A stretch of 64,000 bases of DNA from an uncultured Methanosarcinaceae archaeon (lineage in GTDB: Archaea; Halobacteriota; Methanosarcinia; Methanosarcinales; Methanosarcinaceae): assembly GCA_963833425.1 (NCBI GenBank), contig CAWHXP010000003.1, positions 64,001 through 128,000 on the forward strand, in the 5' to 3' direction. Positions 1 to 64,000 of this stretch are shown here, one piece after another. The notes beneath the pieces were generated by a model that worked only from the letters and a program-made list of their open reading frames with translations, was not told the origin of the DNA and made no database searches. Made by a program: the position numbers and the translations under genes. Position 1 is the first letter of the stretch; every line of letters begins with the position of its first letter.

Positions 1-622
1 ATGGGTGACATTGCTTATTATCGCAGTTTTTGCTGGAGTTGTTCTTGTTATTAGGCACCATTATGACTATGCTTCAGGACTTATTAAAGAGTTGAATGCC
101 GCAATCATCAATTATACCGAATTTGCGGATATAATTAAAAATGATGCACCTTATAGAGTTGACATGCAAGATAAAACTGCTGTACTACTTGTAAACGGTT
201 TTAATGGTTTGGGGATCCATACACTGTATAATATATTCAAATTATTTGGTGGAATATACAAAAATTTTGTATTTGTACAAATTGGAGTAATCGATGCTGG
301 AGTGTTTAAAGGAGTAGAAGAAATTAAAGGACTTCAGGCTGAGGTAAATAAGGATATAAATAAATATGTCGGATTAATTTCATCATATGGCTATTATGCC
401 GAAAGTTTTACCTCAATAGGTACTGATGTTGTTGATGAAATTACAAAGCTGGCACCAGAAATCTTAAAGAAGTTTCCTAATTCGGTATTCTTTGGTGGAC
501 AGATTGTCTTCCCTAATGAATCGTTACTCTCTAGATGGCTCCATAATTATACTGTCTTCTCATCACAGAGAAAACTATATGCTGAAGGCATTCCTTTTGT
601 AGTTTTGCCAATCAAGGTGTAA
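1..622 (+). CDS. C-terminal part of APC-family amino acid permease / KimA-like transporter (runs off the window start)
   Basis: Last TM helix followed by a cytosolic domain (GFNGLGIHT...FFGGQIVFP...WLHNYT...GIPFVVLPIKV) resembling APC permease C-termini. Confidence 0.65.
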   Translation, partial: WVTLLIIAVFAGVVLVIRHHYDYASGLIKELNAAIINYTEFADIIKNDAPYRVDMQDKTAVLLVNGFNGLGIHTLYNIFKLFGGIYKNFVFVQIGVIDAGVFKGVEEIKGLQAEVNKDINKYVGLISSYGYYAESFTSIGTDVVDEITKLAPEILKKFPNSVFFGGQIVFPNESLLSRWLHNYTVFSSQRKLYAEGIPFVVLPIKV

Positions 623-958
623 AAATGATCTTTGAAGACTGAAATTAAAGTCTTGAGGATCAAAATCAGATACAATAAAAATTTTATTTTCAAATTAGAA
701 CTTAGACATCAGAAGGTTTAAATGCCATTGATTTCTCGATTTGGCTATATAAGTCCTAAAATTTAGTTGTCATATGGGTGATTTTGTTAAAATAGGAATT
801 GTTCTATATAAATCAAAAAAATGTACTTGATAATGAAAAAGGGAAAATATTAAATGGATTTCTAAGACTAACATATAAACTATGAAAGCAATAAAAATAT
901 TATGAAATATTTTCGGTCACGCGAGTTATTTATTTATCAATTCTGAAAAAAAATAATA

Positions 959-1300
959 TTATCCAAAAGTATTTTGAGTAAAATACAAAGAGTTTCTGAC
1001 ACTCACTGTCTTTAGTAACTTGTGGACACGACATAAAAGGTAAGATTGGAAAAATAAATATATTTTTGAAGAGAACTTGAAAATAGGGTCACTGAAATTT
1101 TTTTCTGTAACGGTCGTCAGGATGGTTGAGACTTTGAATTCCTTGCCCGCACTGACAACTAGTTCAGCATTGTTACGGAGATATACGACATCAATAGACT
1201 TGGTATCGAAGGCCGCCTGCGACTGATAATCGATCATAATCAACGTATGGTTGGTCGGATTCAAAAGCGTTTTTCTTGGGGTTGGATTTGCTTTGAACAT
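959..1300 (-). pseudogene. Isochorismatase-family (YcaC-like) hydrolase, N-terminal fragment
   Basis: LLNPTNHTLIMIDYQ...LRNNA...TILTTV..FSDPIF; similarity is lost after ~75 aa. Confidence 0.7.
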
Positions 1301-1705
1301 AGTTTAGACTTTCTGTTTAGGTAAGATCATATCTCTAGTTTCGTTTATGTTGCCTGAATAATAAAGTCAAAAGGACATAGATACTATTTCGAACTTTGCA
1401 AGTATAATTTTTCTGATGGGCTTTCTCTAAAAGTAAGTCATTTTATGACTTCAAAATGATAAAGAATGTTGTTTTATTATTAATTCTCATTTATATATAT
1501 CTATTATTTTTTTTAAAACTTAGTCAAATGAATTAAATTCCCTTAACTTTTGAAATATGTTTACTCATAGTTCTAGTGAATCGAAAATTATGGGAAGGAT
1601 ACGTTGAGAATATGGATAGATTTTATGCGAAATCTCTGCATCAGTGAAACAATAAACACTGTTTTTGTGGTGGAGACAAAGAACACAGAACTACTTAGAA
1701 TTTAC

Positions 1706-2353
1706 GGTTCCGTTGCAAAAAATTCAAAAAAAAGATGTAACTCTATAAGTAATAAACAAAAATCAAAAATATCCGAGGAAAATGTATCAATATTATAAAA
1801 CTAAACCAAACAATTGATTAATGTATTTGACTTCATTAAGAACAGAGTATTTTAGATTCTTGATTTGTCCTTTATTGATCATATTCATGGCTTCAATTCC
1901 TTTTAAAGTCTTATTAGCAGATCGAAAAGACTGAAATCCTAACATTGGATTAACGATTCGTTTGATAGATCTATGATCTTGTTCTATAATGTTATTCAAA
2001 TACTTGATTTGCCTAATGCCTACGTTTTTAGGTAATATTTATCTTTTTTCAGTTCATCTATAGAAAGTGGATAAGCTGGATTCTTATCAACGGTTATTAA
2101 TCTTGGAATTTGATTATGATTAGAACTCAATACTTTCTTAAAGAATCTCTTCGCTGCTTTTCGATTTCGTTTTGCACTTAACATGAAATCAATTGTATCT
2201 CCATCTTAATCAACTGCTCGGTAAAAATATTTCCATTTACCTTTTACTCTGATATAGGTTTCATCAACTCTCCACGAATCGTTTGTTGGTCTTAAATGTC
2301 TTCTTACCTTTTTTTCTATTTCAGGAGAATATTAATGCACCCATCTCATTATA
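1706..2353 (-). mobile_element. IS6-family element, degenerate and 5'-truncated
   Basis: TIR GGTTCCGTTGCAAA at 1706. Minus strand reads SWRVDETYIRVKGKWKYFYRAVD...ITVDKNPAY...NNIIEQDHRSIKR with internal stops and a frameshift. Confidence 0.9.
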
Positions 2354-2354
2354 G

Positions 2355-2473
2355 GGTTCTGTTGCAAAAATAATATTTTCACAGAATTCTTGTCTTTTTG
2401 TACTGTTTCCCGGTGATGAGAATGATTAAAATTCTTAATTGTAGAGGTTTTACACTGATTTTGCAACAAATAC
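2355..2473. mobile_element. IS6-derived MITE (~120 bp)
   Basis: Starts GGTTCTGTTGCAAAA and ends TTTTGCAACAAATAC (imperfect inverted copy); no ORF. Confidence 0.65.
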
Positions 2474-3012
2474 AGATTTTTTGCACCACAAACAGACCTC
2501 AACCTGTGCTCACTCTGATCTTATGGGCAATCTCACAATGCAGTACTGTGACCTCTGGTCCAATGAATCAGTAGAATACCACGGTGAATTTGGTGGTACA
2601 ACTGTTCAGTGCTGGTCTGAAACCCTGGCATACGACTGCGCTCTCATGAACTTTGCTCTTGACTCAGGTAATGAAAAAATCCTGAGAGACATGTTTGCAG
2701 CTTCGGACATGTATAGAGATGCGCAGGGTTATGTGCTTGCATATCCTAATACATACAGAGTGGGACAGGCAATTGCAAAGGATGGAAACGATACTTATCT
2801 CCGTGCCAAGAATGCGGCTCTGGAAAGCATCAAAATAGTCGAAGAAGGAGCAAAAGGCAAACTTGAGCTCTCCAGGTTCGAAGCAAATGCTCTTAAAGAT
2901 GTAAAAGCAGCTTTCGGAACCCTTACAGACGCAGAGATCAATTCGTGAGCGACTGCCTCACAAAATATAAGAGTGAAGTTGCGATCTTCCTGCCTGAGAA
3001 TTAGTGCTTCTA
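2474..3012 (+). pseudogene. mtaB: Methanol:corrinoid methyltransferase MtaB, C-terminal fragment
   Basis: CAHSDLMGNL...DLWSNESVEYHGEFGGTTVQCWSETLAYDCALMN. The N-terminal part is missing, with a frameshift near 2935 and a premature TAG after ...LPEN. Confidence 0.9.
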
Positions 3013-3149
3013 ATCGGGGCTGGTTCTTCTATTATCTTTTTTAAATAGTCTTGGTTAAAGCCCTTGTTACAAAACCTATATCAGTACTTTTTCATTGAAC
3101 TGAAAAAGTAAAAACATTTCAGAGAAAAAAGAAAAAACAGGTTTCACAG

Positions 3150-3680
3150 TCACTCTTTTCTTACCAGGCGATTCTCTCGTCTTCGCAACTGAGGCTCTTG
3201 ATGCTATCGGATCGCTCAAGTTATTTACCCTACTGTTTACCCTGTTTTTTGCAGCTATTGCAGGAGATACTGCCAAGTATCATGTCGGTCAGTTATTAAG
3301 AAATAATGTAGCGAGCAGCGATAACTCCGGTTTATTTAACAGGAGCATCTTGATCTTACACACATATTCTTTGAAAAACATGAGGCGAAAACAACAATAA
3401 TAACCTTCTTTGTTCCTATTATCCGCAGCTTTGCGCCTTTTGTTGCAGTTGTTGGAATAATGTCCTGTTCAAATTTCATTAGCTATAATGTCATTGGTGG
3501 AATCTAATAGGTATGAGCATTCCTTTTAGAAGGATACTTTTTTCGGAAACCTGCCGAATGTAAAGGATAACTTCAGCTTTAAGATACTTGGAATGATTTT
3601 TGATTCATTACTTCCAGGCTTTATTACGTATATTCAAAGCAGAAATGATTAAAAAAGGACTGCAGTCAAGTAAATACAGC
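3150..3680 (+). pseudogene. DedA/VTT-family membrane protein, decayed
   Basis: Fragments FLPGDSLVF, AAIAGDTAKYHVG, IRSFAPFVA, FISYNVIGG, broken by stops and frameshifts. Confidence 0.75.
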
Positions 3681-4285
3681 ACAAAATCAAATCAGAAATT
3701 AGAATTGACAGCTAGGTATAAATCAGGCTCAAGAATAGTTAGAAAAAATGGGGCATGCTCGTTTTTCAGAATTATCAAAGAACTCACAGATGCGACTGAA
3801 TTTCCTTTTCAGTGTTTTTCTTCCTGCTTGAAAGATTCTCTATTTTTTGCAATATGTGTTCTCTTTATGTTCGCGCTCGTGGTCATTTTCAGGTTTAGGT
3901 ACCTTAATGCCCCTCTTCTCAAAAACTCCCTGTACCGAGCTATTTACTGCTTCTTTAAGGGCTTCTTTCTTAACATTTGAAACTGCTGAGAGGATTTTTA
4001 ATGCAGGAACCGATCCTTACTTTGTTTTAATTATATCTTCTGGGGCTCTTCGTAATATATTGTAACGCTTTGTTTTACGGTTTCTGACCCTATATCTACG
4101 AAAAGGTTAATATGCCTGCAAATTCGGGATTTAATTTTAATACCTTTGCTTTTAAGTGGTCATCAATTAGGTTATTAATTCTCTTGCAGCTACATTGCTC
4201 AGATTTTCATTTTCAACTGCAAATTCTACATAATAGTGTATCAAAATAAAGAAACTATTTTACAGACAGATTTCTAATTATAACC

Positions 4286-4530
4286 ATGTCTCAACAGGAT
4301 ATTCGTAACCTAGCTTACTGGAACAATCGACTAAAAATTGCAGAAAACGAAATGTTACCAGAAAATTTCAAAATTCTCAGAAAGCATATCAAAAGGTTGC
4401 AGGATGAAGAAAGAAAACCAACGATGATAATTAATAATCTGGCTATACTTATACGCTTCTCTAAGTGATTGGAAAAGAAATTTAAGAACTTTATCAAGGA
4501 TGACTTTACCGACTACTTGGACACTACGGT
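4286..4530 (+). pseudogene. Possible N-terminal fragment of a site-specific integrase
   Basis: MSQQDIRN...LIRFSK*LEKKFKNFIKDDFTDYLD resembles N-termini of archaeal tyrosine integrases; no catalytic domain is present. Confidence 0.4.
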
Positions 4531-4554
4531 GACCCTGAAAAATTCTTATCAAAT

Positions 4555-4878
4555 AACTTAATCTGGTTGGGAGACGAAGAAGCTTTGAAAAAACTCGGGC
4601 AGGGATGGTATGCAGATGAAACCTTTGCCCTTGTATACTTCTGCATTTTGAGTTATCCAAAAGACTATAAAAAAGCAGTGCAAACATCCGTGTATATCAC
4701 AGGAGATTCTGATTCAGTAGGAAGCATTGCAGAAGGAATTCTTGGAGCAAAGCTGGGTATTGAAGAAGTTCCTGCTTCCTGGACTGAGGCTCTTAAGGAA
4801 AAAGAAAAACTCGAGGAAATGGTCAGACCTTTACTTGAAAAATACTTTAAGATTTCAGATAATAAAATGAGGTCTTGA
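4555..4878 (+). pseudogene. ADP-ribosylglycohydrolase family, C-terminal fragment
   Basis: LGQGWYADE...GDSDSVGSIAEGILGAKLGIEEVPASW; N-terminal part absent. Confidence 0.85.
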
Positions 4879-4879
4879 A

Positions 4880-5318
4880 ATGGATTTTTCCGAAAAAGGG
4901 GTTTACTGTCTTATATTTGAAAACCAGGATTGTAAATTTGAAGTAGGGAAAAAAAGGTGAGTTCTCATTCGCTTCAGGCTTTCATATATACGTTGGTTCA
5001 GCCCTTGGGTCGGGAGGTCTGAAAAGAGTAAAAAGGCACATTAACTTTTTTGGGAACAAAGACAGAAATCCCAGATGGCATGTAAATTATCTCCACCTAA
5101 ATCCTTCTTTTAAGCTGATCTCGACAGTTTATGCCATTACCTCTACAAGACTTGAATGCGCACTTGCCAACAGGATAAAATGGGAATAAGTTTTCGGTTT
5201 TGGTTGTACGGATTGTACCTGCAATTCTCACCTTTTTTACAGTAGAAAAAGCCCTATTGGTGAGATCACTGAAATTTTTAAAAATCTTGGGCTTTCGCCT
5301 ATTTTGATTGAACTATGA
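4880..5318 (+). pseudogene. DUF123 / Uri (GIY-YIG-like) endonuclease, disrupted
   Basis: KGVYCLI...YVGSALGSGGLKRVKRH...PRWHVNYL...LEC...GFGCTDCTCNSHLF, with a frameshift in the A-run near 4950 and an internal TAA. Confidence 0.8.
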
Positions 5319-5419
5319 AACTTCTGTTTCTTTTCTTTGACATCTACAGGAAAGCTTAAGGTAAAACAGGGTTTATTCTTAGTTATCAGAAATAAGGCTT
5401 TTTGATCAGAGGATATCGA

Positions 5420-6985
5420 ATGGAACATTTTTCTTTTATTGCCTGCATGCCTGACAGACCAGGAACATTGCACAGGGCAGCCGAGATAATAAGCCGGTAC
5501 GAAGGAAATATTAATAGAATTCAATATGACCGCAGGATCGACAGACACACTGTTTTTTTTGAAGTGACTGCCGTTCCACAGGTTTATGGCAAAATCCGTG
5601 AGGAACTGGAAAAAATAGATTATCTCCAGACTTCCCTCCAGCTTGTAGCTTTTCTAAAATTCTATGTATATCTCCCGAACTGTTCTGGCGCCTTATTCGA
5701 TTTCCTTAATCATATTACTTCATCGGGGGCAAATATCACTTTTCTTGATTTTGATGACCGGGGACAGCATCCTGAAAGACTTGTTGTAGGTCTTAATATC
5801 GATAATACCAGCCTAATAGATTCCCTTCTAAACCAGCTCAAATCACGGTATAGGCTAGAGATTATCGAGTACGACACAACCGGTGAGAGACTTGATGACA
5901 CGGTATTTTATCTCAGGCTGGCTCAAAAACTTAGATCTTTTATTGGAAGTGCTGAAGACGAATTTCTGATGAGGTTTTTGCACGATATTAACCATATTGC
6001 ACAGGAACTTTCAAACCTTCAGAAAGATCCTGTTGAGGTCTTTGAAAACATCCTGAAAATAGGGGACCGCCTGAACCGGACTTCGGGAGAAAACTTTTAT
6101 GCTGATGTGCAGCGAATACTAATTAAAAATGACGTCGAACTATTTTGTTTTCAGCTCCCATGCGGGGGAAATATCTACCTTTTCGATACCCCTTCCGAAA
6201 GAATCATGATTGATACAGGTTATGGCGTCTATTACCAGGATGTTGTGACTATGCTCCAGCACTACAGGCTTGGGGATCTAAGCCGGCTCAAAAGGATTTA
6301 CATTACCCATGCTGATGCAGATCACTGTGGAGCCGCAGGCTTTTTTTCTGCTCCTTCTTATCTTAATCATGAAACTCTTTTGATTACACAGAAAACAAGC
6401 AGAGCATACGGATCCTGCAATCAGGGATGTATTCTTGAAGAGGTCTATACGAAAATAATCAATCTTTTTTCCAAGTTTACTCCGCCTTCGAATGTAGTGC
6501 TTTTTCCTGAAATCTCAGCATCTAATGAAAACATTGAAAAACGAGGGGCTTTCTCTATAATTGCTCGGTTTCACATAGGAGATTTGAACTTTGAGGCTCT
6601 TGCAGGATTAGGAGGGCATATGCATGGGGAAGTTTTCTATCTTTGCCCTGAAGAGGGGTTGATTTTCCCTGAGGATGCTGTCATCAATTTTAAAAGTTTG
6701 AGCTCTGATAGGACGGAATATAACTTGCTCGCTGATTACCTTATGACCTCTGTAAATGTTGACAGTAAGCTTGCTCGGGAAGAGCGAAACGCCCTTCATT
6801 CCCTGATCTCCGAAATCGATGAAAGGCTCACAGTAAAGGGTAAAAAATGCTTGATCTGCTGTGGGCATGGCTCGGTATCCGTACTTGAAGATGGAAAACT
6901 CATCGAATATACAGAGCCAGAGAGATACACTGAAAAGCAAAGAAACATTTCTATCTCTCAAGAAGATTTTTGCGAAGAGAACTGA
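5420..6985 (+). CDS. ACT-domain-containing MBL-fold metallo-hydrolase
   Basis: Two ACT-like N-terminal repeats (MPDRPGTLHRAA; LPNCSGAL), then IDTG, THADADHCG, GGHMHG and CGHG motifs. Confidence 0.85.
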   Translation: MEHFSFIACMPDRPGTLHRAAEIISRYEGNINRIQYDRRIDRHTVFFEVTAVPQVYGKIREELEKIDYLQTSLQLVAFLKFYVYLPNCSGALFDFLNHITSSGANITFLDFDDRGQHPERLVVGLNIDNTSLIDSLLNQLKSRYRLEIIEYDTTGERLDDTVFYLRLAQKLRSFIGSAEDEFLMRFLHDINHIAQELSNLQKDPVEVFENILKIGDRLNRTSGENFYADVQRILIKNDVELFCFQLPCGGNIYLFDTPSERIMIDTGYGVYYQDVVTMLQHYRLGDLSRLKRIYITHADADHCGAAGFFSAPSYLNHETLLITQKTSRAYGSCNQGCILEEVYTKIINLFSKFTPPSNVVLFPEISASNENIEKRGAFSIIARFHIGDLNFEALAGLGGHMHGEVFYLCPEEGLIFPEDAVINFKSLSSDRTEYNLLADYLMTSVNVDSKLAREERNALHSLISEIDERLTVKGKKCLICCGHGSVSVLEDGKLIEYTEPERYTEKQRNISISQEDFCEEN

Positions 6986-6986
6986 G

Positions 6987-7270
6987 GTGGACTACTCCTC
7001 CCTGCCTTCTGATGAAGGCTAGGAAGGAGCTTCATGGTTCATCCCTTAAACTTTTGTTTATAAATCCCCAATCTCTTCCCCATGTTCCATAGGTATCATA
7101 GAACTATTAGATTTTGATCTTGAAGAGATAATTTATTGATATTGATTGCTGTGTTTATATCTCCATCATGCTTTGTCTTGTAATCGGTACATATCCATTC
7201 CCTATCTTTCAAGGTTAGATTCGAATTATGGAATCTGCAAACATTACAGAGTTTAAAAGATGGTTTAAGC
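6987..7270 (-). mobile_element. tnpB: IS200/IS605-family remnant: tnpB 3' end plus right end
   Basis: Minus strand PSFKLCNVCRFHNSNLTLKDREWICTDYKTKHDGDINTAINI (Zn ribbon and degenerate RuvC-III), then a subterminal hairpin and the terminus GAGTAGTCCAC. Confidence 0.85.
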
Positions 7271-7990
7271 TGTCCTATTTGGGGAATAACTTCCTACTCC
7301 TGAGGATTCGATTGAATTTTCAGTTTCTTGAGATACAGAAAGTTCACGTTTTTTTACTGCTATGGTTTCTGGAGTTTTTGCTGGTATTTCTTCTATATCT
7401 GGAAGCGCTATTCTCATGAAATTTTCGAACTTTCCCCCCATATCCTTTCCTGAAAGCAGAACTACTCTGGCTTTTGGATCTAGCTGCTGTACTGATGCTT
7501 CAAGAACGGAAATCCTGATAGGTTCTATCAGATCAACTCTATTTATTACCAAGATTTCAGTATCTACAATCTGCTCATAGCAAATCTTTTTACATATTTC
7601 ATAAGATTTTTGAATTTACTACCGTCAATTAAGGTAATCAGAGGAGTAATTTTTATCTGTTCGCCAAGATTCATAAGCTTTATTTCATCCCTTATCACAC
7701 GAGGAAAAGCAATACTTGCGGATTCGATCATGAGAGTATCATGCTTGTACTCTTTTGCGAGCAGAGTAACTGTTGTCCACAACCCTACTTTAAGGAAGCA
7801 ACAAATGCAACCGCTTGTAATCTCTTTTGTATCGAACCCGAATCTTTTGATTGCATCTCCATCGATTCCGACTTCGTCTCTCTCATTTACAATAATTGCA
7901 ACTTTTTTCCCTTTTCTGCCAGGTATTTTCTCATATTGATTATAGTTGTGGTTTTCCCACTTCCTAGGAAACCACCCATCACAAGAACCT
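7270..7990 (-). pseudogene. CobW/COG0523-like P-loop GTPase (metallochaperone), frameshifted and truncated
   Basis: GGFLGSGKTT Walker A, KVAIIVNE, GCICC, LIDGS, INRVD spread over several frames; bounded by IS remnants on both sides. Confidence 0.85.
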
Positions 7991-8025
7991 GTAAGATCTC
8001 GCCCCTTCCAGTGCTCCTTAGATTG

Positions 8026-8467
8026 TTGGCTTTGCAACTTTCCCCATATTTTCTTTGAAATTCTCGATAATTCTCTCCCTAAATAGCCATACAGTAGTAC
8101 TGTCAGGTATGTATTCAGGAAATCCAAGGGATTTTCTAAAAGAAATTCGATCTATACAATGTTTCTCAAGTTCAAAATCAGAGAGCACATGCCATTGTTA
8201 TAAAACAAGCATTTTGAACATCACAATGACATCAGTTTCAGGTCTCCCTCCTGAAACGGTTTTGTTAATATACATAGACTCAAGAATAATCGAAAAGTTT
8301 TCCAATCAATTAAGGAAGCAATTTCAGCAAGCTTATCTCCAACAGATTCAAGAAGTTTATACTCTTATTTAAGAGCAAAATCAGTAAGAGTTTTCATGAA
8401 TATACATAAATATTGACAAGTTTAAAGCCAACCATGCTCAAGAGCATGGAGGTTATCGAAATTTTCC
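8026..8467 (-). mobile_element. IS5-family element, partial copy 1 (left end plus 5' part of transposase)
   Basis: Reverse complement of the 34968 and 48830 copies; MKTLTDFALK...GGRPETDVIVMFKMLVL; subterminal palindrome CCATGCTCAAGAGCATGG. Confidence 0.9.
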
Positions 8468-8576
8468 ATAATTAAAATAATCTTTATTCCAGCAACAAAA
8501 CCATCAATTTTTCCGTCTGATTATTGTTTTTCTACACCTTTATGTCCTCAAGAACGATAGATGTATTGGACAGTTG

Positions 8577-8903
8577 TCATTTGGTCCTATTGCCCATCAT
8601 TCCTGTCCTATGGCTCATCATTCCTGTCCTATGACTCATCATCCCTGTCCTATGACTCATCATTCCTGTCCTATTACCTCTCATTCCTGTCCTATTACCA
8701 CTCATTCCTGTCTTATTACCCATAGCAACTGGAGCTACTGTATTATTTGTAGTTACTGTATTATTTGGAGCTACTGCATCATTTGGAGTTGCTGTATGAT
8801 TTGGTGTTACTGCATTATTTGGAGCTTCACCTTTATTACCTGCGCATCCTATTGCAAGAAAGACACCGAACAATACTAGCAAAATAAGAAATTCTTTTCT
8901 CAT
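8577..8903 (-). CDS. Small lipoprotein with 6-aa (NNTVTP-like) and 7-aa (MMSHRTG-like) tandem repeats
   Basis: GGAGG SD, signal peptide with lipobox LAIGC, and 18-bp and 21-bp tandem DNA repeats. Confidence 0.75.
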   Translation of the reverse strand: MRKEFLILLVLFGVFLAIGCAGNKGEAPNNAVTPNHTATPNDAVAPNNTVTTNNTVAPVAMGNKTGMSGNRTGMRGNRTGMMSHRTGMMSHRTGMMSHRTGMMGNRTK

Positions 8904-9769
8904 TATTTCCCTCCACATTATTCAAGTTTCTTTATTTATTGTCAACGTAGTAAATATTTACACATATAAACAGCCATAATAGCAGGTTACGTCTTGAAAC
9001 GTGCAGTTAACCCTTGGCTCTAAACGCGAAAGAATGTACTGGCTTAACCTGATCGCGTTTTTTGAGGTTTAAGGCCGCATATTAGAATTCATACACAGCC
9101 TACGTTTCTTACATTTAAAGCGCCTTAAGTTAGTTAAGTATATTTATTTACGTTCGAAACTATTATGCATTAACTTTTAAAGTTCTCTTGGAGAAACTAA
9201 AAATGATGCATAATCTTATGTATATTTTATTAAAAACGGTTTGTATTCTCACCGTAATCTCTCCATTACGATTTTCTGCACAATTATTCAGCACTCACAA
9301 ACTTAAGAGTATAGAGAAACGCGTAAGATTTGATTTTAGGCAAATTTGCTCTTATATAATCGCCTCTGTGCCGATTTAAGCCATTTTTTTGATTAGAGGG
9401 TAGTAACCCATGAGATTTACTAACTTTGTTCATTAAATAAATTATATTAGACCTTATAATTTAAATTTACATCACGACATTTAACGGTTTAATACTGTAG
9501 TTACTCGGTTCAAATATATAAGTCCTAAGCCAGTCCTATCCCAATTATGGGATTAAGTTTATTTTAGGACACTCATTAGGCGAGACTGCCAGCATGCAAC
9601 CTTTTCTATGATGAGTGGACCGACAGTTCTGCAAATTCTGATTGGCTCTGTAACCTTTATCTCCACCACAAAAAAAAACAGTGTTTACTGTTTTATTGAT
9701 ACATAGATTTTACTATATAAACCTATACAACAAAGAAGAAAAAATGATTTTTAGCGTTTTTATGTAATT

Positions 9770-9875
9770 GGAACTTTTTTCCTATTCCTTGATAAATTGG
9801 GAATGTTTTTTTATAATCTCCCATTTGATGGTAGAATTCAGCCAGAGTGCTTACATTTTTTGCAACATCTGAGGT
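9770..9875 (-). pseudogene. TPR repeat fragment
   Basis: DVAKNVSTLAEFYHQMGDYKKTFPIYQ, a kinesin-light-chain-like TPR. Confidence 0.5.
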
Positions 9876-10021
9876 TTCGATTCCAGTTCTGCTTCAAAAA
9901 TTTGCATTATTTCTTCATACTCTTCACATACCTTCTAACCATATACCAATCTCTTGTATAGGTTTCAGCTATTATTTTTCTTACCTCATTTTCATCTATT
10001 CTGCAGTTTTCCTTATTGAAT

Positions 10022-10240
10022 TTAGGTGGTATTTAATGCCTTAATGTAAAGTTTTATGAACGTGTCTGCATCCTCAAAATCATCCAAATTTTGTACAAAA
10101 GTAAGTATATCGTTTGCTGTTTTTTGTTCAAATGTTTTTTTCGTTGCTTTTGTTACTTTTTCCATTGTACAAGTAGGATCCGCTTTCCAGATTATCTGCT
10201 CTTCATTTCTTGACTTTGATACATCATCATACTTTTCCAT
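10022..10240 (-). CDS. Hypothetical protein (72 aa; may continue in another frame to ~9850)
   Basis: ATG preceded by a purine-rich AAGGGGAG SD; lies downstream of the left arm of the long inverted repeat. Confidence 0.5.
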   Translation of the reverse strand: MEKYDDVSKSRNEEQIIWKADPTCTMEKVTKATKKTFEQKTANDILTFVQNLDDFEDADTFIKLYIKALNTT

Positions 10241-10346
10241 TTCTCTTTCTCCCCTTTATTTTCTTGGGGCACTTTTTCCCATCTATAATTCCCTTTTATA
10301 GTTTTCATTTTAAGCCTAATAAGGCGGTTGAAAAACTAAAAAAATT

Positions 10347-11239
10347 TAGATGAGTCTCTACTATCTCCCCTTATCCACTCACTCCAGATACGTACTCTTA
10401 CAAGTATACTCTCACAAGTATATTTAATTTGAAATAAGACTAACATCTCCCAAGGCATTCTTTTTACCAGTTTGTGGTCTCTTTTTGGCCTATTCGGTTT
10501 TTCTACAGTATACTATTATCCCCATAATTATTTTAAATTAATCATACGAAAAATAGTTTCTAAACGAAAAATAATCCCGCATAAGATTCTTCACAATCAA
10601 AATATAATTAAGATTAATAATGATTTTTTTTGTTGTTTCCAAGTTTTTCATTCTATGGCAATTATTTTTTAATATTTTTTTGTATTTACTGAACATAAAA
10701 TCGGTAGAAATTTGTATATTCCAACGATCTATAGAACGATCAATTTTACAGACAGATAGGCAAAAATCTGGTTCTTCGTGGTTCTGTGTGGGTTAAAAAT
10801 AATTTTCCAGTTGAAAAGTGGCACTTTAAAAAGATTAGCATCGAGCAGAAACTTGATTTTCCCACAATATATTTTTTCACAGATTATGCATGTTGTACAT
10901 CCATTTAGAAAGTGAGAATATAATTTTCCCCTAAAATCGCAAGAGCCTAAAAAATTAACACATGTTGATTTTTTAGGGAAAGCATACATTCGATTTTGGT
11001 ACTTGACTGTGAAAATTCTTAGATATAATTATTTTCCGTATAATTAATTTAAGATAATTATGGGGATAATAGTATACTGTAGAAAAACCGAATAGGCCAA
11101 AAAGAGACCACAAACCGGTAAAAAGAATACCTTGGGAGATGTTAGTCTTATTTCAAATTAAATATACTTGTGAGAGTATACTTGTGAGAGTATAATACCT
11201 GAAGTTAGTGGATAAGGGGAGATAGTAGAGACTCATCTA
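10347..11239. repeat. Long inverted repeat: arms ~10347-10555 and ~11030-11239, spacer ~475 bp
   Basis: Left arm TAGATGAGTCTCTACTATCTCCCCTTATCCACT...GGCCTATTCGGTTTTTCTACAGTATACTATTATCCCCATAATTA is the reverse complement of the right arm with only scattered mismatches. Confidence 0.95.
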
Positions 11240-12445
11240 TTCTCTTTTAATGCGCTTGATTCGGCAGAATGCAAAATTTGATGTAAAATCTCAAATTTTG
11301 GAAAGTAATTGAGTAGGCAATATCACATTTAAAGAAAAATTAATAAACATATATAACAATGCATACATAATATATAACTAAAAACATATAGAAAAAATAT
11401 GGTAAATTCAAAACCATTTAATTTCCATTGGAAAACATTATAATACTCTATTTCAGTATACTTTTTGTTATAAAGCGAAGTGAGATACTTGTAGCATGCA
11501 GCTAAAATTCAAATGCTAACATAGAAAAATAATAATTCAATCGTGAATTATTACACAAAGATAAGAAAATAATAAGCAATGTGGAAGTTTCGGTAATTTT
11601 GGAAGCTTGTTCAAAAATTATGGAGCTAAGGCTGAAATAACATTTTCTCCAAAGACTCTATTTATAAAGATATTTAAAAAGGAAGGATTTGAATAAGAAA
11701 AAGCAGTTTGATGCTTTCCATTTACTAGAGGCTGTCTTTAAATTAGCCCTTGTAGAAAACCTATTATATCAATTGCAAAAGGCTGAAATTGGATAATAAA
11801 AAGACATCAGGTTATCAGCTTAGACTCATCTTTCAAAGATTGCGAAAAAACGATGGCAATAGACTGCATAATTAATATTTTAACTGAAAAATAGTCTGAT
11901 AGCGAATTCATTCAACTTTTAGAACTTTTGATACTTTAAAATCGATACGTTTAGAGCCTGCTAACTTACTAACATTTTTAGGTTACACTTATATACCAGT
12001 ATTACGGTTATGAATTTTTGTCATCAATAAACCCATTCTTGTATCTATTGCCTTTAAGCATCACGCATTTTAGTTATTTTTCGTCGTGTTCTTCAAATGT
12101 CTTTGAAGACATAGCTTAATTAATGAAAATTAGTTGTTCCAGACGATTTCTACAAAGCAATTAATATAAAAATGTATATAATACTTGGATTCTAAACAAA
12201 AAGAACTATTCTTTAGTTGCAACTTTAATTATTTCTGATCTGACCCTAAAATCCAAAAGTGAATCTCTGAATTATCTAAACCCAATGATTAATCGAGTTT
12301 TGGATCATGGAAACTGCTCAGAACCTTTGTATACAGAAAATAAAACTTATTTTGGGATGAGTTTCTCATTAGACGCACTATTGCAATTAAAGTCGAGTTT
12401 TCCGTTCAATCTGGAGAATTGAAAAAGACAAAATGATGTCTGGAT

Positions 12446-14751
12446 ATGAGCTTTATCATATATCCATCTTTGTCGCTGCTCTCTGGTCTGGCTATCTACC
12501 TTTTAGGGAAGAGGATGGAATGGAGCAGGCATGCTAAGATAGTAATGGGACTGATAGTCGCCCTGATATTCGCGATATTCAGCTTTTTTCTCTACGCGGA
12601 TATCATCCGCTGCCCATTTCCATTCTTTTCCCACATGAAAAGCTCGGAGTTCATGTTCCACAGCGATATAACTCACATCACAAAATCGATAGTTCCAAAG
12701 ATTGTCGTACTATTTCTGTTTCTGCTCTATCCGTTCTGGATCCTTGCCGGGTATGCCTACCCCATGCTCCTGGAAAAAAGAAGGCGCATTACTCAAGAGA
12801 TCTACACATACACTGATGTCAGGAGTAAGAAGGGCGCCCACGCGAAAAACATCAACTATATCAAAAACGATAGCAATATTGATGAATCCAGAGAGGACAC
12901 AGGCATCTACGGCCCACAGATCACAAATAAAGCAGCTGATTCCATGAAGTCATCGGATTATTCGGTTCAAAGGGGTGAAGATATACAAAAGTGTGGGCAG
13001 GACGCCATCGAGACTCCCTGGGTGGTATAGGCAATTCGTCAAGAAGAGCTACAAGGTACTAGTAAAGATCAACATCTGCGGGGGAGTGCCGGAAAGGATG
13101 GGAACATTCACTAGCATGAGGTTGCCGACGTCTTAGCGGATCTCATCCTGTCTGCCGGAGGCAAGCACACCTTTGCAGATGCCGACATGGTCTGGACCAA
13201 ATTCTGGCCGGCGGCGAAAGATTCAGGATTTGTGGGATGGGCCAAAAAGAAGGGAATAGATCTAGTCAATCTTTCCGAGACCAAGATTGTGCGCTTTGAC
13301 TTTGGCCAGGAGAGTGCTCTAGGCACAGAGAAGGAATCTAAGGAGTTAATCGATGCCGATGTGATCATCTCTGTCCCCACCATGAAAACTCATCGCCTCA
13401 CCGGAGTTACCCTGGGCATGAAGAATATGTACGGCACATTTCCGGACATCTACAAAGCCAAGTTCCACAAAAAGAGCATCGAGAATGCCATCCTTGAAGT
13501 AAATTCTGCCTTTACTCCCAATCTGGTTATAATCCGACGGAGCATAGGCGGCGAAGGGATAGGTCCTCTCTCTGCAACTTCGCTGGACTATAAGACCATT
13601 ATCGCCTCCAAAGATGTAGTCATGGCCGATTCCATTGCCTGCCAATTGATGGGCTATAAGCCCCTCCTGGACATCGAGCATATCAAGATGACCTCGGAGA
13701 AAGGACTAGGAGGCGCCACGGCACATTTCGATATGAGCAGCCTACCCTACCCCCATCCAAAGGATGGCAACTGGGAGCGTCCCAATCCACAGGTCAAGGA
13801 CTTCTATGAATGGGGCATAGAGCTAATCCTGATGTTTCCCGGCTGGGAGACTTTTTCTAATATTAGGGCGGACTTCCTGCTCTATGATACCGCCCGCCTG
13901 CCGGTATTGCGTTATCTGATCCCAGCATTTCTCCAACTCCTGCACGATTTCGTCTACACTAATCTCAAGGGGATCAAAAGCACTTTAGGAGACATCACCA
14001 GGAGAGTAATCAATATCAACTTGATAGCTCTGGTGGCATTGGGATACGCTATCGGCTACTATGCAGATGGATATATTTGGAAGTCCAGCCTACTCTTTGA
14101 GTGCAGCTACATTCTGGTAATAGCAATTGCCGCTCTGGCTTCGGCCAGAATGAAGACCATTTCCATCATATCGCTTTTGGCAACATCATCTCTAGTCTGT
14201 TATGTGGTAGAACATACTAACATAAAGACAGGGCTTCTCCAGTACACAGGAAGCACAGATGTAACCATCTTCACCATATCTGGCTGGATATTGATAATGG
14301 TTGTCATATTGCAGCTATCCGATTTCCAAAAGGTGTGGCTGATTAGACTGGAGATCTTTAAGAAAATAAAAAACTGGAGGCTATTTCCTTTTTTGGTGGC
14401 GCTAGCTATCTTTGTCCTGTTCTCTTACTGGGAGGGGTATCTGGCCATATCGAGTATAAATGTGCTGGTGATATATGCGGTCCTGGTTGCCATTGGTATG
14501 CTCTACTCCAGGGAAGCACTCCATTGAATGGAATCTCACTAGTGGTGGTAAGTGTGGTTGTAGGCGGCTACATGGAACTGCTGGGGTCAATGGCAGGATA
14601 CTGGACTTACAGTTTCCATTGGACCTTGGCTATATTCTTTGCCCTCTCCTGGGCATTGAAACACCATGGCCGTTCACGGACTAGCCTACGTTCTCCGCAT
14701 AGATCTGGGAGATCTGGAGGAAAGGCATCTCTTGCCCAGGAATTAGAATAA
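12446..14751 (+). pseudogene. Membrane-fused DUF362 (LarA-like fold) protein, split by frameshifts
   Basis: N-terminal TM helices, then DUF362 motifs (KVLVKINICGG, SVPTMKTH, GVTLGMKNMYG, IIASKDVVMADS) and a C-terminal multi-TM region. Frame breaks at ~13015, ~13075 and ~14520. Confidence 0.75.
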
Positions 14752-15697
14752 AAGAAATCCGGGAGGGAAGATCTTTTACCTCAATTTCCATCGGAATAAA
14801 CTTTCCATCCGGAATAAGGAGCAAAGAGAACGTTAAGGGGAGATACTCACATGAAATAGGTAACTTTGGCTTTGAGGTGAGTCAAAATTATCCCTTCAAC
14901 AAAAAGCTCTGTGACAATAATTTTTACTTCAGACAATGGATGTTATTTTAGTGATAGCAGGATTAATGTTAACATCTTCAACTACAATAAAAAGATACCT
15001 ATATCGAAATTAGGCTCGCTGAGAAAAATTTAAAATATGTAGGTGGTACTGGTATAGTGCTCATTGTTATAGGCGTGTTTGTACTATTAAAATCTTATAA
15101 TTTAATTCAATTCATAGCCAAGCTGGTAGATTATCTCTCTACTTGACTAAGATTCTTTGAAATGACCAAAACGAGGGCTATAGATAATTTTTGCATGTAC
15201 TTTTGAGCAGTTTAGATCCAATGGCTGAAAAACTTTCTTTGAGATACAATTTTATGCTTTTTTGTTTTAAAAGTACCATATAACAACTATATTTTTTGTC
15301 TTTATGCATACAGATTTTCACTCTAAAAACTATATTCAATCTAAATCAGAGAGACAGAGATTTTGTTAGCATAAACACGATTTTACATCATTTTATCTTT
15401 TTTCCTTTTCACCTTAATCTAGATTTCAGCACTTTGCAAGCTCGCTAGAATTTTTTAGGATTTTTAAAGTCTTGTTAATATTTTTAAATTTTGTATAAAT
15501 GTCTTCATCCTCTTTTAATTGCTGAGGACATCTTCTTTAATTTGTCTTTTCCTAAATATATACATCTATATGTACAGATTGATTTTGTTTATACTATATT
15601 TGATACATACAAAGAATATATAATAAGTAACGTGTATTTAGGATTTTGGTAATAATTTTCTTTTAATTTAGAGTTACTACAAGAAAAACTATATCTT

Positions 15698-16465
15698 ATG
15701 GAAAAGGAAAGGAGTTACAGTGTGCAGAAAATTTTAAAAAATAACATAAGTAAGGCTGACATTACAAGAATTAATCTCAACGAGAGCGACTTTAAGAGAT
15801 TTAATCTTATAGGGATCGACCTTAGAGAAGCTAACCTAAAAGAATCCAACTTTGAAGGGGTTAATCTTATGGGAGCCAAACTAGAAGGCTCTAACCTTGA
15901 AGGAGCTAATTTTAGAGAAGCTAACCTTAAATGGGCTAACCTTAGAAAAGCTAACCTTGAAGGAGCTAACCTTGAAAGAGCCAATCTTATAGAAGTTGAC
16001 CTTAGAGAAGCTAATCTTATGGACACTAATCTCGAAGGAGCTAATCTTGAAGGAGCTAACCTTATAAAAACTAATTTCTATGGAGCTGACCTTCAAAAAG
16101 CTAATCTTGAAAAAGCTAATCTTGAAAAAGCTAATCTTGAAGGGACTAACCTTGTAGAAGCTAACCTTGAAAAAGCTAACCTTATGGGAGCTAATCTTCA
16201 GTGGGTTTACCTTAAAGGAGTTAACCTCAAAGAAGCAGACCTTCAAGAAGCTAACCTTAAAGACGCTTACCTTAAAGAAGTTTACCTTGAGAAGGCTAAT
16301 CTTAAGAAGGCTAACCTTGAATCAGCTTTCCTTGGAGAAGCTTACGGACTATCACTTGACCAACTTTCTAAAGTGAAAACACTTTACGATACTAAATTAG
16401 ACGAAAAACTTCTCATACAATTAAAAGAGAAATATCCTGTCCTTTTTGAAGAAACTAACGGATGA
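15698..16465 (+). CDS. Pentapeptide repeat protein
   Basis: Long run of A(N/D)Lxx repeats and a C-terminal LSKVKTLYDTKLDE..KEKYP cap. Confidence 0.95.
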   Translation: MEKERSYSVQKILKNNISKADITRINLNESDFKRFNLIGIDLREANLKESNFEGVNLMGAKLEGSNLEGANFREANLKWANLRKANLEGANLERANLIEVDLREANLMDTNLEGANLEGANLIKTNFYGADLQKANLEKANLEKANLEGTNLVEANLEKANLMGANLQWVYLKGVNLKEADLQEANLKDAYLKEVYLEKANLKKANLESAFLGEAYGLSLDQLSKVKTLYDTKLDEKLLIQLKEKYPVLFEETNG

Positions 16466-16900
16466 GCGGATATTATCAAAATTTCCAATCCGGTTTATCA
16501 TTTTCCGTTATTTTATGATAATTAATGCATATGTTTTAAGACTAAAAACTGTGCGTTTTTGAGATAGTAAAGAATGCAATCAAAGTCATTATTCCTGAAA
16601 TTCTACTCAAAGCTGTCAATGCATCATATGGGAAAGTTACTTGAGCTGACCATTATAAAGAACATTCAGATAATATTGAAGAAAAATTTGCAAATGGCTT
16701 TTTCTAACATAGATGTAAATAAAATATTTTGAGTTCATAACTTATATATGTGTATATGTGATCATATTTACTGAAAAAGATGTAGCTATGCTGTATATCA
16801 CAATTTAATAAAGTTAAAAGAAGTACATCTGATTTTGAAATCATTGGATATGGGTTAAGAACTTACTACATTTATTTATTCAAATCTAGGAATTCTTAAA

Positions 16901-17344
16901 ATGCAAATTTTTAATAAAACTAGTTTTCAAATTATATTACAGCCAGATAAGGGAGACACTCTGTCAAAATACTGGCAAGATCAATGTAAGTGTTTTTATG
17001 ATGAAATATATATGATACTGCCAGAAGGTTCGATAAAACCTTTGACTCTAGAAGGTGTTGTGGGGGGAAAAAATAGTAATTGTAAATTATATAATCAATT
17101 AGAAGTACTCACGGAGCCTTTTGCTGCAAAACCCATAGCATTTAAATTTTTTGAAGCGTTTCAAGAAGTACTTAAAATTTGGTCTAATCACCAACCAACT
17201 GCTGATATTATAATAATATGTGCCGACGAAAGCACCACAAAGATTACACAACTATTTGTCTCAAAATTAATAGAATATTCTAAAAAAAATCAGCATTTGT
17301 CCGTCGTCCAGGTCCTAAATAATTTTAAGAGTTTTACGGAATAA
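16901..17344 (+). CDS. Hypothetical protein (147 aa)
   Basis: Intact ORF with ATG; no confidently recognised motif. Confidence 0.65.
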   Translation: MQIFNKTSFQIILQPDKGDTLSKYWQDQCKCFYDEIYMILPEGSIKPLTLEGVVGGKNSNCKLYNQLEVLTEPFAAKPIAFKFFEAFQEVLKIWSNHQPTADIIIICADESTTKITQLFVSKLIEYSKKNQHLSVVQVLNNFKSFTE

Positions 17345-17792
17345 TATATTTATATAAGGACCATTAATAAAAATAATTTGGCTGATATTAGGAATAATCA
17401 TCCAAATTTTAATTAATAATTAAAGTTTGCAATAGCGGACGCTACCAAAATTAAGAAAATTTTTGCATGTGGGTATATTTTATTTTTACAATCTTATTTT
17501 TCTGATATCCATTTAAAATTAATATTCTAAGTCAAGTTTTTGTTATACTATAAATTTGTTATACTGTATGTAATTGTGTTTTTCAGAAGTACTGTGAATA
17601 AGCGCATATAATGATCAGTACAGCACTTAAAGTCAAAATTGCTCATTATAGAATTAATAAAAGTTTCTTTAATTTTAAGAGACTCTCTTATTTGAAAGAT
17701 TGTTATCATTCTTGATCCCTCATGGAACATTTGGAACTGATTAAACTAAAGCATAATCATAAATAGAAGATTTCAAAATAGAAAATTTGAAA

Positions 17793-18083
17793 TTAAAACG
17801 ATACGGTACAAATTGCAAACAAATAGCCATATATTTTGTGTCGCGCAACGTTGACCGTGGCTGCAAGTATAACAGATGCTGCCATAGTGCTGTCCCTATC
17901 ACAAGTATGGTGGTGATAGGTGTGTTTTATGATTTCAACATTTTCTACTTCAACTACTATTTTTATTCTCTCTAGCAACAACAGGTTCTGCACTTACTTC
18001 TGCAGCTGTCCTGATACCACAAAAAGAACTGCCAGCAAACTAGCCAGTGCTGCTGTCATTCTAATAGATGATTGCCCCAACAT
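17793..18083 (-). pseudogene. Small secreted protein (signal peptide MLGQSSIRMTAALASLLAVLFVVS), decayed
   Basis: SD plus ATG at 18083; paralogous 5' end at 50831; frameshift after the signal peptide. Confidence 0.55.
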
Positions 18084-18729
18084 TTATTTCACACCTTTAT
18101 GGCTAAAATTAATAATTATAAAGGAATTTGTTTTTAGTAACTATTCAAACTATCAAAAATTGATTGGCTGAGATCTATTCTATTGCGCCAAGATATTCGA
18201 TGAACGAATTACTTACTGGGCTTAATTCGTTATTTTAAATTAATTACACAAAAAATAGTTTCTAAAGAAAACTTATTTTCCTCTTTTCATCGGACATTAT
18301 CGGATAATTAGATTTTCAAAGTTAAAAACACTTTCTATATTCTGATCGCTGAACGAGCACATAAAAACATAGGAAAATTTAATATTATATTACTAGAACT
18401 TCCACTCTGGCTTTTTTATTTCCGGATTTTTATGATGTAACTTAAGGTTTAACCTTCTATTTTTTGGATCAATATTTAAATGTTAATCCTTGAATTATGC
18501 ACAGCTTTTGCTATAAAAATCTATGTATCTATGAAACAATCGGTGTGTCTTCTGAAAGATTAAAATTCGAAAATTTCCTTTCTGATCATTCTAAATAGTA
18601 AATATTTATTTCAGCAGCTTTTAGTATCAAAGAGTGATCTCAATGAATACTTAGAGGAGTTTTATGGATCTAGAAACTCTCGCTCATCGAGCATCAGATA
18701 TTCTCTTCCCCGCCTTGCCTTTCATTTAT

Positions 18730-20188
18730 GAGGGAAAAGATGTTGTAGTAAAAAAAGTTGGTGACGTACTTCTTGAAGAAGGTATCAAAAACAGATAGAT
18801 ATTTCATTGGTATTTAAAAAAGAAAATATTATTCAATTACCGGGGATTACCGAGGATACTGCAAAAAAAATTGCCCAGATAGCTAATAAAAATTGGGATG
18901 AAATTGAATTTAATAATACTGTAGGCTCAATTTTTATGCCTATAGGTATCATAAGCCAACTATTTTTGGCAATTCCGGATGAAAAAATACATTTAAAACA
19001 TATTTTAATAACTTGTCATCTGCTCCATAAATGCGGTATTTTCAAAGAAAAAAAACCTTTCTTTTAGATTGGATTACACTTTTTTGTGATGTATACTATG
19101 AATTTAAAACGAAAAAATGGGAATGGGAAAACTCTTTAGAAGAACTTGAAGGATATCATCTTATACAATTATTATCAGCTTCCACAATTTGGGTTGAAGA
19201 AGTTTATTTGGAGCGAATATATAATCCAAAGAATCGAATTTCTGATTTAACTTTATATAGGACAATGATAGACTGTTTTTCAAATAATCCAGACGTTTTT
19301 TTTGATTGTCCTGAAGTATTATTTCGGTTTACAAACAATCCTTATTATTTTCTAGGAGTTTTAGATGATAAAAAAGTAAAACTATATATCCTGGCAAAAA
19401 ACGTATGTGAAAAGGCAATAATTGAGACTCTAAAGAATTCAATTGAGAATGTTCAGTATCACAAATTTCTTGGAATTTCATATCGTGTTCTGTCAGAAAT
19501 GGATGAGAAAGATCAAATTTTTAATGCCAAAAAAGCGATTAAATCATGTGTTAAATCTTGTAGATATTTTGAGTCAAGTAGTGATTCCTCAAGAGGTTAT
19601 GCAATTTGGAAATCCGACCTTGGAACTGCATATCGACACCTTGCCGAAGTAACTTCTCAGGCAAATAAAAAAAGAATCTATTGTAATAAAGGAATAAAAG
19701 CTTGTGAGGAAGCTCTCCAAATTAAGGAGTGCCCCCTCGTATATCATGCCACCACTTATACCATCCTTGGAACGTTACATAGAATTCTTGGTGAAGTAGA
19801 ATATGAGAAAAAAAACTACAATCAAGTAATAGACAATTGTACGAAAGCAAAAAGATATTGTAAAGAAGCTTTAAACATCTACACAAAGAACAATCTTACA
19901 ATTCAAGTTGCTACCACACAATACGTGTTAGGAAAAATTTACAAATTGCTTGCAGAAGAAAAAAAATCACTTAATGTCAGAACATTCAGAGATTTTAAAA
20001 TTGATTTTGCAAAGACTCAAGTAATATTGAGAGATGCATATTTGATTCTCTCGAAATTTGAAAATGAATCAAATAATCGTACTAACGCAAAAATTGCTTA
20101 TGAAACAGCATTAAATGTATTTTCAAATACTAAATTCCCAAGATTACATGATTCCATTCAATCTAAGATTAAAAAAAAGAATGATTAA
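18730..20188 (+). pseudogene. TPR-repeat protein split by a frameshift near 19055
   Basis: TPR-like units (YAIWKSDLGTAYRHLAEV, ATTYTILGTLHRILGEV, ATTQYVLGKIYKLLAE); overlapping ORFs 18807-19067 and 19031-20188 meet at an A-run. Confidence 0.7.
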
Positions 20189-20310
20189 TAAATATTTTTA
20201 GACATTAGAGCGTGATTTAGAAAATAACGTTGTACGAATTTAGATACAATTAAAATATATGAAATACTGAACAGTAATAAATAATTAAATAATTATATGT
20301 TGTTTTACTA

Positions 20311-20883
20311 ATGCAAAATCAGGAAGATATAATGATACTGAGTCATAAGAACAAAAGTCCAAAGATTTCAAAGACTGTTTTTATTGCAGACTCTGCAGAT
20401 ATAATTGGAGATGTAGAAGTAGCAGATTTTTCAAGTATATGGTTTAATGCTACAATTAGAGGAGATCAAAATAAAATAATAATTGGAAACAGAACAAGTA
20501 TCCAGGATAATATGGTAATTCATGCAGATATTGTTAATGGAGTGAAAATCGGGGATAATGTAAGTGTAGGACATGGAGATGTACTTCATGGATGTAAAAT
20601 AGAAAATAATGTTATTATAAGAATGAATTCTACAGTGCTAAATGGAGTTGATATCGGGAAAAATTCCATAATCGACGCAAATTCACTGATACCTGAAGGG
20701 AAAAATTTTCCTGAAAAAAGCTTAATTATTGGAGTTCCAGGAAAGACAAAAAGAGAAATTGACGAAGCTGAAATCAAATCCATAGCAAAAAATGCCGAAA
20801 AATATGTAGAGCTTACAAAAGAGTATAAAAAGAATAAAGAAGACTCCAAAGATATAAGGAGAGATATTCCGTTGCAAAAATAA
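20311..20883 (+). CDS. Gamma-class carbonic anhydrase family protein (YrdA/CamH-like)
   Basis: Hexapeptide repeats; IRGD, IQDNMVIH and VGHGDVLHGC metal-ligand motifs. Confidence 0.9.
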   Translation: MQNQEDIMILSHKNKSPKISKTVFIADSADIIGDVEVADFSSIWFNATIRGDQNKIIIGNRTSIQDNMVIHADIVNGVKIGDNVSVGHGDVLHGCKIENNVIIRMNSTVLNGVDIGKNSIIDANSLIPEGKNFPEKSLIIGVPGKTKREIDEAEIKSIAKNAEKYVELTKEYKKNKEDSKDIRRDIPLQK

Positions 20884-21103
20884 TTGATTAATATATTTAG
20901 CTTCATTAATATCAGAGTAGTTTAGATACTTAGAGATGAAACATAAAAAATATCAAAACATTTTTCATGGTTATTTCTCAAACCTTTTTGTGGGATTACT
21001 GAAAAATTAAGTTCCTGATTTAGTTATTCATATTTTGAATTTTGTTTAAGTACTCGAGTATTATTTTTTTCTGATATTTTCTATTTATGATTATTCTCCA
21101 GTC

Positions 21104-21253
21104 GGTTCCGTTGCAGAAAATCAGAACATTTTATAAAATCGCTGAAAATCTTCACAATCAGGTAATTTGAGTGATCAAATTGGGATTAAAATATCATTTA
21201 AAGGAAATAATAATGACCTCAAAGTAAAGAAAAATTATTTTTGCAACAGAACC
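21104..21253. mobile_element. IS6-derived MITE (150 bp)
   Basis: TIRs GGTTCCGTTGCA ... TGCAACAGAACC, matching the IS6 end at 1706. Confidence 0.85.
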
Positions 21254-21449
21254 ATATATCTTGTTTTAAACTTTGCATATAGGATGGAGATTGCTGACAA
21301 CATCATAGAACAGATCCAAGCACGATGTGTTCATTTATTAAATATTATGCAAAATAATATTCTCTAATCAGTTTGCAGAAAAAAATCGCATCATTTAATC
21401 TGGCTCTTAAAGAACCATCTTAGATTAACACTATTAAAAATGCAATTGA

Positions 21450-21670
21450 ACTGCGGTCAACCCAGATGGAACAAAAGCGTATGTAACAAGCAGTGCCAGC
21501 GGCGACAATAATGTCTCTGCAATTACACAGCCACACAACACTCACTGTTGCAGCCAGGGTGAATACAGGAAACAGCCCTGAAAGAGTCGCAGTCACACCC
21601 GATGGATCAAAAGTAATGTTGCAAATTCTGGTAACATCAGTGTTTTGAATTGACATTTCAAATAACTCAA
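21450..21670 (+). pseudogene. YVTN beta-propeller surface protein fragment
   Basis: AVNPDGTKAYVT..NNVSAI and TGNSPERVAVTPDGSKV repeats with frameshifts. Confidence 0.8.
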
Positions 21671-22160
21671 CAGAAATATCAAATTCAGATCTTCATAGCT
21701 ATATGCAAAGCTTTTTCGTCTAAACGTTCCAGGTTAAGACTTGTTTGAGTAAACATAAACAAAAAAACCACTCGAAACACAAATATGCCAAAAAAATTTA
21801 TAAGTGTAAAGTAACTAAAATAATTGATGCATAGTTCCATTACATGTAAGTAATGACAGCAACGAAGAACTTAGATCCTGGCTTACGGTGTCCATAGCAT
21901 ATGGGAAGAACAAAACAGTCCATAGCCAGTACTGACTGCATTCCTGCTATATTAGAACTTGTCGATGTCCATGTTTTTTACCTGGGTATCCAAAATATTT
22001 ACACTTATAAGCCCACAAAAGTTTGCTAGGGATATTGCTGAGGGACATCAGGCAACCCAAATCTCAAGACCATTTAATGTGAATATTACCCAGTTTAATT
22101 AGCACTATATAGTATATATGCAGAAGATATATAATACATCAAATCTAGTTATTATTTAAA

Positions 22161-22265
22161 GGTATTCTAGTACCTAGCATTCTACCTTCTCTCGGGCTGC
22201 AGGATCTCTTCACCTGCAGCTAACAAGATCAACTTTTTTGACAAACAAGATCAACCTGGTCACAT
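22161..22265 (+). ncRNA. Putative structured small RNA, copy 1 of 3
   Basis: BRE/TATA (CAGAAG ATATATAA, TATA at 22127) upstream; hairpins GGTA-TTCTAG-TACC and GCTGCAGG-loop-CCTGCAGC; ACAAGATCAAC twice. Confidence 0.6.
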
Positions 22266-22914
22266 AAAGTAAAAAACAAAAAAGTTGAATTTTGATCTTT
22301 TAATCGATACTACTATTGTTTGAAACTTCCAATTTTTGTGGATAATAGGTTCCAACGGATGGAAAAGATCCGAAAGTCTTAGATCCTTAATTGCTCAATC
22401 TTGTGACAGTATGTCTAATTTAAGACTATTGTACCACAGCAGACCACGTTCACGGAGCTTTGTAGCATTTTTAATTTTCTCCATATCCAAGCTCATTCAT
22501 ATACAGGAGTTTTGTGTTGAATTTGCGACAAATCAAGAGACATCTTCTACAGTGGAATTAGAGTCGTTATTTTAATATTTTTTCATACTCTGTTCAAAGA
22601 TTCATTAAAATATATATAATCTTATTCAGTTTAATTAAGTATAGGGCAAGTTTATGATTTAAGTCAAAAATGAATGATTATAGGATTATGAAAGGCATTT
22701 TCTTGAGTTTGGTAAGGATCTTAATCCTATTGACAATCCAAAACATTCAGTAGGGACTTTGATCAAGCCTTTTAGTGATTTGCGGAGAAAGGCTCCATCC
22801 GTTATATTTCATGAGATAAGGACCACACAACTGATATATTAATTAGTTTATGGAAGTACAATTTAGGATATATACAAAACCTATATAATAGATTGATTTG
22901 AGTTCTAATTTATA

Positions 22915-23015
22915 GGTTCTCCCGTAGCTCCAACCCAGCCATTCTACCGGACTTCAGGCATTGATCACCTGCATTTCACAAGATCAACTTTTTGACACTA
23001 AGACGAGCCGGTTTA
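22915..23015 (+). ncRNA. Putative structured small RNA, copy 2 of 3 (most diverged)
   Basis: CTATATAA at 22881 with the same 34-nt spacing; CAGG..TCACCTGCA and ACAAGATCAACTTTTTGACA conserved. Confidence 0.55.
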
Positions 23016-24581
23016 ACTAAGCTAATTAAATAAAGTAGAAGAAGTCTAATTTTGGAATTTGCGCATATAATCGACCAATATTATATCTTCGTCATCATAT
23101 AAGCTTGCGTAATTTTACTGTGAATATTGCAGTAGGACATAAGACAACCCGAAGTCAGAACAACATAACTTTAATCCTAATTAGTTTCAGTTAGAGATAT
23201 ATGTGCACAAAAGTATATAATAAATTAGATTTAGTAATATTTTATAATTTTTCAAATATCTTTATATCGACATCCGATCGGACTAGGCATTTCCACCAGC
23301 AGACCAAAATATAAATTTTTGGAGATATAAGATCAGCTTGATAACTTAAATTAATAAAAAAACTAAGTAATTGATGGCTTTCGAAGATGTCGTGGTTGTT
23401 ATTTGCATGCTTGATGACAAAATTAAGACGAAGCGAACAGTACATTTTGTAGTTAAACTCATTATTGGCAGTTTATTTTTGGGCATCTTGATAGGCCTAT
23501 TTATTTTTTTTCACTTAGTGAACTGGACTTAATATAATACAGTGTAATTAAATAAGTTCAAAGCAATGATAAAATGAAAATCAGCCCACATAAATTTGCT
23601 TAATTAATCGTAGTGAAGGCAAGATTGAGATTCCTTTGGAGAGCTGAATAATTGGCTTCTCCAGAAATATAAATTTTCAATTCACGAACGCCTTAAGATT
23701 TGAAATTTCACAGAAAAATTGAAATACTACCAATCTGCTCAAATAAGTTAAATCACGATCATAAACAGAAAAAACCTAAAAAGTTGTCATCATTGTTTAT
23801 AAGATTAAATACGTAAGTTTTATAATATTTAGATATATCTATGAATATATAGAATATATACAATAAATATATATTAAATCACATTTATTTGATATATCAT
23901 GATACATAATGCACTACGACATAAATCCTGGAAAAAAAAATGTTTAGTGTAGTTATGTATCTGAAAATAACAGATTATCAAGGAGTTTATGATAAATAAC
24001 CCATACGCTGCAGATATCCCTAACTTGCAGATTGCAATGATGTTTTGAAAAAAAATGTCGTTTAAAAACCTTGTCAGCAGTTCTAAAACCTTTGGGTTAT
24101 CTGGGCATCATCATAAAAATAAAATGAGATTTCTCATATCGCTGATGGACCATAGTCAATCTCCTTACCAACTAATTCTTTTTGAGCATTGTAGAAATAT
24201 ACTATATCTTCAGTGCTAATCAAGACAAATGAGTACTTATCGCAATTTATGTGTCTGTGGTGCACTGGGTGTTGTAGACAAATTACAACTTTTACAACAG
24301 CTATTATTGATGTTTGGGTTAGGCTCTAAATAAAAAATGAACGATCTTAAGGCTCTATACGGCCTTTTATTGAGTTGAATAGGGGATCCTAACAAAGGAA
24401 CAACCAAAAAACCCATTTTAGGGGCTGAGATCAAGTCATTTATTGATTGACTGGGAAACGCACTCGTTTGTTATAATTCATGAATAGGACTGCATGATTA
24501 GTAGACTAATTAGTTTAAGTTAGTGCTATTTAGGGTATATCCAAAAGATATATAATAAATTAAATCTAATTATAATTTATA

Positions 24582-24686
24582 GGTATTCCCGTACCTTGCA
24601 GTAGACTTTCCGGCTGGCTGCAGGTATCTTGTCACCTGCAGCTTACAAGATCAACTTTTAGACATACAAGATCAACCGGATCACAT
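24582..24686 (+). ncRNA. Putative structured small RNA, copy 3 of 3
   Basis: CAAAAG ATATATAA (TATA at 24548); GGTA-TTCCCG-TACC; GCTGCAGG-loop-CCTGCAGC; ACAAGATCAAC twice. Confidence 0.6.
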
Positions 24687-26090
24687 TAATTAATAATAAG
24701 AAAAAAATTAGTCTCAAGCAAGACCAGTAATATGTTAAACGGCCTAAAGCTATGATTTAATGATGTAAAAATAAATTAAATTTAAAAAGACAATGAATAT
24801 TCTGTTAGTAGTCTGAGTTGAGCTTCATTGTCAGTTACATAAGTTAGTGATATCCATAGCAATAATAAAAGTAGCGCCAATAACAAGTTAAGCAGGTATT
24901 AGTACAAAATATGGCTCCAGCATCTATATTTAACTATACTATCTCAAATCCGCTTTCCAATTTCTGGCAAATCAACCAGGTTCCAAAGAGCAATTAATTA
25001 ATTGATACATAACTGGCATCAAAATGTACTAAATGCACTTGTGTACTTTATTAATACTTTTTTGGTATTTTCTAGCCTCAATCGATCTTTGATTCAGTTG
25101 ATTCATATTCCTAGTTTTGTTTAGAGTATTATATAATTATCTTTTTATGTGTTTATTTATGATCGTGATTTAGGTTAATTAATTCACGGTTCCATGAGTT
25201 CCATATCGCTACTAGTCCCAAAAACTCCATGATCGTAGATCATCAATATTTCCTTACACACACCACCATAGTCATGGTCAGGTTGGTATGATGGATGTAA
25301 TTAGCCAATCATGAAATTGATATCGATCTGGCGGCTCTTCTTGGCATCGTTGAAATTTACTTTATTTTGCTTCTAAGAAGCATTATCAAAATTTTTAAAG
25401 TTTCTATTTAAATTTATAAACTTGTCATAGAATGTTTATCTAATAGTTTTTTTATTAATTTTAAAGCTTCTATTAATTACAGGTATACACTAATTAAAAC
25501 ATCGTATTTGTGCCAACTTGTAGGCAATAATTCTGAATAAGTCTGTATGAGTTTACCCCATGTTCAACATTCGGCTATCCGTATATCTAAATTTGAAAAT
25601 CTACCACATAGTCACATGGTAAAAGCCTTTCAATAAAAAACGATAATCAACTTATATTATATAAACATTATTATCTAAATAGTTAAGAAATTCATATTTT
25701 ACTCATTTAAATTATTTTTTTACCTATTTCTATTTTAAAAACATGAGCATTATCTAAAGTTAAATAAAAAAACCCACCAATATTTGATCGAGAAAAAATT
25801 GAGTGTTAAACTATGATTAAGGGATATACAAAACCAAAAGTGCAACCAAAAAAATAAGAAAATAAATTTGTGGATGCCCATGAAAAATTTTCAATTTAGA
25901 CTAAAAATAATAAAATTTTAGAGCAGTTATCATAATACAAACTAAATTGATCAAATAATATACTTACTTAAAACTATTGCAAGTAAGCTGCAAACGAAAT
26001 AGATAGTCATCAGGAGCCATACCAAATTTGTATACTATAGACTTAAAAAGTACAGAAATGTGGCGAGATAATACGCCAACATTTATACAT

Positions 26091-26411
26091 TTACCCGAAC
26101 AATGCACCTAGGCCGGCCATTCCATCCTCTTCAGCATGATCCTCCTCTTCTTCTTCCTCAACAGGAGCTGCAGCTGTTACAGTTGTTGCGGCCGCAGGGG
26201 CTGCAACTGCGGGAGATACGGCAGTAGGAGCTGCAAATGCAGCCTTTGAAATTGCTTCTTCGATATTTACGCCTTCAAGGGCTGCGACAAGAGCCTTAGC
26301 CCTAGCCTCGTTTACTTCGATGCCCGCAGCCTTGAGAACTGCAGTGATTGCTTCTTCAGTAATTGCTTTACCAGCATTATGCAATAAGAGAGATGCATAT
26401 ATATATTCCAT
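26091..26411 (-). CDS. rpl12: 50S ribosomal protein L12 (P1/P2)
   Basis: [11 protein letters not shown]...[16 protein letters not shown]...GLGALFG. Confidence 0.97.
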
Positions 26412-26447
26412 TGTTTTATCACCTAATTTCAATTAACACAAATTTGT

Positions 26448-27482
26448 TCATCCAAAAAGAGCACCGAGACCAGCCATTCCATCTTCTTCGGCATGGTCCT
26501 CCTCTACCTCTTCTGGTTCTTCTTTTTGTACTTCTTCCTTCTTAACAGGTACTGTGGCTGCTATCGCACTTGGTACAGCCTCGAGAACCTTTTTAAGGTC
26601 GTAGTCTACCGCATCTGAACCGCATTCTGCGGCTTTAGATGCGACGGAGATCATCTGTATATAGGCCCTTGATAGAAGGGAATCCATGATTCCTGAATCA
26701 AAAACAACAGCATTTACACCAAGGTTTTTTGCTTCTGTAGAGGCCTTTGCCAGCAGAGTGCCGATTGTTGCACTTGTAGGGTACGCAATGTTAACAGATA
26801 AATTGAAAGCGTTCTGATTTGCCTTGATAATATCAGAAAAGTATTGGTTTTCATCAATTGTAAGGAGTTCAGGCTCATAAATCATTTTTTCATCATAAGC
26901 TGCTCTTAGGTCCAACCCTATGATTAGAGGGTATATATCCAACTTTGAGAGCATAGTTGCGAGTTTTTGTGGGACTCCCTCACCGGCTTTACAGACAACC
27001 TTTGTTTCCTTTATCGCAACTTTTCCGGCTTCAATTGAAGCTGGAATCCCTGCACTCTGAAGTTCACCCAAAATAGGGCCAGGAGGGAAATTAGTAGGCC
27101 CTTTTTGAACGGTAATATCCATCGGAGAAATTGCGCCTCCTCTAATAGGTGACGGGGTCTTTGTACGCTCGAGCACTTTTTGAAGCTTGAAAGGACTTTC
27201 GTTAGTAAACACCAGAGCGGTCTGTTTGTCAAGGTATTTATTCATCCCTAGAATGCTTCCCCCAAGTTGATTTAAAGCCAGCTCTGTGAGAGTGTTCCTG
27301 GATACCTTAACCACCGCAACGTCTTTGAGGTCCCGACGAATCTTCTGGATCTTGACCGCAAGAATCCCTTCGATTCCTACCATTCCAAAGACCTTATGAG
27401 AGAGTATGAGTTTCTTTATTTTTTCAATTTCTTCTTTCTTCCACTTTGGGATATGCTCAGTGTGATGCTGTTCTTCCGCCAT
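26448..27482 (-). CDS. rpl10: 50S ribosomal protein L10 (P0)
   Basis: IPKWKKEE...GPTNFPPGPILGELQ...GLGALFG. Confidence 0.97.
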   Translation of the reverse strand: MAEEQHHTEHIPKWKKEEIEKIKKLILSHKVFGMVGIEGILAVKIQKIRRDLKDVAVVKVSRNTLTELALNQLGGSILGMNKYLDKQTALVFTNESPFKLQKVLERTKTPSPIRGGAISPMDITVQKGPTNFPPGPILGELQSAGIPASIEAGKVAIKETKVVCKAGEGVPQKLATMLSKLDIYPLIIGLDLRAAYDEKMIYEPELLTIDENQYFSDIIKANQNAFNLSVNIAYPTSATIGTLLAKASTEAKNLGVNAVVFDSGIMDSLLSRAYIQMISVASKAAECGSDAVDYDLKKVLEAVPSAIAATVPVKKEEVQKEEPEEVEEDHAEEDGMAGLGALFG

Positions 27483-28124
27483 TTACATCACCTTCTCTGA
27501 TTTACCCATGGTTGTCGTGACATAGATCGACCTAAGGTTGTGCTTGCCCTTATCCAGAATACGTTCCAACCTAGCTATAACAGTCTCAATGTTCTCGGCA
27601 AGGTCTTCAGGATTCATATCCCTCATTCCAACAGCCACATGGAAAGTAAGCCTGTCTTTTGACCTAAGCTTGACAGCATTCTTTTTACTTTGAATCAGTT
27701 CACCTACATCCTTGTTAGGTAATAACGGAATAGGCATTTTTCCTCTGGGCCCGAAAACAATACCAAGGTTCTTACCAATTGTCGGCATGAACTGAGTTTC
27801 TGCGATAAAAAGGTCACATTCATTTGCGAGAGTCCGGGCTCTATTCTTGTCAGCTGCCAGTTCTTCGAGTTCAACTTCAGAAATAACATACGCAGCACCG
27901 GCAGCTTTTGCCTTCAAGCCGACGTCACCTTTTGCAAAAACACCGATCTTCAGTTCTTTTCCGAGCCCATGTGGAAGAATTACTTCTTCATCGACTCTAT
28001 TCTTCGGTTGATTCATATCAAGATTTTTTAAGTTAATCGCCAGGTCCACACTTTCAGAGAAATTGCGTTTTGGAGATATCTCAAGTAATTTCTTGACAAC
28101 TTCCAGTATAATTTGTTCTGCCAT
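27483..28124 (-). CDS. rpl1: 50S ribosomal protein L1
   Basis: RNFSESVDLAINLK...GPRGKMP...TTTMG. Confidence 0.97.
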   Translation of the reverse strand: MAEQIILEVVKKLLEISPKRNFSESVDLAINLKNLDMNQPKNRVDEEVILPHGLGKELKIGVFAKGDVGLKAKAAGAAYVISEVELEELAADKNRARTLANECDLFIAETQFMPTIGKNLGIVFGPRGKMPIPLLPNKDVGELIQSKKNAVKLRSKDRLTFHVAVGMRDMNPEDLAENIETVIARLERILDKGKHNLRSIYVTTTMGKSEKVM

Positions 28125-28135
28125 TTCGTTCCTCC

Positions 28136-28185
28136 CTGTAGTATTTGAACTCGCGTGTCCAAGCAGCCTTAGAGGCTTACTACAG
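28136..28185 (-). promoter_or_regulatory. Structured leader upstream of rpl1 (probable ribosomal-protein autoregulatory site)
   Basis: Outer stem CTGTAGTA/TACTACAG, inner hairpin AGCCT-loop-AGGCT and an AAATAC motif, abutting the GGAGG SD. Confidence 0.65.
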
Positions 28186-28365
28186 TTGGTTTTAGGGTTT
28201 CTAGTGAATCAGGATTCTGTCATTCTTGAAACATTAAACCAATAATAAATTTTTATAATTTGTTTCAGTAAAACCGTATTCAGAGTTCTTGAGCTATTAG
28301 TGGTATTCGATTTAAAACTATTGGTGTGTTAGACTACGGACCAAAATTTAAATGGTCTAAAAGGC

Positions 28366-28851
28366 TTACCATCCCTCATCGGCAAGTAAATCATCGAATT
28401 TGCCATTCTCGAGCGCCTTCTGGCAGTCCTTGGCCTTGACCCCTTCTACAGTCACACCCATCGGGACACAGGTCCCCATTACCTCTTTCATCGTTGATTT
28501 AAGATCATAAGAAAGCACATCTTCCTTTTTCATACGGGCAATTTTTATGACCTGGGGTATACTAATATTGCCAACAATTTCGCTTCCTGCATTTCCTGAC
28601 CCTTTCTGAATTCCTAACTCTTTCATGATTAAGGATGCAGTGGGGGGTATGCCTACTTCGATTTCGACATTTTTCTTGTCATCAACAATTACTTTTACAG
28701 GAACCTGCATTCCAATATAATCTCTGGTTTTTTCATTAATCTTTTCGACCACTTCTTTTATATTAACCCCGAGTGGACCAAGAGAAGGACCTAAAGGTGG
28801 CCCTGGATTCGCTTTTCCTCCTGGGACGAGTGCTTCAACGATACTTGTCAT
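28366..28851 (-). CDS. rpl11: 50S ribosomal protein L11
   Basis: GGKANPGPPLGPSLGPLGVN. Confidence 0.97.
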   Translation of the reverse strand: MTSIVEALVPGGKANPGPPLGPSLGPLGVNIKEVVEKINEKTRDYIGMQVPVKVIVDDKKNVEIEVGIPPTASLIMKELGIQKGSGNAGSEIVGNISIPQVIKIARMKKEDVLSYDLKSTMKEVMGTCVPMGVTVEGVKAKDCQKALENGKFDDLLADEGW

Positions 28852-29179
28852 ATGAGTTTCACCGATTTCACTAAGTATAAAATTTGAACATCTTTTTCAA
28901 AGCGTGTTCTGAATTTGATGAAATCACAAATGTCATAATTAATAAATGAGCTTTATGTATTTGTTTTCTTCATACAATTCATAGTTACGCATTATGTTCT
29001 TTTCCTTTGACAGTTGTTATTTCTTAGACTTATTCAGTGCCTTAAGAACCATTTTTAGTAAGAACAGCTATATTAATTAGTAACATCTGCCAAATTAAGG
29101 GATTACTTGTAATTTTATTTACTGATAAGCTGAAGTTTTTCTTTATAATTTTTCGTTCTTTTTCCACTAGATACCTAGC

Positions 29180-29638
29180 TCACTCATTTTCTCTTTTGAG
29201 CACCCTTACAGTATCGCCGCGAATAGTGATAGGAATCGGGACAACAGCATCAAACAGCTCTACAGTAATTTCCTCATGGCCTTCATCAACTCTTTTAACT
29301 CTAGCTTTCTCCCCCTTAAAAGGTCCTGAGGTAACCTCAATAATAGCTCCCTCCTTGATACCAGTTACGGTTGGTTTAGGCTTAAGGAAATGTACAATTT
29401 CAGCAACTGTAGAACTCCCTTTCACAATAGCCCTTGCATGGGGAATAGTCTGAATTGCTAGTTCCACGATTCCAGATATAGGAGCCTCGACAAGTACATA
29501 TCCTTTTAGCTCGTCGGGAGCCAGAATTGCCCTGATATCCAGTTTCTCCTTCTTTGAAATTTTGGCAAGGGCTGTTGCAACCGATCTTTCCTGGTTTGCT
29601 GTGGTTTTAATTACAAATATCTGGGAATCTTCATTCAT
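29180..29638 (-). CDS. spt5: Transcription elongation factor Spt5 (NusG)
   Basis: KTTANQE...LKGYVLVE...[10 protein letters not shown] (KOW); ATG overlaps the secE stop (TAATG). Confidence 0.95.
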
Positions 29639-29871
29639 TAGGCCACCCACTTGGGCAACACCGTCAACAATACATATATAACAAATCCTATTGCTCCCAC
29701 AGCCAGAATACCAATACCTGCAACTTTGGCAATGGTCAAGAACTCTTCCCTGGACGGTTTTTTTGTAAGTTTCAGTACTCTAATGTGTGCCCGGATAATC
29801 TGACCAATACTTTCTGCAGTCTGAACAATACTTTCTGCAGTTATATTCAATTTAAACGGAGATTCTACCAA
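29638..29871 (-). CDS. secE: Protein translocase SecE / Sec61-gamma
   Basis: [22 protein letters not shown] plus TM helix. Confidence 0.95.
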
Positions 29872-30380
29872 TCAATTCACATCCAGGTATATTAGATTAT
29901 TTGATCTCGAATTTTTTGCTCATAGTTATACCTATATGTTTACCGAATTCACTTTTATGCTCGATATTTATCATGTTATCTTTTAGGAGGTACCGAACGG
30001 ATTATATTACTGATTCCTATTATATGAAGATATCACTTATATTGATTAACATGAATCAGGACTATAAATTTCGGATTATTTTTTTCAAATACTTTAAACT
30101 GTTTCAGTATAAATTTTTTGTATTCAATACCAAATTTCATAGGCAAAAAAAGCATTTGCCATAAAAATAGTTTTCGATTGGATCGAGATTCCTAATCCCT
30201 ACGTTTAGACTTTTTATAATTTCCCGAGTTTTGAATGGATTGCATTCAATTTTTAGTGTAACTAATAACAACTTCTGAATATTCCAGAAAATATTAAAAA
30301 GTCTATTTTTCTTACTCTAATAAAGGAAAACAGCATTTTTTCCCAATCGAATATTTTAATTTCATTTATCTTTGATATAA

Positions 30381-31505
30381 TCACTCTACAAAATCAATTC
30401 CATATCTAAATGTAATATTTTTGTCACTTCCATGACCATAAATCTGAGCAGATGTTACTCCTGTGACTACGATCATAGTGCGGACGGTCTGTTCTAGATC
30501 AGGATCAATCTGGGCACCCCAGATCAGTCGAGCATTGCTGTCTATCCGGCTGTAAACTTCCTGAACAACACTTTCAGCTTCCGAAATTGTCATGTCAGGC
30601 CCTCCTACAACATTAACAAGAGCAGAGGTAGCGCCAGAGATATCTACATCAAGGAGCGGACTGCGCAGAGCTTTTTGTACGGATTCAACAGCTTTATTAT
30701 CACCTTCTGCTTCTCCGAGACCTATCATTGCAACACCTCCATTTTGCATAACAGTTCTAATATCTGCAAAATCAAGGTTTACGAGTCCAGGTTTCGTTAT
30801 TAATTCGGTTATGCCTTTCACAGCTCTCATAAGAACTTCATCCGAGACTTTGAAAGCAGCCTGAAGCGGAAGTCTTGGAACTACTTCAATTAGCTTATCA
30901 TTAGGGACCACTATAACTGTGTCTGCAACATCTCTCAAACGTTCCAGGCCAGCTTCTGCATTGGTCCTTCGAACATGACCTTCCACACTGAATGGAAGGG
31001 TTACTACTGCGATCGTAAGGGCTCCAGCATCTCTGGCAGCTTCAGCTACTACCGGTGCAGATCCAGTCCCGGTTCCTCCCCCGAGACCTGCAGTGATGAA
31101 AACCATATCAGCACCGTCAAAAAGCTTGTTAATTTCATCGATACTCTCTATTGCAGCATCCTCTCCTATCTGGGGAAGGCTTCCGGCTCCAAGTCCACGG
31201 GTTTTCTTTCTTCCGATAAGAATTTTTTTCCCGGAACGTATATGAAGGAGATGCTGAGCATCAGTATTTATGGCGATGAGATCTGCTCCCTGGATTCCTT
31301 CGCCCATCATACGCTGGATACTGTTCGAGCCGCCTCCTCCGCAACCTACCACTTTAATGGTTGTTTTAAGACTTCTAAGAATCTCCTCAAGTTCAGCATC
31401 GGTATCTGAGTCTGAATTAGAGTAATCTGAGTTTAAATACTCTCCCTGCCGGGCGCGTCCTTCCAGGGCAGATCGAGCAAGAGCTTCTTCCACAATGGAT
31501 TTCAT
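30381..31505 (-). CDS. ftsZ: Cell division protein FtsZ (FtsZ1)
   Basis: [23 protein letters not shown]. Confidence 0.98.
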
Positions 31506-32140
31506 GCTACTGTTTTCCTCCATCATAAGGTGTAATATTAAACGAATAGTATGGAAAGAACAACTTCATTCAATATATTTAGAGAATTATAATAAACCTC
31601 AGAAGATCTCTATAACCCCCCAATTTTAACAAATTGCTTATATAGACTTTATAAACAACTAGCCAAAAATTGTGGTATATCGAAATCGCTCTGATTCTCA
31701 CGAGTCATTTGTGCACATTTATAGACATATGACTAAATTAATGAGTTTATCTAAATTCTCTTCATTTTTATCCATCACATATACGGTTTCCAATTTAATA
31801 GTTTTCCTTTGTCAAGTTTAACTTCATAATATTTTGCTTAATCATTTATTAACATTCCCTATTTTTCTGCTTGACATAAGATTTTTGCTCTTTACAGTTC
31901 CTAAGATTCGCTTTTCTTCTTTGTCCCCAATATTCTTTAATTTATCACTTAAAATTTTCATTTTTTATTTTTTTGTATTTCTGAAGCCGTTCCTGTATTT
32001 TTACTTTTCCTTTTTTTCGAAATTAATCTCATCTTCACTTCCCCAGTCAACACCCCCAGTTTAATATTCATATTTCAATATAATTCAGATTCCCATTTCA
32101 ATATCATTCTCATATCTTTCCGGAAGAATTGTATCGACAA

Positions 32141-32731
32141 TTAAGCTTTTCCTCTGGATTCACCAAAAATAATGCCCGTTGCAATTAGATGGGCAACTCT
32201 CAAAGGCTCAGGAATATTACCTCTTATCGAAGTAAGCCGGATTATCTTACCCACATTTTGCAAACTTACGCCTATTTTTTGAATGTATATGGACGATCTT
32301 TCTTTCTCACCAGCTATTTTATATATCTCCCCAGCTTTTTCTATTATTTTCCAGCGCTTTTCACCATCTGGAAAATGTTTGAGGGCAGATTTGAGTTTTT
32401 CAAAATTCGGATATGACCTCATGAACACAATTAAAGGGATTTGGGTTTCCCTGTAAAGCTTCTCTATATCAATAACATTAAAACCTGCATATGTGATTCC
32501 ATCGAGCATAATCACTCTTATTTGGCTATAATGTTTACTATTCCGTATCATCCTACATATTACGGCTGTAGCATCAAGTCCATCCTTGGTAATATCCGAA
32601 CGAAGGATTCCATCCATCCAGTCCCCGCCCCGATAAAAAGTCCCAACAACCATCACTTTTTCATTTAGAAGAGCAGAGTCATCTATACCCAAAATTCGGA
32701 TCTCGCGTTTAATATGAAAATCTGAATTCAC
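32141..32731 (-). CDS. DUF99 / UPF0215 family protein (endonuclease V-like fold)
   Basis: RILGIDDS...DGLDAT...MLDGITYAGFNVID...PEPLRVAHLIA. Confidence 0.9.
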   Translation of the reverse strand: MNSDFHIKREIRILGIDDSALLNEKVMVVGTFYRGGDWMDGILRSDITKDGLDATAVICRMIRNSKHYSQIRVIMLDGITYAGFNVIDIEKLYRETQIPLIVFMRSYPNFEKLKSALKHFPDGEKRWKIIEKAGEIYKIAGEKERSSIYIQKIGVSLQNVGKIIRLTSIRGNIPEPLRVAHLIATGIIFGESRGKA

Positions 32732-32964
32732 AAGTGTTCTTTACACAGAGATTACAAAAATAGTTTGTCAATTTTTTAGTGAGTCGTTGTTTTTGATGGA
32801 TCATAACGCATTAAACCATAGAGTATATCGATAGACCTCTAAATTTCATCCTATGTTATAAACTAGATATAATTGACTCGTGCAAATCAGAGGTTTATCA
32901 AAATTCTCCATAATTATGTATTGGGAAGAAGATCCTCGAGGAACTTCTACAGCTTGTTTCCCTC

Positions 32965-34290
32965 TCACACAAACATAGTTTCAGGGAGATTTCCAGTCGG
33001 CATCATTTTTTGCGTATCCGCAGCTATAGATACCTTGCCTACTGCATCAAGAAAATCTATCATCTCAACAAATTCCTTGTCTTTCCTAACTGCAAACATA
33101 CCTGCTTCAGTGGCAATTGCTTTGAGGTCTGCCCCACTCATCCCTTCTGTAATTTTTGCAAGCTTCTTAAAATCTATATCTTCTGCAAGTGTCATTCTTT
33201 CACAGTGAATCTCAAGAATTTTTCCTCTGGCGTCTATACCTGGCATAGGAATATGGACAAGCCTATCAAAACGACCTGGCCTTAGAATTGCTGGGTCAAG
33301 GACATCTGGGCGGTTTGTTGCTGCAATGATGCGGATATTTTTCCTTTTGTCAAACCCGTCCATCTCTGCAAGAAGCTGCATGAGTGTTCTCTGAACCTCA
33401 CGGTCTGCACCCGTAGTTTCATTTAAACGCCTTGCTGCAATTGAATCTAGCTCATCTATGAAGATAATACTTGGAGCTTTTTTACGAGCCATCTCGAAGA
33501 TTTCTCTCACAAGTTTAGAACCATCACCAATGTATTTCTGTACGAGTTCGGAGCCTACAACCCTAATAAAAGTTGCATTCGTCCTGTGAGCTACAGCTTT
33601 TGCAAGCAAAGTTTTGCCTGTCCCCGGAAGCCCGTACAAAAGAACTCCCTTCGGAGGTTCTATTCCTATGCGAACAAAGCGTTCCGGTTCGATTAGAGGA
33701 AGTTCAACTGCTTCCTGAAGTTCCTGTATTTGCTCATCGAGACCCCCTATTTGTTCATAGTCCACCTCTACACTCTCGAGGACTTCCATTGCAGCAACAA
33801 AAGGCTCTTCAGAGGAAGGGATAACCTCGGCAATAGCAAGTGTATGCTGATTTAAAGCAACCTTTGCCCCTGGTAACAGTTTTTTCTCATCGATATATTG
33901 TGAGACATTAACCAGAAACTGAGGTCCATTACTGCTACGTACAATTATTCTATCGTTTTTAATCACATCAATGACCGTACCGATGATAAGTGGAGAGGTC
34001 TTCATCCGATCGAGCTCAGATTGCAGCTTTCGTATTTCTCTCTCAGATTTGATCTTTTGATTTTCCAAATAACGTTTCTCGGACTCTATCTGGCTGCATT
34101 GCTCTTCCAGAAAACTGTTGCGGCTTTCAAGTTGCCTCAATCTATCCTGGGCGCTTTCAGCTACATCCCCCCGCTCTCCAGGCACAATTCCATCATACTC
34201 TGATCCGGACTTAACAAGGTGACTGCGCATACTTCCATCCTTACTCTTGATACTTTCCGTCATGGAGCTCCGAATAATATTTAAGTTCAT
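32965..34290 (-). CDS. pan: Proteasome-activating nucleotidase
   Basis: Coiled coil and OB domain, [36 protein letters not shown]; start may be a later ATG. Confidence 0.97.
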
Positions 34291-34320
34291 ACCGTATATA
34301 GCGTTTTCGAAGTGATCAAA

Positions 34321-34806
34321 ATGCAGTGCGAAATATGCGGTGCAGAGATCCGCGAGAAGCCATTATGTATTACAATTGATAACAGCGAACTCCAAGTCTG
34401 CCAAAAATGTGCTCCGTACGGTAAACCTGTAGATAAACGAACTCCAGTATCAAGGAAAGTATCTCCGATAGTTCGTACAGTAACAAGAACTGAAAAGAGG
34501 CAAAATAAGGACTTTTTCGATATTTTGAAAGACGAGCTCCTGGAGAACTATGTTCAGATCATCCGGGATGCCAGAGAAGCTAAAGGCTGGTCTCAGGAAG
34601 ACATGGCCGAAAATTTAAAGGAAAAAGTATCCCTGATCAAGAAGATAGAACGCAGTGATATCATACCTGAAGATTCAATTATAAAGAAGCTGGAACACGC
34701 TCTAAACATTAAAATTACCGAACGTGTAGATGCAACTGGGCAGGAAGTCGCCCACGTAAAGAAAGATACTACTCTGGGGGACATTGTAACAATAAAGAAG
34801 AAGTAA
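34321..34806 (+). CDS. Multiprotein bridging factor aMBF1
   Basis: MQCEICG...VCQKC Zn ribbon, HTH, TTLGDIV; divergent from pan. Confidence 0.93.
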
Positions 34807-34967
34807 ATTTCGAGCAAGAATAAGTTTTAACTGCATTCTTTATTAAGCAACCACACTTAATCTTTGGATGATCTTTCCTTCCGAGAGTCAGATAGGGTTA
34901 CATTCGAAGAGTTTTTTTTTCTTTTATTTATTACTCATCCTTTGATCTTTACTGCACTTAAACTCTA

Positions 34968-35571
34968 GAGAATTTCGATAAACTCCATGCTCTTGAGCAT
35001 GGTTGACCTTAAATTTGTCAATACTTATGTATATTCATGAAAACTCTTATTGATTTTGCTCTTAAAGAAGAGTATAAACTTCTTGAATCTGTTGGGGATA
35101 AGCTTGCTGAAATTGCTTCCTTAATTGATTGGAAAACTTTTCGTATTATTCTTGAGTCTATGTATATTAACAAAACCATTTCAGGAGGGATACCTGAAAC
35201 TGATGTCATTGTGATGTTCAAAATGCTTGTTTTATAACAATGGCATAGGCTCTCTGATTTTGAACTTGAGAAACATTGTATAGATCGAATTTCTTTTAGG
35301 AAATTTCTTGTATTTCCTGAATACATACCTTACAGTACTACTGTATAGCTATTTAGGGAGAGAATTATCGAGAATTTCAAAGAAAATATGGGGGAAGTTG
35401 CAAAGCCAACTTGATACTCTGGGTTTACAGATAAAGCAGGGAATGATTCGGGATGCTACTTTTATCCATTCAGATCCAGGACATGCAAAAAAAGATAAAC
35501 CTCGAAGAGATAAGGGGAAGATGTGAGAAATTTCTGCTAAGAAATAAAATCCGAAGTTTATCGAAATCCTC
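34968..35571 (+). mobile_element. IS5-family element copy 2, internally deleted, both TIRs present
   Basis: GAGAATTTCGATAAACT...AGTTTATCGAAATCCTC flanked by TCTA direct repeats; transposase fragments including DATFIHSDPGHAK. Confidence 0.92.
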
Positions 35572-35820
35572 TCTAGTTATATCCATTATTATAATCAATT
35601 CTAAAAAACGAGCAAAACACCTCTATTAAAGGAAAACACAGTTAGGTTCTTATGATCATTGTATTCCATTGACTTACAAATAAAATCCTGAAGCTGTAAC
35701 TTTTAAACCGGTTCTTTTTACTCTTTTATGATTCAAAGTACCTCGATTGAACATTAATTCTCTAAAAATATTTTTTTACTTTTTTCCAGATTTTCTCACA
35801 TATTTATACATTTTTTAAAC

Positions 35821-36658
35821 TTAAATTTCGATATTATACACCTTCTCAGGATTATCTTTGTGTACGACCCAAAAAGGTTCTTCACCATATGTTTCCATCA
35901 GCTTTATAGTTCTCTTGGGAACTGTTTTCGGGCCAAGTACTGCTCCTGGTCTATCAAGATCGTCAATATAATCTGTCTCCATCATAAACCGTGTTCCTTC
36001 TTCAAGTGCCCGTTCAACAGCTCCTTTAACACAAATAACCCCCGGAAAGAGTCCCAATTCTTCACAAACACTTATCAGAGGAGGAGAATAATGTTTCACT
36101 ACCCTATATAATTTGATTCCTGTTCTTTTAGCCCTTTCCGTTATGTCCCGAAGTTCAGCTTCTCCCACACTTTCCGTATGAAGCTGAACAGCGCAGTCCT
36201 GTTCTTTTCCCAGTGAAAAGGCATACTCCATGATCTCATTCGAAGTCGCCCAAACTTCTTCTGTCACAGGATAATGAGGACGACCAGACTTGATCCCTAC
36301 AGCAAGGCCTTTTTCCACATAGTCTGAAGCAATCTCTAGACCTTTCTTCATGATCTCCATAGCTTCTTGAAGTTCCATGTGCTCTATGAGCCTTGAAATT
36401 TCAGCTGGATGAACTCCAAGCACCGGAAAAACCTGAACCCCCGATCTTCTTGATCTTTGATCCAATTTCGATTGTTTCGTCAAAGACAGTGATGTAATCA
36501 TCAGGTTTTTTGATAGTTACCCCAATGGACCAGCTGGGTTTAGTGACTAGAATTATATGAGTCCCACCGGAATTCTGAAATTCTTTTACTGCTTCAAGAC
36601 CCCTGGCTCTAGAATCTATATGCATATGATTATCAGTAACAGAAATTTTCGCGAACAT
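35821..36658 (-). pseudogene. TatD-family hydrolase with one frameshift (~36455)
   Basis: TDNHMH in one frame; GVHPAE, GRPHY, QLHTE and METDYIDD..RPGAVLGP in another. Confidence 0.85.
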
Positions 36659-36977
36659 CTTACCCCTTAATTAATTGAAGTTTTAGAACTTGAACGCAAT
36701 TCAGATTATATTTGTACTAAATTTTTGATTTTAATAGCCCCAGGACAAAAGATATTGATTTAATTTCTGCAAAAATTTGCATTAGTATACACATGGAGTT
36801 TTACTCCCCATAGTTTACTTTTCAGTTTAACTCTTATACCCAAAGCTTGAAATATAGAGCCTTACGTTGAGTACGCGGGAAGATTCAATTATAATTACCA
36901 TATTTTTCGATGAGTTATCCCTCTTAGCTTTTCAATCGCTACGTTCCTTTGAACCGAACATCAAAATCGGTGATAAT

Positions 36978-38006
36978 ATGACTAAAACCGCTGCAGTAAT
37001 TAAAGGTGATGGTACAGGCCCAGAACTTGTAGACGCAATGCTTAAAGTTGCAGAAGCATCTGGCACAGATATTGAATTTGTTGTTTGTGATGCAGGAGTT
37101 GGATGGTGGAAGAAAAACGGAGGAAATTCGTTGATTCCAAATGAGACCTGGGAAATCCTTGAAAGCTCGGATGTATGCTTTAAAGGCCCTACAACAACTC
37201 CTGGAGGGATAGGATCCCCTAAAAGTGTCGCTGTGTCTATAAGGAGAAAGTATAATCTCTATGCTAATGTAAGGCCAATCAAGACTTTCCCCAACTCAAA
37301 TAAACCTCTAGGAGATGTGGAAATGGTCTGTGTGCGCGAGGGTACGGAAGGGTTATATGTGGGAGAAGAAATCCAGCTCACAGACGACGTCTCCATTGCA
37401 ATCCGGAAGATTACACGTACAGCATCAAGAAAGATTGCTATCTATGCCTTCGAAGAAGCTAAGAGAAGAGGCTATGACACTGTTGTGCCCATTCATAAAA
37501 GCAATATCCTAAAGCTGACATGTGGCACTTTTTTGGAAGAGGTAGAAAAGGTAAAGCAGGTTTACCAGGGAATCAAAATATTGCCCTATCACGTAGACAA
37601 CATTGCTCAGCAACTTATTAAAAATCCACAAATTTTCAACAAAAAGGTTTTACTCTCTACAAATCTTTTTATGGACATCATAAGCGAGGAGTGCTCAGCC
37701 CTAGTAGGCAGTATTGGACTTATCTATTCTGCAAATATAGGGGACTCGTTCGCAATGTTCGAACCGGCACACGGCTCGGCTCCAAAATATGCAGGCCAAG
37801 ATAAGGTAAACCCTGTGGCAACAGTGCTTGCAGGAGCCTGGATGCTCGATTATCTAGGCGAAAAAGAAAAGTCAGAAGCTATATTCAAAGCTACAGAGCA
37901 AATAATTAAAGAAGGCAAGTATATAACTTATGATCTTGGAGGCAGCTCAAAACTGAGTAAAATGGCTGATGAAATTGCAAAGTATACAGCAAAAATTCTC
38001 AAATAA
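36978..38006 (+). CDS. Isocitrate/isopropylmalate dehydrogenase family protein (probable isocitrate dehydrogenase)
   Basis: GDGTGPE, NLYANVRP, REGTEGLY, HKSNILK, FEPAHGSAPKYAG, TYDLGG. Confidence 0.9.
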   Translation: MTKTAAVIKGDGTGPELVDAMLKVAEASGTDIEFVVCDAGVGWWKKNGGNSLIPNETWEILESSDVCFKGPTTTPGGIGSPKSVAVSIRRKYNLYANVRPIKTFPNSNKPLGDVEMVCVREGTEGLYVGEEIQLTDDVSIAIRKITRTASRKIAIYAFEEAKRRGYDTVVPIHKSNILKLTCGTFLEEVEKVKQVYQGIKILPYHVDNIAQQLIKNPQIFNKKVLLSTNLFMDIISEECSALVGSIGLIYSANIGDSFAMFEPAHGSAPKYAGQDKVNPVATVLAGAWMLDYLGEKEKSEAIFKATEQIIKEGKYITYDLGGSSKLSKMADEIAKYTAKILK

Positions 38007-38047
38007 AAAGAAGCTGAAGAAATATAGCTAGAGGAATAACGAAATTT

Positions 38048-39409
38048 TTAATTGTTCTCATCCCCATCATTATATATATTTTTTTCATCAATTTTTCCTT
38101 CTTCAAACTCAGATATTTTCCCCTTGTTTTTCAGCATTCCTCTACTTTTATATGCAGAATTGCAGATCGGCTGATACAGGAAGTACTTTTCCACGTATCC
38201 AAGGAGTTCCTCATCCGAAATACAGGAAACCCTCTCTTCGTTATCATAAAGTTTCTGGATTTCTTTTTGGATTTTCAAGAGCCTATAGTCATCTTTTTCA
38301 ACGATAGCTTCAACGTCAAGAAGATCATTCAAGGTCTCCTGAACCTTATAGCGCATGATTTCCAAACCTGAGGAATCTCCGATGAGTAGAAATCGCTTCC
38401 CTCCAACTAATTCTGGAAGATATGGTTCGTAATTAAAGGGATTTTTGAGGACACCTGAGGCATGGATTCCAGACTCGTGGGCAAAAATATTTTTTCCTAC
38501 AACAGCTTTATTTCTCGGAACACGCAATCCAAGTTCTTTCTCCATGAATCTTGCAAAACGTGTAACAGGCTCGAGGTTATATCGTTCAAAGCCTTCCACC
38601 CTATCTACCAGGAAAAGCAGAATTTTTTCCATCTCACTATTGCCTGCGCGTTCTCCTATACCCAGAAAGGTGACGCTTGTCCAGTTAGCCCCATGCCAGA
38701 AGCCTGCAATGGAGCTTGCTGACCCGAATCCATAATCATCGTGTATATGGGTTTCTATATTTTTAACCCCTATATCATTTTTGAGGTGCTGGACTATTTT
38801 CGGGACCCCATAAGGTTCATCGATATTCATGAAGGGCATTCCATATCCGACAGTGTCGCATACTCGGATAATACACTCAGGGTCTATTTCCATTATATTT
38901 TCAACCAGCGGGAATACAAAACCATAATTGTCTGCTCTTGTCATATCTTCCAAATGTGCCCTTGTTCGAAGGCCATGATCTACTGCGTACTGTAAGGCAT
39001 CCAAATATTTTTCTTCAGCTTCTTTCCTTCCTGAAAGCCTCATCTTAGAAAAAATGTGTGTATCTGATACAGACATCAGAATTCCTGTTTCCTTAAGCCC
39101 ATCGATCTCCAAAATTTTATTAATATCTTCCCTTGAAGCTCTAGCCCAACCAGTGATCTCTGGATATTCGTAACCTATGTCGAACATAAGTTCCACAGCG
39201 TCTATGTCTCTTTGATTAAACACAAAAGCCTCGAGTTTTTCAATCCCTATCTCATGCAGGTACTCATAAATTTGAAGCTTGTGTTCTCTGCTCAAAACTA
39301 TCCCAGGCATCTGAGAACCGTCGCGGATAGTGCTGTCACTTATGAATACTTCGTTCCCATAAGGCAGCTTTATTTTGGGCAGATCTTCATATGATTCGTA
39401 AATTTTCAT
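38048..39409 (-). CDS. DRE-TIM metallolyase (homocitrate/isopropylmalate synthase family), Re-citrate-synthase-like
   Basis: DSTIRDGSQ, HIHDDYG, GIGERAGN, HESGIH; also KETGILMSVSDTHIF and HLEDMTRAD. Confidence 0.85.
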   Translation of the reverse strand: MKIYESYEDLPKIKLPYGNEVFISDSTIRDGSQMPGIVLSREHKLQIYEYLHEIGIEKLEAFVFNQRDIDAVELMFDIGYEYPEITGWARASREDINKILEIDGLKETGILMSVSDTHIFSKMRLSGRKEAEEKYLDALQYAVDHGLRTRAHLEDMTRADNYGFVFPLVENIMEIDPECIIRVCDTVGYGMPFMNIDEPYGVPKIVQHLKNDIGVKNIETHIHDDYGFGSASSIAGFWHGANWTSVTFLGIGERAGNSEMEKILLFLVDRVEGFERYNLEPVTRFARFMEKELGLRVPRNKAVVGKNIFAHESGIHASGVLKNPFNYEPYLPELVGGKRFLLIGDSSGLEIMRYKVQETLNDLLDVEAIVEKDDYRLLKIQKEIQKLYDNEERVSCISDEELLGYVEKYFLYQPICNSAYKSRGMLKNKGKISEFEEGKIDEKNIYNDGDENN

Positions 39410-40051
39410 CTCTTTTCCTCCTCTTGTTCAGGGGGCAGAGCCCTGCATCGATAGAAAAAACTTTCGATGCAAGGGTTTTTCCTGCGAAAAAGATATTTAA
39501 ATGTATAAAGGTCCGAAAATCAGTTGTCTTTGACCTAGGAACTTCAGCTTTTTTTTAAAACGCATTATTTTGAAGGGAGAACTTAGTATTTTTTTATCTC
39601 CATATGGAATCTTAGCTTATAGTCGACAATAAGCTATCACTATGCTGTTATGGTTAAAATCTCTTTCTTTCAAAATGGGAATTTATTTATATTTACACTT
39701 TATCTATATACCACGGCTGAGAAAATACTTCAATCTCGTCCCCCGAGAAACTATCGTTAACTTCAAGAAATACTGTCTATTCAAAATTGATAAGGATAAA
39801 AGAGGGAGCTTCTCTTGCGCAAAACTTTTCTCTTTTTTAGCAAAGGTATGATAATTTATTTTCCTACAATACATTTCTTACTGATAATAAGGTATATCTA
39901 TAAAAAGTTATATTTATGACGGGGTCGATTTGATAAATATAAGTTGATCTGATAAATAAAATATGTTAATTAAATTTGTGATTATCTTCTTTCATTGTTT
40001 AAAATTAGTATTTTAAATATAGCTTCTTCTGGATTTTTGAGGACATAAATA

Positions 40052-40483
40052 TAATTACATAATATTTAAAATTTTAACATTGATAGATTACACTTTAAAA
40101 ACCTATTAAAATGGATTTATAGTCGAAAATATACATCTCTCTGCTAAACTTGAATACAAACTTGAACCAGGGAAAAACGGAAAAAGAAATAAAAACAGTT
40201 TTTTCACCATAAATTGTTATAGAATTCCTAATTATTATAGGAAAATAATTAGTTTAAAAACTACCATTAATTACATAATATTTAAAATTTTAACATTGAT
40301 AGATTACACTTTAAAAACCTATTAAAATGGATTTATAGTCGAAAATATACATCTCTCTGCTAAACTTGAATACAAACTTGAACCAGGGAAAAACGGAAAA
40401 AGAAATAAAAACAGTTTTTTCACCATAAATTGTTATAGAATTCCTAATTATTATAGGAAAATAATTAGTTTAAAAACTACCAT
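40052..40483. repeat. Perfect tandem duplication of 216 bp upstream of cbiT
   Basis: 40052-40267 is repeated at 40268-40483 (TAATTACATAATATTT...AAAAACTACCAT). Confidence 0.95.
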
Positions 40484-40557
40484 TTTTTTTAAAAAAGTGT
40501 AGTTTATTTTACTATTCAATTTCATGCATTTGCTTCACGTTTATCCTGAGGTAGAAC

Positions 40558-41112
40558 ATGTCCAAAATAGTAAGCATTAGCGGTGGTCCGACAAAACCTG
40601 AAATCATCGCTTTATCACTTTACAAACTGGGACTGCAGGACGGAGATAAATTTGCAGATATCGGCTGTGGTACCGGATCAGTATCAATAGAAGCAGCTAG
40701 AATTACCCGAAGTCTGACAATCTACGCAATAGAAGCCCGCAAAGAAGCACTTAGAGCCACCGAAATTAATTTCAAGAATTTCAACATCACAAATGCCAAA
40801 CTTTTAGCCGGTGAAGCTTCAGATATTCTTGGATCCAGAGATTTCATTGATTCTATAGATTGTGCCTTTGTCGGCGGAACAAAAAATATTGTTTCCGTTC
40901 TTAAGATACTTGTTGAGAAAAAAGCGCGAAGCATTGTGGTAAATGCAGTCCGTATCGAAACAGTGGTCAGAACAATTAATGCAATGAAAAAACTTGCAAT
41001 TTTTGATGAAGCACTACATATTGCGGTCTCCAGAAGTATACCACTTGCTGGAGAAACGATGTTCAAACCCGAAAACGCTGTATACATTGTTGTTGGAAAA
41101 AGAAAAAATTGA
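40558..41112 (+). CDS. cbiT: Cobalt-precorrin-6B C15-methyltransferase (decarboxylating)
   Basis: GPTKPEI, DIGCGTGSVSIE, FVGG, IVVNAVRIET. Confidence 0.93.
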   Translation: MSKIVSISGGPTKPEIIALSLYKLGLQDGDKFADIGCGTGSVSIEAARITRSLTIYAIEARKEALRATEINFKNFNITNAKLLAGEASDILGSRDFIDSIDCAFVGGTKNIVSVLKILVEKKARSIVVNAVRIETVVRTINAMKKLAIFDEALHIAVSRSIPLAGETMFKPENAVYIVVGKRKN

Positions 41113-41324
41113 AAATTGCCCTCTAAACAGCATTCTGCATAAGTACACACATCTGGAGAGTTGCTTGTCGAATTGCCGACTATCATTCATTTAAAGTTTG
41201 ATTAATTTTAAAGCTGCAATATTATTGAGAAAATGGATGGCGTTCCGGTGTAAATCCCCCGAGAATTGGTTTTTATCAAAATTGTGTTTTTATATTTATT
41301 TTAATAAAATTACAGAGTGATACC

Positions 41325-41933
41325 ATGTTAATAGGAGTAGGACTTGGTCCAGGAGATCCTGAACTTCTGACCCTGAAAGCAGTAGGCATTTTAAAAAAAA
41401 GTGATAAGGTATATGTACCTGGTCAGATGGCAAAAGACCTTGTAGCCCCTTATGCGGACGCCGAAATTCTTGAATTTCCCATGATAAAAGACATAGAATC
41501 TCTCAATTTTCACTGGAAAGAAAATGCTGATAGAATAGCAGAAGAAGCGCGAAAAGGAACTGTAGCTTTCGGTCTTATAGGAGACCCAAATTTTTTCTCG
41601 ACATTTTCCCATCTCAAAAAAGTCATGCAAAAGCATTATCAGGATATAGAGCTTTCAACAGTGCCTGGAATAAGTTCGATCACATCTTTTGCAGCAAGGA
41701 CTGACATTGCAATTGATAGATCTTTCGAGGTCAGTGATGGTTCTGAGATTGTATATAAGATTAACCTGAAAGCCACACAGCCAAAAAAGATAGTTGAACA
41801 CCTCGAAGCTGAAGGATATAAAAAATTTATTTTTGCCGAAAGACTTTTTTCTGACAAAGAAGTTATAATCCGCAAAAAAGAGAAGTTTCCAGAAAAAGGG
41901 AATTATTTCAGTATCGTCTATGGGAAAAAATGA
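41325..41933 (+). CDS. cbiL: Cobalt-precorrin-2 C20-methyltransferase
   Basis: [31 protein letters not shown]. Confidence 0.93.
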
Positions 41934-42007
41934 CAGATCCTAAAAAAGATTCTGCGAAAGCTGGACATAATTTTGGAATAAGTACATGGAAGCAAAGGAA
42001 TGATCCG

Positions 42008-42736
42008 ATGGAAAGAAAAGTATATTTTGTAGGGGCAGGCCCTGGGAACCCAAAACTAATTACCATACTTGGACGTGAGATGCTTGAAAAAGCTGACCTC
42101 GTGATTTATGCAGGTTCTCTAGTAAATCCGGAGGTCCTAAATTATACTAAGGGAAAGACGGTAGATAGCTACGGTTTAACTCTTGAAGAAACTACTAAAA
42201 TGATCGCAGATGCAGTAGATTTAGGAAATTTTGTTGTTCGCCTCCACAGCGGAGATCCTTCTATTTATGGAGCTATTATAGAACAGATGGAAGAGCTAAA
42301 AAAGTACGACATCAAAGTGGAAAGAATAGCAGGCGTCTCATCTGTATTTGCAAGCGCAGTTGCTCTTGGTACCCAGCTTACTCTTAATGGTGTTTCTGAT
42401 ACTCTCATCATTACCCGTCCAGCAGGAAAAACTATGGAAAAAGATCTTATCACCGAGCTTTCAGCTTATAACACAACAATGGCAATTTTCCTGGGTACTC
42501 AAAAAATAAGAGAAATCATGGAGAAAGTCCGATGCCCGAAAGATACACCTGCTGCATTAATCTTTCATGCATCTTGGGAAGACGAGAAAGTTATCATAGG
42601 GACAGTAGGAGATCTCGCAGAAAAAGTGGAGGATGCAGGGATTACGCGATCAGCAATGATTATAATAGGTGAAGTTGTTAACCCCAAAAACTATAGGAGG
42701 TCCCATCTATACGGAATAGCCCAGAAATTGTTGTAA
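42008..42736 (+). CDS. cbiF: Cobalt-precorrin-4 C11-methyltransferase
   Basis: [31 protein letters not shown]; an upstream ATG at 41930 is also in frame. Confidence 0.93.
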
Positions 42737-43278
42737 TTACCTTTGAGAGAAATCATGAAATAGCTGCAAAGTTAGCGGAACACTTGAAAGCTGACATTCT
42801 TCTCTATAAAAAGGGAGTTTTCGAAAAAGCTTTTAGAGATTACAAGGCAATAGTTGCCGTTTTTGCTACAGGCATTGTAATAAGAGAAATTGCTTCTCTT
42901 CTCAAAAATAAGTGGTTGGATCCTGCTGTGATTGTAGTGGATTCAAACTTGAACTTTGTAATTCCACTTCTAGGAGGACATCACGGTGCTAATGAGATTG
43001 CTCGAAAGATTTCGGAACTCGGAGCAATCTCAGTGTTTACAACTGCTACTGAAGTTCACGGTAAACCCTCGGTAGAGGGCATTGCAGACAAACAATGCTG
43101 TGAGATATTCAATAAACAATCCACTGTAGCTGTAAATTGTGCATTCCTCGACCAGCGCGTAGAAATTCTTGAGATTAAAGGGCCCAGGATAATAATCGTG
43201 GAAGATGATGTATCTGTGCTTGTAAGAAAACGACAGAGTAAGACTATATCAACTGACGGTAGCAGAGGCAAGAGCTAA
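42709..43278 (+). CDS. cbiG: Cobalamin biosynthesis protein CbiG, N-terminal/middle domains (start uncertain)
   Basis: ATGIVIR...DPAVIVVD...LLGGHHGAN...TTATE; the frame is open from 42697 but the first TTG is at 42784. Confidence 0.85.
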
Positions 43279-43358
43279 CAAGCTTACGTGTAGTAGCTAA
43301 TAACCACACAATTAACTTATCTGTGGATTAATGAAAAATAAGTAAATGGGAGGCACTG

Positions 43359-43712
43359 ATGATCATTGGAATCGGGACTCGCAAAGGTATTACAAGAGAA
43401 GAAATCGTTGAAGCCGTGAAACTGGCGCTAGACGAGTGTAGCCTGAACCTTGAAGAAGTTACAGTTTTAGCTTCTTCGAAACTTAAGAAAAATGAACAAG
43501 GACTGCTGGAAGCAGGAAAAATGCTTGGTATTCCGGTGGACTTTTTGCCGGATGAAATGCTAAATAGCTACAATCCTCCTTCGTCATCCAAAGCATCACT
43601 CTTTGGATTAAAAGGAGTAGCAGAACCTGCAGCTCTTGCCCTTTCAGAAGAAAAAAAATTGATTTCTAGGAAAAAAGTATATGGCCGAGTTACGATCGCA
43701 ATCGCAAAATAA
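43359..43712 (+). CDS. CbiG C-terminal / CobE-like protein
   Basis: MIIGIGTRKG...GVAEPAAL...RVTIAIA. Confidence 0.9.
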   Translation: MIIGIGTRKGITREEIVEAVKLALDECSLNLEEVTVLASSKLKKNEQGLLEAGKMLGIPVDFLPDEMLNSYNPPSSSKASLFGLKGVAEPAALALSEEKKLISRKKVYGRVTIAIAK

Positions 43713-44481
43713 GGCAACAGTAGGAAAACTCTACATCGTAGGAATCGGGCCGGGATCTGTCGAACAAATGACGGTCAAAGCCAGAGATGCGATCATTAAT
43801 GCCGATTATGTGATTGGAAATAGTACTTACTTGGATCAGATCGAGAGTCTTCTGGGGACTCAGGAAGTAATACGCAGCCATATGGGCAAAGAGGTGGACA
43901 GAGCAAAAAAAGCAGTAGAACTTGCAAAGATTTCAACCGTTGTCATAATCAGTGGCGGCGATACCAACATCTATGGTATGGCGGGTATAGTTCTTGAAGT
44001 TGCTGAGCATGAGAATCTTGATGTTGTTATTGAAATTCTTCCAGGGGTTACGGCAATTCTAGCCGGAGCAAGTATACTTGGAGCTCCTGTTGTAACGGAT
44101 TTCGCAGTCATCAGCCTAAGCGACCTATTGACTCCCTGGGATGTAATAGAAAAGCGGCTTGACCTTGCTGCAAAGGCCGATTTTGTAATGGCACTATACA
44201 ATCCGAAAAGCCGCACGAGACAATCCAACTTTTTGAGGGCCATTGAAATAATCCGTCTGTACAAAGCCGACTCCGTGCCTGTTGGACTCGTCAAGAATGC
44301 TATGAGAGGCAAAGGCGAGGAAAGGATCGTAACGACCTTAGGTAAGGTAATGGAATACGAAAACTGGATAGATATGAGCACTACGATTCTTGTTGGAAAT
44401 AGAGATTCTAGAATCTGGAATTCTAAAAAGAAGGATTTTATAATAACTCCCAGGGGGTATCATAAGAAATATGACTACTAA
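43681..44481 (+). CDS. cbiH: Cobalt-precorrin-3B C17-methyltransferase
   Basis: YIVGIGPG, SGGD..IYGMA, ISLSDLLTPW, LYNPKS, ITPRGY. Confidence 0.93.
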   Translation: MAELRSQSQNKATVGKLYIVGIGPGSVEQMTVKARDAIINADYVIGNSTYLDQIESLLGTQEVIRSHMGKEVDRAKKAVELAKISTVVIISGGDTNIYGMAGIVLEVAEHENLDVVIEILPGVTAILAGASILGAPVVTDFAVISLSDLLTPWDVIEKRLDLAAKADFVMALYNPKSRTRQSNFLRAIEIIRLYKADSVPVGLVKNAMRGKGEERIVTTLGKVMEYENWIDMSTTILVGNRDSRIWNSKKKDFIITPRGYHKKYDY

Positions 44482-45202
44482 AAGAAGCGTTAATGAAGAA
44501 GTTGTAAAGCTCGAAAACCTTGAAGAATTTACCGAGCTTACAGTAAATATAGATCCCGAATTGATAAAAATTTGTAAGGATTCTGGAGCAAGAACTGAGG
44601 AAGCAAAAGCTATTTACATGAAAAGCTGGGCAATTATCCAGGAACTTGTTGTGAATAAGAAGCCTGAAGATCGTTTACGTCAGCGCTGTGTTATTGCCAC
44701 TGGAGATCTCTCAGTAGCAGAAATCATCCGTTTCGTGCATGATCCCATTCCTGTAGGCGTGGAATCAATTAAAAAGGGTGCCCCGATTTTTGTAGATATC
44801 AATATGTTAAAAGCAGGGATTACAAAAACAGGGCACAAATCCAAAATCATTTGCGTACTAGATGAAGATCAGAATACTGAAATCGCTAACAAGTATGGAA
44901 TAACCCGCACATCTGCAGGTTTTCTGGCGGCCAGAAAACAACTCAATGGAAGTATTATTGCAATTGGAAATGCACCTTCTGCCCTTATCATGGTCTGCAA
45001 ACTTATTGAAAGAGGTATAAGGCCAGCTCTTATTATTGGACTTCCAGTAGGTTTCGTAAACGCTGCTGAATCCAAGGAAATGGTGAGAAACCTGAAGATT
45101 CCCATCCCCTCCATCAGCTGTGTCGGGACAAGAGGAGGGACTCCAATGGCTGTAGCATGCGTAAATGAGCTTGTTGCAATTGCAAAAGAAAGTGAAGAAT
45201 AA
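44471..45202 (+). CDS. cbiC: Cobalt-precorrin-8 methylmutase
   Basis: GITRTSAG, IGNAPSAL, PVGFVNAAESKE, GTRGG. Confidence 0.93.
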   Translation: MTTKRSVNEEVVKLENLEEFTELTVNIDPELIKICKDSGARTEEAKAIYMKSWAIIQELVVNKKPEDRLRQRCVIATGDLSVAEIIRFVHDPIPVGVESIKKGAPIFVDINMLKAGITKTGHKSKIICVLDEDQNTEIANKYGITRTSAGFLAARKQLNGSIIAIGNAPSALIMVCKLIERGIRPALIIGLPVGFVNAAESKEMVRNLKIPIPSISCVGTRGGTPMAVACVNELVAIAKESEE

Positions 45203-45944
45203 CATTTTTCCCAAATTTTTAGCCACTGCATTTATTCTCATTTCTCCTCATTACGATATATCAATTCAGTTTACCAGAAATAAATTGGAAGATAACTATT
45301 TTGACGCAATGGATATTTTTGAGTACTAATTTAGAGCGGAAAAAACAATATCGTGCTTACGGTTGAAAATGAGCCTTTGAAATTTATTCATTGAACCCTA
45401 GTGACGGCTTTGAATGGATATCTAGACAGAGATCTCATTCAACTACCGTCAGTGAAAGTCTAGCTAACCAGATACTAAACAAACGTAAGGGGGAGAGAAA
45501 TACTAACTTCGTGAAAAATGATATCTACTGACTATAGGTAGGCTATCCCTTCACTCATGATGTGTACGCCTAAATCTTTAGTTATTCTTAGGTTCATTTG
45601 TCTATGACTCGTTCCTGGAGAATATTGCCTAAAAATCACATTCAGATGAGTGCGTAGGCAAACCGTATCTAATATCAGCACCTCATTAAGACTATATACA
45701 AGACTACGGAGCTTCGAACAACTATAAACTATAATCAAAACATGGCTGGATCTGAAATTCGATATCATGAAATTAAACTCGATGATGATAGCATTTCTGC
45801 AACTGATCCTATTTTGTTGTCTTGTTTGTGGTTTATTTCTCTTACCTTCGAGGACTGGGGGGCACTGGTGCAATTAATCCGGTTAATGGTAGATCTGTAA
45901 GAAATGTATTAATTATTGCTGTTTTTTTCTGTAAGCATGTAAAC

Positions 45945-46470
45945 ATAAATCGAGATAAATCCGAAGAGCTTGAGATATTTGCAAAGAGCATACTGCCACT
46001 GCCTGAAAACCAAAAGAGTAGACTATATCTAACTTTCTTTGTTGAAATGGAAGATATTGAAGCCCTTGCCTTGACAATGGAAAAACTGATAATTTATGAA
46101 GGCTCCAACTTTGACTTCCTAAAAAGGAATGCTATAAAACTAAGAAAACCTGGGGATTTAATCCATATAGGAATTAAAAATTGCGGATCTTTAAGCTATA
46201 ATTGCGGAATTTGTGGCCTTGGAAAATGTGCAAATATGTTGAGCCTGTAAACGGTAGAAACGGAATTCAAAAGCCTGAACTGTGTGTTCAAGTATACATA
46301 CCAGAGCACTGCATTAAGAGCAACTGTTTCAAAAGCCAAGTACCTATGCATTGACAACTGGGTTATGTGAACACATGGCGATGCTATAAAATTTTTTGAT
46401 TTGCTGAATGGGATATTGCCCTTTGAATTCCTCAGAATGTAACAGGGTAAAATATCCTTTCTGGTAAAAA
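45945..46470 (+). pseudogene. DUF2148 ferredoxin-domain protein, decayed
   Basis: NCGICG..C, then NCVFK...KAKYLCIDNWVM after internal stops. Confidence 0.6.
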
Positions 46471-46528
46471 ATAAAGATTTTTAAGGAACTAAAATACCTT
46501 CTATATTTAAAAAATTTAAAGGAAAAAC

Positions 46529-48511
46529 TTAAACCAGGCCCCTACGCCTTTCGCTCCGATACTCTTCAAAGAGGCTCTTTAGTTGATCTTCTTTAGCCCT
46601 GCGGATTTTTATCTCAGCTTCTTTTTCCCAGACAGAAATTGCAGCTTTAAGGCCTTCAGGCTCTGTCATTGCAAAATCTTCAGCCCTTTCAAGTGGGATG
46701 CCACTTAAGACAGGTACGTATCCTCTAAAAAAAGTTTCCTCTGCCGCATGCGAAATATCTTCCTGGATGAGTACGGCCCTAACTTTGGATTCGACAAGAA
46801 TCTGGGCTGCTGAAGCTCCACCTCCGCTAGGATTTTCCAGGAAAACTACATCTCCTTCTTTGAGCCCATATTTTTCTTTTGTTTCCGCAATCGATTCTTT
46901 TGTAAAAGCGGTAATCACCTTTACAGGGGTACCTACGCCGCTGAGCTCCATTTTTTGGATTTTGCGAAGCTTGTTACTCCGGCGTCGGAGTTCTTTTACA
47001 GTTTTATTTTTATGACTAAGCTCTGATTTCAGGCTTTCTATAATTTCATCTCTTATTTTGATCTCTTTTGATTTACGAATTTCACTGTAAGCCTCTTTTT
47101 TAAAGCCGTTCAACTTTGACTCGAGCTTTGAAGTTTTCTTGTCTGTTATGACTAGTTCTTTCTTTAATTCCTCAAGATATTTTTGCAAGTTTTGAATATG
47201 CTCCCTCTGCCTCTGGATGACCTTCCTCATTTTTTGAATGGATTCATCGACTTCTCTGTCCTCTGGTTTTTCCGGAATTTTCTGAACCCTTGTATCGACA
47301 AGAGCTCTTGATGCTCTGTTTTTTTCTATTGCATCTTCTATTGAATCTCCTCGAATTACGTAGAGCTTTAGAAGCTCAAGATCTGCATCTGCTGGGGCTT
47401 TCTTTTCAATCCTAGTAAAAATATTCTTGTAACTTCTGTAGGTGAGAAGAGCTGCAGTCAATGCATCCCTTTCATGATCATTGGAGTAACCGAAAGTCTT
47501 TGCGAGCGCAATTTTTTCCTCAGAAGAAACCTCAATTCCAGGGCTTGCAGCAACCGAACTGAAGCTTCGCCTAATTTTTTCAACCGAGACTGGTATTGGG
47601 GTGACATCGCTGGCAATCACCGCAGGTTTTCCGTATTCTGCAATGAGCTTGACAACTTCACCAGGAGCTATCCCCCTGAAACTTTTTAAATAGAGAAGGT
47701 CTCCATATAGAGACAGAATAGCTATTCCCACAGTTGTTCCTGGATCGATTCCCACGATTGTGAATCTACGCCTCAGTTTCTTCTGTTTGAGGGGCACATA
47801 GCGAATTTTATCTCTCTCTACGCTTCTTATAATTACCTGAGCATCAGTACTTGCCATAGAATGTATTGGTATCTCTCCGCGCTTTGCGTACACAGTAAAC
47901 TCAGACCTGACATAACCTCCGAACCCTTTTACATTTACAGCTTCGAATAGTATACCCTTTTCCCGCGATAGATCCTTCAAAACATTTTCAATCTCTCTAC
48001 TCCGTTGTAGTACAGCTCCATGTACTTTTCTACGGTAACGATTTTGACTCCATCCCCCTCTTCCGAGTGAGCGTGCTCTGCTAACCTTGATTTTTGTAAT
48101 ATCTTCAAAGAGAGATAACTCATATCCAACTCCAAGGTCCGCAAGGCGAGCACATGCTTCAGCTTCATCATTAGGATTTTCAGGATCAAAAGAAAGACCG
48201 TGTTTCCGTGCAATCCTAACAAGTGATTCTGGGTGTAGCCCACCTGTTACCTGAACAACTTTAACGCTTTCAGGTAAGCGTTCCATGAGAGAAAGAAGCT
48301 CTCTCCTGTCTGCAGCAAGCTCGAAAATGTTGTCAACAGCTATTATCTCTGGCCGATCTCTCTGGATCATATTAAATATTTTTTGGCGATGTAGCATTTT
48401 TTGATGAGAAACCTTACCGTCTTTGAGAATTGCGAGTGCGTATCTAGGAAGCTCCCTACCCCGAGGAGATCCTTTAGAGATATCGATTCCATAGATTGTC
48501 TGTTTTTGCAT
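46529..48511 (-). CDS. DUF460 domain-containing protein
   Basis: IYGIDI..GSPR, SLGRGGWSQNRYRRKVHG, IVGIDPGTTVG, DHERDAL, and a long coiled coil. Confidence 0.9.
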   Translation of the reverse strand: MQKQTIYGIDISKGSPRGRELPRYALAILKDGKVSHQKMLHRQKIFNMIQRDRPEIIAVDNIFELAADRRELLSLMERLPESVKVVQVTGGLHPESLVRIARKHGLSFDPENPNDEAEACARLADLGVGYELSLFEDITKIKVSRARSLGRGGWSQNRYRRKVHGAVLQRSREIENVLKDLSREKGILFEAVNVKGFGGYVRSEFTVYAKRGEIPIHSMASTDAQVIIRSVERDKIRYVPLKQKKLRRRFTIVGIDPGTTVGIAILSLYGDLLYLKSFRGIAPGEVVKLIAEYGKPAVIASDVTPIPVSVEKIRRSFSSVAASPGIEVSSEEKIALAKTFGYSNDHERDALTAALLTYRSYKNIFTRIEKKAPADADLELLKLYVIRGDSIEDAIEKNRASRALVDTRVQKIPEKPEDREVDESIQKMRKVIQRQREHIQNLQKYLEELKKELVITDKKTSKLESKLNGFKKEAYSEIRKSKEIKIRDEIIESLKSELSHKNKTVKELRRRSNKLRKIQKMELSGVGTPVKVITAFTKESIAETKEKYGLKEGDVVFLENPSGGGASAAQILVESKVRAVLIQEDISHAAEETFFRGYVPVLSGIPLERAEDFAMTEPEGLKAAISVWEKEAEIKIRRAKEDQLKSLFEEYRSERRRGLV

Positions 48512-48829
48512 GAACAATTATATTTTATTTTTGATGGAACATATATTTAACTGCAGCCATTCTCCATTAATTAAACATGTATTTGAGAAGGTTCTTTTAG
48601 ATTCATATATCAACAAAAAAATGAAGGGTTGGAATACCCGATTAGACACATGAAAGTTTATAAGTACATTTTTAAATACTTGAACAGAATAAATCGGGTT
48701 TTTATAACCTACAAGAAGCGACTTCTGGATTTCTATTTATGATTCGGTGATAAAAAAATAGCTGTTATAGTTGGAGATGTACAAAATATGAAGGCATTGA
48801 AACATAACAAAACATAAAGGATTAATCAA

Positions 48830-49963
48830 GAGAATTTCGATAAACTCCATGCTCTTGAGCATGGTTGGCTTTAAATTTGTAAATATTTATCTATATTCAT
48901 GAAAACTCTTATTGATTTTGCTCTTAAAGAAGAGTATAAACGTCTTGAATCTGTTGGAGATAAGCTTGCTGAAATTGATTTCTTAATTGATTGGAAAACG
49001 TTTCGTATTATTCTTGAGTCTATGTATATTAACAAAACCGTTTCATGAGGGAGACCTGAAACTGATGTCATTGTGATGTTCAAAATGCTTGTTTTACAAC
49101 AATTGCATGTGCTCTCTGATTTTGAACTTGAGAAACAGTGTATAGATCGAATTTCTTTTAGGAAATTCCTTGTATTTCCGGAATAAGTACCTGACAGTAC
49201 TAATGTATGTCTATTTAGGGAGAGAATTATCGAGAATTTCAAAGAAAATATGGGAAAAGTTGCAAAGCCAACTTGATACTCTGGGTTTCCAGATAAAGCA
49301 TGGACTGATTCAGGATGTTACTTTTATCCATTCAGATCCATGACATGCAAAAGCAGAGAGATGAGGCAAAAACAAGAAGAAGCAGAGACGGAACATGGAC
49401 AAAGAAGGGAGGTAAGTCTCACTTTGGATATAAGCTTCATAATATAATAGACAGAGATTATGAGCTGATCAGAAGATTCAAAACAACAACTGCGTCAGTA
49501 CATGATTCATATGTAGATTTGACAGAGGAAAATGAAGTGGTTTATAGGGACAGAGTATACTTTGGAGCAAAAACGAAAGGGTATAATGCAACAATGAAAA
49601 GAGCGGTCAAAGGACATACTCTGGGAATAAAGGATATATTCAGAAATAAGAAAATTAGCTCAAAAAGAGTCCCAGTAGAAGGAGTTTATTCAGTAACGAA
49701 AGAAATTTTCAAAGCAGGAAGAGTTTTTGTTACTACTGTTAAAAGAGTAAATCTAAAAATGTTGTGTACGGCTTTTTGTTATAATCTCTATCAATTGAGG
49801 AAATTGAAAATAAAAAAAGTATATTGAAGATAGCGGAAGCTATCTTTAAAATCAAAGAATTGAGAATAAGTAAAGCCAAAAAGAGGAATTAAATAGAGAA
49901 ATTGAGGGGAAAATATGAGAAATTCCTGCTAAGAAATAAAATCCGAAGTTTATCGAAATCCTC
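48830..49963 (+). mobile_element. IS5-family element copy 3, near full length (~1.13 kb), transposase inactivated
   Basis: Both TIRs present; ...KTRRSRDGTWTKKGGKSHFGYKLH...VHDS...YRDR...; internal stops and frameshifts. Confidence 0.93.
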
Positions 49964-49989
49964 TATTATTTTTGAATATCATTATGATG

Positions 49990-50400
49990 GGGTGGTCAGC
50001 GCCGCCGGTGATCCTTATGGTTATGTATATAATATTGAGCACGTTGTTTTCCGGGGTCGCGGTGACCATATCCATGAGCTGTATTTTGATGACAATGGCA
50101 GCTTAACGACCTTACTCTTGCAACTGGTGCACCCACCGCCGTTGATGACCCTCATGGTTATGTATATAATATTGAGCACGTTGTTTACCGGAGTGGCGAT
50201 GGCCATATCCATGAGCTGTATTTCAATGGACAATGGTATCACAACGACAGTTCTATTGCAACTAATGAACAAATAGCCTTGGCCACTGGCAACCCTCATG
50301 GTTACATTACAACATCTGGAAATGCAGCTTCGACTGCACATGTTGTTTACCGGGATGACTATAATATCTATGAGCTGTATTTCGTTGCATAATGGTTATA
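49990..50400 (+). pseudogene. Beta-propeller repeat (fucose-lectin-like) protein fragment
   Basis: Three ~120-bp repeats encoding EHVVFRGRGDHIHELYF, EHVVYRSGDGHIHELYF and HVVYRDDYNIYELYF, with frameshifts. Confidence 0.6.
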
Positions 50401-50599
50401 TTACATTTGATCGGGACATGCTGATTTCCATTTTGGAGCACGGCAACGATGCAGAACGAATGGAAACTGGAGGGTTCACTCAAGAAAATGGGTAAAGCAG
50501 ATGGCTAACTGGTCATCATGCAACGGCAGAGCAGTCAGCTATAATTTCCATATGAGAATCTAACAAGACGGCAGAGATCCGCCGCTCTTGTGGAATGTA

Positions 50600-50831
50600 G
50601 GACTGTTGCTGCCCTATCACTGCCCAACATCCTGCTGATGGTGGTCGTGATGATCATGATAGTTGTCGTCCCCGGATGCACATGGTCGTGATGCCAATCG
50701 TCATGGCCCCAATGGTACGTTGTCTTGATATAGTTCCACGTTCAATGTTGCAGCTGTCACTGATACTACAAAAAGAACTGCCAGCAAAATAGCAAATACC
50801 TTTTCATTCTACGAGATGATTGTTTCAACAA
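50600..50831 (-). pseudogene. Small secreted His-rich protein, decayed paralog of 17793-18083
   Basis: LKQSSRRM...ILLAVLFVVSVTAA signal peptide followed by His-codon-rich sequence. Confidence 0.55.
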
Positions 50832-51869
50832 TTACTTCACTTTTTATATTTTGTTCAAATTGGTAGCATGTTAAAATATAAAAAATTTCGACAAAGATCT
50901 GATCTCAACAAACTGCTTATACATTATTTATAAATAAAAAGTCGAAGTTAGGCTCTATCGAAATCCTGTACACTGACATAAAGGGAAGATTATTCACTTT
51001 GTTTCGAGTAGTTACCTAAAGAATCTGTTGCTGCAGGCATTCATATCAAATATGTTATTAGATAGTGGGCTCAAGATTGTTTTAATTTGAAAAAGAGTGG
51101 ATCTATGGGCTGGAGTGATTAAACCCTTCCATAACCCTAAGTGTTTTGTTTTCGAAATCTGAAACTATCCACCGGCCTGTACTTATAGATAAGTAATTCC
51201 ACCACCACAGGTTCGATGAACAGCTTTCAGATTTTCTTATTTTTCTAGATCTGTTGGATAGACATATAAATTTATGACAAACTCCTATCTATTATTTTTC
51301 TTTATTTTTTTCATATTTTATGCTATTAAATTTAAAAATTATATTACTTGCCCAATTTTCATCAAAAATAATAGTGAAGAGTTTACATTGAGAATATACA
51401 TAGTTTTTATCACAAAAACTGTGCATAAACAAAAGATAAATCATATTTTTTTGTAGTGAATAAAAAGGGATACATGATCATTTAGAATTTACAGAACTTT
51501 TGGTAAACTGCCAAAGCAAAAACAAAAGTTGTTCGAGTGTGAAAAATATATAATATTTTACTAGACTTCTGTTCAGCTTCCGATACTTCTCATGGCCTCA
51601 GCAAACTTTGGATATACATTGAAAAGCAAGCTCCGACTGAATCAAAGTATGTAAATTTTATTATAAGGAACTTAGAGCCTATTCAAAAAGTCAACAATTG
51701 CATGTTGATAAAATTTGGATAAAATAAGTTCTTTTGATTATTATTTGAGAAAAAGAAGAGAGCTCACAAAAAAAATGGCAACCCCTAAGTTCTATAAAGA
51801 TAGATGGAAAAGCTACATCAATAAATAAAATGTATAAACTATTGTGTTAATACCACACTTTTGTTTTAA

Positions 51870-52115
51870 GAGATCTATCTCCATCTTTTACCAAAACATC
51901 GATTCTATTTGGGCCCCACGAAACTGCTGCAGAAGCACCAGGCAATGACCTCCTAGATCTTCACAGTAGGGGTACCAACTATAGCCATCCCACCATTTAT
52001 GTAGAGAGTCTGATTAGTTCCGACTGTGAAGCAATCCAACCTATTTGGTCCCCAAGAAGAAACAGCCAAATGATCGCCGCATACATCGTCAATATGCATC
52101 CAGTCACTCCAAACC
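51870..52115 (-). pseudogene. Trp-rich beta-propeller (PLL/DUF346-like lectin) fragment
   Basis: AVSSWGPNRLDCFTVGTN..WWDGYSW..EDLGG..AAVSWGPNRIDV. Confidence 0.65.
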
Positions 52116-53436
52116 ACATTTCTTTACTACCTAAATTGTGATTTTATTTACTATAAATTGAGACGACCTTACAACAACGTGTTAAAAACAAAAACATTAG
52201 ATTCAATTAAAGAATAGTTAAAAAATAATTTAATGATATTGTGATTTTACAGAACTTGAGTTACACCTCCGTACTGAAAATACAATATTGCATAAGTTTT
52301 ATGTACGATTTATTGCACTTGATTTTATTTATAGAGTGCTAAAAGGTTTATTATATTTTTGTTATTGTTTCAATTTTTAATTGTTATTCATTATATTTTA
52401 AATTTCTTGTATTTAATAATATTTATATTTTAAGAGTGCTTTCCGCATTAGGGAGCTAGTGAATAAAATAGTGATGAAGAGTTTACATAGAGAAATTTGA
52501 TAGCAAAATCTGTGTATGTACTAATATTATATTAATCACTATTTTATCAAATGAGAAAAATGGATTTATAGCGTGCCTAAATTTTCTTACTGGTCTTAAA
52601 CTTGAAGATGAAACATAAAAAGATATCAAAAACGTTTTTACGGGTTCCTTCTCAAATCTTTTTACGGGTTCCTTCTCAAATCTTATTACTGTATTGATAA
52701 ATTGAGTTCCTGATCCAGTTTATTCAGATGGTTAGTTTTGTTTCAAATACTATATAATTATTTTTTTCTTCTGTTTCTACTCATGATTATGATTTCGGTT
52801 AATTAATTCCAGGTGTTTCATGAGATTCATATGTTCTATGAGTTACATAAGCTCCATTAGTTATAGATTAGCAACATTTTCTTATTTAATATGGAAGTTA
52901 GTGGGTTCATAGATTTTTAGTGCAAAAACTGTGCATAGAATTATTCAATATAGAATGATTGCAAAACTCAAAAAACAGAAAGAAATTATTTTGAAATCAA
53001 ACAATTCTTTCAATTGATGGATGTTGATTTTTGTTGTAAACGATAATCAACGATGATTTAATTTTATTCCAATAAATGGTACACTAAAACGAGCTGGGAA
53101 ATTTCTAATATGTGGCTGGATATACTTTAAACTAAAATACCGGTATGGCAGAAAACATATAAATAAGATAGGAGAAAACACGAAAGAGTTAGGCCCCTTC
53201 TGTATTGTAAGGCCTGTGAGCTTCAGTAAATTCTCTTTTGATTACCTATAGACTCAATACTTATGGGAAAATAAAAACATAGCCGCCAATTCAAGGCATT
53301 TATCAGGAGTTTGTTCTCGATACCTTGAAAAATGGCTATGATGCTGTTTCATTTCTTACTTAGTAGCCCTTAGATCAAGTGGCTATTCTTATATCCCTAT
53401 CAACGATGGTGATTCCAAAGTTATTTGATTGGTGCC

Positions 53437-55654
53437 CTAGATAACCGTTAACCCAGTTGGGACCCATAAGGGTGCAAGACCTTTGTAAGGGTACAAGTTA
53501 CCAGGATAAGGATACCAGTTACTATTTTGAGCAGTTACTTTGATTTTAACAGTTGCTGATGCTGTAGTATAGATTGTAGAATCATTTGGCGTGAAAGTAG
53601 TATTCAACGTCTGTGTACCTGGATTCAATATAGTTCCTGGTGGTGGAGTGTAAACAAAGGTTCCAGGTACTGAAGCAGATGCATCCAGCTGAGCATTGCT
53701 CAATGGGGTACCATAGATTATGTCAACAGGATTACTCCAGGTAATTGTAGGAGTTATCTTTTGTGCAGATGCTGTCAAAACATTTATTGTAGCGAGCATC
53801 GAATTTGTGCCGTTTGTGTTACTTACCATCTCGTTAACGGTATAGGCTCCCGCCGCAGGGTAAGTATGCATTGGATTCAACTCATTTGAAGTAGCTCCGT
53901 CTCCAAAGTTCCATACATGTCCGTTGGCATTTGTCGAGAGGTCGGTAAATTGAACCGTAAGGGGACATAACCGCTGGTTACGTTAGTACTGAAACTCGCT
54001 ACTGGAAGACCGTCTACAGAACGACTTTCTGGATTCGTAAATGCCTTGATGCACACATTAGTATTTGAGTAACCTGGCTCTTTAGTTATATCGGTCCAGG
54101 TATTTCCATCAGAACTTACAAAACTTTCGGATGCATTTGCTTTTGCCTGACTACTATGGCCACTGACAGGCATTTCCACAGCAATAGGGTATTGATATGT
54201 AGGGTTTGTAAGCTCCAGTACAACAGAGAATTTCTGGCCGGCATTGAGCTGAACTCCAGAATTCAGGGGAACTGTATGATAGCCTGAACTTTGGATTGTT
54301 CCACTCTGGGTAAGAGCAGGACCTGTTTGACTGATTGGGGTGGACCCTGTATTATTGTAGATATTAATTACATAATTACAGTTTAGGTCCGTCGTGTAGA
54401 AACTGATTGCATTGAGGACTTCGCTAGATTTTGCAGTAAAGATGTTTGCACCCCAGCCTGTTTTGGGGTTAGTTTGAGACGTATTAATTTGCTGGGTCCA
54501 ACCAAGTGGATCGTATTGGTAGATGTTTTTATAATCATTCGGAGTTTCAGCTTTGAAGAATGTATTCATATCGTGTCCGAGATTGGAATCATAATAGGAA
54601 ACATAGAAATACCCATTATCATTGTTTACACCACCCCAATCTGATGCAGTTGTACCCCAGCTATTTTTTATGATAAAAGCTCCATCTCCGGGTGGAGTTT
54701 GTGAGAAATTATTCTTACTAAACGAATCGTCCCAGCCTACAATAGTTACTGCATGATCAGAAGATTGTGTTCCACTATAGTAATAACTGTATGTGTTTTT
54801 GTTATAATTATTTGTACTAGTGGGAGCAAAATACAGTGCAGTAGCTACTGCTCCATAATTCATAATTGCTTGTTTTATGTCTAGATTGTCAGTAGGACCA
54901 TTCCTGTTCGGAAGAAAAGTTACGTTTTGCACATGTTCATGTACAGGAAGACCGAGCTCACTTGACGAAAAGCTTGATGAAGCACTATAAGGATCATCGC
55001 TTGTATCTACAGGTCCGGACCAGCGTGCAAGGTAAGCAGTTGACATCACAAAGTCTCCCCCGTCGCTGGGACTGCGATCAAAACCTTGGGGATTATTTGA
55101 AGAAGAAAGCACGTTCTTCATATTATTTTCTGAAAAGCTACAAGTTTTCCCTGGCATTAAATATGATTCAAGAGATCCATAAGTTGCAAATGTCCAGCAA
55201 GAGCCTGCAGCACTCTGGTTTTCTACTGGGGTTACCTTGTTCAGAGTTCGTAGGTCATAGGAAGTTGGAATAGATGTGTTTGCTGAAGCATACGCGTCTG
55301 CGATTGAAGTATGTTTGAGGTGACTAAAGTCCACAGGGAGGGTGCGAAGCCAGATATATGTCCAACGAAGGAGCGTGCCGCTTTATAGGCAGATTCGTTA
55401 TTTCGGTATTTGATAAATTTAGGGTTTTCTGGTGCAAGTCCAATCTTTGGAGAAAATTCAGTTTGGTTTACAATATCTTTGTGAATAAATTTGTGATCAG
55501 TAGGTGCGGAAATTGGTTTGTTTTCTTCTGGAAATCCTGCAGATGCCATTGCTATTGATGAACCTATGACCAATAAAAAAACCAAAAACTCAGTGAAAAT
55601 TACTAATTTCTTTATTATATTTACATCGTTATTTATATTGTAATTTTTTCCCAT
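53437..55654 (-). pseudogene. Secreted papain-family (C1A) cysteine protease with lectin-like, PKD and Ig-like domains, split by frameshifts
   Basis: Signal peptide; YDLR..KVTPVENQ..GSCWTF, DHAVTIVGWDD, KNSWG, NIYQYDPLGW and PKD motif NPMHTY. Frame breaks near 55335 and 53960-53880. Confidence 0.88.
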
Positions 55655-56723
55655 GTAGATCTCCTTTTTAATTTATTTACTAATTTCTCACTAACTCTAT
55701 TCGCCATTTCCACCATATATTCAAAATTGTCTCGTTCAACGCCAAACGTTTAATTCTTTAATTTTTGAGTAAACTTTTATCGCTATTGATCAGAGACTAA
55801 AAATGGTGCATCACGCTTTTTTGGGTATAATTTAGAGGGATCTTAGAATTTACTAATCCCAACAATTGATATAATTTATTTACATAGTATATAGTTCTTT
55901 TAAAATGTATATGGTTAAAACTTACGGTATTAACATTACAATAAAAAACTTATGTTGATTACATATAGATTATTTTTTTAACATATATTACCCGTGTTTT
56001 GACATATCATTATAATAAAAATTCTGATAAAAGGGATAAAATAGAAGAAAAACTCTACTAAAAAATCCTCATCTGGAAAATATCAACAGCTTTTAGCCGC
56101 TGAAAAAAGATACAAAAGTGCAAAAATTCACATAAGAATTTAGGAATTTAAGATTCTTGTGAATGATCATCTGAAAATGAGGTTGTTGAAATCGTTTTCA
56201 GATTATATAAACATCATTTTCGATTGGATAATTATTTAGTTAGTATGCCAGCTTTTTTGCAAAACAATGAATATTAAGAGTTTAGAAGAAAAGAAATTCA
56301 ATTTCAGAAGAACCTAATTAAACACAGTATACAAAAATCTAACCTAGAATGTATAGATATTTAGTATTTTCTGAATTCCTAAATAATTTTCCGAATATTT
56401 CATTCATTTTTATTCATGCAATCATATTAATTTTATAGCAGAACTCTCTGCACCAATTAAAATAAGTAAAATACAAAATTTATTAAAATAGTCAATGAAT
56501 TGGCGTCCTGTTACATATTACAGAACTTCCGCAACGGTTTCATAAAATCTGCTATTTCGATAAATATGAGTAAAGCAACATTATGACAATTGAATAATAC
56601 AAATGTACAAATAGTTCGAATAGTTGAATATATATTTAACAGACATCGGAAATATGCAGCCTTTGATCAGAAATATATTTGGAGATTAAAACTTGATACT
56701 CGATTTAATATTTTATACAATCA

Positions 56724-57050
56724 TTGGTAAAGTTGCAGGTATTTGCAATGGATTATTTGGATCGGCGACGACGTTGTAATTATTCAGCGTTAATGTTTTT
56801 AAAAGGATTTTCACAATTAAAAGCCCAAGAAGCTTCCTTAATCGCATTGCTTCCGCCTGTTGGACTTCTTGCATTTCTTGAATACAACAAAAGAGGGAAT
56901 ACTGATTTATATGGTGGTTTAATGATTTGTATTGCTATGATTATCGGCGCAAAGTTTAGTGCATAATTTGCAAATGCGCTCCCAGTGGATATGATGAAGA
57001 AGAGTTTAGGAATCTTATTATGTTAGTAGGACTAAAAAATTTATTGGGGA
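56724..57050 (+). pseudogene. TSUP (TauE/SafE) family membrane protein, decayed
   Basis: GFSQLKAQEASLIALLPPVGLLAFLEY.KRGN..GAKFSA*FAN.LP. Confidence 0.7.
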
Positions 57051-57770
57051 AGAAAATTCAAAGATTTCGTTGATCTGTACAAATAACCAATCTCGTGAAT
57101 TTATTGTAATGTTTCAGTTAAATTTGCATATACTTCATTCGATCAAGTTTTGTAAGATATGGTATTTTTACCTAATAATTTATTATATTTATCATTTTAC
57201 AGAATTTTTGACAACATTCATTATCTTCGTGAGCAATTATCGATAAAAGATACTAGAACTTATTGATTAAGAACTCAAACAGGTAATTTATAATATTAGA
57301 AAGGAACAAGATTTTGAAATACTAGAAATGGAAACGGAAAAAAAACCATATCCATCTACTGTTAAGAACAAGAGCGAGCCAAAAGTCAGCACTCTCGCGA
57401 TCATTCGAAAGCTAAAACAAGAAACAAAAATTAGGCTATGGAAAACTCAAAAAGGGTATTTGAAAAAAATACCATTTGAAAGAACATACACTACTGATTG
57501 ATGGATATGTCACATCTTCGAACAAAAAAGTTAGCAAAAAAGCATCCGAAAGTTACTTACGGGACCAGGATTGTAGTTGACGCTTACATCCACTGGACTG
57601 AGGACCAATTAGTTTACGCTTTGTCTTATAAATTAAATATCCTTTTAGAAACCTTAATTTCATTACTTTTCTCTCATTTGTAGTTAAAAAGCAGATTTTC
57701 AATTCCAGATCCAGCAATTCCAGCCACCTAACTATATGTTTTTTTATACTATTTCGACAATAGGTATTCC

Positions 57771-58133
57771 ATGATTGATTTCGATACCTTGAAATATGAT
57801 AACAATCTGATTTTTGTTGTTGTTCAGGATTATATCAGCAGAGAAGTTTTGATGTGCGCTTATATGAACCGAGAAGCTCTTGAGAAGACTATTGAATCTG
57901 GAATTGCTCATTTCTGGAGCCGGAGCAGACAAAAGCTATGGAAAAAAGGGGAAACTTCGGGGAATGTACAGAAAGTGAATCAGATCAAGATTGACTGCGA
58001 TATGGATTCTATCCTCCTGCTTGTGGAACAGGTTGGGGGAGCCTGCCACATGGGATATAAATCATGTTTTTTCAGAAATATCGAGGGAAAGATAATAGGT
58101 GAGAAAGTTTTTGAGCCAGAGGACGTCTATTAA
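57771..58133 (+). CDS. hisI: Phosphoribosyl-AMP cyclohydrolase
   Basis: WSRSRQKLWKKGETSGN, DCDMD, ACHMGYKSCF. Confidence 0.96.
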   Translation: MIDFDTLKYDNNLIFVVVQDYISREVLMCAYMNREALEKTIESGIAHFWSRSRQKLWKKGETSGNVQKVNQIKIDCDMDSILLLVEQVGGACHMGYKSCFFRNIEGKIIGEKVFEPEDVY

Positions 58134-58607
58134 AATTTAAGATTTCAATTGAATTTGAAAATTCCTATTAATTAAAGATTAAATACATTTTTGGTCATAC
58201 ACTCGATAAATTGAAAAAATTTGATTCTGAATCATATTTTACATCTATAGAGGTAGCACGAACATACATAATTGGTTGCAGCGGGTTGAGCAACCGAAAA
58301 TATTAATTTAGACTATCAGTCAACAATCGGAAGTATCTACTGCATCAAAATAGATATCTTAAAACTGACTTTTTTGTAGGCCTAATGGGACAAATTCTTC
58401 ATTATTTTCGGGATACTTGATTGTTTTTAGATCAATTGAAAACTGAATTAAAGGCAAATATTAATGATTTCAGAATATATTAATAATCTCTTAATTTCTG
58501 ATGTTTCATTTTTTTAAAACTTTTCCCATAACTATTTTTTTCTTCCTTAATATCGGAAAACGTGTCAGAGGTTTTCTTATATACTTTCTGTCTCTATATT
58601 CCATTAT

Positions 58608-60521
58608 ATGGCTGAAGATAACCGGATGCGCAGGGTTGTTCCTGACACTAGTGTAATTATTGATGGGAGGCTTTCGCATCGCATCAAAAGTGGTGAGTTC
58701 AAGGGCGCTGAGGTTATTATTCCCGAAGCTGTGGTATCTGAACTCGAAGCCCAAGCAAACAAAGGCAGAGAGATAGGTTTTAAAGGACTTGAAGAGCTTT
58801 CAGAACTCCGCAAGTTGGCGGACATCGGAGAAATTCAGCTTCTATTTAGTGGCGTTCAACCCACTCTTGGGGAAATAAAAATGTCCAAAGAGGGTAGGGT
58901 AGATGCCCTTATCCGAAGTACGGCTATAGATATCGGAGGACTGTTTGTAAGCGAAGACAGGGTACAAGCCCTTATAGCTAGAGCAAAGGGGCTTGATGTA
59001 GAGTACATGTCCCCCAAGATCCTGAACCCCTCAGAACTTTTGCCTCTCAAATTAGATTCTTTTTTCACTGACGATACAATGTCCGTGCACCTGAAAAATA
59101 GAGTACCACCCATGGCTAAGAAGGGGCCCCTAGGAAATGTGCTCTATGCAAGGATTCGGGAAGAACCTGTCAGTTATTCGGAGCTATCTGGTATTTCAAA
59201 AGAACTTATTGAAAGAGCACGATTAGACCCAGAATCTTTCATCGAGATGTCTTTAGATGGAGCTACTGTTCTTCAAATCCGGAATGTGAGAATTGCAATT
59301 ACACATCCACCTTTTTCCGATGATATGGAGATTACAGCTGTCAGGCCAACAGTGATTGTAGATCTTGAGCACTACAGCTTGAGCTATGAGCTGAAAGAAC
59401 GTATTTTAAGTCAGCGTGGCGTTCTTATTGCCGGACCACCAGGAGCCGGGAAATCGACTTTTGCTGCAGGAGTCGCGCGTTACCTGAACGACCACGGACA
59501 GGTAGTCAAAACTATGGAATCTCCAAGAGACCTGCAGGTACCTCCTGAAATTACTCAATATTCACCACTGGATGGTAAGATGGAAAATACTGCCGATCTT
59601 TTGCTTCTGGTCAGGCCAGATTATACGATATATGATGAAGTTCGGAAGACCGTTGATTTCCGACTTTTTGCAGATATGCGCCTCGCTGGAGTAGGAATGA
59701 TAGGAGTAGTGCATGCTACAAGAGCAGTGGATGCCATTCAACGCCTGATTGGAAGAGTTGAACTGGGCGTGATTCCTCAGGTAGTAGATACTGTCATTTT
59801 CATCGATAAAGGCGAGGTTTCAAAGGTTCTGTTGCTTGCATTTACAGTTAAAGTTCCTCATGGGATGACAGAACAGGATCTTTCAAGGCCTGTGATTACA
59901 ATTGCAGATTTCGAGACTGGAAAAGTCGAATATGAGATTTACACATATGGAGAACAGGTTGTGGTTATGCCAATAGAATCTTCTAAAGAGGTGAGGAAAC
60001 CTACATGGAGGATTGCTGAAGAGGAGATAAAAAGTTTTATTGGGAGATATGCATCTGGCCCTATTGAAGTTGAGATAACATCAGATGACAGTGCGCTAGT
60101 GAAGGTCAGGGATGAAGAAATGCGAAAAGTCATTGGCAAGGGCGGGAGAATTATTGACCAAATCGAAAATACTCTGGGGCTTCATATTGAAGTCAGGGAA
60201 ATAGATACTCCAAGAATCTCCAGAGGAAGAAGAAGAGCTAAAAATGAAGTTCCTCAGCAGAAATCCAGGCTTCCTGGCCTTGAGGAGGAAGAGATTATCT
60301 CTTCGGCTCGTCCTTTTATCGAAATAAACAAGAAACATCTTATCCTGAAAGTTCCGGAGCTTGCAGGAAAGAACGTGGAAATATTCATCGAAGACAAATA
60401 TCTCTTCAGTGCACCGGTAAGCCGACATGGAGAAGTGAAACTCAGGATAAATTCTGATCTTGCATCAGATATTATTGAAGCTCAAAATGGAGGAGATTTG
60501 ATTGAAATAAGACTTATCTAG
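58608..60521 (+). CDS. PIN-domain ATPase with KH domain (PINA, Holliday-junction branch migration ATPase family)
   Basis: PDTSVIIDG PIN domain, GPPGAGKST, DEVR, GVVHAT, VIGKGG KH. Confidence 0.93.
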   Translation: MAEDNRMRRVVPDTSVIIDGRLSHRIKSGEFKGAEVIIPEAVVSELEAQANKGREIGFKGLEELSELRKLADIGEIQLLFSGVQPTLGEIKMSKEGRVDALIRSTAIDIGGLFVSEDRVQALIARAKGLDVEYMSPKILNPSELLPLKLDSFFTDDTMSVHLKNRVPPMAKKGPLGNVLYARIREEPVSYSELSGISKELIERARLDPESFIEMSLDGATVLQIRNVRIAITHPPFSDDMEITAVRPTVIVDLEHYSLSYELKERILSQRGVLIAGPPGAGKSTFAAGVARYLNDHGQVVKTMESPRDLQVPPEITQYSPLDGKMENTADLLLLVRPDYTIYDEVRKTVDFRLFADMRLAGVGMIGVVHATRAVDAIQRLIGRVELGVIPQVVDTVIFIDKGEVSKVLLLAFTVKVPHGMTEQDLSRPVITIADFETGKVEYEIYTYGEQVVVMPIESSKEVRKPTWRIAEEEIKSFIGRYASGPIEVEITSDDSALVKVRDEEMRKVIGKGGRIIDQIENTLGLHIEVREIDTPRISRGRRRAKNEVPQQKSRLPGLEEEEIISSARPFIEINKKHLILKVPELAGKNVEIFIEDKYLFSAPVSRHGEVKLRINSDLASDIIEAQNGGDLIEIRLI

Positions 60522-60614
60522 TTTTCTCAATTCCCTTTTTTCAACACTTTTTACATCCTTAATTCAGTCTAATTTTTTAGTTTTTTTTAATAAGATTTGT
60601 TTGCTATTTTTATT

Positions 60615-60703
60615 GAGAATTTCGATAGATTTCAATTTCAAAAATATCATATATTATGCATCATAAACGACCAGACAATATATTGGGATTTATCGAAATC
60701 TTC
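60615..60703. mobile_element. Short MITE with IS5-type ends (~90 bp)
   Basis: GAGAATTTCGATA ... TATCGAAATCTTC matches the TIRs of the IS5 copies. Confidence 0.7.
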
Positions 60704-60829
60704 TTTACCGTATTATTCATTTAATAATCGTATATCAATTTCTTACGTCTCGGATAGAGGTGATACATTAGTTTGAATATAATATTGTTTACGGATATTA
60801 TAAGCCACATTTTAAATTTATCACTTATT

Positions 60830-61290
60830 CAAGGAGAAGAGTTTCATCTGAGGGAAAGATTAGATGATTAAGTTAAGAAAATTCAGAGTCAACTAGCGAG
60901 AAATGTTGAACGAGTTAAAATTGTACTGTTAAGTCTTGAGGGGATAAACAACAATGAAACCTCTTTGTAATCAAAAGATGCTTGCAATGCATTAAAAACT
61001 CAAATACAATGAGTTTTAGGCTTAATTAGAGAAAGCCTGGAGATGAAAAATAAGGTGGAAGGCAAAGAACCATTACAGACAGACTGACCCCATAAATAGA
61101 TTAGTAAAATTGCAGATATAAAACCTGAAATTTCGGCTATCCACGTGAAATATGCCAATACAGATCATTACCAAGTCCATTAAGAAAAACTATAACAGGA
61201 AGCATATCCTAGATTATTAAAGATCAATCAAGGATGATTTCAAAAATCTTGAATGCAAGTAGTACAAAACCCACCTTCTGAGATATACCA
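60830..61290 (+). mobile_element. IS630-family transposase remnant, highly decayed
   Basis: Fragments VERVKIVLLSLEGINNNE, GRQRTITD and FGYPRE resemble an IS630 HTH region; many stops. Confidence 0.55.
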
Positions 61291-62868
61291 AGAATACAAT
61301 ATATTTTCCCAATATGCCAATCGATTAAAAATTAATCTCACTTTCAACTAATAATAGTGGCCAACCGGGCAAAAAAATTCGACATATTTATACATATGTG
61401 TAATGTCTTATCAAATATTCACATTTGCTTAATAATTCTTCCTTGTTTCCTTGGTTTTCAACATGGTTTTTAATAAATCGGAAGCTTAACATCACCTACA
61501 GTTCCAATGTAACCCCTATCATTCCACAGTTTACCACCAAATAACTGTTTTTTAATTATCACCGCATTATTTTAAGATTTTACTTACTACGATACTTTTT
61601 ATAATCTATATCACTATTGAAGAAGAATGCTTTTTGCCTGTCACCAATGAAAAGATGATATGCACGCCAACATTACAGATTGTATCAAACTCAAAATAGT
61701 ATTTTTTTTTACCAATTCCAAAGCATACATATTTTAAATAGTTGATAAATTCATAGTCTAAATAAATTTTGTACGATGCGTCCTAAAAAAGAGTTTATAT
61801 TATTTTAGAGATGCAATTGTTTGCATGACTTCTTTCATTTTTATAATGAAAAATGTAGCTTAAAATATAACTCAATTATTTAACACCGGTTATCTGAGAA
61901 GTTTCCATCTCGGCAGCTTGCTGCAAAGTATTCGACTGGAATTAAAAAACCTAAAAGATAGATCTCAAAAAAGATTCATATAGAATCAAAATCTTCAAAT
62001 TAACTAGCACTAAGTGCTTTTATTTATCTGAATCTTTCACGCAAACTCTCAAATTAAAATTTTAACTTAAAAATCTATCTTCTTTAATTAATTATAGCCC
62101 CGTATTTCTTTAATCCGACTAAAATAAAATTATAATAGCACAAAGTTTTCCCTGCTCATGGGTAAACATCTTGTTGTAGATAAAGGGGACTCTTGAGTAC
62201 CGATCTAAAAAATTATATTAGTATAGAAAGTACTTCAATTTGCCAATTTTTGTACATCCTCGACATAGACTATATTGCAAAGCATGTCGAAAATAATTTT
62301 TATAACACCAAGAGTTGACACTTGAAGTACAGTGTTTTTTTCTGATTAGACTATTTGTGATGAATTATTTCAGAAAACTTTCTTGTGATAAAACTATTTC
62401 TTCCTAAACAGAAGAAACTCTATGCCATTTTTGATGAAAATGAATAAATAAAATTTCCTTCAGGTGGAATCCTTCATTATTTATGAAGTACAATCTCGGG
62501 GGAAAAAGAATCAGTGAGATAATTATGTTGTTTATTAGAGATAATACATAATTTCTATTTAAGAACTTTACATGTTTAATTTTCTATAAAGATTACGGAA
62601 AAGAACGGAATTAAAATGTGTGAGTTAGTTTTTTTCGTGTGAATTAACAAAAAAATTTTTAAATAAATAAGAATAGTCATTAGTAACTAAGGCAAATCTA
62701 ACTACTGTTTCCATGGGAAGATTTATATAATGAAAATACGATGTAAGAGTAGTAGAAAATAAAGAGACGTATAATCTGTTATTAAAAACCAATTTTTTGT
62801 TTTTATAATGATCTTATACAATCTTATTTTTTTTATATCATTACCCGCTAAAGCGGAGGTGAAACAAA

Positions 62869-63078
62869 ATGGCTTTTAATGACAGAGGAAATTCATTCCG
62901 TGGTGGCAGCAGAGGCGGCAGTCATGGTGGTGGTTTCAGAGGGGGCAGTAGTGGTCCTAGAGAAATGACCAAAGTGATATGCTCGGATTGTGGCGTTGAG
63001 ACCGAAGTCCCGTTTAAACCAAATGAAGGGCGGCCTGTTTACTGTAGAGAATGTCTTCCTAACCACAGAAAATTTTAA
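62869..63078 (+). CDS. CxxC-x17-CxxC domain protein with RGG-rich N-terminus
   Basis: GGAGGTG SD; PREMTKVICSDCGVETEVPFKP.EGRPVYCREC. Confidence 0.92.
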   Translation: MAFNDRGNSFRGGSRGGSHGGGFRGGSSGPREMTKVICSDCGVETEVPFKPNEGRPVYCRECLPNHRKF

Positions 63079-63369
63079 GGATAATCTGATTTGAGTGTTT
63101 AAGCTGCGTTAAGTGCTAATTTCTTAACTTAATTTTAATTAACACTTAATCCATTTTCATTACTATTTAGCTGTTATTCTTTCCATTTTTCACTTTTGTT
63201 TTTGCTAAATATTTAACTTAATAAGTAAATTGTAGTTGTTCGGGTGAAGCAGATATAGGTGATGATTCCAACGGAAAAGGTAAGTCAAATCGGAATTGAG
63301 AATCAAAACCAATAGAAACAATTAAACGTTGAAATTGTTGATATAAAAATCATGATAAGAGGAATTAAT

Positions 63370-63720
63370 TTGGCTAATTACAGGAGCACTATTAGAAAAA
63401 GACAAGCAGGATTCAATAAACCAGTAAACTCAGGGGACACACCTGAAATAACAAGGGTACGAACTCCCCGTAAGGACAGAAACGAAGTCCTTGCAACAGT
63501 AGCAAGTTTACTTGGATCAAAAAGAGTCACACTGCAATGCACGGACGGAGTTATCCGAATGGGCAGGATCCCTGGATCCAAGAAAAAAAGAATGTGGATC
63601 CGTGAAGGCGATGTTGTCATAGCCAATCCTTGGGAAGTTCAGAACTCGAAAGCTGATGTTACCTGGAAATACACAAGACCCCAGGTCGAATGGCTTGAAA
63701 GAAAAGGGTACCTTGATTAA
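63370..63720 (+). CDS. eif1a: Translation initiation factor aIF-1A
   Basis: [36 protein letters not shown]; probable TTG start. Confidence 0.95.
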
Positions 63721-64000
63721 AATATCTCAAGGGATATCAGTTATTTTTCATAGCGCTACATTGACCTGTAGCCTTAATGAATAAATGATTTTGAATAGTA
63801 GCAATAATAGGATCATTAAACCTAAGAACCCCAAATTGAAGTCACAAAAAAGGTGGTATCCTTAATTAAGTTTTTGACGCATTCATAATTAAGCATCCAG
63901 CGCAACGAATTTTTGCATTTTCATGCTATAAGCAAATTCTTCTTTAACATCCTTAATGAAGCGCTGAATAAAAAGCGAGAAAGAGCACTAAGTAAGTTTT

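Follow-up and report, generated by a model that had tools for sequence, protein, structure and literature searches.

Four paralogous units in a Methanosarcinaceae archaeon belong to a Methanosarcina-specific repeat family of putative leader-derived RNAs

The window, a 64,000-nucleotide stretch of DNA from an uncultured Methanosarcinaceae archaeon, contains between 21.1 and 25.7 kb an island that is a mosaic of repeated modules. The island is non-syntenic in five sister genomes, whereas the ribosomal-protein genes adjoining it are syntenic there, at 88–91%. Within the island lie four copies of one element, all on the forward strand. A covariance model of the element (R1), run with filters off over all 64 kb, matches the four sites at 124, 105.7, 83.7, and 76.0 bits, and these are far beyond chance because the fifth-best match in the window reaches only 18 bits (E 0.31). 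The original prediction had listed three units in a region devoid of credible genes; it had passed over the degenerate fourth copy (76.0 bits) and a 52-residue open reading frame that begins 17 nt after it.

Unit 1 consists of a shared promoter region (22060–22159), with the TATA box ATATATAA at 22127–22134, and a putatively transcribed part (22160–22275; 105.7 bits). The latter holds two hairpins, P1 (22161–22164/22171–22174) and P2 (22196–22203/22213–22220, arms GCTGCAGG/CCTGCAGC), followed by exact 12-nt direct repeats of AACAAGATCAAC at 22222–22233 and 22244–22255 that flank a T6 tract (22234–22239). Unit 2 has its promoter region at 22814–22913 (TATA box CTATATAA at 22881–22888) and its putatively transcribed part at 22914–23028 (83.7 bits); its P2 is weakened (ACTTCAGG / CCTGCATT), its second motif copy is degenerate, and a T5 tract lies at 22989–22993. 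Unit 3, the best member of the family (24581–24696; 124 bits), follows a promoter region at 24481–24580 with the TATA box ATATATAA at 24548–24555. Its P1 (24582–24585/24592–24595) precedes a P2 (24617–24625/24634–24642) with 100% complementary arms, GCTGCAGGT/ACCTGCAGC, and exact 12-nt direct repeats of TACAAGATCAAC (24644–24655 and 24665–24676) enclose a T4 tract (24656–24659). Unit 4 (23246–23357) has mostly lost its hairpins and is preceded by a promoter region at 23140–23245 with TATATAA at 23214–23220.

The first GG of units 1, 2, and 3 falls at 22161, 22915, and 24582, and the TATA box begins exactly 34 nt upstream in each, as had been described. The 5′ hairpins likewise exist, although two had been assigned to the wrong copies: GGTA-TTCCCG-TACC belongs to the unit at 24582 and GGTT-CTCCCGT-AGCT to that at 22915. 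The second hairpin and the direct repeats are evident in units 1 and 3 and weak or degenerate in unit 2, again as described. The flanks, thought to be unrelated, are in fact repeated. About 100 nt upstream, including the promoter, are common to all four copies. A further module of ~180–230 nt, termed U, precedes units 2 and 3 (approximately 22640–22815 and 24330–24480, as delimited by upstream-flank alignment and repeat depth) and about half of the copies in the genome. Another module, termed B, spans approximately 23030–23170, from unit 2 to the promoter of unit 4, and is akin to the sequence following the leader at Methanosarcina loci of low copy number, with which it has a hairpin TACTG..CAGTA in common.

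The element is a family of ~50 copies per genome in an amplified clade of six genomes, and it was detected solely in Methanosarcina. The present genome has 45 covariance-model matches and 54 nhmmer hits, and its five sisters have 55, 28, 52, 40, and 58 model matches (G019, G055, G064, G065, and G067). At least one copy occurs in 25 of the 59 genomes of the genus, 19 of them outside the clade with 1–4 copies each. An order-wide draw matched 3 of 151 genomes, all Methanosarcina, with none among 36 genomes of other Methanosarcinaceae genera or 102 of other families. All 17 loci with the exact pattern in named records come from Methanosarcina or Methanosarcinaceae. A scan of 2.9 million viral contigs for the exact pattern yielded no copy, and none turned up among plasmid records. 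Comparison with Rfam 15 gave no match at gathering thresholds across the whole window; with E up to 5, the stretch 22000–24900 yielded only a chance miRNA hit (23630–23674; 24 bits against a gathering threshold of 90). A literature search found no paper matching the element. Across 121 distinct copies from the six genomes, mean pairwise identity is 61% and the hairpins are kept. Copies occur dispersed and in tandem arrays, where just tens to ~125 nt lie between the end of one unit and the following unit's 130-nt promoter region.

The common layout places P1 at the very 5′ end, followed by a linker of ~21 nt, P2 with its nearly invariant GCUGCAG stem, a single-stranded (C)ACAAGAUCAAC motif, a U4–6 tract, and a less conserved 3′ part of ~35 nt. 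Single copies fold modestly better than shuffled sequences (z = −2.53, +0.32, −2.85, and −0.37 for units 1, 2, 3, and 4), with unit 2 no better than its shuffles. The family as a whole is more informative. In 29 copies from this genome, P1 and P2 positions are 82.5% paired, against 28–54% when the partners are slid, and no shuffle out of 500 attained the observed covariation score. The 121 distinct copies are 83.2% paired and carry 98 double-sided changes where 41.7 are expected (0 of 500 shuffles), figures to be read with the bias of alignment A4 toward well-kept copies and the modeled structure, since it draws on the top 30 loci of each genome and was fitted to the model. The copies are related paralogs, so the shuffle controls also overstate significance. 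Compensatory pairs are found at 3–15 (GC 75, AU 18), 5–13 (AU 40, UA 19), and 46–88 (GC 87, AU 14). P1 and P2 are helices supported by compensatory changes, and the claim of a conserved scaffold is borne out for both; other proposed helices are unsupported or weakly supported. Stem positions show GU/UG in 95 cases and AC/CA in 63, an excess that mildly favors the promoter strand as the RNA.

Conservation of the element is uneven. The mismatch rate within subfamilies is lowest in the P2 stems (0.051), followed by the motif (0.084), the linker (0.118), and the 3′ part (0.161), with 0.15–0.18 in the loops. A shared protein partner is possible because the CUGCAG stem and ACAAGAUCAAC are conserved in sequence, beyond what pairing demands, and a recognition site for such a shared factor is the most likely role of the near-invariant stem and motif. 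Some copies may nevertheless be drifting, because in an array orthologous between this genome and G064 the units (0.84–0.92) are conserved no better than the spacers (0.87–0.90), and across three genomes the stems of this array differ more than the rest (0.209 versus 0.17). Other arrays, too, are orthologous between genomes. In units 1–3 the P2 loop can pair with an ACAAGAU motif; family-wide this pairing lacks covariation (58.2% paired versus 59.2% in shuffles), and neither a ligand-binding architecture nor a conserved alternative pairing was found. A riboswitch or attenuator leader was rejected on these grounds and because what lies downstream is either a mixed set of genes or no gene.

Each copy brings its own promoter. 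Within the conserved ~100 nt upstream, a TATA box stands at a constant spacing from the first GG, accompanied by an A-rich BRE-like stretch, and the upstream consensus of the family terminates in caAAAAatATATaataAAT. A strict TATA motif lies 28–40 nt upstream in 74 of 120 copies, 51 of them at one fixed distance. Judged by sequence, the units are putative archaeal promoter-driven transcription units with a predicted start, which agrees with the original description of a paralogous family of RNA-like units with individual archaeal-type promoters. With ~50 near-identical promoters per genome, the family implies a common transcriptional input. The original description had overlooked that the repeat includes the promoter DNA, that the element is a leader in other Methanosarcina, and that a small open reading frame follows 17 of the 121 copies.

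The U-tract sits ~75–80 nt from the start of the unit; of 120 copies, 108 carry at least four T there and 91 at least five. No bacterial-type hairpin-plus-U terminator was found at the units. Homology ends just past the tract in 18 of 54 own-genome hits. The 35 nt beyond it are conserved in 29 of the 54, which a plain terminator model leaves unexplained. According to a study of Methanococcus maripaludis (PMC8716108), transcription units with one U4 tract have a median termination efficacy of 43%; efficacy rises with more tracts, and non-coding RNAs behave alike. A single U4–6 tract of the kind seen here would then be a medium-strength archaeal terminator.

What lies beyond the units varies. 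A small open reading frame follows at a fixed 15–18 nt in 17 of 121 copies, another small open reading frame is linked in 5, and a pentapeptide gene in 4, while 61 have no ATG-initiated frame of at least 30 residues starting within 300 nt. The nearest downstream frame of at least 100 residues runs in the same direction in 29 copies and in the opposite one in 35, while 22 have none; these counts cover the 86 evaluable copies, after setting aside 35 that lie too close to the end of their locus. In the window, unit 4 is the 5′ leader of the 52-residue frame (23374–23532, forward strand). Its product carries a hydrophobic stretch at the C terminus and belongs to a multi-copy, mostly intact family of small proteins related to DUF1269; it is a truncated derivative, matching residues 14–59 of a full-length DUF1269 protein that this genome also encodes (43% identity, E 5e-11, BLASTP). 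A small frame encoding a C-terminal hydrophobic stretch behind a structured leader recalls type I toxin–antitoxin loci; the frame here is a DUF1269 fragment. In genomes of low copy number, this promoter and core precede pentapeptide-repeat genes (loci L067, L077, L080, and L084), a zinc-ribbon small open reading frame (L081), and an NHL-repeat gene (L083). Of 21 low-copy homologs, just 7 have the U-tract. In the amplified clade, the element has the U-tract and is mostly stand-alone. The difference in U-tract frequency looks like a gain tied to standing alone.

The explanation we favor, with moderate confidence, is that the window holds four paralogs of a Methanosarcina-specific cassette, each probably its own short transcription unit, derived from a leader and amplified as DNA. 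The archaeal RNA polymerase would start at or just before the GG. Some transcripts would end at the U-tract as an RNA of ~80 nt, and the remainder would read through, in about one-seventh of the copies into the DUF1269-derived frame 15–18 nt further on. The cassette would have originated upstream of pentapeptide-repeat and small zinc-ribbon genes, as their promoter and 5′ leader, a position retained in the low-copy species, mostly without the U-tract. Amplification at the DNA level, promoter included, would have produced the tandem arrays and dispersed copies of the one six-genome clade, and units 1–3 would be copies without the frame.

The original prediction instead took the units for guide or antisense RNAs that act in trans, with a copy-specific segment of 16–17 nt directing a shared protein, for example to translation-initiation regions. 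An own promoter for each unit, the many copies lacking a linked frame, the conserved scaffold, an almost fixed linker length, and a linker less conserved than everything but the loops all agree with such a design. But the segment said to differ in every copy has a consensus and only a handful of subfamily types across the 121 distinct members; it matches its consensus at 0.66–0.69, against 0.70–0.74 for the P1 stems and 3′ part. The "variable segment" is subfamily variation in a moderately conserved linker and no guide. A search of the genome (80% complete) with the three segments, on both strands and with up to two mismatches, returned the segments themselves, paralogs (C4:19248; C3:600354 and C4:13209), and sites at chance level (3, 2, and 5 sites versus shuffle means of 2.7, 0.0, and 1.2). 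Nor does the argument from CATTCTACC, a 9-mer in units 1 and 2 whose complement GGTAGAATG resembles a translation start, hold up, as the 9-mer falls at non-homologous alignment positions. Inspection of the sequence reveals neither C/D nor H/ACA boxes, with no TGATGA or CTGA apparent in units 1 and 3. C/D box, H/ACA, and crRNA-like guides were rejected, given that P2 is a plain hairpin without an internal pocket and that complementary sites do not exceed chance. The guide layout and its targeting are the least probable of the readings considered.

Two other readings set the RNA aside. The functional entity may have been a small gene cassette comprising promoter, leader, and small open reading frame (a mini-DUF1269, pentapeptide-repeat, or other gene), duplicated repeatedly in a lineage full of decaying DNA and leaving units 1–3 as dead remnants whose RNA, if any, has no role. 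The frames and pentapeptide genes still linked to some copies, unit 4 as a linked copy with degenerate hairpins, the poor conservation of orthologous units relative to spacers, and the non-syntenic mosaic island would all follow from decay. Position-specific conservation is nonetheless equal in linked and ORF-less copies, stems and motif vary two- to threefold less within subfamilies than loops and 3′ part, the U-tract is far commoner in amplified copies than in ancestral-type leaders, and ORF-less units recur in tandem in several genomes. We consider wholesale decay somewhat unlikely. Alternatively, the GCTGCAGG-N8–10-CCTGCAGC palindrome and the phased repeats of ACAAGATCAAC, 21–22 bp or two helical turns apart, could be protein-binding or recombination sites of a small non-autonomous mobile or recombining unit, with the RNA incidental. 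The stem keeps almost the same sequence throughout instead of covarying freely (UA in 118 of 121 copies, CG in 106, GC in 105–108), a stretch containing AGATCA is found near −105, +62, and +84 and gives the unit two similar ends, copies occupy variable regions as well as arrays, and in one case paralogous gene loci lose homology exactly at the 3′ end of a unit. Yet no terminal inverted repeats were found in three units with their flanks, orientation and spacing relative to the promoter are constant, and G–U pairs are tolerated (UG in 24 of 121 copies at one pair). The one candidate filled/empty pair examined shows replacement by non-homologous DNA with neither a clean excision boundary nor a target duplication, and the lack of matches in viral contigs and plasmid records also weighs against this reading. 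A purely DNA-level element seems quite improbable.

Known systems resemble the cassette in part. The single-copy sRNA41, sRNA154, and sRNA162 of Methanosarcina mazei are ~100 nt long and have their own TATA/BRE promoters; they have genus, size, and promoter type in common with the element. The element differs in its ~50 copies per genome, tandem arrays, and shared promoter DNA, none of which is known for those RNAs, as well as in its occurrence in under half of the genus genomes surveyed and its lack of an Rfam match. Correia elements of Neisseria and the BOX and RUP elements of pneumococci are promoter-carrying, MITE-like intergenic repeats with terminal inverted repeats and target duplications. 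Like the present element, they are ~100–250 bp long, number tens of copies, and would fold as RNA when transcribed; unlike them, the element has an archaeal TATA/BRE promoter and covarying hairpins, and neither terminal inverted repeats nor, in the one filled/empty comparison, a clean boundary were found. SreA and SreB of Listeria are small RNAs that arise from riboswitch 5′ leaders by premature termination. The leader position in low-copy species and the terminator-like U-tract of the amplified family are similar, but the element has no recognizable ligand-binding architecture, and its downstream genes are heterogeneous and mostly absent. CsrB and RsmZ titrate a protein through many copies of an invariant short motif on hairpins. 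A repeated, hairpin-displayed motif would suit titration of a sequence-specific factor here as well, an analogy of function, with the repetition spread over ~50 separate genes and not within one RNA.

Carried further, the leader-derived cassette may have become a stand-alone small-RNA gene through its U-tract, and the ~50 co-regulated copies in one peat and soil Methanosarcina clade might jointly regulate by dosage, for instance through titration of a GCUGCAG/ACAAGAUCAAC-binding factor that also controls the leader-bearing mRNAs. This extension is speculative, and we regard it as unlikely; to our knowledge, no larger paralogous family of regulatory RNAs has been described in an archaeon.

If most copies are relics, the element is an ordinary repeat family, of value chiefly for annotation. 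If the units are transcribed as proposed, they make up a hitherto undescribed archaeal RNA family, restricted to one genus and with hairpins that clearly covary. Its history would be traceable from a 5′ leader in most Methanosarcina to a terminator-bearing unit multiplied ~50-fold in one clade. The family would then offer a concrete case of the birth of archaeal small RNAs from leaders and of single U-tracts as partial terminators, and it bears on the make-up of the large share of non-coding DNA in these methanogen genomes.

The three units of the window are real and are members of a previously undescribed family that is restricted to Methanosarcina. The original prediction placed their GG starts at 22161, 22915, and 24582 (units 1, 2, and 3, + strand), each with a TATA octamer (ATATATAA or CTATATAA) starting exactly 34 nt earlier, and reading of the sequence bears this out. 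The parts follow in the order it proposed: a 5′ hairpin (P1) and a linker come first, then a GCTGCAGG-loop-CCTGCAGC hairpin (P2) that is weaker in unit 2, and finally two copies of the motif ACAAGATCAAC separated by a T-run, which in units 1 and 3 are exact 12-nt repeats. The flanks, taken at first to be unshared, are homologous across units for ~100 nt upstream when the three are aligned with their surroundings, and the consensus of this upstream part terminates in the form caAAAAatATATaataAAT. The count of three has to be extended: all three units hold, and both the alignment and the covariance model (R1) add a degenerate fourth copy near 23246 (unit 4, 23246–23357, + strand). R1, built from genome-wide copies and run on the whole window without filters, assigns the four sites 124, 105.7, 83.7, and 76.0 bits, with the next match at 18 bits. 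The proposed comparison with Rfam returns no known family, for the whole window at gathering thresholds or for the region at E-values up to 5, and the window holds no tRNA or tmRNA genes.

The region had also been thought to lack credible genes, and it contains a 52-aa open reading frame (ORF) at 23374–23532 on the + strand, starting 17 nt past unit 4. On the right are minus-strand genes for ribosomal proteins L1, L10/P0, and P1, among them the Pfam families Ribosomal_60s and RL10P_insert, archaeal/eukaryotic-type families that fit an archaeon. On the left are a hexapeptide transferase and a TPR protein. Three soil-metagenome DNA runs each share a small fraction of the words of the stretch (0.06–0.07), and no RNA run was listed for it.

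Three search methods agree on the size of the family in the window’s own assembly (4.07 Mb in 21 contigs, with 80% completeness), with 40 matches by BLAST-type search, 54 hits by a profile made from the three units (39 of them above 60 bits), and 45 matches by R1. Across the genus, R1 finds a match in 25 of 59 genomes; 34 have none, 19 have one to four, and six are expanded, namely the window’s own (45) and the sister genomes G019 (55), G055 (28), G064 (52), G065 (40), and G067 (58). Single-genome searches at E-values up to 1e-4 give 50 for G064 and 55 for G067. An order-wide draw matched 3 of 151 genomes, all Methanosarcina; among the genomes searched in this sample with strict filters, none of 36 from other genera of the family and none of 102 from other families matched. 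In named records an exact degenerate pattern hits 17 loci, every one from Methanosarcina or Methanosarcinaceae, including Methanosarcina spelaei MC-15, Methanosarcina sp. T3, and Methanosarcina sp. Ant1. The pattern has no match among 2.9 million viral contigs, and plasmid records gave no BLAST match. No description of the family was found in Rfam 15 or, at the level of titles and abstracts, in the literature, where Methanosarcina sRNA tables could still list a low-copy homolog.

The promoter and the two hairpins are recurrent features of the family. A strict TATA motif lies 28–40 nt upstream of model position 1 in 74 of 120 copies, at one distance in 51 of the 74. The promoter part alone is covered by 7 of the 54 own-genome profile hits, some ahead of ordinary genes, and the window has a promoter-only look-alike (ATATAGAATATATACAATAAATATATATTAAAT) at 23847–23879 with no unit behind it. 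When 29 own-genome copies are aligned, P1 and P2 are 82.5% paired versus 28–54% with the 3′ partners slid, and P2 is independently predicted by RNAalifold, which gave almost no structure on a first rough alignment. In 121 distinct copies from the six expanded genomes, an alignment fitted to the model and limited to the best 30 loci of each genome, pairing in the two hairpins is 83.2% and double-sided changes number 98 against 41.7 expected. The covariation score was reached by 0 of 500 shuffles in each alignment, a test that overstates significance because the sequences are paralogs. Covarying pairs in the larger alignment include 3–15 (GC 75, AU 18), 5–13 (AU 40, UA 19), and 46–88 (GC 87, AU 14). 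The stems hold 95 G-U pairs versus 63 A-C mismatches, an excess that mildly favours the promoter strand.

Additional pairings were considered. A GAUC/GAUC helix, a local hairpin around the T-run, and a long-range CCGG helix enclosing P2 were tested and are unsupported. Pairing of the P2 loop with ACAAGAU reaches 6–7 bp in units 2 and 3, yet family-wide covariation is absent. In unit 3 (24626–24651) and unit 1 (22203–22230), a palindrome joins the ACAAGAUC motif to the loop and 3′ strand of P2 (AUCUUGU/ACAAGAU, with 7 bp in unit 3). The resulting hairpin would form in place of P2 and lie 4 nt ahead of the U-tract; it is strong in only 8 of 119 copies. A 3′ hairpin is weakly supported (57% paired versus 23–37% slid, with 6 of 500 shuffles reaching its score).

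The original prediction saw guide or antisense RNAs in the units, with the linker as a segment unique to each copy. Family members share a linker consensus, roughly CUUCAAGUAGACUUUCUAUCGG, and the window holds members of different subfamilies. Linkers match their consensus at 0.66–0.69, P1 stems and the 3′ part at 0.70–0.74, and P2 stems at 0.85–0.88. Linker columns share high mutual information among themselves and yield no new pairs, a pattern that marks a small number of subfamily types and not base pairs or unique sequences. A search of the genome with the three quoted segments, identical or complementary with up to two mismatches, returned only the units, their paralogs, and chance-level numbers. 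The CATTCTACC shared by units 1 and 2, once a hint of pairing with translation-initiation regions, occupies non-homologous alignment positions. Given the subfamily-type linker, the absence of targets above chance, and the non-homologous CATTCTACC, the guide-RNA reading is therefore unsupported.

The U-tract distinguishes amplified copies from low-copy homologs. At the expected place, 108 of 120 amplified copies have at least four consecutive T and 91 of 120 at least five, versus only 7 of 21 low-copy homologs with such a tract, and homology is lost just past it in 18 of 54 own-genome hits. A scan for sigma-70 promoters and bacterial terminators, a method without application to archaea, stayed at chance level and found no bacterial-type terminators at the units, as expected for an archaeon. 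Passages on transcript ends in a Term-seq study of Methanococcus maripaludis describe U4 tracts ahead of 3′ ends, median termination efficacies of 30%, 43%, 52%, and 55% with 0, 1, 2, and >2 tracts, and similar behaviour for non-coding RNAs (PMC8716108). By analogy with these efficacies, a single U4–6 tract is plausible as a partial terminator, and the predicted products would be an RNA of ~80 nt ending at the U-tract plus read-through.

Low-copy genomes carry this promoter and core upstream of genes, namely those for pentapeptide-repeat proteins (loci L067, L077, L080, and L084), a 55-aa zinc-ribbon ORF with weak Pfam zinc-ribbon matches (L081), and an NHL-repeat protein (L083). Homology between low-copy and amplified forms continues as far as P2 and CACAAGAUCAA, then stops. 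By eye, the pentapeptide-repeat leaders of L077, L080, and L067 carry CUACUGUC right after the core, complementary to GACAGUAG ~50–60 nt downstream, a hint that the putative ancestral form had a larger, structured 5′ UTR.

Downstream contexts are more varied in the amplified clade. Among 121 distinct copies, a 52–69-aa ORF beginning MAFDD follows 15–18 nt downstream in 17, a 41–44-aa ORF is next in 5, and pentapeptide genes are next in 4; 61 lack any ATG ORF of 30 aa or more that starts in the next 300 nt. The MAFDD ORF, with 4–13 mostly uninterrupted copies in each of the six expanded genomes, has no above-threshold match in Pfam or NCBIfam. It aligns to residues 14–59 of a full-length DUF1269 protein of the own genome (43% identity, E 5e-11), itself a match to PF06897 (E 5e-37), and by this alignment the 52-aa ORF at 23374–23532 derives from a DUF1269 membrane protein by truncation. 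The 68–69-aa variants beside other copies share, by eye, the C-terminal WTEDKA-ERLNKF stretch of the DUF1269 protein, which suggests an internal deletion. In 86 evaluable copies (35 more lay too close to the locus end), the nearest downstream ORF of at least 100 aa is co-oriented in 29, opposed in 35, and absent in 22. This orientation is random, so the units do not act like promoters for large genes nearby.

A multi-copy gene for an OYE-like flavin oxidoreductase (379 aa) has a unit upstream in several genomes (L019 on contig C8 of the own assembly, L159, L160, and L163), and among its own-genome loci homology ends exactly at the 3′ end of the unit. The unit as driver of this gene was dropped: ~180 nt upstream of the gene are conserved independently, unit and gene lie anywhere from 0 to ~460 nt apart in different genomes, and paralogs at 85–89% identity lack a unit.

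Units often form tandem arrays on one strand, with another shared module between them. In the window this “U” module (~180–230 nt) lies directly upstream of the promoters of units 2 and 3, at ~22640–22815 and ~24330–24480. It is common to about half of the own-genome copies, fills the space between units in tandem arrays, and has no apparent conserved ORF. The island at 21.1–25.7 kb is a mosaic of repeated modules, and synteny with five sister genomes (88–91% identity) ends at about 25737. Other arrays are orthologous between genomes; the synteny comparisons gave no usable empty site. Elsewhere in the window, 15800–16300 is a very high-copy repeat unrelated to the units (median depth of 109–185 own-genome BLAST hits per 100-nt bin), and further repeated modules lie at 18000–18300 (~22 hits), 21100–21300 (~25), and 31600–31700 (~36).

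The main rival explanation is that most copies, units 1–3 included, are relics of small gene cassettes, and evidence for constraint on each copy is mixed. Mean pairwise identity among the 121 copies is 61%, and the hairpins are nonetheless kept. Comparison inside 10 subfamilies (58 sequences) gives mismatch rates of 0.051 for P2 stems, 0.084 for both P1 stems and the motif, 0.118 for the linker, 0.15–0.18 for loops, and 0.161 for the 3′ part, and the conservation profile is the same in ORF-less and ORF-linked copies. Between G064 and the own genome, units of an orthologous three-unit array are 0.84–0.92 identical and spacers 0.87–0.90, so that the units are not better conserved; at a second orthologous locus a single unit equals its flank (0.93 each), and across three genomes the stems of the three-unit array differ more than the remainder (0.209 versus 0.17). 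Some copies are probably drifting. A reading of the units at the level of DNA, or as mobile elements, is less probable but may apply; no terminal inverted repeats turned up in three units with their flanks, and the one candidate filled/empty pair gave no clean insertion allele.

The best-supported reading remains that of a self-contained cassette, a promoter with a short structured RNA. The 5′ leader of a gene would have been its source, with gain of the U-tract and then amplification as DNA within one clade as the later steps. Conservation extends beyond pairing to the sequence itself in the CUGCAG core of P2 (UA 118 of 121, CG 106, GC 105–108), the T-run, and the motif ACAAGAUCAAC. Invariance of both stem and motif suggests a putative sequence-specific partner shared by the family.
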